The translations under genes and the position numbers were made by a program. This document shows, one piece after another, positions 1-44,608 of a stretch of DNA of 44,608 nucleotides; positions within the stretch are counted from its first letter, which is position 1; each line of letters opens with the position of its first letter. The notes under the pieces are model-generated. The model was not told the origin of the DNA. It made no database searches and saw only the letters and a list, made by a program, of their open reading frames with translations. The DNA comes from Chloroflexota bacterium. Its GTDB lineage: Bacteria; Chloroflexota; UBA6077; SHYK01. The stretch lies in assembly GCA_034666705.1 (NCBI GenBank), contig JAXDLH010000488.1:1-44608 (forward strand). The letters run 5' to 3'.

Positions 1-138
1 GGGGCCCGCCACACCCGGGGGTGCGCCGGCCCCCACGTCATTTCGATGACAATGACGACGCGACAGAGGCGAATGCAGAGGTGCGGCCGGACGGTGATAA
101 GAGTTGCGCAAAACATGCGTAACGAGCGGGGATCGCAC

Positions 139-154
139 TTGGCATAAGGGCTGC
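139..154 (+). promoter_or_regulatory. possible sigma54-type -24/-12 promoter
   Basis: TTGGCATAAGGGCTGC has GG-N10-GC spacing, just upstream of the kinase ORF. Single motif with no supporting activator in the window. Confidence 0.25.
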
Positions 155-177
155 CGGCAGCATACAGTCGGTCTCCA

Positions 178-2880
178 ATGGAACGAACAATGCGCGGCTC
201 CCACCCTGGCAGTGCACGGGCCTCTCGGCTCGATCGGCGCGCCGTGCGCAACGGTCGCGGCGGCGAATCCAATTGGCAGTTGCTTCCGTGGTTGCCGCTC
301 GTCGAAACGCTCGCCAGGCACGCGTGGAACCACCGGCTCTGGTTGCTGAGCGGGGCGGTCGCGGCCGGGATGATGCTAACTCGCGAACGGTGGAGTCTCG
401 CCGTAGCAGTTGGCGCCACCTGGTGCACCTTCGCTGCGCTGTGGGCACTATGGCGCGACGTGCCGGCGCGACCAGCATGGCTCGCGATGGCTATCGGGCT
501 GGCGGCGTTTGCGATCGCAGGTACGACCGACGAGCTTGCCGCACGCCGCGGTGTTGAGGCGGGAGCCATCCGCTTCGTCGATGCCTGCATGTACGTGTTC
601 GCGATCTGCACTGCCCTTGCGCAATTCGCCTGGCCAGAGATGCGTCAATTCTCGCGGCGGGTTACGGTTACGCTCGCCGACCTGGTGACCCTGGTGAGCG
701 CATCCGTGCTCTGGGCGTCGGTTGGTTTTCCGCCGCTTGACGTGATCTGGACCGTAGGGTCACTCGGCACTCTCGTCCAATCCGCAGAGTTCATCCTGCC
801 GCTTCTGGCGATCGGCCTCGTATCCCCGCAGCTGCCACGCCGCCGGCGGCGGACGGTTGGTCTGATTGGCGTTGCATTGGCAAGCGGACTGGCGGCGGAC
901 CTCCTTGGCAATTCGCTCCAGGACCGGTCGAGCACCGTGATGCCGGGCGCGATGGTATTTCAGATAGTGGAGTTCATGCTGCTGTTCTGGGCCGCCCTCG
1001 ATGCCGCCCGCGGCGATCCGGTCGCAGAAGCACCGCCCGCTGAGGAATTGGCGCCTCCTTTTGTCGTTCCGGGCGTGCTGGGACTGGCAGCGCTCGTGTC
1101 GGCCGCTGGGCGGATGAGCAGCTTGAACGCTCCGCAGGATCTATTCGTCCTGGCCGTTGGCGGAAGCCTGGTTGCGCGCGAATTTTTTCGAGTGGCTGAG
1201 CGCCACCGCTGGCAGGAGCGGACGACGACCTCGCTCGAGCTCGAAGCGCGCTTGTTGGACCTCCATGCCGATGCCCTCTCCGATCTCTCCCCGGAGCGCG
1301 CCCTGCGAGATACCTGTCATCTTGCCGCGGAGGTGCTGCGCGCGACAGGTGCCCTGGCATGGACGGCAGAGGATGAATCGCTGCGGCTCCTCGGAGCTGG
1401 GCCAGCGCGACGGGAGTCGCTGGCTGGCCGGAAGGTCAGCCTCGCCGAGATCGACTGCCTCGCGGTGCGTGTCTTTCTCACCGGCTCGGCCGAAGTATGT
1501 ACCGCGTCCGCGCTGACCGAGCATACGGACCGCTTCTTCGCGACGGTGATGGATGCGGCGTCGATGCTCGCCGTCCCGATGATTCGGGAAGGCACCACAA
1601 TTGGCACGCTCGTGCTGGCCCGGGACGCCCACGCGCCCGCATTCAGCCAATTCGACGAGCGCAAGGCTGCCCTCATCGCGAGCCAGGCCGCCGGCGCGCT
1701 GCGCCGACTCGAGTTGTATGGCGAGCTTAAGGGGCAGGTTGCGGAAGACATGCTCGTACATCGCTTCGCCACCCGGGCCGTCGGTGCGCGCAATGCGAGT
1801 GACATCGCCCTCTTGTTGCTCGAGCATTTGCAGGAGCACAGCCCCTTCGACCGCGCCTCGGTTTGCCTCACCGACGACGTGGGCCGAGGGCGCCTCATCC
1901 CGCTCGCGCATCTGAACCCAGGTGGCAGCAGATGGCCCCGCATCGCCGAGGGCATTGTCAACATCCGTGTGCCGCTCCAGGCTGGGCTGCGGGTTGTAGG
2001 ATACGTCGACCTCGATCGCGCGAACGGACGGCCATTCACGCCCGACGAGGAACGCGTGGCGTTGCGATTGGTCGAACAGGCGGCAACGGCGATGCAAAGT
2101 GTGCGTCTGCAGGAGGAGTCCAGTAAGGCGGCGACGTACCGCGAGCTCGATCGTCTGAAGACCGATCTGCTGAACGCGGTATCACACGACCTGCGTGCCC
2201 CACTCGCAAACATCAAGGCCTACGCGAGTACCCTGGTCGACGCAATGGACGCTATGGATGCCGACGAGCAGTTGGTGTACTTGAAGACAATCGAGGAGGA
2301 GTCGGACCGGCTCCGCGACCTGCTCGAGCACTTGCTCGACCTGTCCAAGATCGAGGCCGGCGTCCTGCAGGTCGATCTCCAACCGGTGAGCCTCCCGCGG
2401 ATCATCGATCAAACGTTGCACAGCATCGCGCGAACGAGCCACACGTTCGAGGTCGATGTCTCGCCTGATCTCTTCGTGCTCGCCGATGGGCGGCGACTGC
2501 GCCAGGTGCTGCACAATCTCATCGAGAATGCGGTCAAGTACTCGCCGGACGGAGGCCCCATCGTCGTTGGTGCTCGCGTCACTGGCCGGGAAGTTCAGGT
2601 TGCCGTGCAGGACCATGGCATTGGTATCGCTGCCCATCAACGCGACCGGGTTTTCCAGCCGTATCAGCGCGCCGACACCGCAAAAACTCGCCGGATCAGC
2701 GGCAATGGCTTGGGGCTGGCGATCTGCAAGGGTATCATCGAGGCGCACCATGGGCGCATCTGGGTTGACAGCGAGGCGGGTGTCGGAAGCACCTTCGTTT
2801 TCACGCTGCAGTACGCGGCAATTGCAGCCTCAGAAGAGCTGGCCCACGACAGCGCCGCGTATGGAGTCCAGGTCGGCTAA
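178..2880 (+). CDS. membrane-bound sensor histidine kinase (multi-TM N-terminus, two GAF domains, HisKA, HATPase)
   Basis: H-box AVSHDLRAPL, N-box NLIENAVKYS, G-boxes DHGIGI and GNGLGLAI; GAF-like SMLAVPMIREGTTIGTL; hydrophobic N-terminal third. Start uncertain. Confidence 0.92.
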   Translation: MERTMRGSHPGSARASRLDRRAVRNGRGGESNWQLLPWLPLVETLARHAWNHRLWLLSGAVAAGMMLTRERWSLAVAVGATWCTFAALWALWRDVPARPAWLAMAIGLAAFAIAGTTDELAARRGVEAGAIRFVDACMYVFAICTALAQFAWPEMRQFSRRVTVTLADLVTLVSASVLWASVGFPPLDVIWTVGSLGTLVQSAEFILPLLAIGLVSPQLPRRRRRTVGLIGVALASGLAADLLGNSLQDRSSTVMPGAMVFQIVEFMLLFWAALDAARGDPVAEAPPAEELAPPFVVPGVLGLAALVSAAGRMSSLNAPQDLFVLAVGGSLVAREFFRVAERHRWQERTTTSLELEARLLDLHADALSDLSPERALRDTCHLAAEVLRATGALAWTAEDESLRLLGAGPARRESLAGRKVSLAEIDCLAVRVFLTGSAEVCTASALTEHTDRFFATVMDAASMLAVPMIREGTTIGTLVLARDAHAPAFSQFDERKAALIASQAAGALRRLELYGELKGQVAEDMLVHRFATRAVGARNASDIALLLLEHLQEHSPFDRASVCLTDDVGRGRLIPLAHLNPGGSRWPRIAEGIVNIRVPLQAGLRVVGYVDLDRANGRPFTPDEERVALRLVEQAATAMQSVRLQEESSKAATYRELDRLKTDLLNAVSHDLRAPLANIKAYASTLVDAMDAMDADEQLVYLKTIEEESDRLRDLLEHLLDLSKIEAGVLQVDLQPVSLPRIIDQTLHSIARTSHTFEVDVSPDLFVLADGRRLRQVLHNLIENAVKYSPDGGPIVVGARVTGREVQVAVQDHGIGIAAHQRDRVFQPYQRADTAKTRRISGNGLGLAICKGIIEAHHGRIWVDSEAGVGSTFVFTLQYAAIAASEELAHDSAAYGVQVG

Positions 2881-2930
2881 CCACGCAGACGCCTGTCCAT
2901 TCAACGAGAACCTCAGCCTGAGGAGCGGAC

Positions 2931-3659
2931 ATGAACGGGAAGCCGAGCAAAAACACATGCATCGTGATCGCCGACGACGATCCAAAAATGATCCGACTGC
3001 TTCGTCGCAATCTCGAGCAGGCAGGCTTCCGCGTCGCCGCGGCGACCGATGGTCCGTCCGCGCTCACGCTTGTGGAATCGGAAGACCCGGACCTCATGGT
3101 GCTGGACGTAATGATGCCCGGTATGGATGGCTGCGAGGTACTCGCGCGGCTCCGCGAGTTCACCTGGATTCCGGTGATCATCCTGTCCGGCAAGGATGCG
3201 GAGAGCGATATCGTGCGCGGTCTGGAAGCCGGTGCCGACGATTATGTACTCAAGCCATTCGCGCCCCGCGAGCTCCTCGCGCGCGTGCAGGCCGCCCTCC
3301 GCCGCTCGAATCTCAGCGGCGATGACCGAACTCCGGCGGTGTTGCGGAATGGCGAGCTCACGATCGACTATGCGCAACACCTCGTCACGCTGGGTGAGGA
3401 AGAGATCCCGTTGACCCCCACGGAATATCGGCTCGTCGCATGCCTCGGCCAGAACGTCGGCCGGACGCTGACTCAGGAGGACATCCTGCTCCGCGTCTGG
3501 GGTAATGGCTATCAAGACGAGGCGCATCTGCTGCGAGTGAACATCGCTCGGCTCCGCGGCAAGCTCCGGGAGAACGGAGCCACGTCGCGGTTCGTGGTAA
3601 CTCGGCCAGGCGTAGGCTATACGATGCCTCGTGTCGACGAGCCGGTGCGGAGCGCGTAA
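2931..3659 (+). CDS. OmpR/KdpE-family response regulator
   Basis: Receiver motifs IADDD, LDVMMP, GADDYVLKPF; winged helix LTPTEY...LRVNIARLRGKL...GVGY; SD GAGGAG upstream. Confidence 0.95.
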   Translation: MNGKPSKNTCIVIADDDPKMIRLLRRNLEQAGFRVAAATDGPSALTLVESEDPDLMVLDVMMPGMDGCEVLARLREFTWIPVIILSGKDAESDIVRGLEAGADDYVLKPFAPRELLARVQAALRRSNLSGDDRTPAVLRNGELTIDYAQHLVTLGEEEIPLTPTEYRLVACLGQNVGRTLTQEDILLRVWGNGYQDEAHLLRVNIARLRGKLRENGATSRFVVTRPGVGYTMPRVDEPVRSA

Positions 3660-3940
3660 GCGGGTACCACTCCATGTGATCACGCTGTGATTGGGCGTGC
3701 ACAGTGCGTAATTGGGCTGTGACGCTTCCGCATGCAGAATATGCGTGCCTGCCGTACGTAGGTGAGCAATTACGAGTTGAGCGTGCGGCAATAAGCGTGT
3801 GACGAGCAACGACCGCCGGCGAGCGGTGTTGCAGCCGAGCGAGGCCAGTGGTTACCCTTCTCGAAGCCAATCCTCCCGCCACCCGGGCACGGCACGCATT
3901 GTGGCCGTGGACCGGGGGAGCGTTGAAGACAGAGGCGAAG

Positions 3941-4453
3941 GTGGCCACTGAGGAACTCTCATACCGAATCCGTGCAGCGACTCCCGAGGACGCAGCGAGT
4001 CTGCGTGAGATCTCGGGCAAAACCCTAGCGCACCCCGAAGGACGGGCCCGTCGCGAGGGGTACAACGCGGCCGCCCAGCGGGGTGAGCTGCTGGTTCTCG
4101 AGCGCTACGAAGGTCGGGTGCGCGATTGGCGCATCAACGCCTTCGCCGAGTGGCACATCCGTGTAGACGACGTACTGACGATCCGAGACATCGGCACGGA
4201 GGGCGAGGCCCCGCACTCCGGCATGGTCAAACAACTGGTCAACGAGTTGATCCGCTCTCTGGCACCCGTCGAGGCTGGCCTGAAGGTCCGGAAGGATGCG
4301 GGGGAGTGGAACGACATCATTGGCAGTATCGCGGGTTTCGAGCTCGAGGGATCGGAGTACCGACGACCGCACTGGATCAACGTCTGGAAGTGGACGCGTG
4401 AGCAGGCCGCGCAGGCGGCTCGGCCCCAGCGTCCGCCGCGATTCCGCCGATGA
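3941..4453 (+). CDS. hypothetical protein, GNAT-like fold
   Basis: IRAATPEDA N-terminal motif typical of GNAT folds; degenerate acetyl-CoA loop (HSGMVKQLV). GTG start at 3941 after GAGG; ORF is open from 3848. Confidence 0.6.
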   Translation: MATEELSYRIRAATPEDAASLREISGKTLAHPEGRARREGYNAAAQRGELLVLERYEGRVRDWRINAFAEWHIRVDDVLTIRDIGTEGEAPHSGMVKQLVNELIRSLAPVEAGLKVRKDAGEWNDIIGSIAGFELEGSEYRRPHWINVWKWTREQAAQAARPQRPPRFRR

Positions 4454-4500
4454 GCGCGGCTGCACTCCTGATGCAGGCCGACTGACGAGTGGAGGTTCGC

Positions 4501-5403
4501 ATGCGCAGCACCGCCGACAGCGGGCTCAGTGAGTGCATCGATGCATTTCTCGACCACATGGCGAATCAACGTCGCGTGGCGCCGAATACCATCGCGGCAT
4601 ACCACAACGACTTGCGCCAATTCGTGGAGCACCTCGTGGCTGAGGCCGATGACCTCACGCGACTCGCGAGTTTGGATAGTGCGGCGCTCACGGGATACGT
4701 CCTGTGCTTGCGAGACAAGGGATACGCCCAGGCTACAGTCGCGCGCAAGATCGCTGCGGTGAAGTCATTCTTCCACTATGCTGTCGAGTCGGGACTCGTC
4801 CGCGAGAATCCAGCCGCGGCGCTCGACTCGCCGCGGGTGCGGCGCGCGCAACCGCGGCCGGCCAGCGCTGCTGACGTCCAGGCGCTCCTGGACGCGGGGT
4901 GCTCTGGTGCGGGGCCCGACAGCCTGCGCAATCGCGCCATGCTCACGCTGCTCTATCACTCTGGCATGCGAGTCAGCGAGGTGGTGGCACTCGACGTACA
5001 CGACCTCGATCTTAGTGCGGGAACGGTGCTCTGCCGTGGGCGCGGGGACCGCGCGCGTTCTATTCCATTGCCGGTAGAAGCTCGCGACGCGCTCGATCTG
5101 TACCTCGACGAGGGGCGTCCGCTGCTAGGGCGTGACTTGAGCGAGGAGGAGCATGCGTTGTTCCTCAACCACCGCGGGACCCGCCTGACCCGGCAGGGCT
5201 TTTGGCTCATCATGAAGGACCGGGCGCGGGAGGCTGGCATCGAGGCGTCGATTACCCCCCACACGCTCCGCCACTCGTTCGCTTACCAGCACCTCGACAG
5301 CGGCACCGCCCTACGGGAGCTGAAAGAGCTGCTCGGGCATATGAATATCTCGACCACCCAGATTTACACCACGCCAGACCATGTAACTCCCGCTTCCGCA
5401 TAG
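4501..5403 (+). CDS. xerD: site-specific tyrosine recombinase, XerD-like
   Basis: N-terminal SAM-like domain NTIAAYHNDL; HSGMRVSE, LTRQGFW, TPHTLRHSFA, LLGH..ISTTQIY; GGAGG SD before ATG 4501. Confidence 0.85.
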   Translation: MRSTADSGLSECIDAFLDHMANQRRVAPNTIAAYHNDLRQFVEHLVAEADDLTRLASLDSAALTGYVLCLRDKGYAQATVARKIAAVKSFFHYAVESGLVRENPAAALDSPRVRRAQPRPASAADVQALLDAGCSGAGPDSLRNRAMLTLLYHSGMRVSEVVALDVHDLDLSAGTVLCRGRGDRARSIPLPVEARDALDLYLDEGRPLLGRDLSEEEHALFLNHRGTRLTRQGFWLIMKDRAREAGIEASITPHTLRHSFAYQHLDSGTALRELKELLGHMNISTTQIYTTPDHVTPASA

Positions 5404-5468
5404 CCTGGCATAGAGCCCGCCTCCCCGACCCTTCATGCTAGAGTACGAGTGACCCGAGCCCGCACTGC

Positions 5469-7421
5469 GTGGCGCTGCCATCCATTACAGCGGAGCATCG
5501 GCGCGGTGGTCCCTTGGTCGCTCGAACCCGAATCACTCGCGTCAGCTGGCCTTCCGGGCCAATTTTGCTTCTCCTCTGCGTCGCATTTTTTCTGGCGGTG
5601 GGAGGGGCCCGCGGCGCCCCGGCCGTCGCGCTCAGTCCAAATGAGACGGCACAGGCGGTCCAGAGCGCGGTGCCCGCGCCTCGCGATCTCGTCCAGCTCG
5701 CCGAAGCGTACCGCGGCTTGCGTGCGGTACCCCAGATCGTCAACGCCGACCAGCCGTCTTACGAGATCGGTCGCCGCGACAGTTTCTGGATCTCCACGCA
5801 GAATCCACCCACGCAGCGCCAATCCTCGGCCACCCTGCAGTTGATCGGACGGCACGCCTACTGGTACGTGCAGGATGGCTTCTCCGCGCCCGACGATGCG
5901 CTGCAGCGCAATGCGGCATTCTTCGACGATCAGACCTATCCGCGGGTCCGCCAGCTCGTCGGCAGCGAGCCGTTTCCCGGCATCGACAACGACCCGCGGA
6001 TCACGATCTTTCTCGGCGACGTGCCTCAGGTGGCGGGCTACGTGACCGCCTCGGACACCGTGCCGACAGCGGTTCATCCCTACTCGAACGAGCGGGACAT
6101 GGTGTACCTGAACCTGCGGGCGCTCAAGGTTGGGCAGCGGGAACTGGATGGCACGCTTGCCCACGAGTTCACGCACCTCGTCCACGGGAACGTCAACGCC
6201 GCCGAAGATACCTGGGTCAAAGAGGGGCTCGCGGAGCTTGTCTCCTCGATCGTCGTGCCTGATCGCCCGGAGCACGGCCTGCCGTCCTCGGCCTTCGCGT
6301 CACTCCCAGATTTGCAACTGAGCTCGTGGTCTGATCCCGAGCTTCCAGGTCCACCCGTCGCTGCGCACTATCAGGCTGGATCCTGGTTTCTTCGCTATTT
6401 CGTGGATCGCTTCGGAGACGGGGCACTCCAGCCGCTCCTGAGCCGCCCAGCGCACGGACCCGCCAATTTCGACGGTTTTCTCGCCGACCGAGGTCTTGGG
6501 CTGAGCTTTGCCGACCTATTCGCCGACTGGACCGTCGCGAATCTCGTGGGGCAGCGCACCGATTCCACCGTCTGGTCGTATCGGTCTTCACAGCCGACGG
6601 TGCCACGGACTCGCCCGATTGCGGTGGGGGATACCGTACACGACACCGTGGCGCAGTTCGGGACCGATTATTTCGAGATGCAGCCTGCCCGACCATTTAC
6701 GCTGGCATTCTCAGGCTCCACCGTGGTGCCCGTCGTGGGCACTGAGCCAATCGGAGGCGACGCGATGTGGTTCGGGGGTCGAGCCGATGGCGCCGTCGCC
6801 ACGATGACGCGCGACTTCGACTTGACGACCGTAAGCGCGCCGACGCTCACCTACGACGCCTGGTACGACCTCGAGCATCAATACGATTATGCGTACCTGT
6901 CGGCCTCGACCGACGGCGGTCATACGTGGACGCTGCTCGGAACACCCGCAATGGAACGCGAGAATCCGAGCGGTAACGGACTGGGCGTTGGCTACACGGG
7001 GCACAGCGGTGGTGGGTCTGAGGCTCAATGGATTCACGAGTTCGTAGATCTGAGCCAATTCGATGGCGAGACCGTACGGCTCGCATTCAGCTACATCACC
7101 GACGATGCCGTCACGCATGAGGGAATCGTGCTCGACAACGTCCGCTTGGATGCGGTTGGCTACGACGACCATGATCCGACCGCCGGGCCCTGGAGCCTGC
7201 AAGGCTGGACGCGTGTCGGTCCGGCGATACTGCAGACGTGGTCAGTACAGGTCGTCGAGTTCGCCGGATCCGACGTCCGCGTGTCGCGAGTACCCGTCTC
7301 CGAGTCGGGGGAGGCGACGTGGTCCACAAGTGCAGCCGGTGATCGCAAGGCCGTGGTATTGATTTCCGGAACCGCACCCGTGACGCTCGAGCTCGCTTCC
7401 TATCAGCTCTCCTTTCGCTGA
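5469..7421 (+). CDS. secreted zinc metalloprotease, immune inhibitor A / M6-like
   Basis: Signal-like hydrophobic stretch; HEFTH zinc motif with downstream WVKEGLAE; C-terminal InhA/MAM-like domain (WYDLEHQYDYAY...STDGG...YITDDAV). Start uncertain. Confidence 0.8.
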   Translation: MALPSITAEHRRGGPLVARTRITRVSWPSGPILLLLCVAFFLAVGGARGAPAVALSPNETAQAVQSAVPAPRDLVQLAEAYRGLRAVPQIVNADQPSYEIGRRDSFWISTQNPPTQRQSSATLQLIGRHAYWYVQDGFSAPDDALQRNAAFFDDQTYPRVRQLVGSEPFPGIDNDPRITIFLGDVPQVAGYVTASDTVPTAVHPYSNERDMVYLNLRALKVGQRELDGTLAHEFTHLVHGNVNAAEDTWVKEGLAELVSSIVVPDRPEHGLPSSAFASLPDLQLSSWSDPELPGPPVAAHYQAGSWFLRYFVDRFGDGALQPLLSRPAHGPANFDGFLADRGLGLSFADLFADWTVANLVGQRTDSTVWSYRSSQPTVPRTRPIAVGDTVHDTVAQFGTDYFEMQPARPFTLAFSGSTVVPVVGTEPIGGDAMWFGGRADGAVATMTRDFDLTTVSAPTLTYDAWYDLEHQYDYAYLSASTDGGHTWTLLGTPAMERENPSGNGLGVGYTGHSGGGSEAQWIHEFVDLSQFDGETVRLAFSYITDDAVTHEGIVLDNVRLDAVGYDDHDPTAGPWSLQGWTRVGPAILQTWSVQVVEFAGSDVRVSRVPVSESGEATWSTSAAGDRKAVVLISGTAPVTLELASYQLSFR

Positions 7422-7650
7422 TCCTCGCCGCCGTTGGGTTCCAGGAATTGCCGTCACACGTAACTCACAGCTTCGTTCTGGAGCCCGGGGTTGGCACCCC
7501 CGTCCCGCATCATTCCCTCAATATCATGCCAGTGCGCGCCGCGAAAGCGCGAATCGCACAACGCCTTGACGCGCATGCCTGACAGACAATGGACTTCCAA
7601 GTTGCCGTGATCTTCCCTTCGAAGCTGGAAACGAGTACGCTCATATGTGC

Positions 7651-7680
7651 TTGACACCCTCAAAAAGGCGCCGATATCAT
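7651..7680 (+). promoter_or_regulatory. sigma70-type promoter of rny
   Basis: TTGACA-18 nt-TATCAT about 80 nt upstream of the rny ATG. Confidence 0.7.
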
Positions 7681-7761
7681 CCGTAAGGGTCACCAATTTG
7701 TGACGATTCGGAGCCTGGAATCGGGCTCAGAGCCTAAGAGTTTTGGAGGACGAGACGAATC

Positions 7762-9294
7762 ATGGAACTGGTCATCGTCATCCTCGTCGGCCTCATAGCG
7801 GTCGGCGTGGGGTTGGGTGCCGGGGTCCTACTTGGTCAGCGCGGCTATGGCGGCCGGGCGGCACAAGCGGAAACCGCGGCAGCGAAGCTCCTCGCTGACG
7901 CAGAGGCGAACAAGAAAGAGCTGCTCCTCGAAGCAAAAGAGGAGAGCATGAAGCTGCGAGCCGCAATCGAGAATGAAGCCAGGCAGCAGCGGGGAGAGCT
8001 CAAGACGGAGCAGAATCGGCTCCGCCAGAAGGAGGAGAACCTCGACCGTAAGGTTGAGGTTCTCGAGCAGCGCGAGCGCCGAATGGCGACGCGTGAGCAG
8101 GAGATCGAAGCGCGGGCAAAAGAGGTCGACGAGCTGCGGGCGAGTGAAGTTCACGAGCTCGAGCTCCTGGCACAGATGACCCGCGACGAAGCGCGCGGCA
8201 GCCTGATAACTCGTCTCGAATCCGAGATGCGTGAAGAGGCCGGACGCCGCGCGCGCCACATCGTGGAGGACGCGCGGCGCGACGCGAATGAAGAGGCGCG
8301 TCGTCTGGTCACCCTGGCAGTGCAGCGCATCGCAGGCGAGCACGTTGGCGAAACGACCGTGAGCGTCGTGCCAATCCCGAATGAGGAGATGAAGGGGCGG
8401 ATCATCGGACGCGAGGGGCGGAACATCCGCGCTCTCGAAGCTGCGACCGGTGTCGACCTCATCATCGACGAGACGCCAGATGCGGTCATGATCTCCGGCT
8501 TCGACCCCGTGCGCCGAGAGATCGCCCGGCTTTCGCTGAGCCGCCTGGTGCAGGATGGGCGAATTCACCCAGCTCGCATCGAAGAGGTCGTGGCGAAGGC
8601 GACCCAGGAGGTCGAAGAGGGGATGCTGCGGGCTGGCGAGGAGGCTGCGCTGGCGGCTGGCGTACACGGCCTGCATGCCGAGATCCTCAAGGTCTTTGGA
8701 CGCATGAAGTATCGGACCAGCTATGGCCAGAACCAGCTCGCGCACTCGGTCGAGGTGTCGCAGATCGCCCGCATCCTGGCGAATGAGCTCGGGGCGGACC
8801 CTGAAGTGGCTGCGCGTGGGGCCCTGCTGCACGATATCGGGAAGGTCATGGGCCACGAGGTGGACGGCCCGCACCACGTCATCGGCGCGGATTTCGTCCG
8901 GCGCTTCGGTGAGTCGGGCAAGGTGGCGGACGCCATTGTGGAGCACCACGACAGCGATCCCGAGCTCGTGGGCCTGGAGGCAGTCATCGTCCAGGCAGCC
9001 GACGCCATCTCCGGCGCTCGGCCCGGCGCACGCCACGAGAGCGTCGAGAACTACATCAAGCGGCTCGAGTCACTGGAGCAAATCGCGAACTCGTTCATGG
9101 GTGTGGAGAAATCGTTCGCGATTCAGGCGGGCCGCGAAGTACGCATCGTGGTCAAGCCCGACGAGATCGACGATCTTGGCTCGATTCGGCTCGCCCGCGA
9201 CATCGCGAAGAAGATCGAGGAGAACCTGCAGTATCCTGGCCAGGTCAAGGTGACCGTGGTGCGGGAGACGCGGGCCTTCGAGATCGCCCACTAG
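7762..9294 (+). CDS. rny: ribonuclease Y
   Basis: N-terminal TM anchor, coiled coil, KH domain ([14 protein letters not shown]), HD domain (LLHDIGK), C-terminal [21 protein letters not shown]; GGAGG SD. Confidence 0.98.
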
Positions 9295-9315
9295 GCAAGA
9301 GGGAGCGCAGTCGTG

Positions 9316-9349
9316 GAGAGCAGGGCGCCCGGACAGGCGCCCTGCTCTC
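9316..9349 (+). terminator. intrinsic terminator-like hairpin after rny
   Basis: 14-bp perfect stem GAGAGCAGGGCGCC / GGCGCCCTGCTCTC with a 6-nt loop. Confidence 0.75.
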
Positions 9350-9499
9350 TGCTTATCCCTCACCTGCACGGCACCCGCCCATCTTACGCGTCGCGGTCGG
9401 TGCGGGCAGGGTCGTGGATGTAACGGGCCGAGGAATCCGACCCTATATGATGGCCCCAGCAGCCTAGCACTCAATTCCGGGAGAGAGGGATTTGGACCA

Positions 9500-9718
9500 A
9501 TGAACCCCGACGTCGAAGGGATTCTGAAAGGGCTTGGCAGCACCATCCTATGGACACTGGTGTCCGTGGCGATCGCCGCGGTCGTGATCGAGGTGATGAA
9601 CTGGCGTTATCACCTGATGGATGAGATCTTCAAGGACAACGACACTGGCGCTGCTATCCTGGCGGGGAGCTTTGTGCTCGGTATCTTCTACACCGTGGCG
9701 CAGATCGTCACCCACTGA
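9500..9718 (+). CDS. small two-TM membrane protein, DUF350-like
   Basis: 72 aa; two hydrophobic helices flanking LMDEIFKDNDTGAAIL, resembling the DUF350 pattern. Confidence 0.65.
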   Translation: MNPDVEGILKGLGSTILWTLVSVAIAAVVIEVMNWRYHLMDEIFKDNDTGAAILAGSFVLGIFYTVAQIVTH

Positions 9719-9735
9719 GCCGCCCGGGAACGTAT

Positions 9736-11244
9736 ATGGCCCAGATTCAGCCATCCCATCTTACTCGCGCTGGCAATGGCCCGGACGGGCCAGCCATCGA
9801 CCTCGACCCCATGGCCAGCCAGCAGCTCGAAAGCGTGTTCGCGGCGCTGCCGGTCATCGCCGACGTGTGCCATGCCGATCTTCTCGTTTACATGACCGTC
9901 GAAGGAATCACGACGGTTGTGGCCCACGCCCGTCCCAACCCTGTCCCATCCCTCTATCCAGGCTCGCTGGTTGGGTCGGTGCTCCCGTACTCGTCGTCGA
10001 ACCCCGTGCACCGGGTGCTCGCGCAGCGTCGCGATCACGCCTCGTTGAGCGGTACGCTGGTGTGGGGTGCGCCCACAGTGCAGGATGTGTTCCCGATCAG
10101 CGTGCCAGATACCGGGATGGTCGCTGTGGTTGGCGTGCACACGAACCTGCTCGAGCATGAGCGGCTGCAGCGCCGTGACCCGTTGTATCGAGGCATGGTC
10201 GCGAAGGTGCGATCGCAGGGCTTCGCCGGCCAGCTCGTAGGCGCATCGTCGATCGGGCGTTTGACCGAGCACGACGGCGTGCTGATCGTCGATACCCAGG
10301 GAATCATCCTCTACACGAACTCAATCGCCGAGAACCAGTACCGGCGACTCGGCTACGTCGATACCATCGTCGGTGGCCAGATCTCGTTCCTCGAGACCAA
10401 CGAATACAGCTGCTTTCGCAGCATTGAGCGCAGCGTGTGTCTCGAACAACGGATCCAGGAGCTCGATCAAGTCTGGATCAAGCGCGCCGTGCCTCTCCTC
10501 CCATCGGCGCACGCACCACGCCACTTTCCCATCTGGCGCGGATCCGACCACGTGGATGACCCCGAAGGCGCGGTGCTTTTCATCCAGGACATCACCGATG
10601 AAGTGCGGCGCGAGCAGGAGCTCAAGATCAAGTCGGCCATGATCCAGGAGGTCCACCACCGCGTCAAGAATAACCTCCAGACGCTGGCGTTCCTGCTCCG
10701 TATGGAAGCGAAACGGGCGACCTCAGAAGATGCACAGAATGCGCTCCGGCAGACGATCGGCCGGGTGCTCAGTATCGCGGTGGTCCACGAGTTCCTCTCA
10801 CGCGGCGAAATGAGCGACATCAGCATTCGCGACGTCTGCAGCCGGATCATCAGCGAGACGTCGGGCGGGATGATCGACACTGGTACGCAGGTTGAGATCC
10901 GGGTGGACGGCGAGAATTTCAGCCTGCCCGCACAGCAGGCTACCTCGTGCGCGCTGGTCATGAATGAGGTGATTCTCAACGCGATCGAGCACGGCTTTGC
11001 CGCGCGGGCTTCCGGTTCGATTAACGTCCAATTCTCGGCTACCGATGCGAGTATGGTGATCGACATCTCCGACGATGGCGTCGGTCTTCCAGCCGGCTTC
11101 GATCTCGAGCGCAACTCGTCGCTTGGCCTGCAGATCGTGCGGACACTGGTCCAGGACGACCTGCACGGGCGATTCCAGCTCCTCAGCGGTGATGGCGTCA
11201 CCGCGCGGATCTCCTTCCCCAAAGAGCTCTGTCGCCCCGCCTAG
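9736..11244 (+). CDS. cytoplasmic sensor histidine kinase, PdtaS/EutW type (H_kinase_N, PAS, HisKA_2, HATPase)
   Basis: IADVCHADL N-domain, IQEVHHRVKNNLQ, NEVILNAIEHG, DDGVG, SLGLQIV; no TM segment. Confidence 0.92.
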   Translation: MAQIQPSHLTRAGNGPDGPAIDLDPMASQQLESVFAALPVIADVCHADLLVYMTVEGITTVVAHARPNPVPSLYPGSLVGSVLPYSSSNPVHRVLAQRRDHASLSGTLVWGAPTVQDVFPISVPDTGMVAVVGVHTNLLEHERLQRRDPLYRGMVAKVRSQGFAGQLVGASSIGRLTEHDGVLIVDTQGIILYTNSIAENQYRRLGYVDTIVGGQISFLETNEYSCFRSIERSVCLEQRIQELDQVWIKRAVPLLPSAHAPRHFPIWRGSDHVDDPEGAVLFIQDITDEVRREQELKIKSAMIQEVHHRVKNNLQTLAFLLRMEAKRATSEDAQNALRQTIGRVLSIAVVHEFLSRGEMSDISIRDVCSRIISETSGGMIDTGTQVEIRVDGENFSLPAQQATSCALVMNEVILNAIEHGFAARASGSINVQFSATDASMVIDISDDGVGLPAGFDLERNSSLGLQIVRTLVQDDLHGRFQLLSGDGVTARISFPKELCRPA

Positions 11245-11398
11245 GATCGCATGCGAGCCCAGCGGGCGGGGGCCGCATGCCCGTTGACTCTTTGCGCACG
11301 CGACGCTGTTCTCCCGGGTTCTCCGCAGCGTATCGCGTGGCCTGCCTGCTACACTCTGTAATACGAAACGTAAGATTCATCGAAAGGAACGGGTGGGC

Positions 11399-11974
11399 AT
11401 GGCGGCAGCCCGGATTCTTATCGCTGAGGACGAGGCAATCCCGCGGATGGGCCTCCGGGAGCTCCTGCAGGATCAGGGGTACGAGGTCGTAGGGGAAGCC
11501 GCGGACGGCCACACGGCAGTGGAGCTCGCCCGAAAGCTTCGTCCGGATCTGGTCGTTATGGACGTCAGAATGCCCGAGATGGATGGCATCACTGCCTCGC
11601 GAATCCTTAGCGAAGAGCGGCTAGCCCCGGTCGTGCTGATCACTGCCTATCCCGACCATGAGGTAGTGGCGCGGGCCAAGGAGGCTGGCGTCTTCTCCTG
11701 GGTACACAAGCCATTCACCGAGAACCAGCTCGTGCCCCAGATTGAGATTGCGCTCGCCCGCTTCGCAGAGTTTCGGGCCTTGATTTTAGAAGCCGGCAAT
11801 GCGCGGGCCGCCCTGGAGACACGACGCATCGTGGAGCGGGCGAAGACGCTGCTCATGAGCGTCCATGGCCTGAGCGAGGCCGATGCCTATCGCCGCATTC
11901 AGCGCATCAGTATGAATAACCGCCGCAGCATGCGCGAGGTTGCGGACGCGATTCTGCTCACCGAGGGCGGTTAG
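11399..11974 (+). CDS. ANTAR-domain response regulator, PdtaR/EutV type
   Basis: Receiver IAEDE...MDVRMP...KP plus ANTAR LETRRIVERAKTLLM...SEADAYRRIQRISMNNRRSMREVA. Alternative GTG start at 11393. Confidence 0.93.
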   Translation: MAAARILIAEDEAIPRMGLRELLQDQGYEVVGEAADGHTAVELARKLRPDLVVMDVRMPEMDGITASRILSEERLAPVVLITAYPDHEVVARAKEAGVFSWVHKPFTENQLVPQIEIALARFAEFRALILEAGNARAALETRRIVERAKTLLMSVHGLSEADAYRRIQRISMNNRRSMREVADAILLTEGG

Positions 11975-11978
11975 CGCG

Positions 11979-12140
11979 CTAGCCCTGGGGTACGGGGACG
12001 TGTACCCCGAGCAGGGTGGCAAGAAACGCCAGCAGGGTGAGCACCAGCACGAGAAGTGCGCCGGCGAACGCAAACGCCAGCGCGATGCCGCAGCCGAGTT
12101 TAAAGCCGTCGCCGACCGTCAGGTTCACGTCTGCGCGCAC
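11979..12140 (-). CDS. small membrane protein (53 aa), not in the ORF track
   Basis: MRADVNLTVGDGFKLGCGIALAFAFAGALLVLVLTLLAFLATLLGVHVPVPQG; GC3-rich codons; TTGCTC-18-TAGAAT on the minus strand at 12250-12221. Confidence 0.7.
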   Translation of the reverse strand: MRADVNLTVGDGFKLGCGIALAFAFAGALLVLVLTLLAFLATLLGVHVPVPQG

Positions 12141-12336
12141 CGTTCCAGGCCGGTCTGGGACCCGACCATTCTCGATTGGGCTCGCCGGATCGCCACGCCT
12201 GGCGAGGTGAGGGGCGGGCTATTCTACGGGTGACTCGTGCCGTGGAGCAACGGCGAGCCGCAGGGCCCACCCTTCGAGCACTCCTCAGATTGAAGTACCG
12301 ACTACGCATTCCTGAACATAGGCCGCACTGGGCGGC

Positions 12337-13668
12337 ATGGAGCTGCGCTTGCACGGTCCCAGCGCTGACCCAGAGCAACGCCCAGTGCCGACGACTCCAG
12401 CCATCGCCCCGGATCAACCAACTGGTCTGCTTGGGACCATCACGCGGTTTCGGACGTTCGAGGCGCTCCGCTACCGCGAATTCCGCTTGCTCTGGATGGG
12501 GCAGTTCGGCAGTGCCATGGGCATGTGGATGGACCAGGTCACACGCGGTTGGCTCATCTACGAGTTGACGGGCTCGGCCCTGCAGCTCGGCCTCATCAGC
12601 GCGATTCGCTTCTTCCCGCTGCTGTTTCTTTCGCCACTGGCGGGGACAATGGCCGACCGCTATGGACGCAAGACGCAGCTCATTCTCGATCAGATGTCGA
12701 ATGCAGCCATCAATTTTCTGCTCGGCGTGCTCGTCATCAGCGGACACGTGCAGCCCTGGCACGTCTACGCGACTGGCTTTGTCGCCGCCATTCTCGGGGT
12801 CTTTCAGCAGCCGGCGCGGCAAGCTATGGTGCCCGAGGCGGTTGACCGTGCGCATCTGACAAATGCCATTGGCTTGAACTCGATGGTCTTCAATGCCAGC
12901 CGGAGCATCGGTCCGGCTGTCTCCGGGGCGATCATCTTCTTCGTCGGCACCGGCGGGTCGTATATCGTCCAGGGATTCATTTATCTCTTCGCGTCGCAGT
13001 GGACCTGGCAGCTACGATTGCCGAATCGTCCCCCATCGCGAGCGACCGGCGTGAACGCTCGCTCGACCTCGCTGCTTGCGAGCGCCATCCAGGGCTGGCG
13101 GTATATCCTGCACGACCCGATCATTCGCTCGGGGATGATCGTGGCGATGATCCCGGCCTTCATGGGTATGCCATTCACGGCGCTGCTGCCCGTGTTCGCG
13201 CGCGACGTACTCGCCGTAGGATCGCAGGGCCAGGGCTTGCTCCTCACCTTCATGGGGATTGGAGCGCTGAGCAGCGCCATCCTCATCGCTACGGTAGGGG
13301 ATCGACTCCCGAAGGGCAAGCTGATGACCGCGGGCATGACGCTCTACGGTGCGGCGATGATCGTGTTCTCACACTCATTCTGGTTCCCGCTGTCGCTCTC
13401 AATGATGTTCATAACCGGCCTGTGCAACGTGACGTCGAACGCGCTCGTCCAGACCGTCGTCCAGGCGCACTCGCCGCCCGAGTTGCGAGGCCGGATCATG
13501 GGCGTCTTCCAGCAGAACCAATTGCTCATTAACCTTGGCGCACTGCTCGCCGGTTCGTTCGCCACCTGGTGGGGCGCGCAGGTGGCGGTAGAGATCATGG
13601 GGATCGGCCTGGTCACGACGTCCATTGCGGCATTCTTCGCGTTCCCAACGATTCGCACGCTCCGCTGA
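12337..13668 (+). CDS. MFS transporter (MFS_3-like)
   Basis: About 12 TM segments, motif A GTMADRYGRK, FRLLWMGQ, PARQAMVPE, LRGRIMG. Confidence 0.92.
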   Translation: MELRLHGPSADPEQRPVPTTPAIAPDQPTGLLGTITRFRTFEALRYREFRLLWMGQFGSAMGMWMDQVTRGWLIYELTGSALQLGLISAIRFFPLLFLSPLAGTMADRYGRKTQLILDQMSNAAINFLLGVLVISGHVQPWHVYATGFVAAILGVFQQPARQAMVPEAVDRAHLTNAIGLNSMVFNASRSIGPAVSGAIIFFVGTGGSYIVQGFIYLFASQWTWQLRLPNRPPSRATGVNARSTSLLASAIQGWRYILHDPIIRSGMIVAMIPAFMGMPFTALLPVFARDVLAVGSQGQGLLLTFMGIGALSSAILIATVGDRLPKGKLMTAGMTLYGAAMIVFSHSFWFPLSLSMMFITGLCNVTSNALVQTVVQAHSPPELRGRIMGVFQQNQLLINLGALLAGSFATWWGAQVAVEIMGIGLVTTSIAAFFAFPTIRTLR

Positions 13669-13677
13669 GAAGTGCTC

Positions 13678-14289
13678 CTACCCGTTGCTCCGCCGGCGCG
13701 GACTGCGGCGATGCGACACCCAGTCGCTCGTGGCGACGAAATACCGTAGTGGCAGCTCGGCCCACTCGCCGGCGTAGCCCACGCCAATGCGCGGTGAGGT
13801 TGCGACTTCGGCCTCCGTGACCGGTGCGCCTGCGGTGATACGCAAGGGACTCGCGGTGAGGTCGGCGCGGTTCAAGGTACCGTCGATGCCGAGGGCACGG
13901 CAGAGCTTGCCGGGGCCGTCGGTCGGTTGCTCGATCCCTTCGAGCGGCTCGGCCGCCCGAAGCAGCACCGCGGTCGCCACCCCCACTGCCTCCGTAACGG
14001 CGTTCAGACACCAGTACATGCCATAAATTCGGTAGACGTACGCATGCCCAGCCTCCTCGTACATCGGCGCCGTACGTGGCGTACGGCCGTGCCAGGAGTG
14101 CGCTGCACGATCGGTCTCGCCGAGGTAGGCTTCTACCTCGACCAGTCGCGCGATCCGCCGCGGCTGACCGGGTGGGTCGAAGACAAGGTACCGGCCAAGC
14201 AGGTCACGGGCAACCTCGGTCGTCGGACGCTCGTAGAAGGCGCGCGGCAGTGGGGTGAGCGCTGCAGATTCGACGGCGCCGCTGTTCAT
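13678..14289 (-). CDS. mpg: DNA-3-methyladenine glycosylase (AAG/MPG family)
   Basis: FYERPTTEVARDLLG, VEVEAYLG, AYVYRIYGMYWCLN, GPGKLCRALGI, SPRIGV. Confidence 0.93.
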   Translation of the reverse strand: MNSGAVESAALTPLPRAFYERPTTEVARDLLGRYLVFDPPGQPRRIARLVEVEAYLGETDRAAHSWHGRTPRTAPMYEEAGHAYVYRIYGMYWCLNAVTEAVGVATAVLLRAAEPLEGIEQPTDGPGKLCRALGIDGTLNRADLTASPLRITAGAPVTEAEVATSPRIGVGYAGEWAELPLRYFVATSDWVSHRRSPRRRSNG

Positions 14290-14296
14290 GCGGTAC

Positions 14297-14818
14297 TCAG
14301 TCCAGTGGGTCCCCGGAGCGGAAGTGGCGCGCCAGCTCAACGTAGTGAGAGGCGCTGTGCACGATCCGCTCAAACTCCTGGTCGGTGATCTCGCGCACGA
14401 TCCGACCGGGGCTGCCAAGCACCAGGGACCGCGGCGGGATCTCTTTCCCCTCGGTCACCAGCGCGTTGGCGCCGATGATACTTCCGGATCCGATTCGGCA
14501 GCCCGACAGCAGCACCGCATTCATGCCGATGAGGACCTGTCGCTCGATTGTGCAACCGTGGAATGTGACGCCATGCCCGATCGTGACGTCGTCGCCGACG
14601 ACCGTGGGCATCTCGTCCTCCACGTGCACCGTACAGTTGTCCTGAATGTTGGACCGGGCGCCGAGGATGATCTCGTTGATGTCCGCGCGCATCACAGCGT
14701 TGAACCACACGCTCGACTGCTCGTGGAGGGTGACCTGGCCGATTACCTGCGCGCCTGCGGCGATGAATACGTCGGGTCCGATCCGGGGCACGAAGCCGCG
14801 GTAAGCATGGAGGGGCAT
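14297..14818 (-). CDS. gamma carbonic anhydrase family protein (YrdA/PaaY-like hexapeptide repeat)
   Basis: SSVWFNAVMRAD, SNIQDNCTVH, VTIGHGVTFHGC, LVLGSPGR. Confidence 0.93.
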   Translation of the reverse strand: MPLHAYRGFVPRIGPDVFIAAGAQVIGQVTLHEQSSVWFNAVMRADINEIILGARSNIQDNCTVHVEDEMPTVVGDDVTIGHGVTFHGCTIERQVLIGMNAVLLSGCRIGSGSIIGANALVTEGKEIPPRSLVLGSPGRIVREITDQEFERIVHSASHYVELARHFRSGDPLD

Positions 14819-14830
14819 CGATGCTGACTC

Positions 14831-15871
14831 CTAAAAATAGTAGCGAGAGACGGCTGCCCAAAGCGGGATGAGCCCCGCCACGAGTACCACGGCGAGGAGG
14901 GTCAGTGCCATGAGCGGCCACTGTGAGCTCGGCGCCTCGTCGAATGCGAGCGGATTGAACGGCGCCGCCACGGTCCGTCGCTCGACCACGGAGCGCGATT
15001 GCGATGTCGTTGTCGGTGCGGGCCGAGGTACCTGGCTCGTGGGCTGATCGAATACGTCGTCGTACGTCAATAGCTCGCGCGCCAGGTCGCCCGCGGTGGG
15101 TGGACGGCGCTGCGGGTCCTTCTCCATGGCGTGGAGCACAGCCCGCTCGAGCGTTGGCGGGATAGATGGGTTGTGGCGTGACGGCGGCAAGGGCTCCGCC
15201 GATACATGCTTCGTGGCGATCTCGACGGGGGTTGCGCCGTCGAATGGGAGATGGCCGGTGAGCATCTCGTAGATCACCACGCCGAGAGAGTAGATGTCCG
15301 TGGCTGGCGTTGGCGGCTCACCTCGCGCTTGCTCAGGGGCCACATAGTGCACCGTACCTAGCACTGAGCCATCATCTGTCAGGAGATCGTCGCCCTGCGA
15401 CACCGCAATGCCGAAGTCCACGAGCTTCGCGCCCCCGTCCGGCATGATGAGGATGTTCTGCGGCTTGACGTCGCGGTGCACGATGCCACGCCCGTGCGCG
15501 TAGTCGAGCGCCTTGGCGATCTGGACCCCGACGTCCACCGCCTGTTGGGTCCGCAGCGCTCCACGCCGCAGCACCTCTTTGACCGAGGTGCCCTCCACGT
15601 ACTGCATGATGATGTAATAGCGCCCATCGTCCTGCCCGAAGTCGTATACGTCGACGATGCTCGGGTGGCTGAGCGCGGCGATGCTGCGCGCCTCGCGCTC
15701 GAAGCGCACGACGGCGGCCTGGGTGCGAGCTTGCTGCGGATGGAGGACCTTGATGGCCACGCGGCGACCGAGCGACGTGTCCTCGCCTTCGTACACCGCA
15801 GCCATGCCGCCAGTGCCGATAAGCGGGCCGAGTCGGTAGCGCCCGCCGAGGAGTTGCTGCTGCTGCGCCAG
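14831..15871 (-). CDS. Hanks-type Ser/Thr protein kinase with C-terminal TM anchor; probable CTG start
   Basis: LLGGRYRLGPLIGTGGMAAVY, VAIK, HRDVKPQN, DFG, GTVHYVAPE. The Gly loop lies upstream of the first ATG (15805); AGGAGG sits 7 nt before an in-frame CTG at 15871. Confidence 0.9.
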   Translation of the reverse strand: MAQQQQLLGGRYRLGPLIGTGGMAAVYEGEDTSLGRRVAIKVLHPQQARTQAAVVRFEREARSIAALSHPSIVDVYDFGQDDGRYYIIMQYVEGTSVKEVLRRGALRTQQAVDVGVQIAKALDYAHGRGIVHRDVKPQNILIMPDGGAKLVDFGIAVSQGDDLLTDDGSVLGTVHYVAPEQARGEPPTPATDIYSLGVVIYEMLTGHLPFDGATPVEIATKHVSAEPLPPSRHNPSIPPTLERAVLHAMEKDPQRRPPTAGDLARELLTYDDVFDQPTSQVPRPAPTTTSQSRSVVERRTVAAPFNPLAFDEAPSSQWPLMALTLLAVVLVAGLIPLWAAVSRYYF

Positions 15872-15955
15872 GTGGGAGCCTCCTGAAGGAATGACCGCGA
15901 GCAGGATCCTATCGGCATTCTAACGCGCCCTGTCTCTGGAACGCGGACGATCGCG

Positions 15956-17926
15956 CTAATTGTCCACCGGGAGGCGAAAGCGGGAGGGGACGACTGCAAT
16001 CCGGCGACCAACGGCGCTCGGTCCGCGCGGCTGCTCGGCATCGGCGCGCGCAAGCGCCACGATCTCGCGATTGAGTGCGCTGATCCACGCCTTCATCTCA
16101 TTCGCCGCCTCTGCCTCAGCGTGTGCTAGCTCCGCGGCCAACTCGCGCTGTTGGAGCAGCAATCGCGATCGACGCAGTTGGCGGGCGATGGAACTGATCG
16201 CAGTCGTGAGCTGCGCGTCGGAGAGCGAATCCAGCGCAGCCAGCATCTCCCGGACGCGGCCAATCGGCCCTTCCGACCACGGCTCTTCAGCCAGCTCCAG
16301 CAGATCCGGCCGCCAGTCGCTGCGCGCCGTCGAGTTCTGCAGCTCCGCAATGCGGAGGGCGAGCGCGCGGCTGGTCGGGTCGGTAAAGTCGCTCGGGTCC
16401 AGCTCCATGCGCGGCAGCCCGCGCTGCGCCGCAGCCACGGCGAGCGCGATCGCGTAGTCCTGCTCACTGGGGCGCGATGGCTCTGGTGGTCGGGGTATCG
16501 GAGCGTACTCCCTGGGAGCTGACTTTTGCGCCTCGATGCGGGCGACCGCGACAGGCGCCTGACCCGCTCGCTTGCGCGCCGCCTCACGCTGCTCTCGCAC
16601 GGTGCGTAGCTCCTGGCGGAGTGGCGTGGAATCGGGCAACCCAAGGTGCTCGGCTGCGAGCTCAACATAATGAGCCTGCTCGATAGGATCGGGGATGTCG
16701 AGCAGCAGCTCGGCCAGCTTTTTCCCGGCGTCGCTCTTGCCGCGTGCCGTGCTCAGGTCGTGCTGGGAGGCAAGCTGGCGAAGGGCGTGGTCGATCACCG
16801 GACTGGCGTTCGCGATCGTGCTGCGCCACCGTTCCGGATCCTGCAGGATCAGCTCGTCGGGGTCTTTCCCGTCCGGGAGCACGGCGATCGTGATCGTTGC
16901 GCGCAAGGTGCTGGCGGCGCGCGGCCGGCCCCGAGCGTCGAGCGTCGGAACCGACGCCGAGAGGGCGGCGCGGGCGACTTCGACGCTGCGGTCCATTGCG
17001 TGCTGCCCGGCCGCGTCAGGATCGAGGGCCATCGTGATCTCCGGTGCGAGTCGGGCGAGCTGGCGGAGGTGCCGCTCGGTGATCGCCGTGCCCAGGGTCG
17101 CGACGACGTTCTTGAAGCCGGCCTGGTGCGCGATCACCACGTCCACATACCCCTCGACGACCACGGCGCGCTGCTCCTTCTTGATTGCCCCGCCGCCGTG
17201 AAAGAGCCCAAAGAGCGTACTGCCCTTATCGAAGAGGTCGGTCTGCGGTCCGTTCAGATACTTGGGCGTCGCGTCGGACATCAGCCCACGGGCGCCGAAG
17301 CTCACGATGCGGCCCTCCGCGTCGCGGATCGGAAACATCAGGCGGCCATGGAAGCGGTCCCGCAAGGGCCCATTCTCTGGCTCGTACAGCAAGCCCGCGG
17401 CGAGCAGTTCATCGCTCGTATACCCCTGGCTCTTGAGCTGCCGCTGCATCGCATCGTGCGAATCAGGCGCGAGGCCAAGGAGGAACTCCTGAAGGGTGGT
17501 GTCGATGATCCCCCGCGTGGCGACGTACTGGCGCGCTGTGGGCGAGCTCAGGAGCAGGCTGTGGTAGTAGACCGCGGCGGCCTCATTCGCCGCGTAGAGG
17601 CGTTGGTGGACCTCTTTCTGCTCATCGGACTCGCGCGTGCGCGGCGTGAGCACGATGCCGATGCGGTCGGCCAAACGGCGCAGTGCCTCGGCGAACGTGA
17701 GGTTCTCCACCTTCATCAAAAAAGTGAATACGTCGCCGCCTTCGCCGCAGCCGAAGCAGTGCCAGCGACCGGTATCCGGGAAGACGACAAACGATGGCGT
17801 CTTCTCGGAATGGAAGGGACAGAGCGCCTTGAAGGTACGTCCGGCTTTTTTTAGCTGGACGTACTGCTGAAGCAGATCGACGATGTCGACCCCGGCGCGA
17901 ATCTGCTCGACGGGCGAATCTTGCAT
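15956..17926 (-). CDS. dnaG: DNA primase
   Basis: CPFHSEKTPSF...CFGC zinc finger, DRFHGRLMFPI, KYLNGP, VEGYVDV, DPDAAG, KDPDE. Confidence 0.98.
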   Translation of the reverse strand: MQDSPVEQIRAGVDIVDLLQQYVQLKKAGRTFKALCPFHSEKTPSFVVFPDTGRWHCFGCGEGGDVFTFLMKVENLTFAEALRRLADRIGIVLTPRTRESDEQKEVHQRLYAANEAAAVYYHSLLLSSPTARQYVATRGIIDTTLQEFLLGLAPDSHDAMQRQLKSQGYTSDELLAAGLLYEPENGPLRDRFHGRLMFPIRDAEGRIVSFGARGLMSDATPKYLNGPQTDLFDKGSTLFGLFHGGGAIKKEQRAVVVEGYVDVVIAHQAGFKNVVATLGTAITERHLRQLARLAPEITMALDPDAAGQHAMDRSVEVARAALSASVPTLDARGRPRAASTLRATITIAVLPDGKDPDELILQDPERWRSTIANASPVIDHALRQLASQHDLSTARGKSDAGKKLAELLLDIPDPIEQAHYVELAAEHLGLPDSTPLRQELRTVREQREAARKRAGQAPVAVARIEAQKSAPREYAPIPRPPEPSRPSEQDYAIALAVAAAQRGLPRMELDPSDFTDPTSRALALRIAELQNSTARSDWRPDLLELAEEPWSEGPIGRVREMLAALDSLSDAQLTTAISSIARQLRRSRLLLQQRELAAELAHAEAEAANEMKAWISALNREIVALARADAEQPRGPSAVGRRIAVVPSRFRLPVDN

Positions 17927-17993
17927 AGCATGCACATTGTGCAGGCTGGGACCGTGTCATGCGGGCACGTGACCAGGATTTTGTGATGGGAAC

Positions 17994-18032
17994 GCAGGGA
18001 GGCGCCCCCGGTTACCGGGGGCGCCTCCCTGT
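17994..18032 (-). terminator. strong hairpin downstream of ppdK
   Basis: GCAGGGAGGCGCCCCCGG-TTA-CCGGGGGCGCCTCCCTGT, about 18-bp stem, 20 nt past the ppdK stop. Confidence 0.8.
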
Positions 18033-18053
18033 GCGGATCAGCCGCGTCGTCAT

Positions 18054-20900
18054 TTACTTGGTCGAGTAGTTGCCGGCGATCTGGGCTTGGGCGGCAGCCA
18101 GCCGCGCCACCGGCACCCGGAATGGCGAGCAGCTCACGTAGTTCAGACCCACAGTGTTGAAGAATGCAATAGATGCAGGGTCCCCACCATGCTCGCCGCA
18201 CACGCCGATCTCCAGATCCGGCCGCGTCTCGCGGCCGGCCTGGACGGCCATCTTTACGAGTTTGCCGACGCCCGCCGCATCGAACACCTGGAATGGATTC
18301 TCGGGGAGGATCTTCTCCTCCAGGTAGCGGCGCAGGAACTTACCTTCGGCGTCGTCGCGTGAATAGCCGAACGTCATCTGGGTCAGGTCGTTCGTGCCGA
18401 AGCTGAAGAACTCGGCGGCCCGCGCGATCTCGTCGGCGGTGAGCGCGGCGCGCGGCACCTCAATCATCGTGCCGAACTTATAGTGAACGTCGATGCCCTG
18501 CTCGGCCATGACTTGCTTGGCAACCTGTTCGAGCTGCGTCCGCACGCGCTCCAACTCGTTCACGTGGCCGACCAGGGGGATCATGATCTCAGGGCGCGCG
18601 TCGATCCCGTCTTTCTTCAGCTCGCACGCAGCCTCGAGGATCGCTCGTACCTGCATCTCGTTGATCCCCGGGAACATGAGCCCGAGGCGACAGCCGCGAA
18701 GCCCCAGCATCGGGTTCGCCTCGCGCAGCGCCTCCACCGCCTGGAGCAGCTCCTCTTTCTTGGCGAGCTCATCCGAGCCTGCATGCGTCCTGCGCAGCTC
18801 GTTCACCTCGAGCAGGAGCTCCTCGTGGTCCGGGAGGAACTCGTGGAGCGGCGGGTCCAGCAGCCGGATTACGACCGGCAACCCTTCCATCGCGCGGAGG
18901 ATGCCGCTGAAGTCGTCGCGTTGGATCGGGAGTAGTTGCTCGAGCGCCCCCTCGAATTGCGCCTGTGCAGGCGCGAGCTCGGCTTCGACTTGCGCCAGCC
19001 GCCGGTTCATCTCGGATTTGCGGGATTCAGGAACGTCGGCAAGCTCCTCGCGCAGCCGGGTTGCCTCTCGGCTCAGGCGCGACGCCTCGGGCGCGGCGAG
19101 GATCATTTGCTGCACGATCGGCAGGCGATCCTGCTCCATGAACATATGCTCGGTGCGGCAGAGGCCGACGCCCTGCGCGCCGAAATCGCGGGCCCGCTGC
19201 GCATCCCGCGGGTAATCGGCGTTGGCCCAGATCTGCAAGCGGCGCCGCTCGTCGGCCCACGAGAGAATTTCCGTGAGCTCACGTTGGTCCTCGATCGTCG
19301 GCTGAATACTCGCGATCTCGCCGAGAAACACTTCGCCGGTGGCGCCGTCGATCGAGATCCAGTCGCCCTCGCGCACCGTCTGGCCACCTACTCGGAATAC
19401 ACGCTCCTTCAGGTCAACGATCACCGACTCGGCGCCGACCACTGCGGGCTTGCCCATGCCTCGGGCCACGACCGCGGCGTGGCTCGTCTTGCCGCCACGC
19501 GAGGTGAGCACGCCTTGTGCCGGAATCATGCCGTGCACGTCGTCCGGTGAGGTCTCGGGTCGAACCAGGATGACTTTCTCGCCTGCGTTACCCAGCTCGT
19601 CGGCGCGATCCGCATCGAGCACCGCCTGACCATAGGCGGCGCCAGGGGAGGCCGAGATGCCAATCGTGAGCAGTCGGCCCTCCTGGATTGCGCGTTGTTT
19701 GGCGGCGGGATCGAAGCGCGGCAGCAATAGCTGGACGACGTGGTCCGGCTGGATGCGCTGGAGTGCCTCGTCGCGCGTGATCACGCCCTCCTGCACCATG
19801 TCGACGGCGACCTTTACGGCCGCCGCGGCGGTGCGTTGCGCGGTGCGCGTCTGCAGCATGAAGAGGCGACCGCGCTCCACGGTGAACTCGACGTCCTGCA
19901 CGTCACGGTAGTGGGATTCCAGGCGTTGGGTGATCCCCACGAACTGGTTGTAGACCTGGGGCAGCACCTCAGGCATCGAGGAGATCGGCATTGGCGTTCG
20001 GATCCCCGCGACCACGTCTTCGCCCTGGGCGTTGATCAGGAAGTCGCCATACAGGGTGCGCTCACCGGTGGCCGGGTTGCGGGTGAAGGCGACACCGGTG
20101 CCGGAGTCATTGCCCATGTTGCCGAACACCATCGTCTGCACGTTGACCGCGGTCCCGAGGTTGTGCGGGATCTTGTTTGCGTCGCGATAGACGACGGCGC
20201 GGTCGCCCATCCAGGAGCTGAAGACCGCAGAGATTGCCAGGCGCAACTGGTCCATGGGGTCCGTCGGGAAATTGCCACCGGTTTCTCGGCGCACCACCTC
20301 TTTGAACTCGGCCACCACCTCTTGCAACGCGTCGACGTCCAGGTCGGTATCCGACTGGGTGCCGTGGCGCTGCTTCGCCTCGGTGAGCTTGGCTTCGAAC
20401 GCGTCGCCGCTGATGTCCATGACGATGCGGCCGTACATTTGAATGAACCTTCGATACGCGTCCTGCGCGAAGCGCGGATTCTGCGTCAGGTTCGCGAGGC
20501 CGACGACGGTGTCGTCGTTGAGCCCGAGGTTGAGCACCGTGTCCATCATGCCAGGCATCGAGAATGCCGCGCCGGAGCGGACCGAGACGAGCAGTGGGTT
20601 CGAGGCGTCACCCAGCTTCTTGCCGGTCTTCTGCTCGATGACCTTCAGCGCCGCAAGCGCCTGCTCCCACATGCCGTCGGGAAAGCGCTTGCCGCTGGAA
20701 TAGAAGGCATTGCACGCCTCGGTCGTGATCGTGAAGCCTGGCGGCACCGGAAGTCCGGCGCGCGTCATCTCTGCGCACCCCGCGCCTTTACCCCCGAGGA
20801 GGGAGCGCATCGAGGCCGAGCCCTCATCGAAGAGGTATACCCATTTTTCGGTAGTCGGGGGCGCGCCGATTGCAACTTCCGTAGTCGCCTCTGCAGTCAT
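18054..20900 (-). CDS. ppdK: pyruvate, phosphate dikinase
   Basis: LLGGKGA, SVRSGA..SMPGMMDT, GGKTSHAAVVAR (phospho-His), GLCRTEHMF, FGTNDLTQ, GVCGEHGG. Confidence 0.98.
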   Translation of the reverse strand: MTAEATTEVAIGAPPTTEKWVYLFDEGSASMRSLLGGKGAGCAEMTRAGLPVPPGFTITTEACNAFYSSGKRFPDGMWEQALAALKVIEQKTGKKLGDASNPLLVSVRSGAAFSMPGMMDTVLNLGLNDDTVVGLANLTQNPRFAQDAYRRFIQMYGRIVMDISGDAFEAKLTEAKQRHGTQSDTDLDVDALQEVVAEFKEVVRRETGGNFPTDPMDQLRLAISAVFSSWMGDRAVVYRDANKIPHNLGTAVNVQTMVFGNMGNDSGTGVAFTRNPATGERTLYGDFLINAQGEDVVAGIRTPMPISSMPEVLPQVYNQFVGITQRLESHYRDVQDVEFTVERGRLFMLQTRTAQRTAAAAVKVAVDMVQEGVITRDEALQRIQPDHVVQLLLPRFDPAAKQRAIQEGRLLTIGISASPGAAYGQAVLDADRADELGNAGEKVILVRPETSPDDVHGMIPAQGVLTSRGGKTSHAAVVARGMGKPAVVGAESVIVDLKERVFRVGGQTVREGDWISIDGATGEVFLGEIASIQPTIEDQRELTEILSWADERRRLQIWANADYPRDAQRARDFGAQGVGLCRTEHMFMEQDRLPIVQQMILAAPEASRLSREATRLREELADVPESRKSEMNRRLAQVEAELAPAQAQFEGALEQLLPIQRDDFSGILRAMEGLPVVIRLLDPPLHEFLPDHEELLLEVNELRRTHAGSDELAKKEELLQAVEALREANPMLGLRGCRLGLMFPGINEMQVRAILEAACELKKDGIDARPEIMIPLVGHVNELERVRTQLEQVAKQVMAEQGIDVHYKFGTMIEVPRAALTADEIARAAEFFSFGTNDLTQMTFGYSRDDAEGKFLRRYLEEKILPENPFQVFDAAGVGKLVKMAVQAGRETRPDLEIGVCGEHGGDPASIAFFNTVGLNYVSCSPFRVPVARLAAAQAQIAGNYSTK

Positions 20901-21000
20901 CTGCTTGCTCCTTTGCAAATGCAGAACGGTCTGTATTGAACCCACGCTCGGCTGTGTCTTTCACACCCCTGCCGCCATTGGCAGGGACGCCGAGACTCAC

Positions 21001-22317
21001 TCAGGGGCTAATCCGCTCGTCCAGCCAGTTGACGAGGTCCGCAATCGCGATTCGCTCCTGCGTCATGTCATCACGGTCGCGGACGGTCACCGTGCCGTCC
21101 TCGAGCGACTGGAAGTCCGGGGTGATGCAGTAGGGCGTGCCTATCTCGTCCTGGCGCCGATACCTCCGGCCTATGGATGCAGTTTCATCATACGCTGTCA
21201 TGAACCGGGTCCGGAGCGTTCCACGGATCTGTTGTGCGACTGTTAACAATTCTGGCTTGCGCTGCAGGGGCAGCACTGCCGCTTTGTACGGCGCAATGAA
21301 CGGGTGGAACCGCAACACGACGCGCGTCTCGTCGCCGTCAGGCTCTTCGTCGTACGCATCGATGAGGAACGTGAGCGCGGTGCGGCTGAGGCCCGCGGCT
21401 GGCTCGATGACCTCACACAACACGTGCGTCTTCGTTGCCTCGTCGTAGTAGCGCAGCTCTTCGCCGCTGAACTTCTCGTGCTCGCCGAGGTCGAAGGAGC
21501 CGCGATCCGCGATGCCCTCCAACTCGCCCCAGTCGAACGGAAAGAGATACTCGACGTCGTACACGTCGCGCGCGTAGTGGGCGCGCTCCTCCAGCGTGTG
21601 TTGCCGCAGCCGCAGGTTGCTGCTGCGGATGCCGAAGCGCTCGTACCATCCCTTGCGCTCCTTCACCCAGAACTGGAGCCATTCCGCCGCCGTGCCCGGC
21701 ATGACGAAGAACTCCATCTCCATCTGCTCGAACTCCCGCGTCCGGAAGACGAAGTTGCCCGGCGTGATCTCGTTGCGGAAGGATTTGCCGATCTGGGCCA
21801 TGCCGAACGGGGGCTTGAGGCGCATCGCCGAGAGCACCTGCTTGAAGTTGATGAAGATCCCCTGCGCCGTTTCAGGTCGCAGATAGGCGACGGCGCTCTC
21901 CTCTTCTACCGGGCCAACAAACGTCTTGAACATCAGGTTGAACTTACGCGGCTCGCTTACTTCGCCCTTGTCCTCCGGGCAGCGCCCATCGGCGAGGTGG
22001 TCCGCCCGCCAGCGGCGATGACAGACTTTGCACTCGACGAGCGGGTCGGTGAAGTTGGAGACGTGGCCCGACGCTTCCCAGACTTTGGGATTGAGGATGA
22101 TCGAGGAGTCGAGCGGCACGATGTCGTCGCGCTCCTGCACCATGGCCCGCGTCCACGCCGCCTTGACGTTGTCCTTCAGGAGCACGCCAAGCGGTCCGTA
22201 GTCCCACGCGTTGGCGAAGCCACCGTAGATCTCGCTCGATGGGAAGACAAAGCCTCGCCGCTTGCTGAGCGAGACGATCTTGTTCATGTCGGTGACAGTG
22301 AATGTACTCTGGCGCAT
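21001..22317 (-). CDS. glyQS: glycine--tRNA ligase, dimeric (alpha2) type
   Basis: KRRGFVFPSSEIYGG, YLRPETAQGIF, FRNEITPGNFVFRTREFEQME, IGRRYRRQDEIGTP. Confidence 0.97.
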   Translation of the reverse strand: MRQSTFTVTDMNKIVSLSKRRGFVFPSSEIYGGFANAWDYGPLGVLLKDNVKAAWTRAMVQERDDIVPLDSSIILNPKVWEASGHVSNFTDPLVECKVCHRRWRADHLADGRCPEDKGEVSEPRKFNLMFKTFVGPVEEESAVAYLRPETAQGIFINFKQVLSAMRLKPPFGMAQIGKSFRNEITPGNFVFRTREFEQMEMEFFVMPGTAAEWLQFWVKERKGWYERFGIRSSNLRLRQHTLEERAHYARDVYDVEYLFPFDWGELEGIADRGSFDLGEHEKFSGEELRYYDEATKTHVLCEVIEPAAGLSRTALTFLIDAYDEEPDGDETRVVLRFHPFIAPYKAAVLPLQRKPELLTVAQQIRGTLRTRFMTAYDETASIGRRYRRQDEIGTPYCITPDFQSLEDGTVTVRDRDDMTQERIAIADLVNWLDERISP

Positions 22318-22461
22318 TACCTCTCCGCAGACTGGGTGTCGCGTGAGCTCGTCGGGGATTCTGCCATGCCCGAAAGGATGCCTTCAACTTCGCTCGGTGG
22401 ACGCTCTGTGCGGCCGTTCTTTATGATCGGCCGGTTACCCCGATGCGCGGTGGAGCTTCAG

Positions 22462-22713
22462 GTGCATCCCGACTACGTGCGGATTGGGTCGCTGGTCATC
22501 GTCCGCACCGCCAATGGTGATGAAGAACGCTACGTCATCGTGGCGGCGCGCGATGCGAATCCGCGTGAGGGCCGCGTCTCGAGTGAGTCGCCGATCGGCC
22601 GGGCGCTGCTCGGTCGCCGGATCGGTGAGCGCGTGGTGATCCCGGCACCCGGTGGCAGCTTCAATGTGACGATCGAGCGCGTCGAGATTCCAACGACCGA
22701 GGCGAATGGTTGA
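22462..22713 (+). CDS. GreA/GreB C-terminal-domain-only protein
   Basis: VRIGSLV...YVIVAARDANPREGRVSSESPIGRALLG...APGG. GGAG SD before GTG 22462 (alternative starts 22423, 22450); overlaps the lysS start. Confidence 0.8.
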   Translation: MHPDYVRIGSLVIVRTANGDEERYVIVAARDANPREGRVSSESPIGRALLGRRIGERVVIPAPGGSFNVTIERVEIPTTEANG

Positions 22714-24185
22714 CCGAGACGTACGAGCCGGACGATCAGATCCGCGCGCGGCTGGCGAGCCTCGACGCGATCCGTGAGTTGGGGGTCGATCCGTTCCCCA
22801 CGCGTTACGCGCGTACCCATTATTCCAGAGAGGTCGTCGCACGCGCCGATGAGCTCGAGGGGCAGACGGTTCGCGTGGCAGGTCGCATCGTCGGCGCGAT
22901 CCGGCGGATGGGCAAGGCCGGCTTCGCGCACCTTCTCGACGGTGGTGGCCGTATCCAGGTGCATTTCGGTCGTGAGACGCTCGGCGAGGACGGCTGGGTT
23001 CTGTATGGGCACCTGCACGCGGGCGACTTCATCGGCGTCGAGGGCCCAGTCTTTCGCACGCGCACCGGCGAGGTCACCATTGAGGCGAAGCAGCTCACGT
23101 TCCTCGCCAAGGCGATCCGCCCGCTACCCGAGAAGTGGCACGGCCTCACGGACGTCGAGAAGCGCCACCGCCAGCGCTACCTGGACCTGATCGTGAACGA
23201 CGAGGTGCGCCAGACAATTATTACGCGCAGCCGCGTCGTGCAAGCGATCCGCCGCTTCCTCGACGAGCGCGAGTTCATCGAAGTGGAAACGCCCGTCCTG
23301 CAAGAGGTGGCTGCGGGGGCGACGGCGCGACCGTTTGTGACGCGCTCGAACGCCCTCGACCAGGAGATGTTTCTGCGCATCGCGCTTGAGTTGTATTTGA
23401 AGCGGTGCATCGTCGGGGGTCTCGAGCGCGTCTACGAGATCGGCCGGACGTTTCGCAATGAGGGGCTGGACCACAAGCACAACCCTGAGTTCACCATGAT
23501 GGAGCTGTACCAGGCGTATGCGGACTACGAGGACATGATGGAGCTGGTCGAGCAGATGGTGGCGACTGTGGCGCGGGAGGTACTCGGCACGACCCAGCTC
23601 ACCTGGCAGGATCAGCCGATCGACGTCGCGCCACCCTGGCCGCGTCGGACGCTGCGCGAGTTGATCCTCGAGCACACCGGCGTTGACTACGAGGCACACG
23701 TGGACGATGCCGACCTGCGCCGGGCTGCCGAGGCGACCGGGATGAAGGTCGAGCGGCAATGGGACCGCGCGAAGATCATCGACGAACTGATGACGGAGTT
23801 CGTCGAGCCAAAGCTGATCGCACCCATCTTTGTCATGGACCATCCAGTCGAGACGACGCCCCTGGCCAAGCGCCGGCACGACCGGCCGAATGCCGTCTAT
23901 CGTTTCGAGCCCTATATCGGCGGCATGGAGCTTGGGAACGCGTACAGCGAGCTGAATGATCCCGTGGACCAGCGCCGGCGCTTCGAGGAACAAGCCGCGT
24001 TGCGCGCCGCCGGTGATGAGGAGGCGCAGCCGCTGGATGAAGACTTTCTCCAGGCGATCGAGCATGGGATGCCGCCGACCGGCGGGCTCGGAATAGGGAT
24101 CGACCGCCTGGTAATGATCCTGGCCAATCAGCCGTCGATGCGGGAAGTTATCCTGTTCCCGCAACTTCGTTCCAGGAGCGACTGA
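22710..24185 (+). CDS. lysS: lysine--tRNA ligase (class II)
   Basis: PLPEKWHGLTDVE.R.RQRYLDL, FRNEG...HNPEFT, GMPPTGGLGIGIDRL; TTG start. Confidence 0.98.
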   Translation: MTETYEPDDQIRARLASLDAIRELGVDPFPTRYARTHYSREVVARADELEGQTVRVAGRIVGAIRRMGKAGFAHLLDGGGRIQVHFGRETLGEDGWVLYGHLHAGDFIGVEGPVFRTRTGEVTIEAKQLTFLAKAIRPLPEKWHGLTDVEKRHRQRYLDLIVNDEVRQTIITRSRVVQAIRRFLDEREFIEVETPVLQEVAAGATARPFVTRSNALDQEMFLRIALELYLKRCIVGGLERVYEIGRTFRNEGLDHKHNPEFTMMELYQAYADYEDMMELVEQMVATVAREVLGTTQLTWQDQPIDVAPPWPRRTLRELILEHTGVDYEAHVDDADLRRAAEATGMKVERQWDRAKIIDELMTEFVEPKLIAPIFVMDHPVETTPLAKRRHDRPNAVYRFEPYIGGMELGNAYSELNDPVDQRRRFEEQAALRAAGDEEAQPLDEDFLQAIEHGMPPTGGLGIGIDRLVMILANQPSMREVILFPQLRSRSD

Positions 24186-24187
24186 AC

Positions 24188-25468
24188 GTGCTGAGCCTGC
24201 AGTACATCCGTGAGCATGAGGCCGAGCTGCGCCAAGCGATGGCAAATCGCCACACCGAGACGCCGTTGGATCGGATTCTCGAGCTCGATAGTCTGCGCCG
24301 CGAGCTGCTGCAGGAGCGCGAGGCGCTGCAAGCCCAGCGGAATCAGCTCAGCTCGCAGATCGGCAAGGCGGATCCCGCTACCCGGCAATCGCTCATCGAC
24401 CAGACCCGCGGCATGTCGGCGCGCATCTCAGAGCTGGAGCCACAGGTCAAGGAGATCGAGGGCGAGCTGGACGCCTTGCTGCTGCAAATGCCCAACGTGC
24501 CTGATCCGTCAGTCGTGGTAGGCGCCAATGAGAGCGACAACCTCGAGGTGCGCCGCTGGGGCACGAAGCGGCAGTTCGATTTCACGCCCAAGCCGCACTG
24601 GGAGCTGGGTGAAGCCCTCGGCATCGTCGACTTCGAGCGTGGTGCGAACCTCGCAGGCTCGCGCTTCGAGGCGCTCATTGGCGACGGGGCGACGCTCTCC
24701 CGCGCACTCGCCAACCTGATGCTCGAAATCCATCTCGGCGAGCACGGCTACACCGAAGTCTCGCCTCCTTATCTCGTCAAACCGGAGGTCATGGTCGGCA
24801 CCGGCCAACTGCCAAAGTTTGGCGACGACGCGTACCAGATCGAGAGCGACGAACTGTACTTGATTCCAACGGCCGAAGTCCCGGTGACCAACCTGCACCG
24901 CGGCGAAATCTTGCCTCCGGACGTGCTGCCGATCAAATACGTCGCGTACAGCGCGTGCTTCCGGCGCGAGGCCGGCGCGGCCGGGAGGGATACGCGGGGG
25001 CTCATCCGCCGCCATCAGTTCCACAAGGTGGAGATGGTGAAGTTCGCTGAGCCAGAGCAGGCATTGGATGAGCTCGAGTCGATGGTCCGCGACGCGGAGT
25101 CGATCCTGCAAGCGCTGGAGCTGCCGTACCGCGTGATGTTGCTGTGTACGGGCGACATGGGGTTTACGTCCCGCAAGACCTACGACCTCGAGGTTTGGAT
25201 GCCGGGGCTCGATCGCTACGTCGAGATCTCCTCCTGCTCCACCTGCGGCGACTTTCAGGCGCGGCGGGCTGACATCAAGTTCCGGCGGACTGCCGGCGCC
25301 CACGCCGAGCTCGTCCATACCCTGAACGGATCGGGGTTGGCCGTCGGCCGAACGATCGCCGCCCTGCTGGAAAATTATCAGCATGAGAATGGATCGGTCG
25401 AAATTCCGGAGGCGCTGCACGGCGCTTTCGGGGGCCGGACCGAACTGGCGGCGCCGCGCTTCCATTGA
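24188..25468 (+). CDS. serS: serine--tRNA ligase
   Basis: N-terminal coiled coil, YLIPTAEVP, FRREAGAAGRDTRGLIR.HQF, EISSCS, HTLNGSGLA. Confidence 0.98.
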   Translation: MLSLQYIREHEAELRQAMANRHTETPLDRILELDSLRRELLQEREALQAQRNQLSSQIGKADPATRQSLIDQTRGMSARISELEPQVKEIEGELDALLLQMPNVPDPSVVVGANESDNLEVRRWGTKRQFDFTPKPHWELGEALGIVDFERGANLAGSRFEALIGDGATLSRALANLMLEIHLGEHGYTEVSPPYLVKPEVMVGTGQLPKFGDDAYQIESDELYLIPTAEVPVTNLHRGEILPPDVLPIKYVAYSACFRREAGAAGRDTRGLIRRHQFHKVEMVKFAEPEQALDELESMVRDAESILQALELPYRVMLLCTGDMGFTSRKTYDLEVWMPGLDRYVEISSCSTCGDFQARRADIKFRRTAGAHAELVHTLNGSGLAVGRTIAALLENYQHENGSVEIPEALHGAFGGRTELAAPRFH

Positions 25469-25595
25469 CGACAGGCCCGCGTGATGACCGGTCCGCATGA
25501 TGACCGGCCTCTATGGCGACTGACTGGTGGCGACTGGCTTGATGACTGGATAACCGGCTGGCCGGCTAACGGGCGCGGGAGGATGGTGAGCGCGC

Positions 25596-26798
25596 ATGCG
25601 GCAGCTTTCGTACGTCGCCGAGGACGGCGAGATCTGGCTCGACGATCTCGATAGCGATCGGCGCTGGCCAGTTGGCTGGACGGCGCCAGGCCCCGGCGAG
25701 CAGATCGTCTGTAACTGGCCGACGTGGGAGCAGAACGGCAGTCGACTCGCGTACTTCGAGTATGCCGTGGCCCGCGACGAGATTCGGCGCACCGCGGTGG
25801 TCGTCGCCGAGGCGGAGAGCTCCGAACGGGTCTCATTGCGGCTCGAGGCGGGACGAGCGCCGATCTACATGTGCTGGTCCCCGAATGGATCGCGGTTGGC
25901 GGTTCTCGTCCAGGACGGGACCGACCTTGAGCTGCTGGTGCTGGACCCCACGGGCAATGCGCCGCCGATCGCTGCGGCCCAGGGCGCGCCGCTCTACTTC
26001 GCCTGGTTGCCCGATTCGAGCGGCCTTATTGCCAACGTCGGCGTGCAAACGCTCAATGCGCCGCGCCCCCGCTTATTGTGGGTCACGCTCGACGGCGACC
26101 AGCCACAACAACGACTGCTCGAGGCGCAGCCGGCTGCTGGCTTTCGCGCTCCTTCGTGGTCAACGGCGCTCCATGGCGCAGTGGTCGCGGTGGAGCGGCC
26201 GGTCGGCGTGGAGATCGCGGTCCAGACCAGTCCGGACGCTGAAGCCGAGACGATCGCCGAGACCGGCAACGCGCCGGCATTCCTCTGGAATAGCGAGGGG
26301 GACAAGCTCGCCTTTGCCTCCGGAGGGCGCCAGGGGAACGCACTCGCCAGCGGGATTCGTCTCTACCGTCCGGCTGACGGCTCTATTCAGCAGCTTACGG
26401 ACGAGCCCCTCATCGCGTTTTTCTGGTGCCCTGATGGCAAGCGCATCGTGTGGCTGTCCGGCGAGTCCGACAGCCGTGCCGTGCGGCTGCGGATCGCGGA
26501 TACGGAGGGCGGGCCGGCGAGCGAGCTCGGGTGGCTGCGTCCCAGCCGCGATCTCTTTTTGCTGCTCGGCCACTTTGACCAGTATGCCCAGTCGGCAACG
26601 CTCTTCTCCCCCGCCGGCGATGAGATCGTGCTGGCGGCATCCAGGGCAAAGGAGCTCGAGAACGGCTCCGTGCCGACTGTGCGGCAGATCCTCATCCGTC
26701 CGCTGTCCGACGGCCGGAAAGAGACGAGCCCGAGCCGGGGCCGGCTCGCCTTCTGGCGGCCGAGCGGCCCCGGCCCTTGGCAAAGCAAGGACGGATAA
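25596..26798 (+). CDS. TolB-like/PD40 beta-propeller protein, no signal peptide
   Basis: Repeated WSPNGSRLA, WLPDSSGL, WNSEGDKLAF, WCPDGKRI, FSPAGDEI blades. Confidence 0.75.
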   Translation: MRQLSYVAEDGEIWLDDLDSDRRWPVGWTAPGPGEQIVCNWPTWEQNGSRLAYFEYAVARDEIRRTAVVVAEAESSERVSLRLEAGRAPIYMCWSPNGSRLAVLVQDGTDLELLVLDPTGNAPPIAAAQGAPLYFAWLPDSSGLIANVGVQTLNAPRPRLLWVTLDGDQPQQRLLEAQPAAGFRAPSWSTALHGAVVAVERPVGVEIAVQTSPDAEAETIAETGNAPAFLWNSEGDKLAFASGGRQGNALASGIRLYRPADGSIQQLTDEPLIAFFWCPDGKRIVWLSGESDSRAVRLRIADTEGGPASELGWLRPSRDLFLLLGHFDQYAQSATLFSPAGDEIVLAASRAKELENGSVPTVRQILIRPLSDGRKETSPSRGRLAFWRPSGPGPWQSKDG

Positions 26799-26905
26799 CC
26801 GCGGTCTCCTCGGGTACGACGCCGCCATGAATCAATGCCTGGTCCCGAGCGGCGATCCTTCCCTGGCGCGTCAGCACCCGTCCCAATAGCATGTCTCACG
26901 GGCAC

Positions 26906-26914
26906 TGGTACAAT
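26906..26914 (+). promoter_or_regulatory. extended -10 promoter
   Basis: TGGTACAAT (TGn-TACAAT) about 25 nt before the MBL ATG, which has an AGGAG SD. Confidence 0.5.
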
Positions 26915-26939
26915 CCGGTGAGGTAACGAGAGGAGCCGT

Positions 26940-27575
26940 ATGGAGCTGTTCTGGCTTGGCCAATCGTGTTTTCGGATCCGAGGGCGCGACGCCACAGTCC
27001 TCACGGACCCGTTTGACAAGGCGTCGGGGTACGCACTCGGTCGGGTCGCCGCTGACGTGGTCACCGTCTCCAATGCGCACCCTAACCACAGTACGACCGA
27101 AGGTGTCGATGGGACGCCAAGGGTGATCGATGGCCCCGGGGAGTACGAGGTCCACGGGGTGTACATCACCGGGATGCGGACGTCGCCGCCCCACGCGCCT
27201 GACGGCATGACGCGCAACACGGCCTACCGCATCACTGTGGATGACATGACGATCTGCCATCTGGGTGACCTCGCGGCGTTGCTCAACACCGAGCAGATCG
27301 AGATGATGAAAGACATTGACGTGTTGCTCGTGCCCGTTGGAGGGCACTGCACCATCGGTGCGAGCCAGGCGGTCGAGGTGATCAGTCAGGTCGAGCCAAA
27401 GCTCGTTGTGCCGATGCACTATGGCACCGAGCAGTCCACGGCCGAGTTGGATCCGCTCGACCGCTTCCTGCACGAGATGGGCATCGCGCAGGCGGAACCG
27501 CAAGCGAAACTGAACATAACTCGCAGCTCTCTGCCGGGGGAGCCAACCGTCGCCGTACTGAGCTATCGGCGGTAG
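26940..27575 (+). CDS. metallo-beta-lactamase fold protein (Lactamase_B_3-like)
   Basis: WLGQSCFRI, TDPF, SNAHPNH (degenerate HxHxDH), GPGEYEV, HLGDL, PVGG, VPMHY. Confidence 0.88.
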   Translation: MELFWLGQSCFRIRGRDATVLTDPFDKASGYALGRVAADVVTVSNAHPNHSTTEGVDGTPRVIDGPGEYEVHGVYITGMRTSPPHAPDGMTRNTAYRITVDDMTICHLGDLAALLNTEQIEMMKDIDVLLVPVGGHCTIGASQAVEVISQVEPKLVVPMHYGTEQSTAELDPLDRFLHEMGIAQAEPQAKLNITRSSLPGEPTVAVLSYRR

Positions 27576-27582
27576 CATCGCC

Positions 27583-28008
27583 ATGGTAGAAGGACTGACC
27601 GAGCTGCAGGCGCAGGTGCTCGTGACGCTTGTTGAGGGCTATGCCGCGCGAGAGGGCGTAAAGGAACGGCTCCGGGCGCTGAATGAGTGGGAGATTGCGC
27701 GGCGCTCCGGCTACACGGAAGCGAGCTTCGCTGAGTTTCAAGAACATCCGGCTCGCTTCGCCCAGCTACAGGCGTTGAGCGTCCTGCAGCGCCTCGGTCT
27801 CGTCACGGTCTGGGACCACGGCGGGTTCTATGATGCCTATGTGCCCACCCCGACCGGAGCCACGTCGGTACAGTCCCTCAACCCAGAGGTTGCCCCGGAG
27901 GCCGATCCCGAGGTCGGGCCGCTGGTGGCTATGGACACGATCGTTGAGCGGCTGGACGAGATCATCCGCCTGCTGCGCGCGCTGAACGACAAAGCTGGAG
28001 GGGCCTGA
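27583..28008 (+). CDS. hypothetical protein, possible winged-helix fold
   Basis: 141-aa ORF tightly spaced between neighbours; LTELQAQVL...LNEWEIARRSG pattern. Confidence 0.7.
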   Translation: MVEGLTELQAQVLVTLVEGYAAREGVKERLRALNEWEIARRSGYTEASFAEFQEHPARFAQLQALSVLQRLGLVTVWDHGGFYDAYVPTPTGATSVQSLNPEVAPEADPEVGPLVAMDTIVERLDEIIRLLRALNDKAGGA

Positions 28009-28011
28009 GCA

Positions 28012-28395
28012 ATGGCGACCTATATGGATGTCCTGGCCGAAGACAAAGAACGAATGCGACGCGGCCTGGAGGGACTTATCCAGGAGCAGGAACAGCGGGT
28101 TGGCGAGCTCACCAATGAGCTGCATTCCCTCATGCAACGGCTGGACCAGCTCATCCTCCGGACTTTGATCTATCGCAACACTTATGGCGCCGGCGGAACC
28201 GAGACGATGGCCGCGGAGACTGACACTGAGGAAGCAAGCAAGCCGGTCACCGAGGTTACGCGCCAGCTCGAGCGTGAGCGCGCGATGCTCAAGACGTACC
28301 GTGATGCGCTCGCCCAGATCACCAGCGGCGCGCCGCTCGAGGATCTCGGCAAGGGAAGCCGCAGGGAGGTGGCTGGCGCTGGGGGCGGCAGCTGA
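28012..28395 (+). CDS. hypothetical coiled-coil protein
   Basis: 127 aa with heptad-rich helices; GGAGG SD; 3 nt after the previous stop. Confidence 0.72.
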   Translation: MATYMDVLAEDKERMRRGLEGLIQEQEQRVGELTNELHSLMQRLDQLILRTLIYRNTYGAGGTETMAAETDTEEASKPVTEVTRQLERERAMLKTYRDALAQITSGAPLEDLGKGSRREVAGAGGGS

Positions 28396-28453
28396 CCATT
28401 ACGGGTGAGTGGCAGCGAAGCAACTGACGCGGAGCTCCTCTCAGAATCGCGGT

Positions 28454-28486
28454 TTGACATGATTTGGCCCGAGATGTAATCTCGGG
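28454..28486 (+). promoter_or_regulatory. sigma70-type promoter overlapped by a palindromic operator
   Basis: TTGACA-17-TAATCT, with the perfect inverted repeat CCCGAGAT-GTA-ATCTCGGG (28468-28486) covering the -10. Confidence 0.6.
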
Positions 28487-28604
28487 GGCACCAAAAGCGA
28501 AGTGCCGGCGCGCGAAGCGGAGAGAGACGTGCAGTTGGTTCATCCATCAGAGAAGCCGACAACGCCGCGCGTCGTCGCCACGTTGGCATAGCGTGAGCCG
28601 GTGG

Positions 28605-30313
28605 GTGAAGGCAAAGTACCTGCTTATCGTCGCACTTTTCGTGGTTGTCAGCTGCGCCCGCAGCGAGCCCGCGGTGGATCAGGCAGGAAGCCGGAGCAAT
28701 GAGGCGGCACCACGTGCCGATCGCACGCTGGTGCTCATCGCGCACGGCCAACCCGAGACGCTCGCCGACAAGGTGCCGTTGAAGACGACCGGCCTGCGGC
28801 TCACGACAACCCCGCGGGTGTTCAACGCCGGCCTCGCCTTGATCGACGCCGGCGATGCCGCGCATCCGTACCTCGTCGACGCCCTGCCGCAGCTCGGGAC
28901 AAACGATTGGCAGGTCTTCCCCGACGGCCGCATGGAAACCCGCTATCACCTGCGGGCGAATCTCACCTGGCACGACGGCGCACCTCTCACGGCGGACGAT
29001 TTCGCCTTCGCCTACCGGATATACAGCCAACCCCAGTTCGGCCACGCCGCGTTGCCGCCGCTGAAACAGATCGACGACGTCGTGGCGATTGACGAGCGTA
29101 CCCTGGTTATCCGCTGGAACGAGCCGTTCGCGAATGCGGCGCGTATCGATTCTGAGGATTTTCCGCCGCTCCCGCGGCACCTGCTCGACGCAGCATTCCG
29201 CGCCGATGCGCCTGAGGCGTTCGTGCACGAGCCGTTCTGGTCCACGGCCTACATCGCGGCCGGTCCGTACATGCTCGAGCGGTGGGAGCCAGGCGCCTTC
29301 ATCGAGGCGCGTGCGTTTCCTGGCCACGCACTCGGCGCGCCAAAGATCGGCCGGTTGCGCATTCAGATCTCCGGCGACCCGAACAGCGCGATGGCGACGC
29401 TGCTCGCCGGTGATGCGCACATGGCCGTGGATGGGGCGCTGGGCTTCCAGCAAGGTGCAGTATTGCGTCGCCAGTGGGTCGCCGACGGCCGCGGCGTCAT
29501 CATCTCCATTCCGGATGGATGGAGGCGAGTCGACGTGCAGCTTCGTCCCGACTACGTGGGTCCGCGCGCGCTGCTCGACGTGAATGTCCGCCGGGCCTTC
29601 GCCCACGCCGTCGATCGACAAGGACTTATCGATTCGCTCTACGAAGGGGAAGCACTGCTGGCCGACTCGTTCATTCCGCCTCAAGTGGACTTCTACCCGG
29701 GCGTGGATCAGGCCCTCGCCAAGTACCCGTTCGATCGGCGCCGCACCGACCAGCTCATGACTGACGCCGGATATCGCCGTGGCGCCGATGGCGTCTTCAC
29801 CGGAACGGCCGGGCGTTTCGCCGTGGAGCTCAAGACCAATGCCGATAGCGAAAGCCTCTCCGAGATGAGCGTGCTGGCGGCTGGCTGGCGGCAGGCCGGG
29901 TTCGACGTCCAGGAGGTTCCGGTTCCACCGGAGCTCGCAAGGTCGGGTGAGGTTCGCGGCTCCTTCCCCGGGCTCTACGTCGGAGGAGGCTTCGTGGGAG
30001 AGGATGCCCTCTCGGGTTTCACTTCGACGCGCATCGGCATGCCGGAGAATCGCTGGGTCGGCGGTAACCGCAGCGGCTGGGCGAGCTCGGGTACGACCGC
30101 GCGTTCGACGTCTTCAATGGCAGCCTGGACCGAGACGAGCGGAATCGGCAGATGACCGCGCAGGCTCGCCTCGTGTCGGAGGAGCTGCCCACGATCTCGC
30201 TCTACTTCCAGCCGCGCCTCATCGCCCACGTCGCCGCGTTGAGCGGCCCGCAGCCGCTCTCGCCGAACAGTGAGGTGAGCTGGAACATCCACGAATGGGA
30301 GTGGCGAGGGTAA
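28605..30313 (+). pseudogene. ABC transporter family-5 substrate-binding lipoprotein with a 1-nt frameshift near 30090 (pseudogene or sequencing error)
   Basis: Lipobox VVSC, LTWHDGAPLTADDF. After GWASS the paralog-like C-terminus (YDRAFDVFNGSLD...WNIHEWEWRG*) resumes in another frame at 30092 and stops at 30313. Confidence 0.85.
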
Positions 30314-30317
30314 CGCG

Positions 30318-31688
30318 ATGGCTCGATTCGCCGACATACACCACCTCTTCTACCCCGTGCGTGACCTCGCCCGCGCCGAGGCGTTCTACCGGGATGGCCT
30401 TGGCCTCACGCCCGCCGGGCGCGACCTCTGGCCAGGTGAGCCGCCGACGAGCACGCTAGGCAGCGCGGATGGCTACATAGTGCTCGCCGAAGTCTCCGAG
30501 GTGGCGTCGGACCCGCCGGGCGTCTACACGCACCTCCGGATGGACCCGCCGGCCTGGCGAGCCGCCCAGGAGCGCTGTCGAGCGATGGGCTATTGGCTGG
30601 AGGACGCGCTTCCCGGCGAGCTGCGGCCGCAAGGCGAGCTGAAATCGCACGTGCGCGATCCCGATGGCCACGTGCTGGAGATGCGCGCGTTCGAGCCGCA
30701 GGCGTTCGAGATAGCGCCGGCGGGCCGCGGCAAAATGGACGTTGGGCAGGTCGATGCCTTCGCCATCGGATCGGTCACGAGATTTCCGGACGGTCACTTT
30801 TACGTTATCCGGCTGCCGGCTGGCTTCCTCGTCCTCTCTGAGGTGTGCACTCACCAGCATTTCACGCTCTCCTACCAGCGTCAGCACCACCGCTTCCTGT
30901 GCCCAGTGCACAGTTGTCGCTACGCGCGCACCGGCCGCCTGCTCCGCTGCTACGGCGGTGCGGTGGGCATTCCGCCGCTGCTGGCGTATCCGGTGGAGAT
31001 CGCGGACGACCGAGTTGTCGTGGATACGGATTGCCTGGTCGAACGGACGGACGAGGCCGCCGACGAGCCGATGGTGCGACTCGACGCGTCAGGTGCCTGG
31101 AGGGCGGTCTCCACCGGGGGAATGGACGCATCCTCGACCGGCGCGAGTCGCGTCGGGGGCACGGACAGCACCGCGTCCTCCTTCATGGGTCCATCGCGCG
31201 CCGACCGGCGCGCGATTCCCGTGAGCGACCTCGCCCTCGCCGAGGAGTTCTATCAAGACGTGCTGGGCCCAATGCTCGGCGGCTACTACGTGATCAGTCG
31301 CTATCCCTGGACCACGATGGACCTGCGGCGTGGTCGGCAGCTCGCCCGGCTGCTCGCGCGACGCGACGGTGAAGACCTGGTCGGCCGGACACTGCACTAC
31401 ACGCGTGTGGTGGTCGGGCGAACTCACTTGATTCTGTACCTTACGGATGACGACGTGCAGGAGCCCCCAGCCGACCTGCACCGGGGGATACCGCGCGTTG
31501 CCATTGCGGTAACTGACGAGCAGATCGAGGATGCGATGCACCGTTTCGAGACGCGAGGAATCCCGTTCGAAGGACCGATTGCGCAACCCGAGGCTTGTCC
31601 AGCAGCGCGATCGGTCTATCTCAAGGACCCGTGTGGAAACTTTCTGGAGCTGTGCGTCCCTCGGTCGACCGCGGGTGCGAATCGATGA
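30318..31688 (+). CDS. VOC-Rieske[2Fe-2S]-VOC fusion protein
   Basis: VOC1 IHHLFYPVRDLARAEAFY...DPDGHVLE; Rieske CTHQ...CPVH; VOC2 IPVSDLALAEEFY...YLKDPCGNFLE. Confidence 0.82.
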   Translation: MARFADIHHLFYPVRDLARAEAFYRDGLGLTPAGRDLWPGEPPTSTLGSADGYIVLAEVSEVASDPPGVYTHLRMDPPAWRAAQERCRAMGYWLEDALPGELRPQGELKSHVRDPDGHVLEMRAFEPQAFEIAPAGRGKMDVGQVDAFAIGSVTRFPDGHFYVIRLPAGFLVLSEVCTHQHFTLSYQRQHHRFLCPVHSCRYARTGRLLRCYGGAVGIPPLLAYPVEIADDRVVVDTDCLVERTDEAADEPMVRLDASGAWRAVSTGGMDASSTGASRVGGTDSTASSFMGPSRADRRAIPVSDLALAEEFYQDVLGPMLGGYYVISRYPWTTMDLRRGRQLARLLARRDGEDLVGRTLHYTRVVVGRTHLILYLTDDDVQEPPADLHRGIPRVAIAVTDEQIEDAMHRFETRGIPFEGPIAQPEACPAARSVYLKDPCGNFLELCVPRSTAGANR

Positions 31689-33397
31689 TGCCTCGTGGTT
31701 CTCATCTGGCATTGATTGCCCTGACGATCCTCGTAGTTGCCTGTAGCACCAGCCCGACGCGCCCTCCAGCCAGCAACGAGCCGGGGACGCCAGCGCTGAC
31801 GGCGCCGGACCGCGAGCTGGTGATCATCTTCCGTGGTGAGCCCCGCACCCTTGCCGCCAAGGAGATTGCACCCGTCTCGGGCTTCACGCTGGTCAGCGCG
31901 CGCCGCCTGTTCAATGCGGGCCTTGCCCTGGTAGATGCGCAAGAGGTGCCTCGCCCCTACCTGGCGGAGTCGCTGCCAGAACTGAATACCGCGAGCTGGG
32001 AGCTGCTGCCTGACGGAGGGATGGAGACGCGGTATCGGCTGCGCGCTGGCCTGACGTGGCACGACGGCGCGCCTTTGACGGCGGATGACTTCGTATTCGG
32101 GTTCAAGGTGTACTCGGCGCCAAGCTCCAACCAGGCTGGACTGCCGCCGATCAATCAGATCGAGGCCGTACAGGCACCCGACGAGCGCACCGTCGTGATT
32201 CGTTGGCGTGCGCTCTATGCTGGCGCCGCGGGCATCGACGCGAACGGTTTTCAGCCGCTGCCCCGCCACATTCTCGAGCCGCTCTATACCGACGACGCCG
32301 ACGTCTTCGCCCGTCAGCCGTTCTGGACTACGGATTACCTCGGCGCCGGGCCCTACCGGCTGCAAAGCTGGCAACCGGGCGCATTCCTCGAGGCTACCGC
32401 CTTCGCCGACCATGCCCTCGGCAAGCCGCGAGTCAGCCGCGTCAAAGCGCTGTTCGTCGAAGACCCGAATGCGGCGCTCACCACGATGCTGGCCGGCGAC
32501 GCACACGCGGCGATCGGCGATGCCGTCGGCTATCAGCGCGGCCTCATTCTGCGCCAGCGCTGGGCAGCGAGCGGGGGCGGGACGGTGCTGACGCTGCCCA
32601 GCATCTGGCGGCAGATCGATCTCCAGCAGCGGCCAGACTACGTGCGGCCGCGGGCGCTGCTCGACCTCCGCGTGCGGCGTGCCCTCGCCTATGCGCTGGA
32701 CCGGCAGGAGCTCAACGAGACGATTTTCCAGGACGGAGTCATTCTCACCGACACGATGTTCTCGCGAGACATCGGCTCCTTCGCGGCGCTCGACGCTGCC
32801 GCGACGAAATACGCCTACGATCCGGTCCGCGCGGAGCAGCTCATGGGTGAGGCGGGCTTCCGCCGGGGACCGGGCGGCACGTTTGCTGACGCGACCGGGT
32901 CGGTCGGCTTCGAGCTGCGTTCCAATGGCGATGCGGAGAGCATCACCGAGATGGAGGGCATCGCCGGCCTCTGGCGGCGCGCCGGATTCGAGGTCGAGGA
33001 GCTGCCCGTGCCGCCGGCGCAGGCTCGCACTGGCGAGGCGCGCGGGGCGTTCCCCACCGCCTACGTCGGCGGCCGGTTCGTGGGTGAGTCGGAGCTTTCC
33101 AGTTTCACCACGAGCCAGATCTCGACGCCCGAGAACCGCTGGGTCGGACGGAATCGCTCTGGCTGGTCGACAGACGCGTACGATCGCCTTTTCGACGAAT
33201 TCAGCCGCACCCTGGATCGCACGCAACGGACCCAGCAGATCGCCACAATGGTGCGCATGCTCACCGACCAACTGCCCACGATCTCGCTCTACTTCTCACC
33301 CTCGACGTCAGCTTTCGTGGCCGACCTCGTCGGCCCCGCGGTAGCGGCACCTGGGAGCGACGTGACCTGGAATGTGCACGAGTGGTCATGGCGGTGA
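31685..33397 (+). CDS. ABC transporter family-5 substrate-binding lipoprotein
   Basis: Lipobox VVAC, PYLAESLP, LTWHDGAPLTADDF, GAGPY, RVRRALAYALDR; ATGA overlap with the upstream stop. Confidence 0.92.
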   Translation: MMPRGSHLALIALTILVVACSTSPTRPPASNEPGTPALTAPDRELVIIFRGEPRTLAAKEIAPVSGFTLVSARRLFNAGLALVDAQEVPRPYLAESLPELNTASWELLPDGGMETRYRLRAGLTWHDGAPLTADDFVFGFKVYSAPSSNQAGLPPINQIEAVQAPDERTVVIRWRALYAGAAGIDANGFQPLPRHILEPLYTDDADVFARQPFWTTDYLGAGPYRLQSWQPGAFLEATAFADHALGKPRVSRVKALFVEDPNAALTTMLAGDAHAAIGDAVGYQRGLILRQRWAASGGGTVLTLPSIWRQIDLQQRPDYVRPRALLDLRVRRALAYALDRQELNETIFQDGVILTDTMFSRDIGSFAALDAAATKYAYDPVRAEQLMGEAGFRRGPGGTFADATGSVGFELRSNGDAESITEMEGIAGLWRRAGFEVEELPVPPAQARTGEARGAFPTAYVGGRFVGESELSSFTTSQISTPENRWVGRNRSGWSTDAYDRLFDEFSRTLDRTQRTQQIATMVRMLTDQLPTISLYFSPSTSAFVADLVGPAVAAPGSDVTWNVHEWSWR

Positions 33398-33425
33398 TAG
33401 ACGCGCCGGTTTGCCGAAAGATCGC

Positions 33426-33453
33426 TTGCATTCTCCAGAAGCCGGCGTACAAT
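33426..33453 (+). promoter_or_regulatory. sigma70-type promoter of the amidohydrolase-aldolase pair
   Basis: TTGCAT-16-TACAAT about 40 nt upstream of GTG 33495. Confidence 0.5.
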
Positions 33454-33494
33454 GGCCGCCGGGCGCTGTGGGCATCACGCCCGGAGGCGAGAGC

Positions 33495-34646
33495 GTGGAG
33501 ATCAAGTACGGGCTGATCAGCGCCGACTCACACGTCGTGATCGATCGGGATGCCTACACTCGGCGCATGTCCGCGGACCGGTGGGGTGACCGCATCCCGC
33601 AGGTCGTGGAGACGACGCACAATGGGGCGCGGGTGGACGCCTGGCGCGTAGACGGTAAGCTGTTCAGTGTAGGCCGCGGCGTCGTCAACTGCCCTGCCGC
33701 GATGGACGACCCGGCCGCGCACCGCTATCCGCAACGGTGGGAGGAGGTCCCGCGTCGCGCATTCGACCCGCTCGAACGCATGGAGGCGCTGGATGCCGAC
33801 GGGGTTGACGCGGAGGTCCTCTTCGCCAACGATCCTGCTCGGTCCGCCTTCTACCAGTTCAAGGATGCGGCGTTCGAGCTCGCCTGTGTTCAGGCCTACA
33901 ACGACGCCCTCGCGGAGTGGCGGCAGGCGAGCGAGCGGTACATCCCGCTCGGCGTGATTCCATACCTCGGAGACGTCGCAGCGACCGTCGCCGAGGTCGA
34001 GCGGGTTGCCGAGCTCGGTCATCGGGGGATCGAGATCCAGGCCGATCCGAGCTCGGCGGTCAAGGGCGTGCCGCACATCAACGATCCATACTGGTACCCG
34101 CTATGGGACGCGTGCCAGGAGCTGGAGCTGCCAATCCATCTGCACGAGTCCGGCGGTCTGGCCGGGAGCATGAATTTTCCTCGTTGGAGCGGATACAGCG
34201 CGCCAGCGTACCACACGACGATGACCGTGCCGACGTGCTCCTTCCCCGCCCAGTTCTTTCCGAATCTAATCTTCTCGGGACTCGCCGACCGCTTTCCGCG
34301 CCTCAAGTGGGTTTCCGCCGAAACGGGGATCGGCTGGGTGCCCTACGTCCTGGAGGGATGTGACTACGAGTGGGAGCGCCGCCACCTGTGGACGGAGGGT
34401 CTGTTGACTCGGCCGAGCGACGTGTTTCGGCGGCAGATCTACGTCAACTTTTTCTTCGAGGTCGCCAACGTCCCGCTGCGGCACTGGATCGGGATCGACA
34501 ACATCATGTGGGAGTCGGACTACCCGCACACGGCCTCGAACTTTCCCCATTCACGCGAATACGTCGAGCGCGCGCTCCACAATGTGCCAGCCGACGAGCG
34601 CACGAAAATGCTGTTTGAGAACGCGATGCGGGTATACAAGCTGTGA
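33495..34646 (+). CDS. amidohydrolase family protein (Amidohydro_2)
   Basis: ISADSHV, DADGVDAEVLF, AYNDAL, LPIHLH, ETGIGW, IMWESDYPH; GGAGG SD before GTG. Confidence 0.92.
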   Translation: MEIKYGLISADSHVVIDRDAYTRRMSADRWGDRIPQVVETTHNGARVDAWRVDGKLFSVGRGVVNCPAAMDDPAAHRYPQRWEEVPRRAFDPLERMEALDADGVDAEVLFANDPARSAFYQFKDAAFELACVQAYNDALAEWRQASERYIPLGVIPYLGDVAATVAEVERVAELGHRGIEIQADPSSAVKGVPHINDPYWYPLWDACQELELPIHLHESGGLAGSMNFPRWSGYSAPAYHTTMTVPTCSFPAQFFPNLIFSGLADRFPRLKWVSAETGIGWVPYVLEGCDYEWERRHLWTEGLLTRPSDVFRRQIYVNFFFEVANVPLRHWIGIDNIMWESDYPHTASNFPHSREYVERALHNVPADERTKMLFENAMRVYKL

Positions 34647-34668
34647 GAGCCGTGTGGAGGAGGATTCC

Positions 34669-35631
34669 ATGATTACTGCCCAGGACCTGAGCGGTGTAAT
34701 GGCGATGATGCCGGCGTTCGCCACTGAGGACGCCGCGGATATCCGCGCGAAATCCACGATCGACGTCGACAATCTGCAGAGCGGCGTGGACCGCATCATC
34801 CGCGACGGCATCAATGTCATCGCGACGACCGGCAGCTATGGCGAGTTCCACACGCTGCTGTGGGACGAATTCGCGATGTTGACCCGGGCGACCATCGAGA
34901 TCACGAATCGGCGCGTGCCGCTGTTCATCGGGTGCACCGCACTGAACAGCCGCGAAGTCGTGCAGAAGATGCAGTTGGTGCAAGATGCCGGTGGAGAGGG
35001 CGTCCTCATCGGCGTGCCGTTTTACTTCCCCTCGACCGTCGACAACGTCGTCCAGTTCTACCGCGACGTCGCCGAGATGTTCCCCAGTCTGGCGATCATG
35101 ATCTATCATAACCCCCCGCTGCATAACGTCACGATCCCCGTCGACGCGTTCCGGCGCATCATGGAGAGTCCTAATGTGGTGGCCATGAAGGATAGCCACC
35201 GCGACGCGCTGCAGTTCATGAAGCTCATGGAGATCACCCAGGGCCGACTGCGCGTGTTCGTGAATCAGGGGCAGTACTACCCCTTCGCGACCCTGGGGGC
35301 GGCGGGCTGCTGGTCCATCGAGGCGTGGAACGGTCCGTGGCCATTGCTGCGGCTGCGCAACGCAATTGAAGCGGGCGATATCGAGACGGCGAAGCACATT
35401 ATTTTCGAGCTGACCACGAACGCCATCGGCGATCCGCACAATCTGAGCTGGCGCGAGACGGCAATGAAACTCGCCGCAGGATATGCCGGCTATTGCAATC
35501 CTGGTCCACTGCGTCCGCCCTTCGTCAACATTCCTGATGCGGTCGTGGAGGGGGCGAAGCGCCGCGCCGCGTACTGGAACGAGCTGAGCGCCAAATATCG
35601 TCCGCAAGTGGAGACACTCGCGGCCGTCTAA
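34669..35631 (+). CDS. DapA/NAL-family class I aldolase, NahE/PhdJ-like hydratase-aldolase
   Basis: GSYGEFHTL (GxxGE), IYHNP, Schiff-base Lys in VVAMKDSH, C-terminal YCNPGPLRPPF as in the NahE-like subgroup; GGAGGAGG SD. Confidence 0.85.
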   Translation: MITAQDLSGVMAMMPAFATEDAADIRAKSTIDVDNLQSGVDRIIRDGINVIATTGSYGEFHTLLWDEFAMLTRATIEITNRRVPLFIGCTALNSREVVQKMQLVQDAGGEGVLIGVPFYFPSTVDNVVQFYRDVAEMFPSLAIMIYHNPPLHNVTIPVDAFRRIMESPNVVAMKDSHRDALQFMKLMEITQGRLRVFVNQGQYYPFATLGAAGCWSIEAWNGPWPLLRLRNAIEAGDIETAKHIIFELTTNAIGDPHNLSWRETAMKLAAGYAGYCNPGPLRPPFVNIPDAVVEGAKRRAAYWNELSAKYRPQVETLAAV

Positions 35632-35707
35632 CTGCCAGGATCGCTAGAATCCAACCGCCGCGGGGGCGTCGCGAAGGACTGAGCGTCACAGGGGGCGAGC
35701 ACGACCA

Positions 35708-36895
35708 ATGGAGCTCCGATACGGCTTCATCAGTATGGACGACCACGTCCAGGAGCATCCGCGTGTCTGGCTCGATCGAGTGGCCTCATCCTGGGTCGCA
35801 CGTGTGCCGCACCTCGAGCGCCAGTCGGATGGCACCGACCGGTGGTTCCTGGACGGTGAGCCGCTGTCCCTTGCCAGCGCCGCGTCCGCGGCGGCGCTGA
35901 TGGCGGACCGCACCCGTGAGCCATTGCGGTGGGACGACGTCCCGCCTGCCGCGTACGTGCCTGCCGCGCGACTCCAGGCGATGGATGTGGATGGCGTAGA
36001 TGTCTCTGTGCTCTACCCCACGGTGCCTGGGATGGCCGGCGAGGTATTCGCGGCGCTGCGCGACTCGGCGCTCGAGCGTGTCTGTGTCGAGGCATACAAC
36101 GATTGGTTGGTCGATGAGTGGGCGGCCGCCAGCGAGCGCTTCGTGCCCCAGTGCATCGTGCCGCTATCGAGCATCGATGCTGCGGTGGCGGAGGCGCGGC
36201 GGGCTGTCAGCAGAGGTCATCGCGGCGTGCTCCTCCCCGCGATCCCCATGGATCTGCACGAGCTTCCCCACCTCAACGATGCGGCGTGGGACCCATTCTG
36301 GGCGACCTGTGAAGAGCTGCAGGTCCCGATCTGCTTCCATGCCGGCACGGCCAGCCGAATCGAGTTGGCGCCCCATGCGAGCTATACCCCGGCGTTGGCG
36401 GCCGCCCTGCGCGCCTTGACCCGCCCGGTCAGCACTGTCTTCGTGCTCATCAACTTCTTGCTCTCCCGCATTCTGCTGCGGCATCCGGGACTGCGCGCCG
36501 TGTTCGCGGAGAGCGGTATTGGCTGGGCGGCATACACGCTCGAGTATGCGGACCACCAGTTCGAGAAGGACCGGCTCTTCACGGAGTACGAGCTGAAGCC
36601 ATCTGAGATCTTCCAACGCCAGTGCTATCTCACCGCATCGTACGAGGATGCGAGCCTCGACACGCGGGCCTTCATCGGGATCGAGAACATTACGTGGGCC
36701 ACAAATTTTCCACTGGCGACCTCGACGTGGCCGAACACGCATACGACGGTGGCGCGCTGGGCGTCGCGGGTTACTGCCGACGAGCAGCGCAGTCTGCTAT
36801 GGGCCAATGCTGCGAAGCTGTATCGCATCGACGCATCGCGGGCGGAGGCAGATCCGGCATTGCAGCAAATGGCGGCGAGCCGGCCGCTTGACTGA
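35708..36895 (+). CDS. amidohydrolase family protein with degenerate active site
   Basis: Paralog of 33495 (ISMDDHV, MDVDGVD, AYNDWL, ICFH, ESGIGW), but ITWATNFPL replaces WESDYPH. Confidence 0.88.
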   Translation: MELRYGFISMDDHVQEHPRVWLDRVASSWVARVPHLERQSDGTDRWFLDGEPLSLASAASAAALMADRTREPLRWDDVPPAAYVPAARLQAMDVDGVDVSVLYPTVPGMAGEVFAALRDSALERVCVEAYNDWLVDEWAAASERFVPQCIVPLSSIDAAVAEARRAVSRGHRGVLLPAIPMDLHELPHLNDAAWDPFWATCEELQVPICFHAGTASRIELAPHASYTPALAAALRALTRPVSTVFVLINFLLSRILLRHPGLRAVFAESGIGWAAYTLEYADHQFEKDRLFTEYELKPSEIFQRQCYLTASYEDASLDTRAFIGIENITWATNFPLATSTWPNTHTTVARWASRVTADEQRSLLWANAAKLYRIDASRAEADPALQQMAASRPLD

Positions 36896-37035
36896 TCAAA
36901 TGGCTCATACCGGCAATGGGTCCTTCAAGTTGAGCGGCCGGCTCGCGGCGCTACCAGCGCCCCGCGCTGGCGTGGAATGCCGCGAGTCGGATGGGGATAT
37001 CCGTTAGCGACCCAGATCGCGGAAGGGAAACGTCG

Positions 37036-38757
37036 ATGACTGTGGCACGCGGTCGCAATCTATACCTGCTCGTGGCTCTGCTGCTCGGCGCCTGCGCGGC
37101 GCCCACATCGCCAGCGCGGCCTGCTGGCGGAGTGACGGAGGCGCCGAGCTCATCCGCTCCGCCTCAGACCCTCGTTTTCATCTCCCGCAACGAAGTGGAC
37201 AACATGGCCGCGCTCAGCGGTGTCGGGACCGGTACGGGCACGCTCCGGCGCTTCTTCAATGCCACCCTCACGGCATTTGACGACCGCGGTCTGCCGCAAC
37301 CATTCCTCGCCGAGGCGCTGCCCCAGCTCAATACCGAGAGCTGGAAGGTGCAGCCCGATGGCCGCATGGAGACGACCTACAGGCTGCGGCCGAACCTCAC
37401 CTGGCACGATGGCGTGGCGTTGACGGCCGATGATTTCGTGTTCGCCTACCGGGTCTACATGAACCCGGATCTGCAGAAGGGCAGTCCGAAGAACCCGCCC
37501 CAGAGCCTCATCGAGCAGCTCCGCGCTACCGATGACCGGACGCTCGTCATCGATTGGAGCCGTTCCTTCGCCGACGCGGGTGTGTTGGGGGAGGAGTTCC
37601 GCCCGTTGCCGCGCCACATCCTGGAGCCGGTGCTGCAGCAAGCAGATCCCTCGGCGTTCGACAACAATTCCTACTGGACGACAGCGTTCGTGGGCCTCGG
37701 CCCATTCCGCGTCGATCGCTGGGACCCAGGCGCTGTCATCGAGGGGGTCGCGTTCGACGGCTACGTATTTGGCCGACCGAAGCTCGACCGGGTGCGAGTG
37801 CTCTTTAACAGCGATCCGAACGCCGTCGTCGCAAATCTGCTCGCCGGCAGCGCGCACCTTGTGGCTGATACCACGCTCCGGTTCCAGTCGGCAGTCGTGC
37901 TCAAGCGGGAGTGGGAGGCGCGCGGCGGCGGCGGCACGGTGTACTTCACGCCGTTCCAGGTCCGGTATGCGCAGATCCAGCAGCGGCCCGATCTGGCGAA
38001 CCCACGCGCCGTACTCGACGTACGGGCCCGGAGGGCGCTCGCCTTTGCTACCGACCGCCAGGGGCTCGTCGATGGCCTGTTCGAGGGACAGGGAATCGTC
38101 GCCGATACGCTCGTCCCGCGGAATGCGGACCACTATGCGGCGGTCGATCAGGCAATTGCGAAATATCCATACGATCCGCGCCGCGCCGAGCAGTTGCTGA
38201 ATGAGCTTGGCTTCACCAGAGGCGCGGATGGATTCTTTGCCAGCCCAACCGATGGGCAGTTCACCCCCGAATGGCGGGCGACGGGCGGCGGCGATAGTGA
38301 GACGCAGCTAGCAATCCTCGTCGACGGTTTGCGACGCGCGGGCATCGACGCCCGCTCCTACATCTTTCCGCAGATTCAGGACGACGACCGTGAGGCGCGC
38401 GCCAGTTTCCCCGGCCTCTCGAATACCAGTACGACCGGCGTGCCGGAGCGCTGGTATCGGGGTCAGACCACCAGTGAGATCCCATCCGCTGCCAATTTCT
38501 GGAACGGCACGAACCGCGGGGGCTGGTCAAACGACGCGTACAGCCAGATCTACCGTACGTTCTCGAGCACCCTGGACCGGAGCGAGTTGAATCGACAGGT
38601 CGTTGAAATGACGCGCGTATTGAGCGAGCAAGTCGGAGTCATTCCGCTCTATTACAACCTGGACGTAGCCGCGCAGAGTGCCAGCTTGCAGGCGCCTCGT
38701 CTCGTGGCGCCGGATGCCTCGATCGGCTGGAACATCCAGGAGTGGCAGCTACGCTGA
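37036..38757 (+). CDS. ABC transporter family-5 substrate-binding lipoprotein
   Basis: Lipobox LGAC, PFLAEALP, LTWHDGVALTADDF, GLGPF, ends WNIQEWQLR like its two paralogs. Confidence 0.92.
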   Translation: MTVARGRNLYLLVALLLGACAAPTSPARPAGGVTEAPSSSAPPQTLVFISRNEVDNMAALSGVGTGTGTLRRFFNATLTAFDDRGLPQPFLAEALPQLNTESWKVQPDGRMETTYRLRPNLTWHDGVALTADDFVFAYRVYMNPDLQKGSPKNPPQSLIEQLRATDDRTLVIDWSRSFADAGVLGEEFRPLPRHILEPVLQQADPSAFDNNSYWTTAFVGLGPFRVDRWDPGAVIEGVAFDGYVFGRPKLDRVRVLFNSDPNAVVANLLAGSAHLVADTTLRFQSAVVLKREWEARGGGGTVYFTPFQVRYAQIQQRPDLANPRAVLDVRARRALAFATDRQGLVDGLFEGQGIVADTLVPRNADHYAAVDQAIAKYPYDPRRAEQLLNELGFTRGADGFFASPTDGQFTPEWRATGGGDSETQLAILVDGLRRAGIDARSYIFPQIQDDDREARASFPGLSNTSTTGVPERWYRGQTTSEIPSAANFWNGTNRGGWSNDAYSQIYRTFSSTLDRSELNRQVVEMTRVLSEQVGVIPLYYNLDVAAQSASLQAPRLVAPDASIGWNIQEWQLR

Positions 38758-38830
38758 TCCTTGAATCGCGACGTAAGGCGTGAGGTTTGCCGCTGACTTC
38801 GAATGCGCGAGCATCTCATCGTCTCTGTAG

Positions 38831-38856
38831 CGGCGACTCGAAATCGGCGACTCGAA
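38831..38856. repeat. 12-bp direct repeat CGGCGACTCGAA, two copies
   Basis: Exact copies at 38831-38842 and 38845-38856, directly abutting a -35 element. Confidence 0.8.
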
Positions 38857-38859
38857 TTC

Positions 38860-38888
38860 TTGACGCGAGACGCTTGTGGAAGTACGAT
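38860..38888 (+). promoter_or_regulatory. near-consensus sigma70 promoter driving an intergenic transcript
   Basis: TTGACG-17 nt-TACGAT with no long ORF downstream for about 470 nt. Confidence 0.72.
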
Positions 38889-38894
38889 CATAGT

Positions 38895-39192
38895 AGCCCT
38901 TGCGCAGGGAGCAACGACGAGGACACGACCGATGAGGAGATTTCCGATCATGCGGTACCGAGTCCTGCTCGGAGTCTGGCAGGTGGACAGATAGGGCCCC
39001 ATGGGGAATAGCCGTGGGGCCTCGTAGACCCGGGCGCACCCGTGAAGTCCGCTTCGAAGCGGTGGCGCGCAGCGCTGCCGGTAGCATCGATTGAGACCAG
39101 TCGGCGCAGGGTTTCCGTCCGGCTAACCAATACAAGCGCTGCACGAGCCAATCTGGCTCCAGAGGGCCTCCCCATAGTCGGGAGGCCCTCTG
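38895..39192 (+). ncRNA. candidate structured ncRNA, 6S/Ms1-like rod with central bubble
   Basis: Bounded by a promoter and a 13-bp terminal hairpin. Long-range pairings 38968-38985/39142-39164 and 39009-39029/39100-39125 flank an unpaired bubble; G-U pairs favour the + strand. Family not confirmed. Confidence 0.5.
39160..39192 (+). terminator. terminal hairpin of the intergenic transcript
   Basis: CAGAGGGCCTCCC-7 nt-GGGAGGCCCTCTG perfect 13-bp stem; no U-tract. Confidence 0.7.
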
Positions 39193-39359
39193 TCATGACC
39201 TAGAGGTGGGGGCAATTTTTCCAAGCCTCGCGCCCTCGTTATAATGGGCGGGCAAACTCCGTAGTCGACTCCTGTCGAGCGTCTTTGTCTTTCGGGGTTG
39301 CCCCACGATCACTCCACGCATCAGGGGAGTATCGCGACCTTCGCTGGAAAGGAGACGGA

Positions 39360-40586
39360 GTGCCCGACTCGCGCCGCTACGTCGTGATTGGCAACGGCAT
39401 CGCCGGGACCACCGCCGCCGAGACACTTCGGAAGAACGATCCAGACTGTACGATCACGCTCTTCACGGGTGAGCCATATCCGCTTTACAACCGCGTCGCC
39501 CTTCCGCCAGCGCTCAAACTGAAAACGCCAATTCCCAAGGTCTTCATGAAGACGGTCGAGTTCCATGCGGATCGCGACATCGCGTTCCATCCGGAAACTC
39601 GCGTCACCGCCGTGGATCTGGACCGCCGCGTTGTCACAACGAACCGCGGCCATGAGGTGGCCTACGATAGCCTCCTTGTGGCCACGGGCGGGAAGCCAAA
39701 CGAGCTGACGGTCCCCGGCAGTGATGCCGATGGGGTGTGCTACTTTCAAACGCTCGACGATACGAAGCGGCTGCTCGACGAGATCGCCGAGGCCCGCTCG
39801 GCCGTGTCAATTGGGGGCAGCTACATCGCCTACGAGCTGGCCGAGGCGTTCCACGAGCGCGGACTCCATGTAACCTGGCTGATCCGCGGGCCGCATTTCT
39901 TGCACCGGATTCTGGACGAGAATGGCGGGCTGCTCGTGGATACGATTGCTCGCAAGCACGGTGTGGAGATGATCTACGAGGACTCGGCCGACCACCTCGA
40001 GACGAAGGATGGCCGGGTTGCCGGTGTAGTTACCAAGGCTGGGCGTCGCGCCGAGGCGGACATGGTGGGTTGCGGCCTGGGTTTGCGGTTGAGTCACGAT
40101 TTTCTGCCACGCGAACGAGTACGGATCGAGTACGGCGTCATCACCAACGAATATCTCGAGACCAATGCCGAAGGCGTCTACGCGGCGGGGGACATCGCCG
40201 AGTTCTACGACGCCGACGTGAATACGCACTACACGATGGGCACCTGGGCCAGCGCGACGAACCACGGCAAGGCCGCAGCGTTCAACATGGCTGGCGACCG
40301 CCGCCAGGTGAACGACGTTCGAACCTATACGACGACGTTGTTCGACTCGCGTATGACCGTGATCGGCGCAACCCCTGAGATTCCGATTCAACTTGAGAGC
40401 GTCTCGCACGCAGACTTCAAGGCCCCCGAGCCGAAGTCGTGGGCATACAAGCGGTTGTTCTTCTTCGACAAGCGGTTGGTCGGCGCGGTACTCATCGGCG
40501 ATATGCGCAGCAAGGTCGAGCTGGTCAACGTCATCCGGTCCAAGAGGCAGGTCTGGGATGATCGCGCTGCGCTGCTAGACCTCTAA
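39360..40586 (+). CDS. NAD(P)/FAD-dependent oxidoreductase (ferredoxin/rubredoxin reductase-like, NirB N-terminal type)
   Basis: VIGNGIAG, PYPLYNRVAL, YDSLLVATGG, IGGSYIAYE, VYAAGDIAE, LVGAVLIGD; TATAAT at 39240-39245 upstream. Confidence 0.9.
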   Translation: MPDSRRYVVIGNGIAGTTAAETLRKNDPDCTITLFTGEPYPLYNRVALPPALKLKTPIPKVFMKTVEFHADRDIAFHPETRVTAVDLDRRVVTTNRGHEVAYDSLLVATGGKPNELTVPGSDADGVCYFQTLDDTKRLLDEIAEARSAVSIGGSYIAYELAEAFHERGLHVTWLIRGPHFLHRILDENGGLLVDTIARKHGVEMIYEDSADHLETKDGRVAGVVTKAGRRAEADMVGCGLGLRLSHDFLPRERVRIEYGVITNEYLETNAEGVYAAGDIAEFYDADVNTHYTMGTWASATNHGKAAAFNMAGDRRQVNDVRTYTTTLFDSRMTVIGATPEIPIQLESVSHADFKAPEPKSWAYKRLFFFDKRLVGAVLIGDMRSKVELVNVIRSKRQVWDDRAALLDL

Positions 40587-40621
40587 CGTTCAACCGCTCC
40601 ATCCAGCGATGAGGGATAGCG

Positions 40622-41395
40622 ATGAGCGAGCGCGAAGTACTTGTCGAACGCCAGGGTGCCATCGGCGTCGTGACCCTGAATCGCCCATCCGCGCTGAACG
40701 CGTTGAGCAATGCGCTCCTCGAGCAGCTCGTCGCGTTGCTCGAGGAGTTGGCAGGGGACGGGACGGTACGGGTTGCCGTCGTGACCGGCGGCCCAAGCGT
40801 GTTCGCTGCGGGCGCTGACCTGAAGCAGTTCGCCGCCTCAGACGCGGCCGCAACGCTCGGTTCCCCGCGCCCGGGGTTCTGGGATCGGCTGCGCAAGATC
40901 CCAATCCCCCTCGTGGCGGCGGTCAGTGGCTTCGCCCTCGGCGGCGGCTGCGAGCTCGCAATGGCGTGCGACTTAATTGTCGCTTCGGAGACGGCGCGGT
41001 TCGGCCAGCCCGAGATCAACGTTGGTCTCATCCCTGGTGCGGGCGGCACGCAGCGGCTGACGCGCGCCGTAGGCAAGGCGAAGGCGATGGAAATGGTGCT
41101 GACCGGTCGCGTGCTCACGGCCTACGACGCCGAACGGTACGGATTGGTCAATCGCGTGGTACCCGTTGAGGTGCTGGGCGAGGAGGCGTTGGCGCTGGCC
41201 AGAGAGATCGCGATGAAGCCGCCGTTGACTGCCCGACTCGCTAAAGAGGCGGTGCTCCAGGCGTTCGAGACCACCCTCGAGGCGGGGCTGGCCTACGAGC
41301 GCCGCGCGTTTGCGGTGCTCTTCGGGACGGAGGACGCGCACGAGGGGATGAACGCATTCCTGGAAAAGCGGGAGCCAACCTACCATGGCCGCTGA
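40622..41395 (+). CDS. paaF: enoyl-CoA hydratase, PaaF-like
   Basis: FAAGADL, ALGGGCEL, FGQPEIN, GAGGTQRL (both catalytic Glu present); first gene of a paaFGHJ-like run. Confidence 0.8.
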   Translation: MSEREVLVERQGAIGVVTLNRPSALNALSNALLEQLVALLEELAGDGTVRVAVVTGGPSVFAAGADLKQFAASDAAATLGSPRPGFWDRLRKIPIPLVAAVSGFALGGGCELAMACDLIVASETARFGQPEINVGLIPGAGGTQRLTRAVGKAKAMEMVLTGRVLTAYDAERYGLVNRVVPVEVLGEEALALAREIAMKPPLTARLAKEAVLQAFETTLEAGLAYERRAFAVLFGTEDAHEGMNAFLEKREPTYHGR

Positions 41396-42185
41396 CGAAC
41401 CACTGCTGCTCATCGAGCGTTCGAACCGGGTTGCGGTGCTCACGCTCAACCGCCCTGCCGTGCTGAATGCCTTTACCGACGCGTTGGTCGTGCAATTGAC
41501 CCAGGCGCTCCGCGACGCCGAGCGCGACGCCGACGTTGGCGCCGTCGTCATTACCGGCGCCGGTCGGGCTTTCTGCGCGGGCCAGGATCTCGGCGCGAGA
41601 CGCGAGATCTTCGCGCGCGGCGAGGTACCGCATCTTGGCGCGGGGCTGCGTGAACGGTACAAACCGATGATTCTGCGGATTCGCACGATGGAGAAGCCGG
41701 TGATCGCCGCGCTCAATGGGGTGGCGGCCGGTGCGGGGTGCGGCCTGGCGCTCGCCTGCGATCTGCGCACGGCGGCTCCATCCGCTTCGCTCGTGCTTTC
41801 GTTTGCCCGCGTGGGTCTTGCGCTCGACTCGGGCAGCTCGTTCTTCCTGCCGCGCATCGTGGGTCTCGGGCGGGCGTTGGAGCTCGCGTTCACCGGCGAT
41901 CCGGTTGATGCTGCCACGGCAGAGCGAATCGGGCTGGTGAACCGCGTGTATCCGCCAGAAGAGCTGATGCCCCGCACCATGGAGCTGGCCGAGAAGCTGG
42001 CCAATGGCGCCACCCGGGCCCTCGGGCTGATTAAGCGCGACATAAATCGCGCGCTTTCGATCGACGCGGAAGCGGCCCTCGAGTATGAGTCGTACCAGCA
42101 AGAAGTTGCAGGCCGCAGCGAGGACTATCACGAGGGAGTGATGGCGTTCCTCGAAAAGCGCACCCCGACGTATACCGGCAAATAG
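41385..42185 (+). CDS. paaG: crotonase-family isomerase, PaaG-like
   Basis: RAFCAGQDL, NGVAAGAG, GLALDSG (Asp in place of Glu, typical of PaaG); overlaps paaF. Confidence 0.78.
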   Translation: MAADEPLLLIERSNRVAVLTLNRPAVLNAFTDALVVQLTQALRDAERDADVGAVVITGAGRAFCAGQDLGARREIFARGEVPHLGAGLRERYKPMILRIRTMEKPVIAALNGVAAGAGCGLALACDLRTAAPSASLVLSFARVGLALDSGSSFFLPRIVGLGRALELAFTGDPVDAATAERIGLVNRVYPPEELMPRTMELAEKLANGATRALGLIKRDINRALSIDAEAALEYESYQQEVAGRSEDYHEGVMAFLEKRTPTYTGK

Positions 42186-42195
42186 GAGGCACAGA

Positions 42196-43033
<838 letters not shown>

Positions 43034-43041
<8 letters not shown>

Positions 43042-43828
43042 GCCCAGCGGCTCCCTGGGGGGCGAGCGGATCGTCGTGGTCGGGGACTCGCCTCTGGTAA
43101 CAGAGCTGGCGAAGGCGCTCGAGGGCGCAGGTGGCGAGGTCCGTCCATTCATCGTGCGGCACGCGGATCTGGCGGCACGGCCGGCGCGGCCCGTGGCGGG
43201 GCTTGGCGAAGCGTTGCGCGAGGCGACGCTGGGAATCGACATAACGACCGGTCCCGCAATTGAGAAGCGTGCGGTCGTGCGGCAGATCGACGAGATGCTT
43301 CCGGACCGAGCATACCTGCTGGCATTCGCATTGCCAGTCTCCGCAACCGAGATCGCGTCTTGGTGCAGGCAGCCGGAGCGGGTCTGTGGTTTTGGGTTTA
43401 TCCCGCCCTTTGGCGCGACCAAGCTCGTCGAGCTGGCGGGCGCCACGCAGACGGGCGATGCGGCACGCGAAGTCGCGGAGCGAGTGTTTGGCGCGCTCGA
43501 CCGCGAGACGGCGCGCGTGGGTGACGGTGTGGGGCTCGTGGCCGCCCGGGTGCTGACGTCGATCATCAACGAGGCAGCCTACGCATTGATGACCGGCATC
43601 GCGAGTGCTCAGGATATCGACGCGGCCGTCCGGCTCGGGGTGAATTACCCGCACGGCCCGCTCGAGTGGGCCGACCTGATCGGCATCGATCTGGTGTTCG
43701 CTATCATCAAGGGTATGCACGACGAAACGGGCGACGACCGTTATCGTCCAGCGCCGGTCCTCAGGCAGATGGTATTGGCGGGGCACACCGGGCGCATGGC
43801 CGGACGGGGGTTCTTTGACTACAGCTAA
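43034..43828 (+). CDS. 3-hydroxyacyl-CoA dehydrogenase family protein, degenerate (PaaH C-terminal-half-like)
   Basis: IINEAA..L..GIAS..DID.A.RLGVNYP.GPLEWAD; lacks GxGxxG and the catalytic His. Confidence 0.82.
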
Positions 43829-44608
43829 CAACGAATTACACGATGCGGTGATCGTAGCGGCGGTGCGCACGCCGGTCGGGAGGTATGCTGGCGCGTTGAA
43901 GGACGTGCGCGCCGACGACCTCGCCGCGCTCGTGATCAAGGAGATCGTGGAGCGCACCGGCATCGACCCTGAGTGCATTGACGACGTCATCTTCGGCTGC
44001 ACGAACCAGGCCGGTGAAGACAACCGCGACGTGGCGCGAATGGCGCTCCTGATCGCCGGGTTGCCGGAAACGATTCCTGGCCAGACGGTGAACCGTCTGT
44101 GCGCCTCGGGCTTGCAGGCGGTCAACACGGCGGCGACGAACGTCCGCGTTGGTGCTGGCGACGTCTACATCGCCGGTGGCGTCGAGAGCATGACGCGGGC
44201 GCCGTTCGTCATGCTCAAGCCAAGTGGCGCGTTTCCACGCGGCAAGGTGGAGATGGAGGACACGACGGTCGGTTGGCGCTTCGTGAACCCGCGGCTGGCG
44301 GAGCGCTACGATCCGATCAGCAACGGCGAGACCGCCGAGAACGTGGCGGAGCGTTACGAGATCGGCCGCGAGCGGCAGGACCAGTTCGCGCTCTCGAGCC
44401 ATCGCAAGGCCGTCGCGGCGATCCAGGAGGGGCGCTTCAAGGCCGAGATCGTCCCCGTGCTGGTCCCGCAGCCCAGGGGGGCGCCTCCAAAGGAGTTCGC
44501 AACCGACGAGCATCCGCGCGCCGACACGACGATGGAGGCGCTGGCGAAGCTGCCGGCGGCGTTCAGCAAGAACGGCTGCGTGACGGCCGGCAACGCCAGC
44601 GGCATCGT
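43815..44608 (+). CDS. acetyl-CoA C-acyltransferase (thiolase, PaaJ/PcaF-like), truncated by the window end
   Basis: DAVIVAAVRTPVGRYAG, GCTNQAGEDNRDVAR, TVNRLCASGLQA, AGGVESMTRAP, DEHPR, VTAGNASGI; TTG start overlapping the previous gene. Confidence 0.93.
   Translation, partial: MTTANNELHDAVIVAAVRTPVGRYAGALKDVRADDLAALVIKEIVERTGIDPECIDDVIFGCTNQAGEDNRDVARMALLIAGLPETIPGQTVNRLCASGLQAVNTAATNVRVGAGDVYIAGGVESMTRAPFVMLKPSGAFPRGKVEMEDTTVGWRFVNPRLAERYDPISNGETAENVAERYEIGRERQDQFALSSHRKAVAAIQEGRFKAEIVPVLVPQPRGAPPKEFATDEHPRADTTMEALAKLPAAFSKNGCVTAGNASGI

Follow-up and report, generated by a model that had tools for sequence, protein, structure and literature searches.

The intergenic region at positions 38860–39192 of the window (the whole stretch of Chloroflexota DNA analysed here, 44,608 nt) raises the question of what kind of gene it contains. 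A preliminary description saw in it a structured RNA of a divergent or undescribed class, 6S/Ms1-like in architecture, that would bind RNA polymerase. To our knowledge almost nothing is known about the regulatory RNAs of Chloroflexota, a phylum abundant in soils, sediments and aquifers. The analysis indicates that the region is very probably an autonomous small-RNA gene of about 270–300 nt that lies on the + strand between a promoter and a terminator of its own; it occurs once in its genome, is represented in RNA libraries and shows a patchy conservation among Chloroflexota. Its features are the following:

38860..38888, + strand: sigma-70-type promoter (-35 box TTGACG at 38860-38865, 17-nt spacer, -10 box TACGAT at 38883-38888)
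near 38895, + strand: predicted transcription start
38897..38909, + strand: P1, a short 5'-terminal hairpin of predicted fold (CCCT/AGGG, loop TGCGC)
38934..38939, + strand: Shine-Dalgarno box GAGGAG, 10 nt 5' of the ATG
38950..38994, + strand: small ORF (sORF) of 14 codons plus TAG, MRYRVLLGVWQVDR, with the motif codons GVWQVD at 38971-38988
38994..39022, + strand: P2, an 11-bp G+C-rich hairpin that begins with the last base of the stop codon
39030..39122, + strand: 3' domain, closed by the long-range helix P3 (39030-39035 with 39117-39122; 39038-39041 with 39109-39112)
39145..39159, + strand: small hairpin GAGCCA-ATC-TGGCTC (MFE prediction, window copy only)
39160..39192, + strand: terminator-like perfect 13-bp hairpin with a weak U tract, TCTGTCAT
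39218-39245, + strand: separate promoter-like site of the next gene, TTTCCA-16-TATAAT

The promoter named in the preliminary description (TTGACG-17-TACGAT) was confirmed, and both its position and its spacing are conserved in relatives, i.e. TTGAC and TAnnnT are found at equal spacing in all five sequences of the window's family and in 16 out of 17 Dehalococcoidia-type copies. At the place of P1 most relatives from the class carry a palindromic CCnGCGCnGG; the covariation of P1 is weak. The perfect 13-bp hairpin at the other end is present as described. A simple terminator scan missed it, as there are too few T residues in its tail, and relatives show a G+C hairpin with a T run behind it at the equivalent place. 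The next gene does have a TATAAT of its own, which lies 3' of the terminator and is kept in the window's family. In other words, the claim of a self-contained structured RNA of about 300 nt holds, with its own promoter and terminator and with RNA contigs that lie on the element alone. The order of the parts is common to the window's class and the Dehalococcoidia type: a TTGAC(A)-17-TAnnnT promoter, a short 5' hairpin, a Shine-Dalgarno box with the sORF, P2, the long-range P3 enclosing two hairpins, a linker, and a G+C hairpin with a T run. The element occurs once in its assembly (4.4 Mb, 503 contigs), and a repeat or mobile element was ruled out on this ground.

The next downstream gene is convergent in 13 out of 24 loci of the class and co-directional in the other 11 (by a heuristic based on the longest non-overlapping ORFs of at least 70 aa), which argues for an autonomous gene and not for a leader. 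Of 75 public loci put through a cruder open-frame test, 31 were convergent and 20 co-directional, 23 were unclear and one was too short. The families of the neighbouring genes are heterogeneous and synteny is seen only within families: a co-directional Pyr_redox_2/Rubredoxin_C oxidoreductase follows the element in 4 out of 5 genomes of the window's family, and a convergent gamma-glutamyltranspeptidase in 3 out of 4 genomes of a sister family.

Words of the stretch were found in 24 public runs, 15 of which are on record as RNA. Logan contigs of four soil metatranscriptomes from two studies were compared with positions 38000-40000 of the window:

Run X4: contig of 227 nt, matching 38912-39138 with 1 other letter
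Run X5: contig of 171 nt, matching 38967-39137 with 1 other letter
Run X6: contig of 217 nt, matching 38921-39137 with 3 other letters
Run X7: contig of 189 nt, matching 38912-39100 with 2 other letters

The whole-contig cover lies within 38912..39138 in 4/4 runs, assembled contigs giving no strand, ends or level, and no RNA-library contig of these runs covers 38000-38870 or 39139-39800. Some contig ends recur (38912 twice, 39137/8 three times); taking them for transcript ends was set aside, as contigs cannot show ends. Further contigs match only 38968-39000 and then run into other sequence, and some of the loose ends read as a Shine-Dalgarno box plus the ATG of other peptide variants. This suggests that copies from relatives may be present in RNA libraries as well. 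The contig pattern is compatible with an abundant discrete transcript; DNA contamination of the RNA libraries is also possible.

It is conspicuous that the most conserved part of the element is the 14-codon ORF, which the preliminary description, having seen no long ORF, had used as an arm of its closing stem. A BLAST search against 40 related genomes matched 38916-39055 in genomes of the same family, and a core of 30-40 nt (38960-39000) also in genomes of the same order and class. The aligned core is the in-frame 14-codon ORF, and the changes among relatives are synonymous. The peptide motif is [FLYW]-G-V-W-Q-[VI]-D. Searched for with the pattern GGNGTNTGGCAGNTNGAYNNNTRR (GGN GTN TGG CAG NTN GAY NNN TRR), the motif occurs exactly once per genome in 24 out of 66 genomes of the class, as compared to 2 out of 66 for the reversed control (the 24 include the unpublished genome G037; the count is 23/65 when G037 is left out). 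All 24 class copies have a Shine-Dalgarno box and a start codon 6-15 codons 5' of the motif, and in relatives the box is GGAGG-like and lies 5-10 nt ahead of the start codon. The class peptides include MLLRKKPQSVFGVWQVDI, MYPMKKPHKVYGVWQVDF, MTKSRVELGVWQVDR and MVCARILFGVWQIDR.

The element is patchy across the phylum. The strict pattern was found in 29 out of 401 sampled phylum genomes, i.e. in 18/46 of the window's class and in 11/355 outside the class, in an exhaustive scan whose control matched in one listed genome. The profile R1, a sequence profile without base pairs that was used to find copies independent of the pattern, gave 13/16 genomes within the class and 8/135 outside it (28 candidates were scored per genome, so that the negatives are weak). 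A scan of all prokaryotes was made with one genome per species and a slightly stricter pattern, which in part imposes the P2 register. At least about 108 Chloroflexota assemblies are among the matches listed, labelled Dehalococcoidia, Dehalococcoidales, 'Chloroflexia', Thermomicrobiales or Chloroflexi, and the typical peptide in these listed matches is M[RK]LHx[LI][FYL]GVWQVDx. Twelve of the matches listed were judged to be chance occurrences inside other genes (Paenibacillus, Burkholderiales, Planctomycetes and others). The scan gave at least 120 matches in all, and no cultured carrier is among those listed.

The codons at the motif positions were counted in 108 copies among the matches listed, where codon positions 1-2 are invariant in part because the pattern demands it:

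Gly: GGA 74, GGG 28, GGT 6; never GGC
First Val: GTA 37, GTC 24, GTG 24, GTT 23
Val/Ile: GTG 58, GTT 34, GTC 11, ATT 3, GTA 2
Asp: GAC 84, GAT 24
Stop position: TGA 51, TAA 26, TAG 18, TGG 13

The third codon positions of the motif vary freely and all three stop codons are in use; an excess of UGA is not evident in the stop-codon usage, as counted in the motif copies themselves. The residue preceding Gly is F, L, Y or W, with Leu drawn from both codon families (108 copies). The residue 3' of Asp is variable, and mostly this one residue is followed by the stop. UGG stands at the stop position in 13 out of 120 distinct copies, i.e. the stop is displaced in about 11% of them: the frame ends 3-5 codons further on in 11 of these 13, in or near the loop of the next hairpin, and 16 and 23 codons further on in the remaining two. 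Among the copies found by R1 there is CAA for Gln (G058, G078, G012 and G111), Trp replaced by Phe (G090) and Val replaced by Arg or Cys (G012 and G111), and the stop follows directly after Asp (G053) or 5-8 codons after it (G039 and G006).

The entropy at the seven unconstrained codons 5' of the motif was 1.09, 1.30 and 1.50 for the three codon positions (120 distinct sequences), and codon periodicity was absent both upstream of the ORF and 3' of it in the same set. Of the peptide, the last 7 residues alone are conserved; N-termini differ in both length and sequence, and the ORF spans 13-22 codons across the copies. From the synonymous variation, the codon periodicity and the pattern-independent replacements we conclude that the core is, by all signs in the sequence, selected at the peptide level, the putative product being a peptide that ends in [FLYW]-G-V-W-Q-[VI]-D. 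The extended in-frame ORFs (46-63 aa) matched no NCBIfam family at E up to 10, and in Pfam-A they gave only a 10-bit chance match, such short peptides being near the limit of profile models.

The hairpin P2 begins where the ORF ends. It is 99% paired in 52 sequences and it covaries. Its conserved GCCC starts 7-8 nt 3' of the Asp codon, and this register is the same in 8 out of 8 variants found by R1, whatever the position of the stop; by eye it is kept in 23 out of 24 class copies, the exception (G004) being off by 1 nt. P3 encloses inner hairpins, giving the three-way junction seen in relatives, and its two segments are 100% and 90% paired in the family (5 sequences), where three pairs show compensatory change. 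P1, P2 and P3 together have 85.6% of cells paired in the window's family (5 sequences), which was equalled by none of 500 shuffles. In 52 Dehalococcoidia-type sequences, 91.3% of the cells of P2, P3 and P5 are paired as against 85.3% in shuffles, 16 out of 25 pairs show compensatory change, 0/500 shuffles reach any of five measures, and slid controls stay at or below 47.5% pairing. The P3 equivalent is 90.1% paired and P5 83.5% in these copies, and 9 out of 13 pairs of the long-range helix carry compensatory changes. The covariation of the three-way junction implies that the structure of the 3' domain is probably under selection.

G-U pairs are frequent at two P3 pairs and would be C-A on the opposite strand, which fixes the + strand, i.e. 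the strand of the sORF, and so bears out the orientation assigned earlier from G-U pairs. Folding energy does not give the strand: the 306-nt core is better than dinucleotide shuffles with z = -4.23 on the + strand and -4.08 on the - strand, and since the two values are similar they support structure only. Some constraint at the RNA level appears to overlap the ORF as well, judging from the GGA/GGG bias of Gly, from Leu codon 3, which is nearly always CTT in the Dehalococcoidia type, and from a 5' GAAGC that can pair with codons 2-4 in 86.5% of cells with almost no covariation. In the 3' domain we saw no conserved single-stranded segment resembling a seed, and neither a base-pairing seed nor a trans target or partner was found for the RNA part.

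Does this fold agree with the 6S/Ms1-like rod? The rod drawn by hand has 43 out of 44 canonical pairs in the window, yet relatives do not retain it. Across the alignment of the 5 family sequences 67.3% of its cells are paired vs 65.8% in shuffles, 49 out of 500 shuffles being as high, and its helices c and d are only 55% paired. It also conflicts with the covarying hairpin P2. Covariation in relatives supports P2, P3 and P5 and not the rod, and the folding energy is better than that of dinucleotide shuffles. The class does appear to be undescribed, as no match was found in the Rfam libraries searched: Rfam 15 at gathering gave nothing on the element in the whole window, the segment 38700-39400 at E up to 10 gave only chance matches (sodF, mir-1913 and sR45, all with E >5), and 20 homologous loci gave nothing on the element; 6S was not among the matches. 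A tmRNA or tRNA-like RNA was rejected too, since ARAGORN found nothing in 38700-39400, a 134-bit tmRNA lies on another contig of the genome, and the sORF has a Shine-Dalgarno box and an ATG, unlike a tag frame without a start codon.

Like 6S RNA (RF00013) and mycobacterial Ms1, the element is independently transcribed, apparently abundant, structured and a few hundred nt long, so its size and mode of transcription would fit such an RNA. The distribution of RF00013 seems to fit too, with matches in 0/21 genomes of close relatives and in 1/21 element-positive vs 33/130 element-negative genomes of the phylum, a comparison in which the lineages are not independent and the control matched 4-5 out of 14 known genomes. 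On the other hand, no covariance-model match appears even at E = 10, and a rod with a central bubble is not conserved; the rod as drawn competes with P2, and its closing stem takes the coding motif for one of its two arms. RF00013 occurs in 34 out of 151 genomes of the phylum sample, mostly in other families, and one genome (G058) carries a 66.1-bit 6S RNA and the element together. As the element is patchy and coexists with 6S, it is unlikely to be the 6S RNA of the lineage. Binding of RNA polymerase by open-promoter mimicry, as inferred earlier, is not supported by a covarying fold that consists of P2 and a three-way junction next to a protein-coding core, and we consider it highly improbable.

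What, then, might the coupling of a peptide motif with a hairpin at fixed distance mean? The reading that we favour, tentatively and as something short of probable, is a translation-coupled bifunctional small RNA whose nascent peptide would pause the ribosome against P2. The nascent peptide would act in cis: when the Asp codon occupies the P site and GVWQVD the upper exit tunnel, P2 would lie at about +11, the mRNA entrance of the ribosome, and this placement would be independent of the position of the stop. Peptide and P2 together would pause or arrest the ribosome, which while paused would keep P2 from closing and protect the RNA. The pause would determine how the 3' three-way-junction domain folds or how long it persists; this domain would act in trans, and the unit would report the translational status independently of any downstream gene. 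The more specific proposal of an autonomous RNA with an arrest-type sensor of its own, in which a pause at the fixed P2 distance switches or stabilises a trans-acting three-way junction, is possible, if rather doubtful.

Several observations point towards a nascent chain. The conserved residues are the last seven and the whole peptide is short enough to fit the exit tunnel; the hexapeptide is near-invariant across classes, which fits a partner as conserved as the ribosome; and the distance between motif and P2 remains constant when the stop follows right after Asp (G053) and when it comes 4-8 codons later (G039, G006 and the 13 UGG copies). Against this, stalling, translation and the peptide itself are read from sequence, about half of the loci are without a cis target, the output via the 3' domain is hypothetical, and neither a trans target nor a seed was found. 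The P2 register of the copies from the all-prokaryote scan is, moreover, partly built into the pattern. The variable residue after Asp and the displaced stops argue against termination arrest, which leaves an elongation pause only.

Spot 42/SpfP, SgrS/SgrT, RNAIII/delta-haemolysin and SR1/SR1P are dual-function sRNAs, and the element resembles them in being sRNA-sized and in joining a small peptide to a structured RNA part; it differs in sequence, structure and phylum, and no base-pairing seed was identified in it. Like a dual-function sRNA, the element has the promoter and the terminator of a discrete small transcript, and assembled RNA contigs lie on the element only. A short ORF with C-terminal residues conserved at the peptide level, as in arrest and leader peptides, is present, whereas an operon with a regulated gene downstream is absent (terminator, 13/24 convergent neighbours, heterogeneous neighbours). 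Among arrest peptides a parallel is offered by PepNL, a 14-residue arrest peptide of E. coli that stalls with tRNA-Asp in the P site, whose penultimate Ile is critical, which forms a hairpin in the tunnel and whose UGA is read through by Trp-tRNA (PMC11890864). PepNL and, reportedly, TnaC (PMC11890864, PMC8450073) share with the element a very short ORF, C-terminal conservation, an Asp preceded by a branched hydrophobic residue close to the stop, and the interchange of UGA and UGG. However, they lie upstream of a regulated gene, whereas the element resides in a terminated RNA, often with a convergent neighbour, and usually has one variable residue 3' of Asp and then the fixed hairpin; the likeness is meant as one of kind and not as a claim of homology. 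For rnTrpL/peTrpL of Sinorhizobium the reports describe a small terminated RNA with a 14-aa peptide, peTrpL, that acts in trans alongside the sRNA rnTrpL (PMC7298713, 10.1101/606483), both RNA and peptide functioning in trans (PMC6614838, PMC7298713, 10.1101/606483). In size and termination the element is alike; rnTrpL is reported to be a tryptophan attenuator of trpE(G) with consecutive Trp codons, whereas the element has a single Trp, another fold and no linked biosynthetic gene.

The strong promoter, the Shine-Dalgarno box and the stabilising hairpins are explained equally well by a dual-function sRNA with a free micropeptide, one that binds either a conserved partner or the three-way junction of its own RNA while the 3' domain has a separate RNA role. 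We regard this as possible although on balance unlikely. In its favour are the conservation of the promoter, the near-consensus form of the box, stabilising structures at both the 5' and the 3' end, the presence of the RNA in small soil metatranscriptomes, the tolerance of C-terminal extensions of 4-8 residues and of the loss of the last residue, and the precedents peTrpL/rnTrpL and Spot 42/SpfP. Yet the conserved part amounts to only 6-7 residues, next to an N-terminal half of variable length, and a hexapeptide kept nearly invariant from class to class suits an rRNA-like partner more than a protein; the fixed spacing between motif and P2 is left without explanation, and no conserved neighbour gene was found that could serve as partner or maturase. 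If P2, the three-way junction and the hairpins were stabilisers and a terminator only, the RNA would be a plain, very stable micropeptide mRNA. The 3' domain without a visible seed-like single strand agrees with this, as do hairpins at the 5' and 3' ends, which are common as stabilisers, but a long-range helix with 9/13 compensatory pairs exceeds the usual needs of stability and the junction architecture is conserved across classes; we hold a plain mRNA to be quite unlikely.

The two remaining alternatives deny either the independence of the RNA or the role of its ORF. If the element were a cis leader or attenuator acting on the FAD/NAD oxidoreductase gene that lies downstream (39361-40586), its sORF would encode a classical leader peptide, and indeed the order sORF, structure, terminator, gene resembles an attenuator and the co-directional Pyr_redox_2/Rubredoxin_C gene is kept in most genomes of the window's family. 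But the oxidoreductase has a conserved TATAAT of its own beyond the terminator, the neighbour is convergent in more than half of the class loci, and the co-directional neighbours come from unrelated families, which makes a leader very unlikely in our judgement. That the RNA is purely non-coding and the ORF incidental would account for Gly being GGA or GGG in 102 out of 108 copies and never GGC, for the near-constant CTT Leu, and for the GAAGC pairing with codons 2-4. It would leave aside that the variation is synonymous and periodic and that in-frame stops of three kinds, the Shine-Dalgarno box and the start codon are kept across classes, and it is the least credible of the readings considered here.

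Small RNAs in which a tiny peptide gene is combined with a structured part are a known kind of gene. The family, the motif and the hairpin-coupled geometry are new within Rfam, Pfam, NCBIfam and the literature searched; a search by peptide strings and keywords gave no description of the element (subscription journals, supplements and very recent work lay outside its coverage). The element is a free-standing RNA gene whose peptide gene ranks among the shortest and most strictly conserved ones and is physically joined to an RNA domain that covaries, and its RNA is detectable in very small soil metatranscriptomes. If the nascent-chain reading were true, sensing by arrest peptides would no longer be confined to cis leaders but would include trans-acting RNAs, and with an arrest sensor of its own the element would be a translation-status sensor free of a downstream gene, patchy across Chloroflexota lineages. 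If the peptide acted free, it would form a new micropeptide-RNA pair. Either way the element defines a new RNA family and a new micropeptide family that can be added to annotation pipelines, which now miss both, ORFs of 14 codons being passed over by gene callers and a model being absent from Rfam.

Some minor observations concern the sequence around and within the element. Two longer frames, an antisense ORF of 131 aa (38749-39144, - strand) and the extended + frame of 63 aa, are not kept in relatives and were taken as chance ORFs of G+C-rich DNA. The neighbours across the loci include rubrerythrin, ferritin-like, rubredoxin-reductase-like and gamma-glutamyltranspeptidase genes, which prompted the idea of a possible redox regulon, and the notion of a possible CsrA sponge came from the several GGA motifs that are present in the element.

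A possible alternative pairing was found between the 5' end of the small RNA and its short ORF (sORF). In the alignment A5 of the Dehalococcoidia-type copies, the 5'-terminal GAAGC (columns 21-25) is complementary to a GCUUC in codons 2-4 of the sORF (columns 82-86), and 86.5% of the cells can pair. A second GCUUC, directly 5' of the Shine-Dalgarno box, shows 65% pairing in the same copies. Leu codon 3 of the sORF is CTT almost without exception in this type. Such a pairing could serve to gate the translation of the sORF, but its covariation is almost nil.

The features found on either side of the element in the window are the following:

38831-38856, tandem direct repeat CGGCGACTCGAA, two units with a period of 14 nt, just 5' of the -35 box
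39218-39245, promoter-like site with TATAAT of the downstream Pyr_redox_2/Rubredoxin_C oxidoreductase gene, 3' of the element's terminator
39361, GTG, probable start codon of the oxidoreductase
39816-39862, segment within the oxidoreductase gene that matches RNA contigs

The tandem repeat, which is absent from the four aligned relatives of the same family, could be a binding site for a regulator. The oxidoreductase gene has a TATAAT of its own, kept at matching positions in three other loci that carry the element (L031, L032 and L035); the region reads CGCTATAAT in three relatives. The GTG is preceded by AAGGAG and is probably the true start, rather than the TTG at 39285 chosen by the ORF finder. 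Contigs from two soil metatranscriptome runs (X6 and X7) match the 39816-39862 segment over 30-47 nt and then diverge into unlike sequence; the matches represent an enzyme motif conserved in other organisms and are no sign of expression of this gene.

Redox- or iron-related genes, mutually unrelated, adjoin several copies of the element (L020, L021, L023, L037-L039 and the window). Their products are:

rubrerythrin
ferritin-like protein
FAD oxidoreductase
gamma-glutamyltranspeptidase (three times)
rubredoxin-reductase-like enzyme

We note that this may be due to chance. In the genome of L119, a cobalamin riboswitch (RF00174, 49.6 bits, positions 608-754) lies a few hundred bases away from the element.

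The 6S RNA (RF00013), to which the preliminary description had likened the element, was matched by Rfam in 34 of the 151 sampled Chloroflexota genomes, clustered in a few families (e.g. 9/9 and 4/4), and in only 1 of the 16 genomes of the window's class in this sample. In many lineages of the phylum 6S RNA is either absent or too divergent for the Rfam model to reach.

Two unusual cases concern taxonomic label and copy number. The contig L066, from a MAG labelled Sphingomonadaceae, carries a peptide (VCARIRFGVWQIDR) and hairpin identical to those of a Chloroflexota genome (G014), and is probably mis-binned or mislabelled. Genomes that carry the element have one copy each, outside a single MAG, two contigs of which (L064 and L074) each carry a copy with slightly different peptides (MVVDRIRWGVWQVDT vs. 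MVDRIRWGVWQVDT); this could reflect two strains binned together or a genuine duplication.
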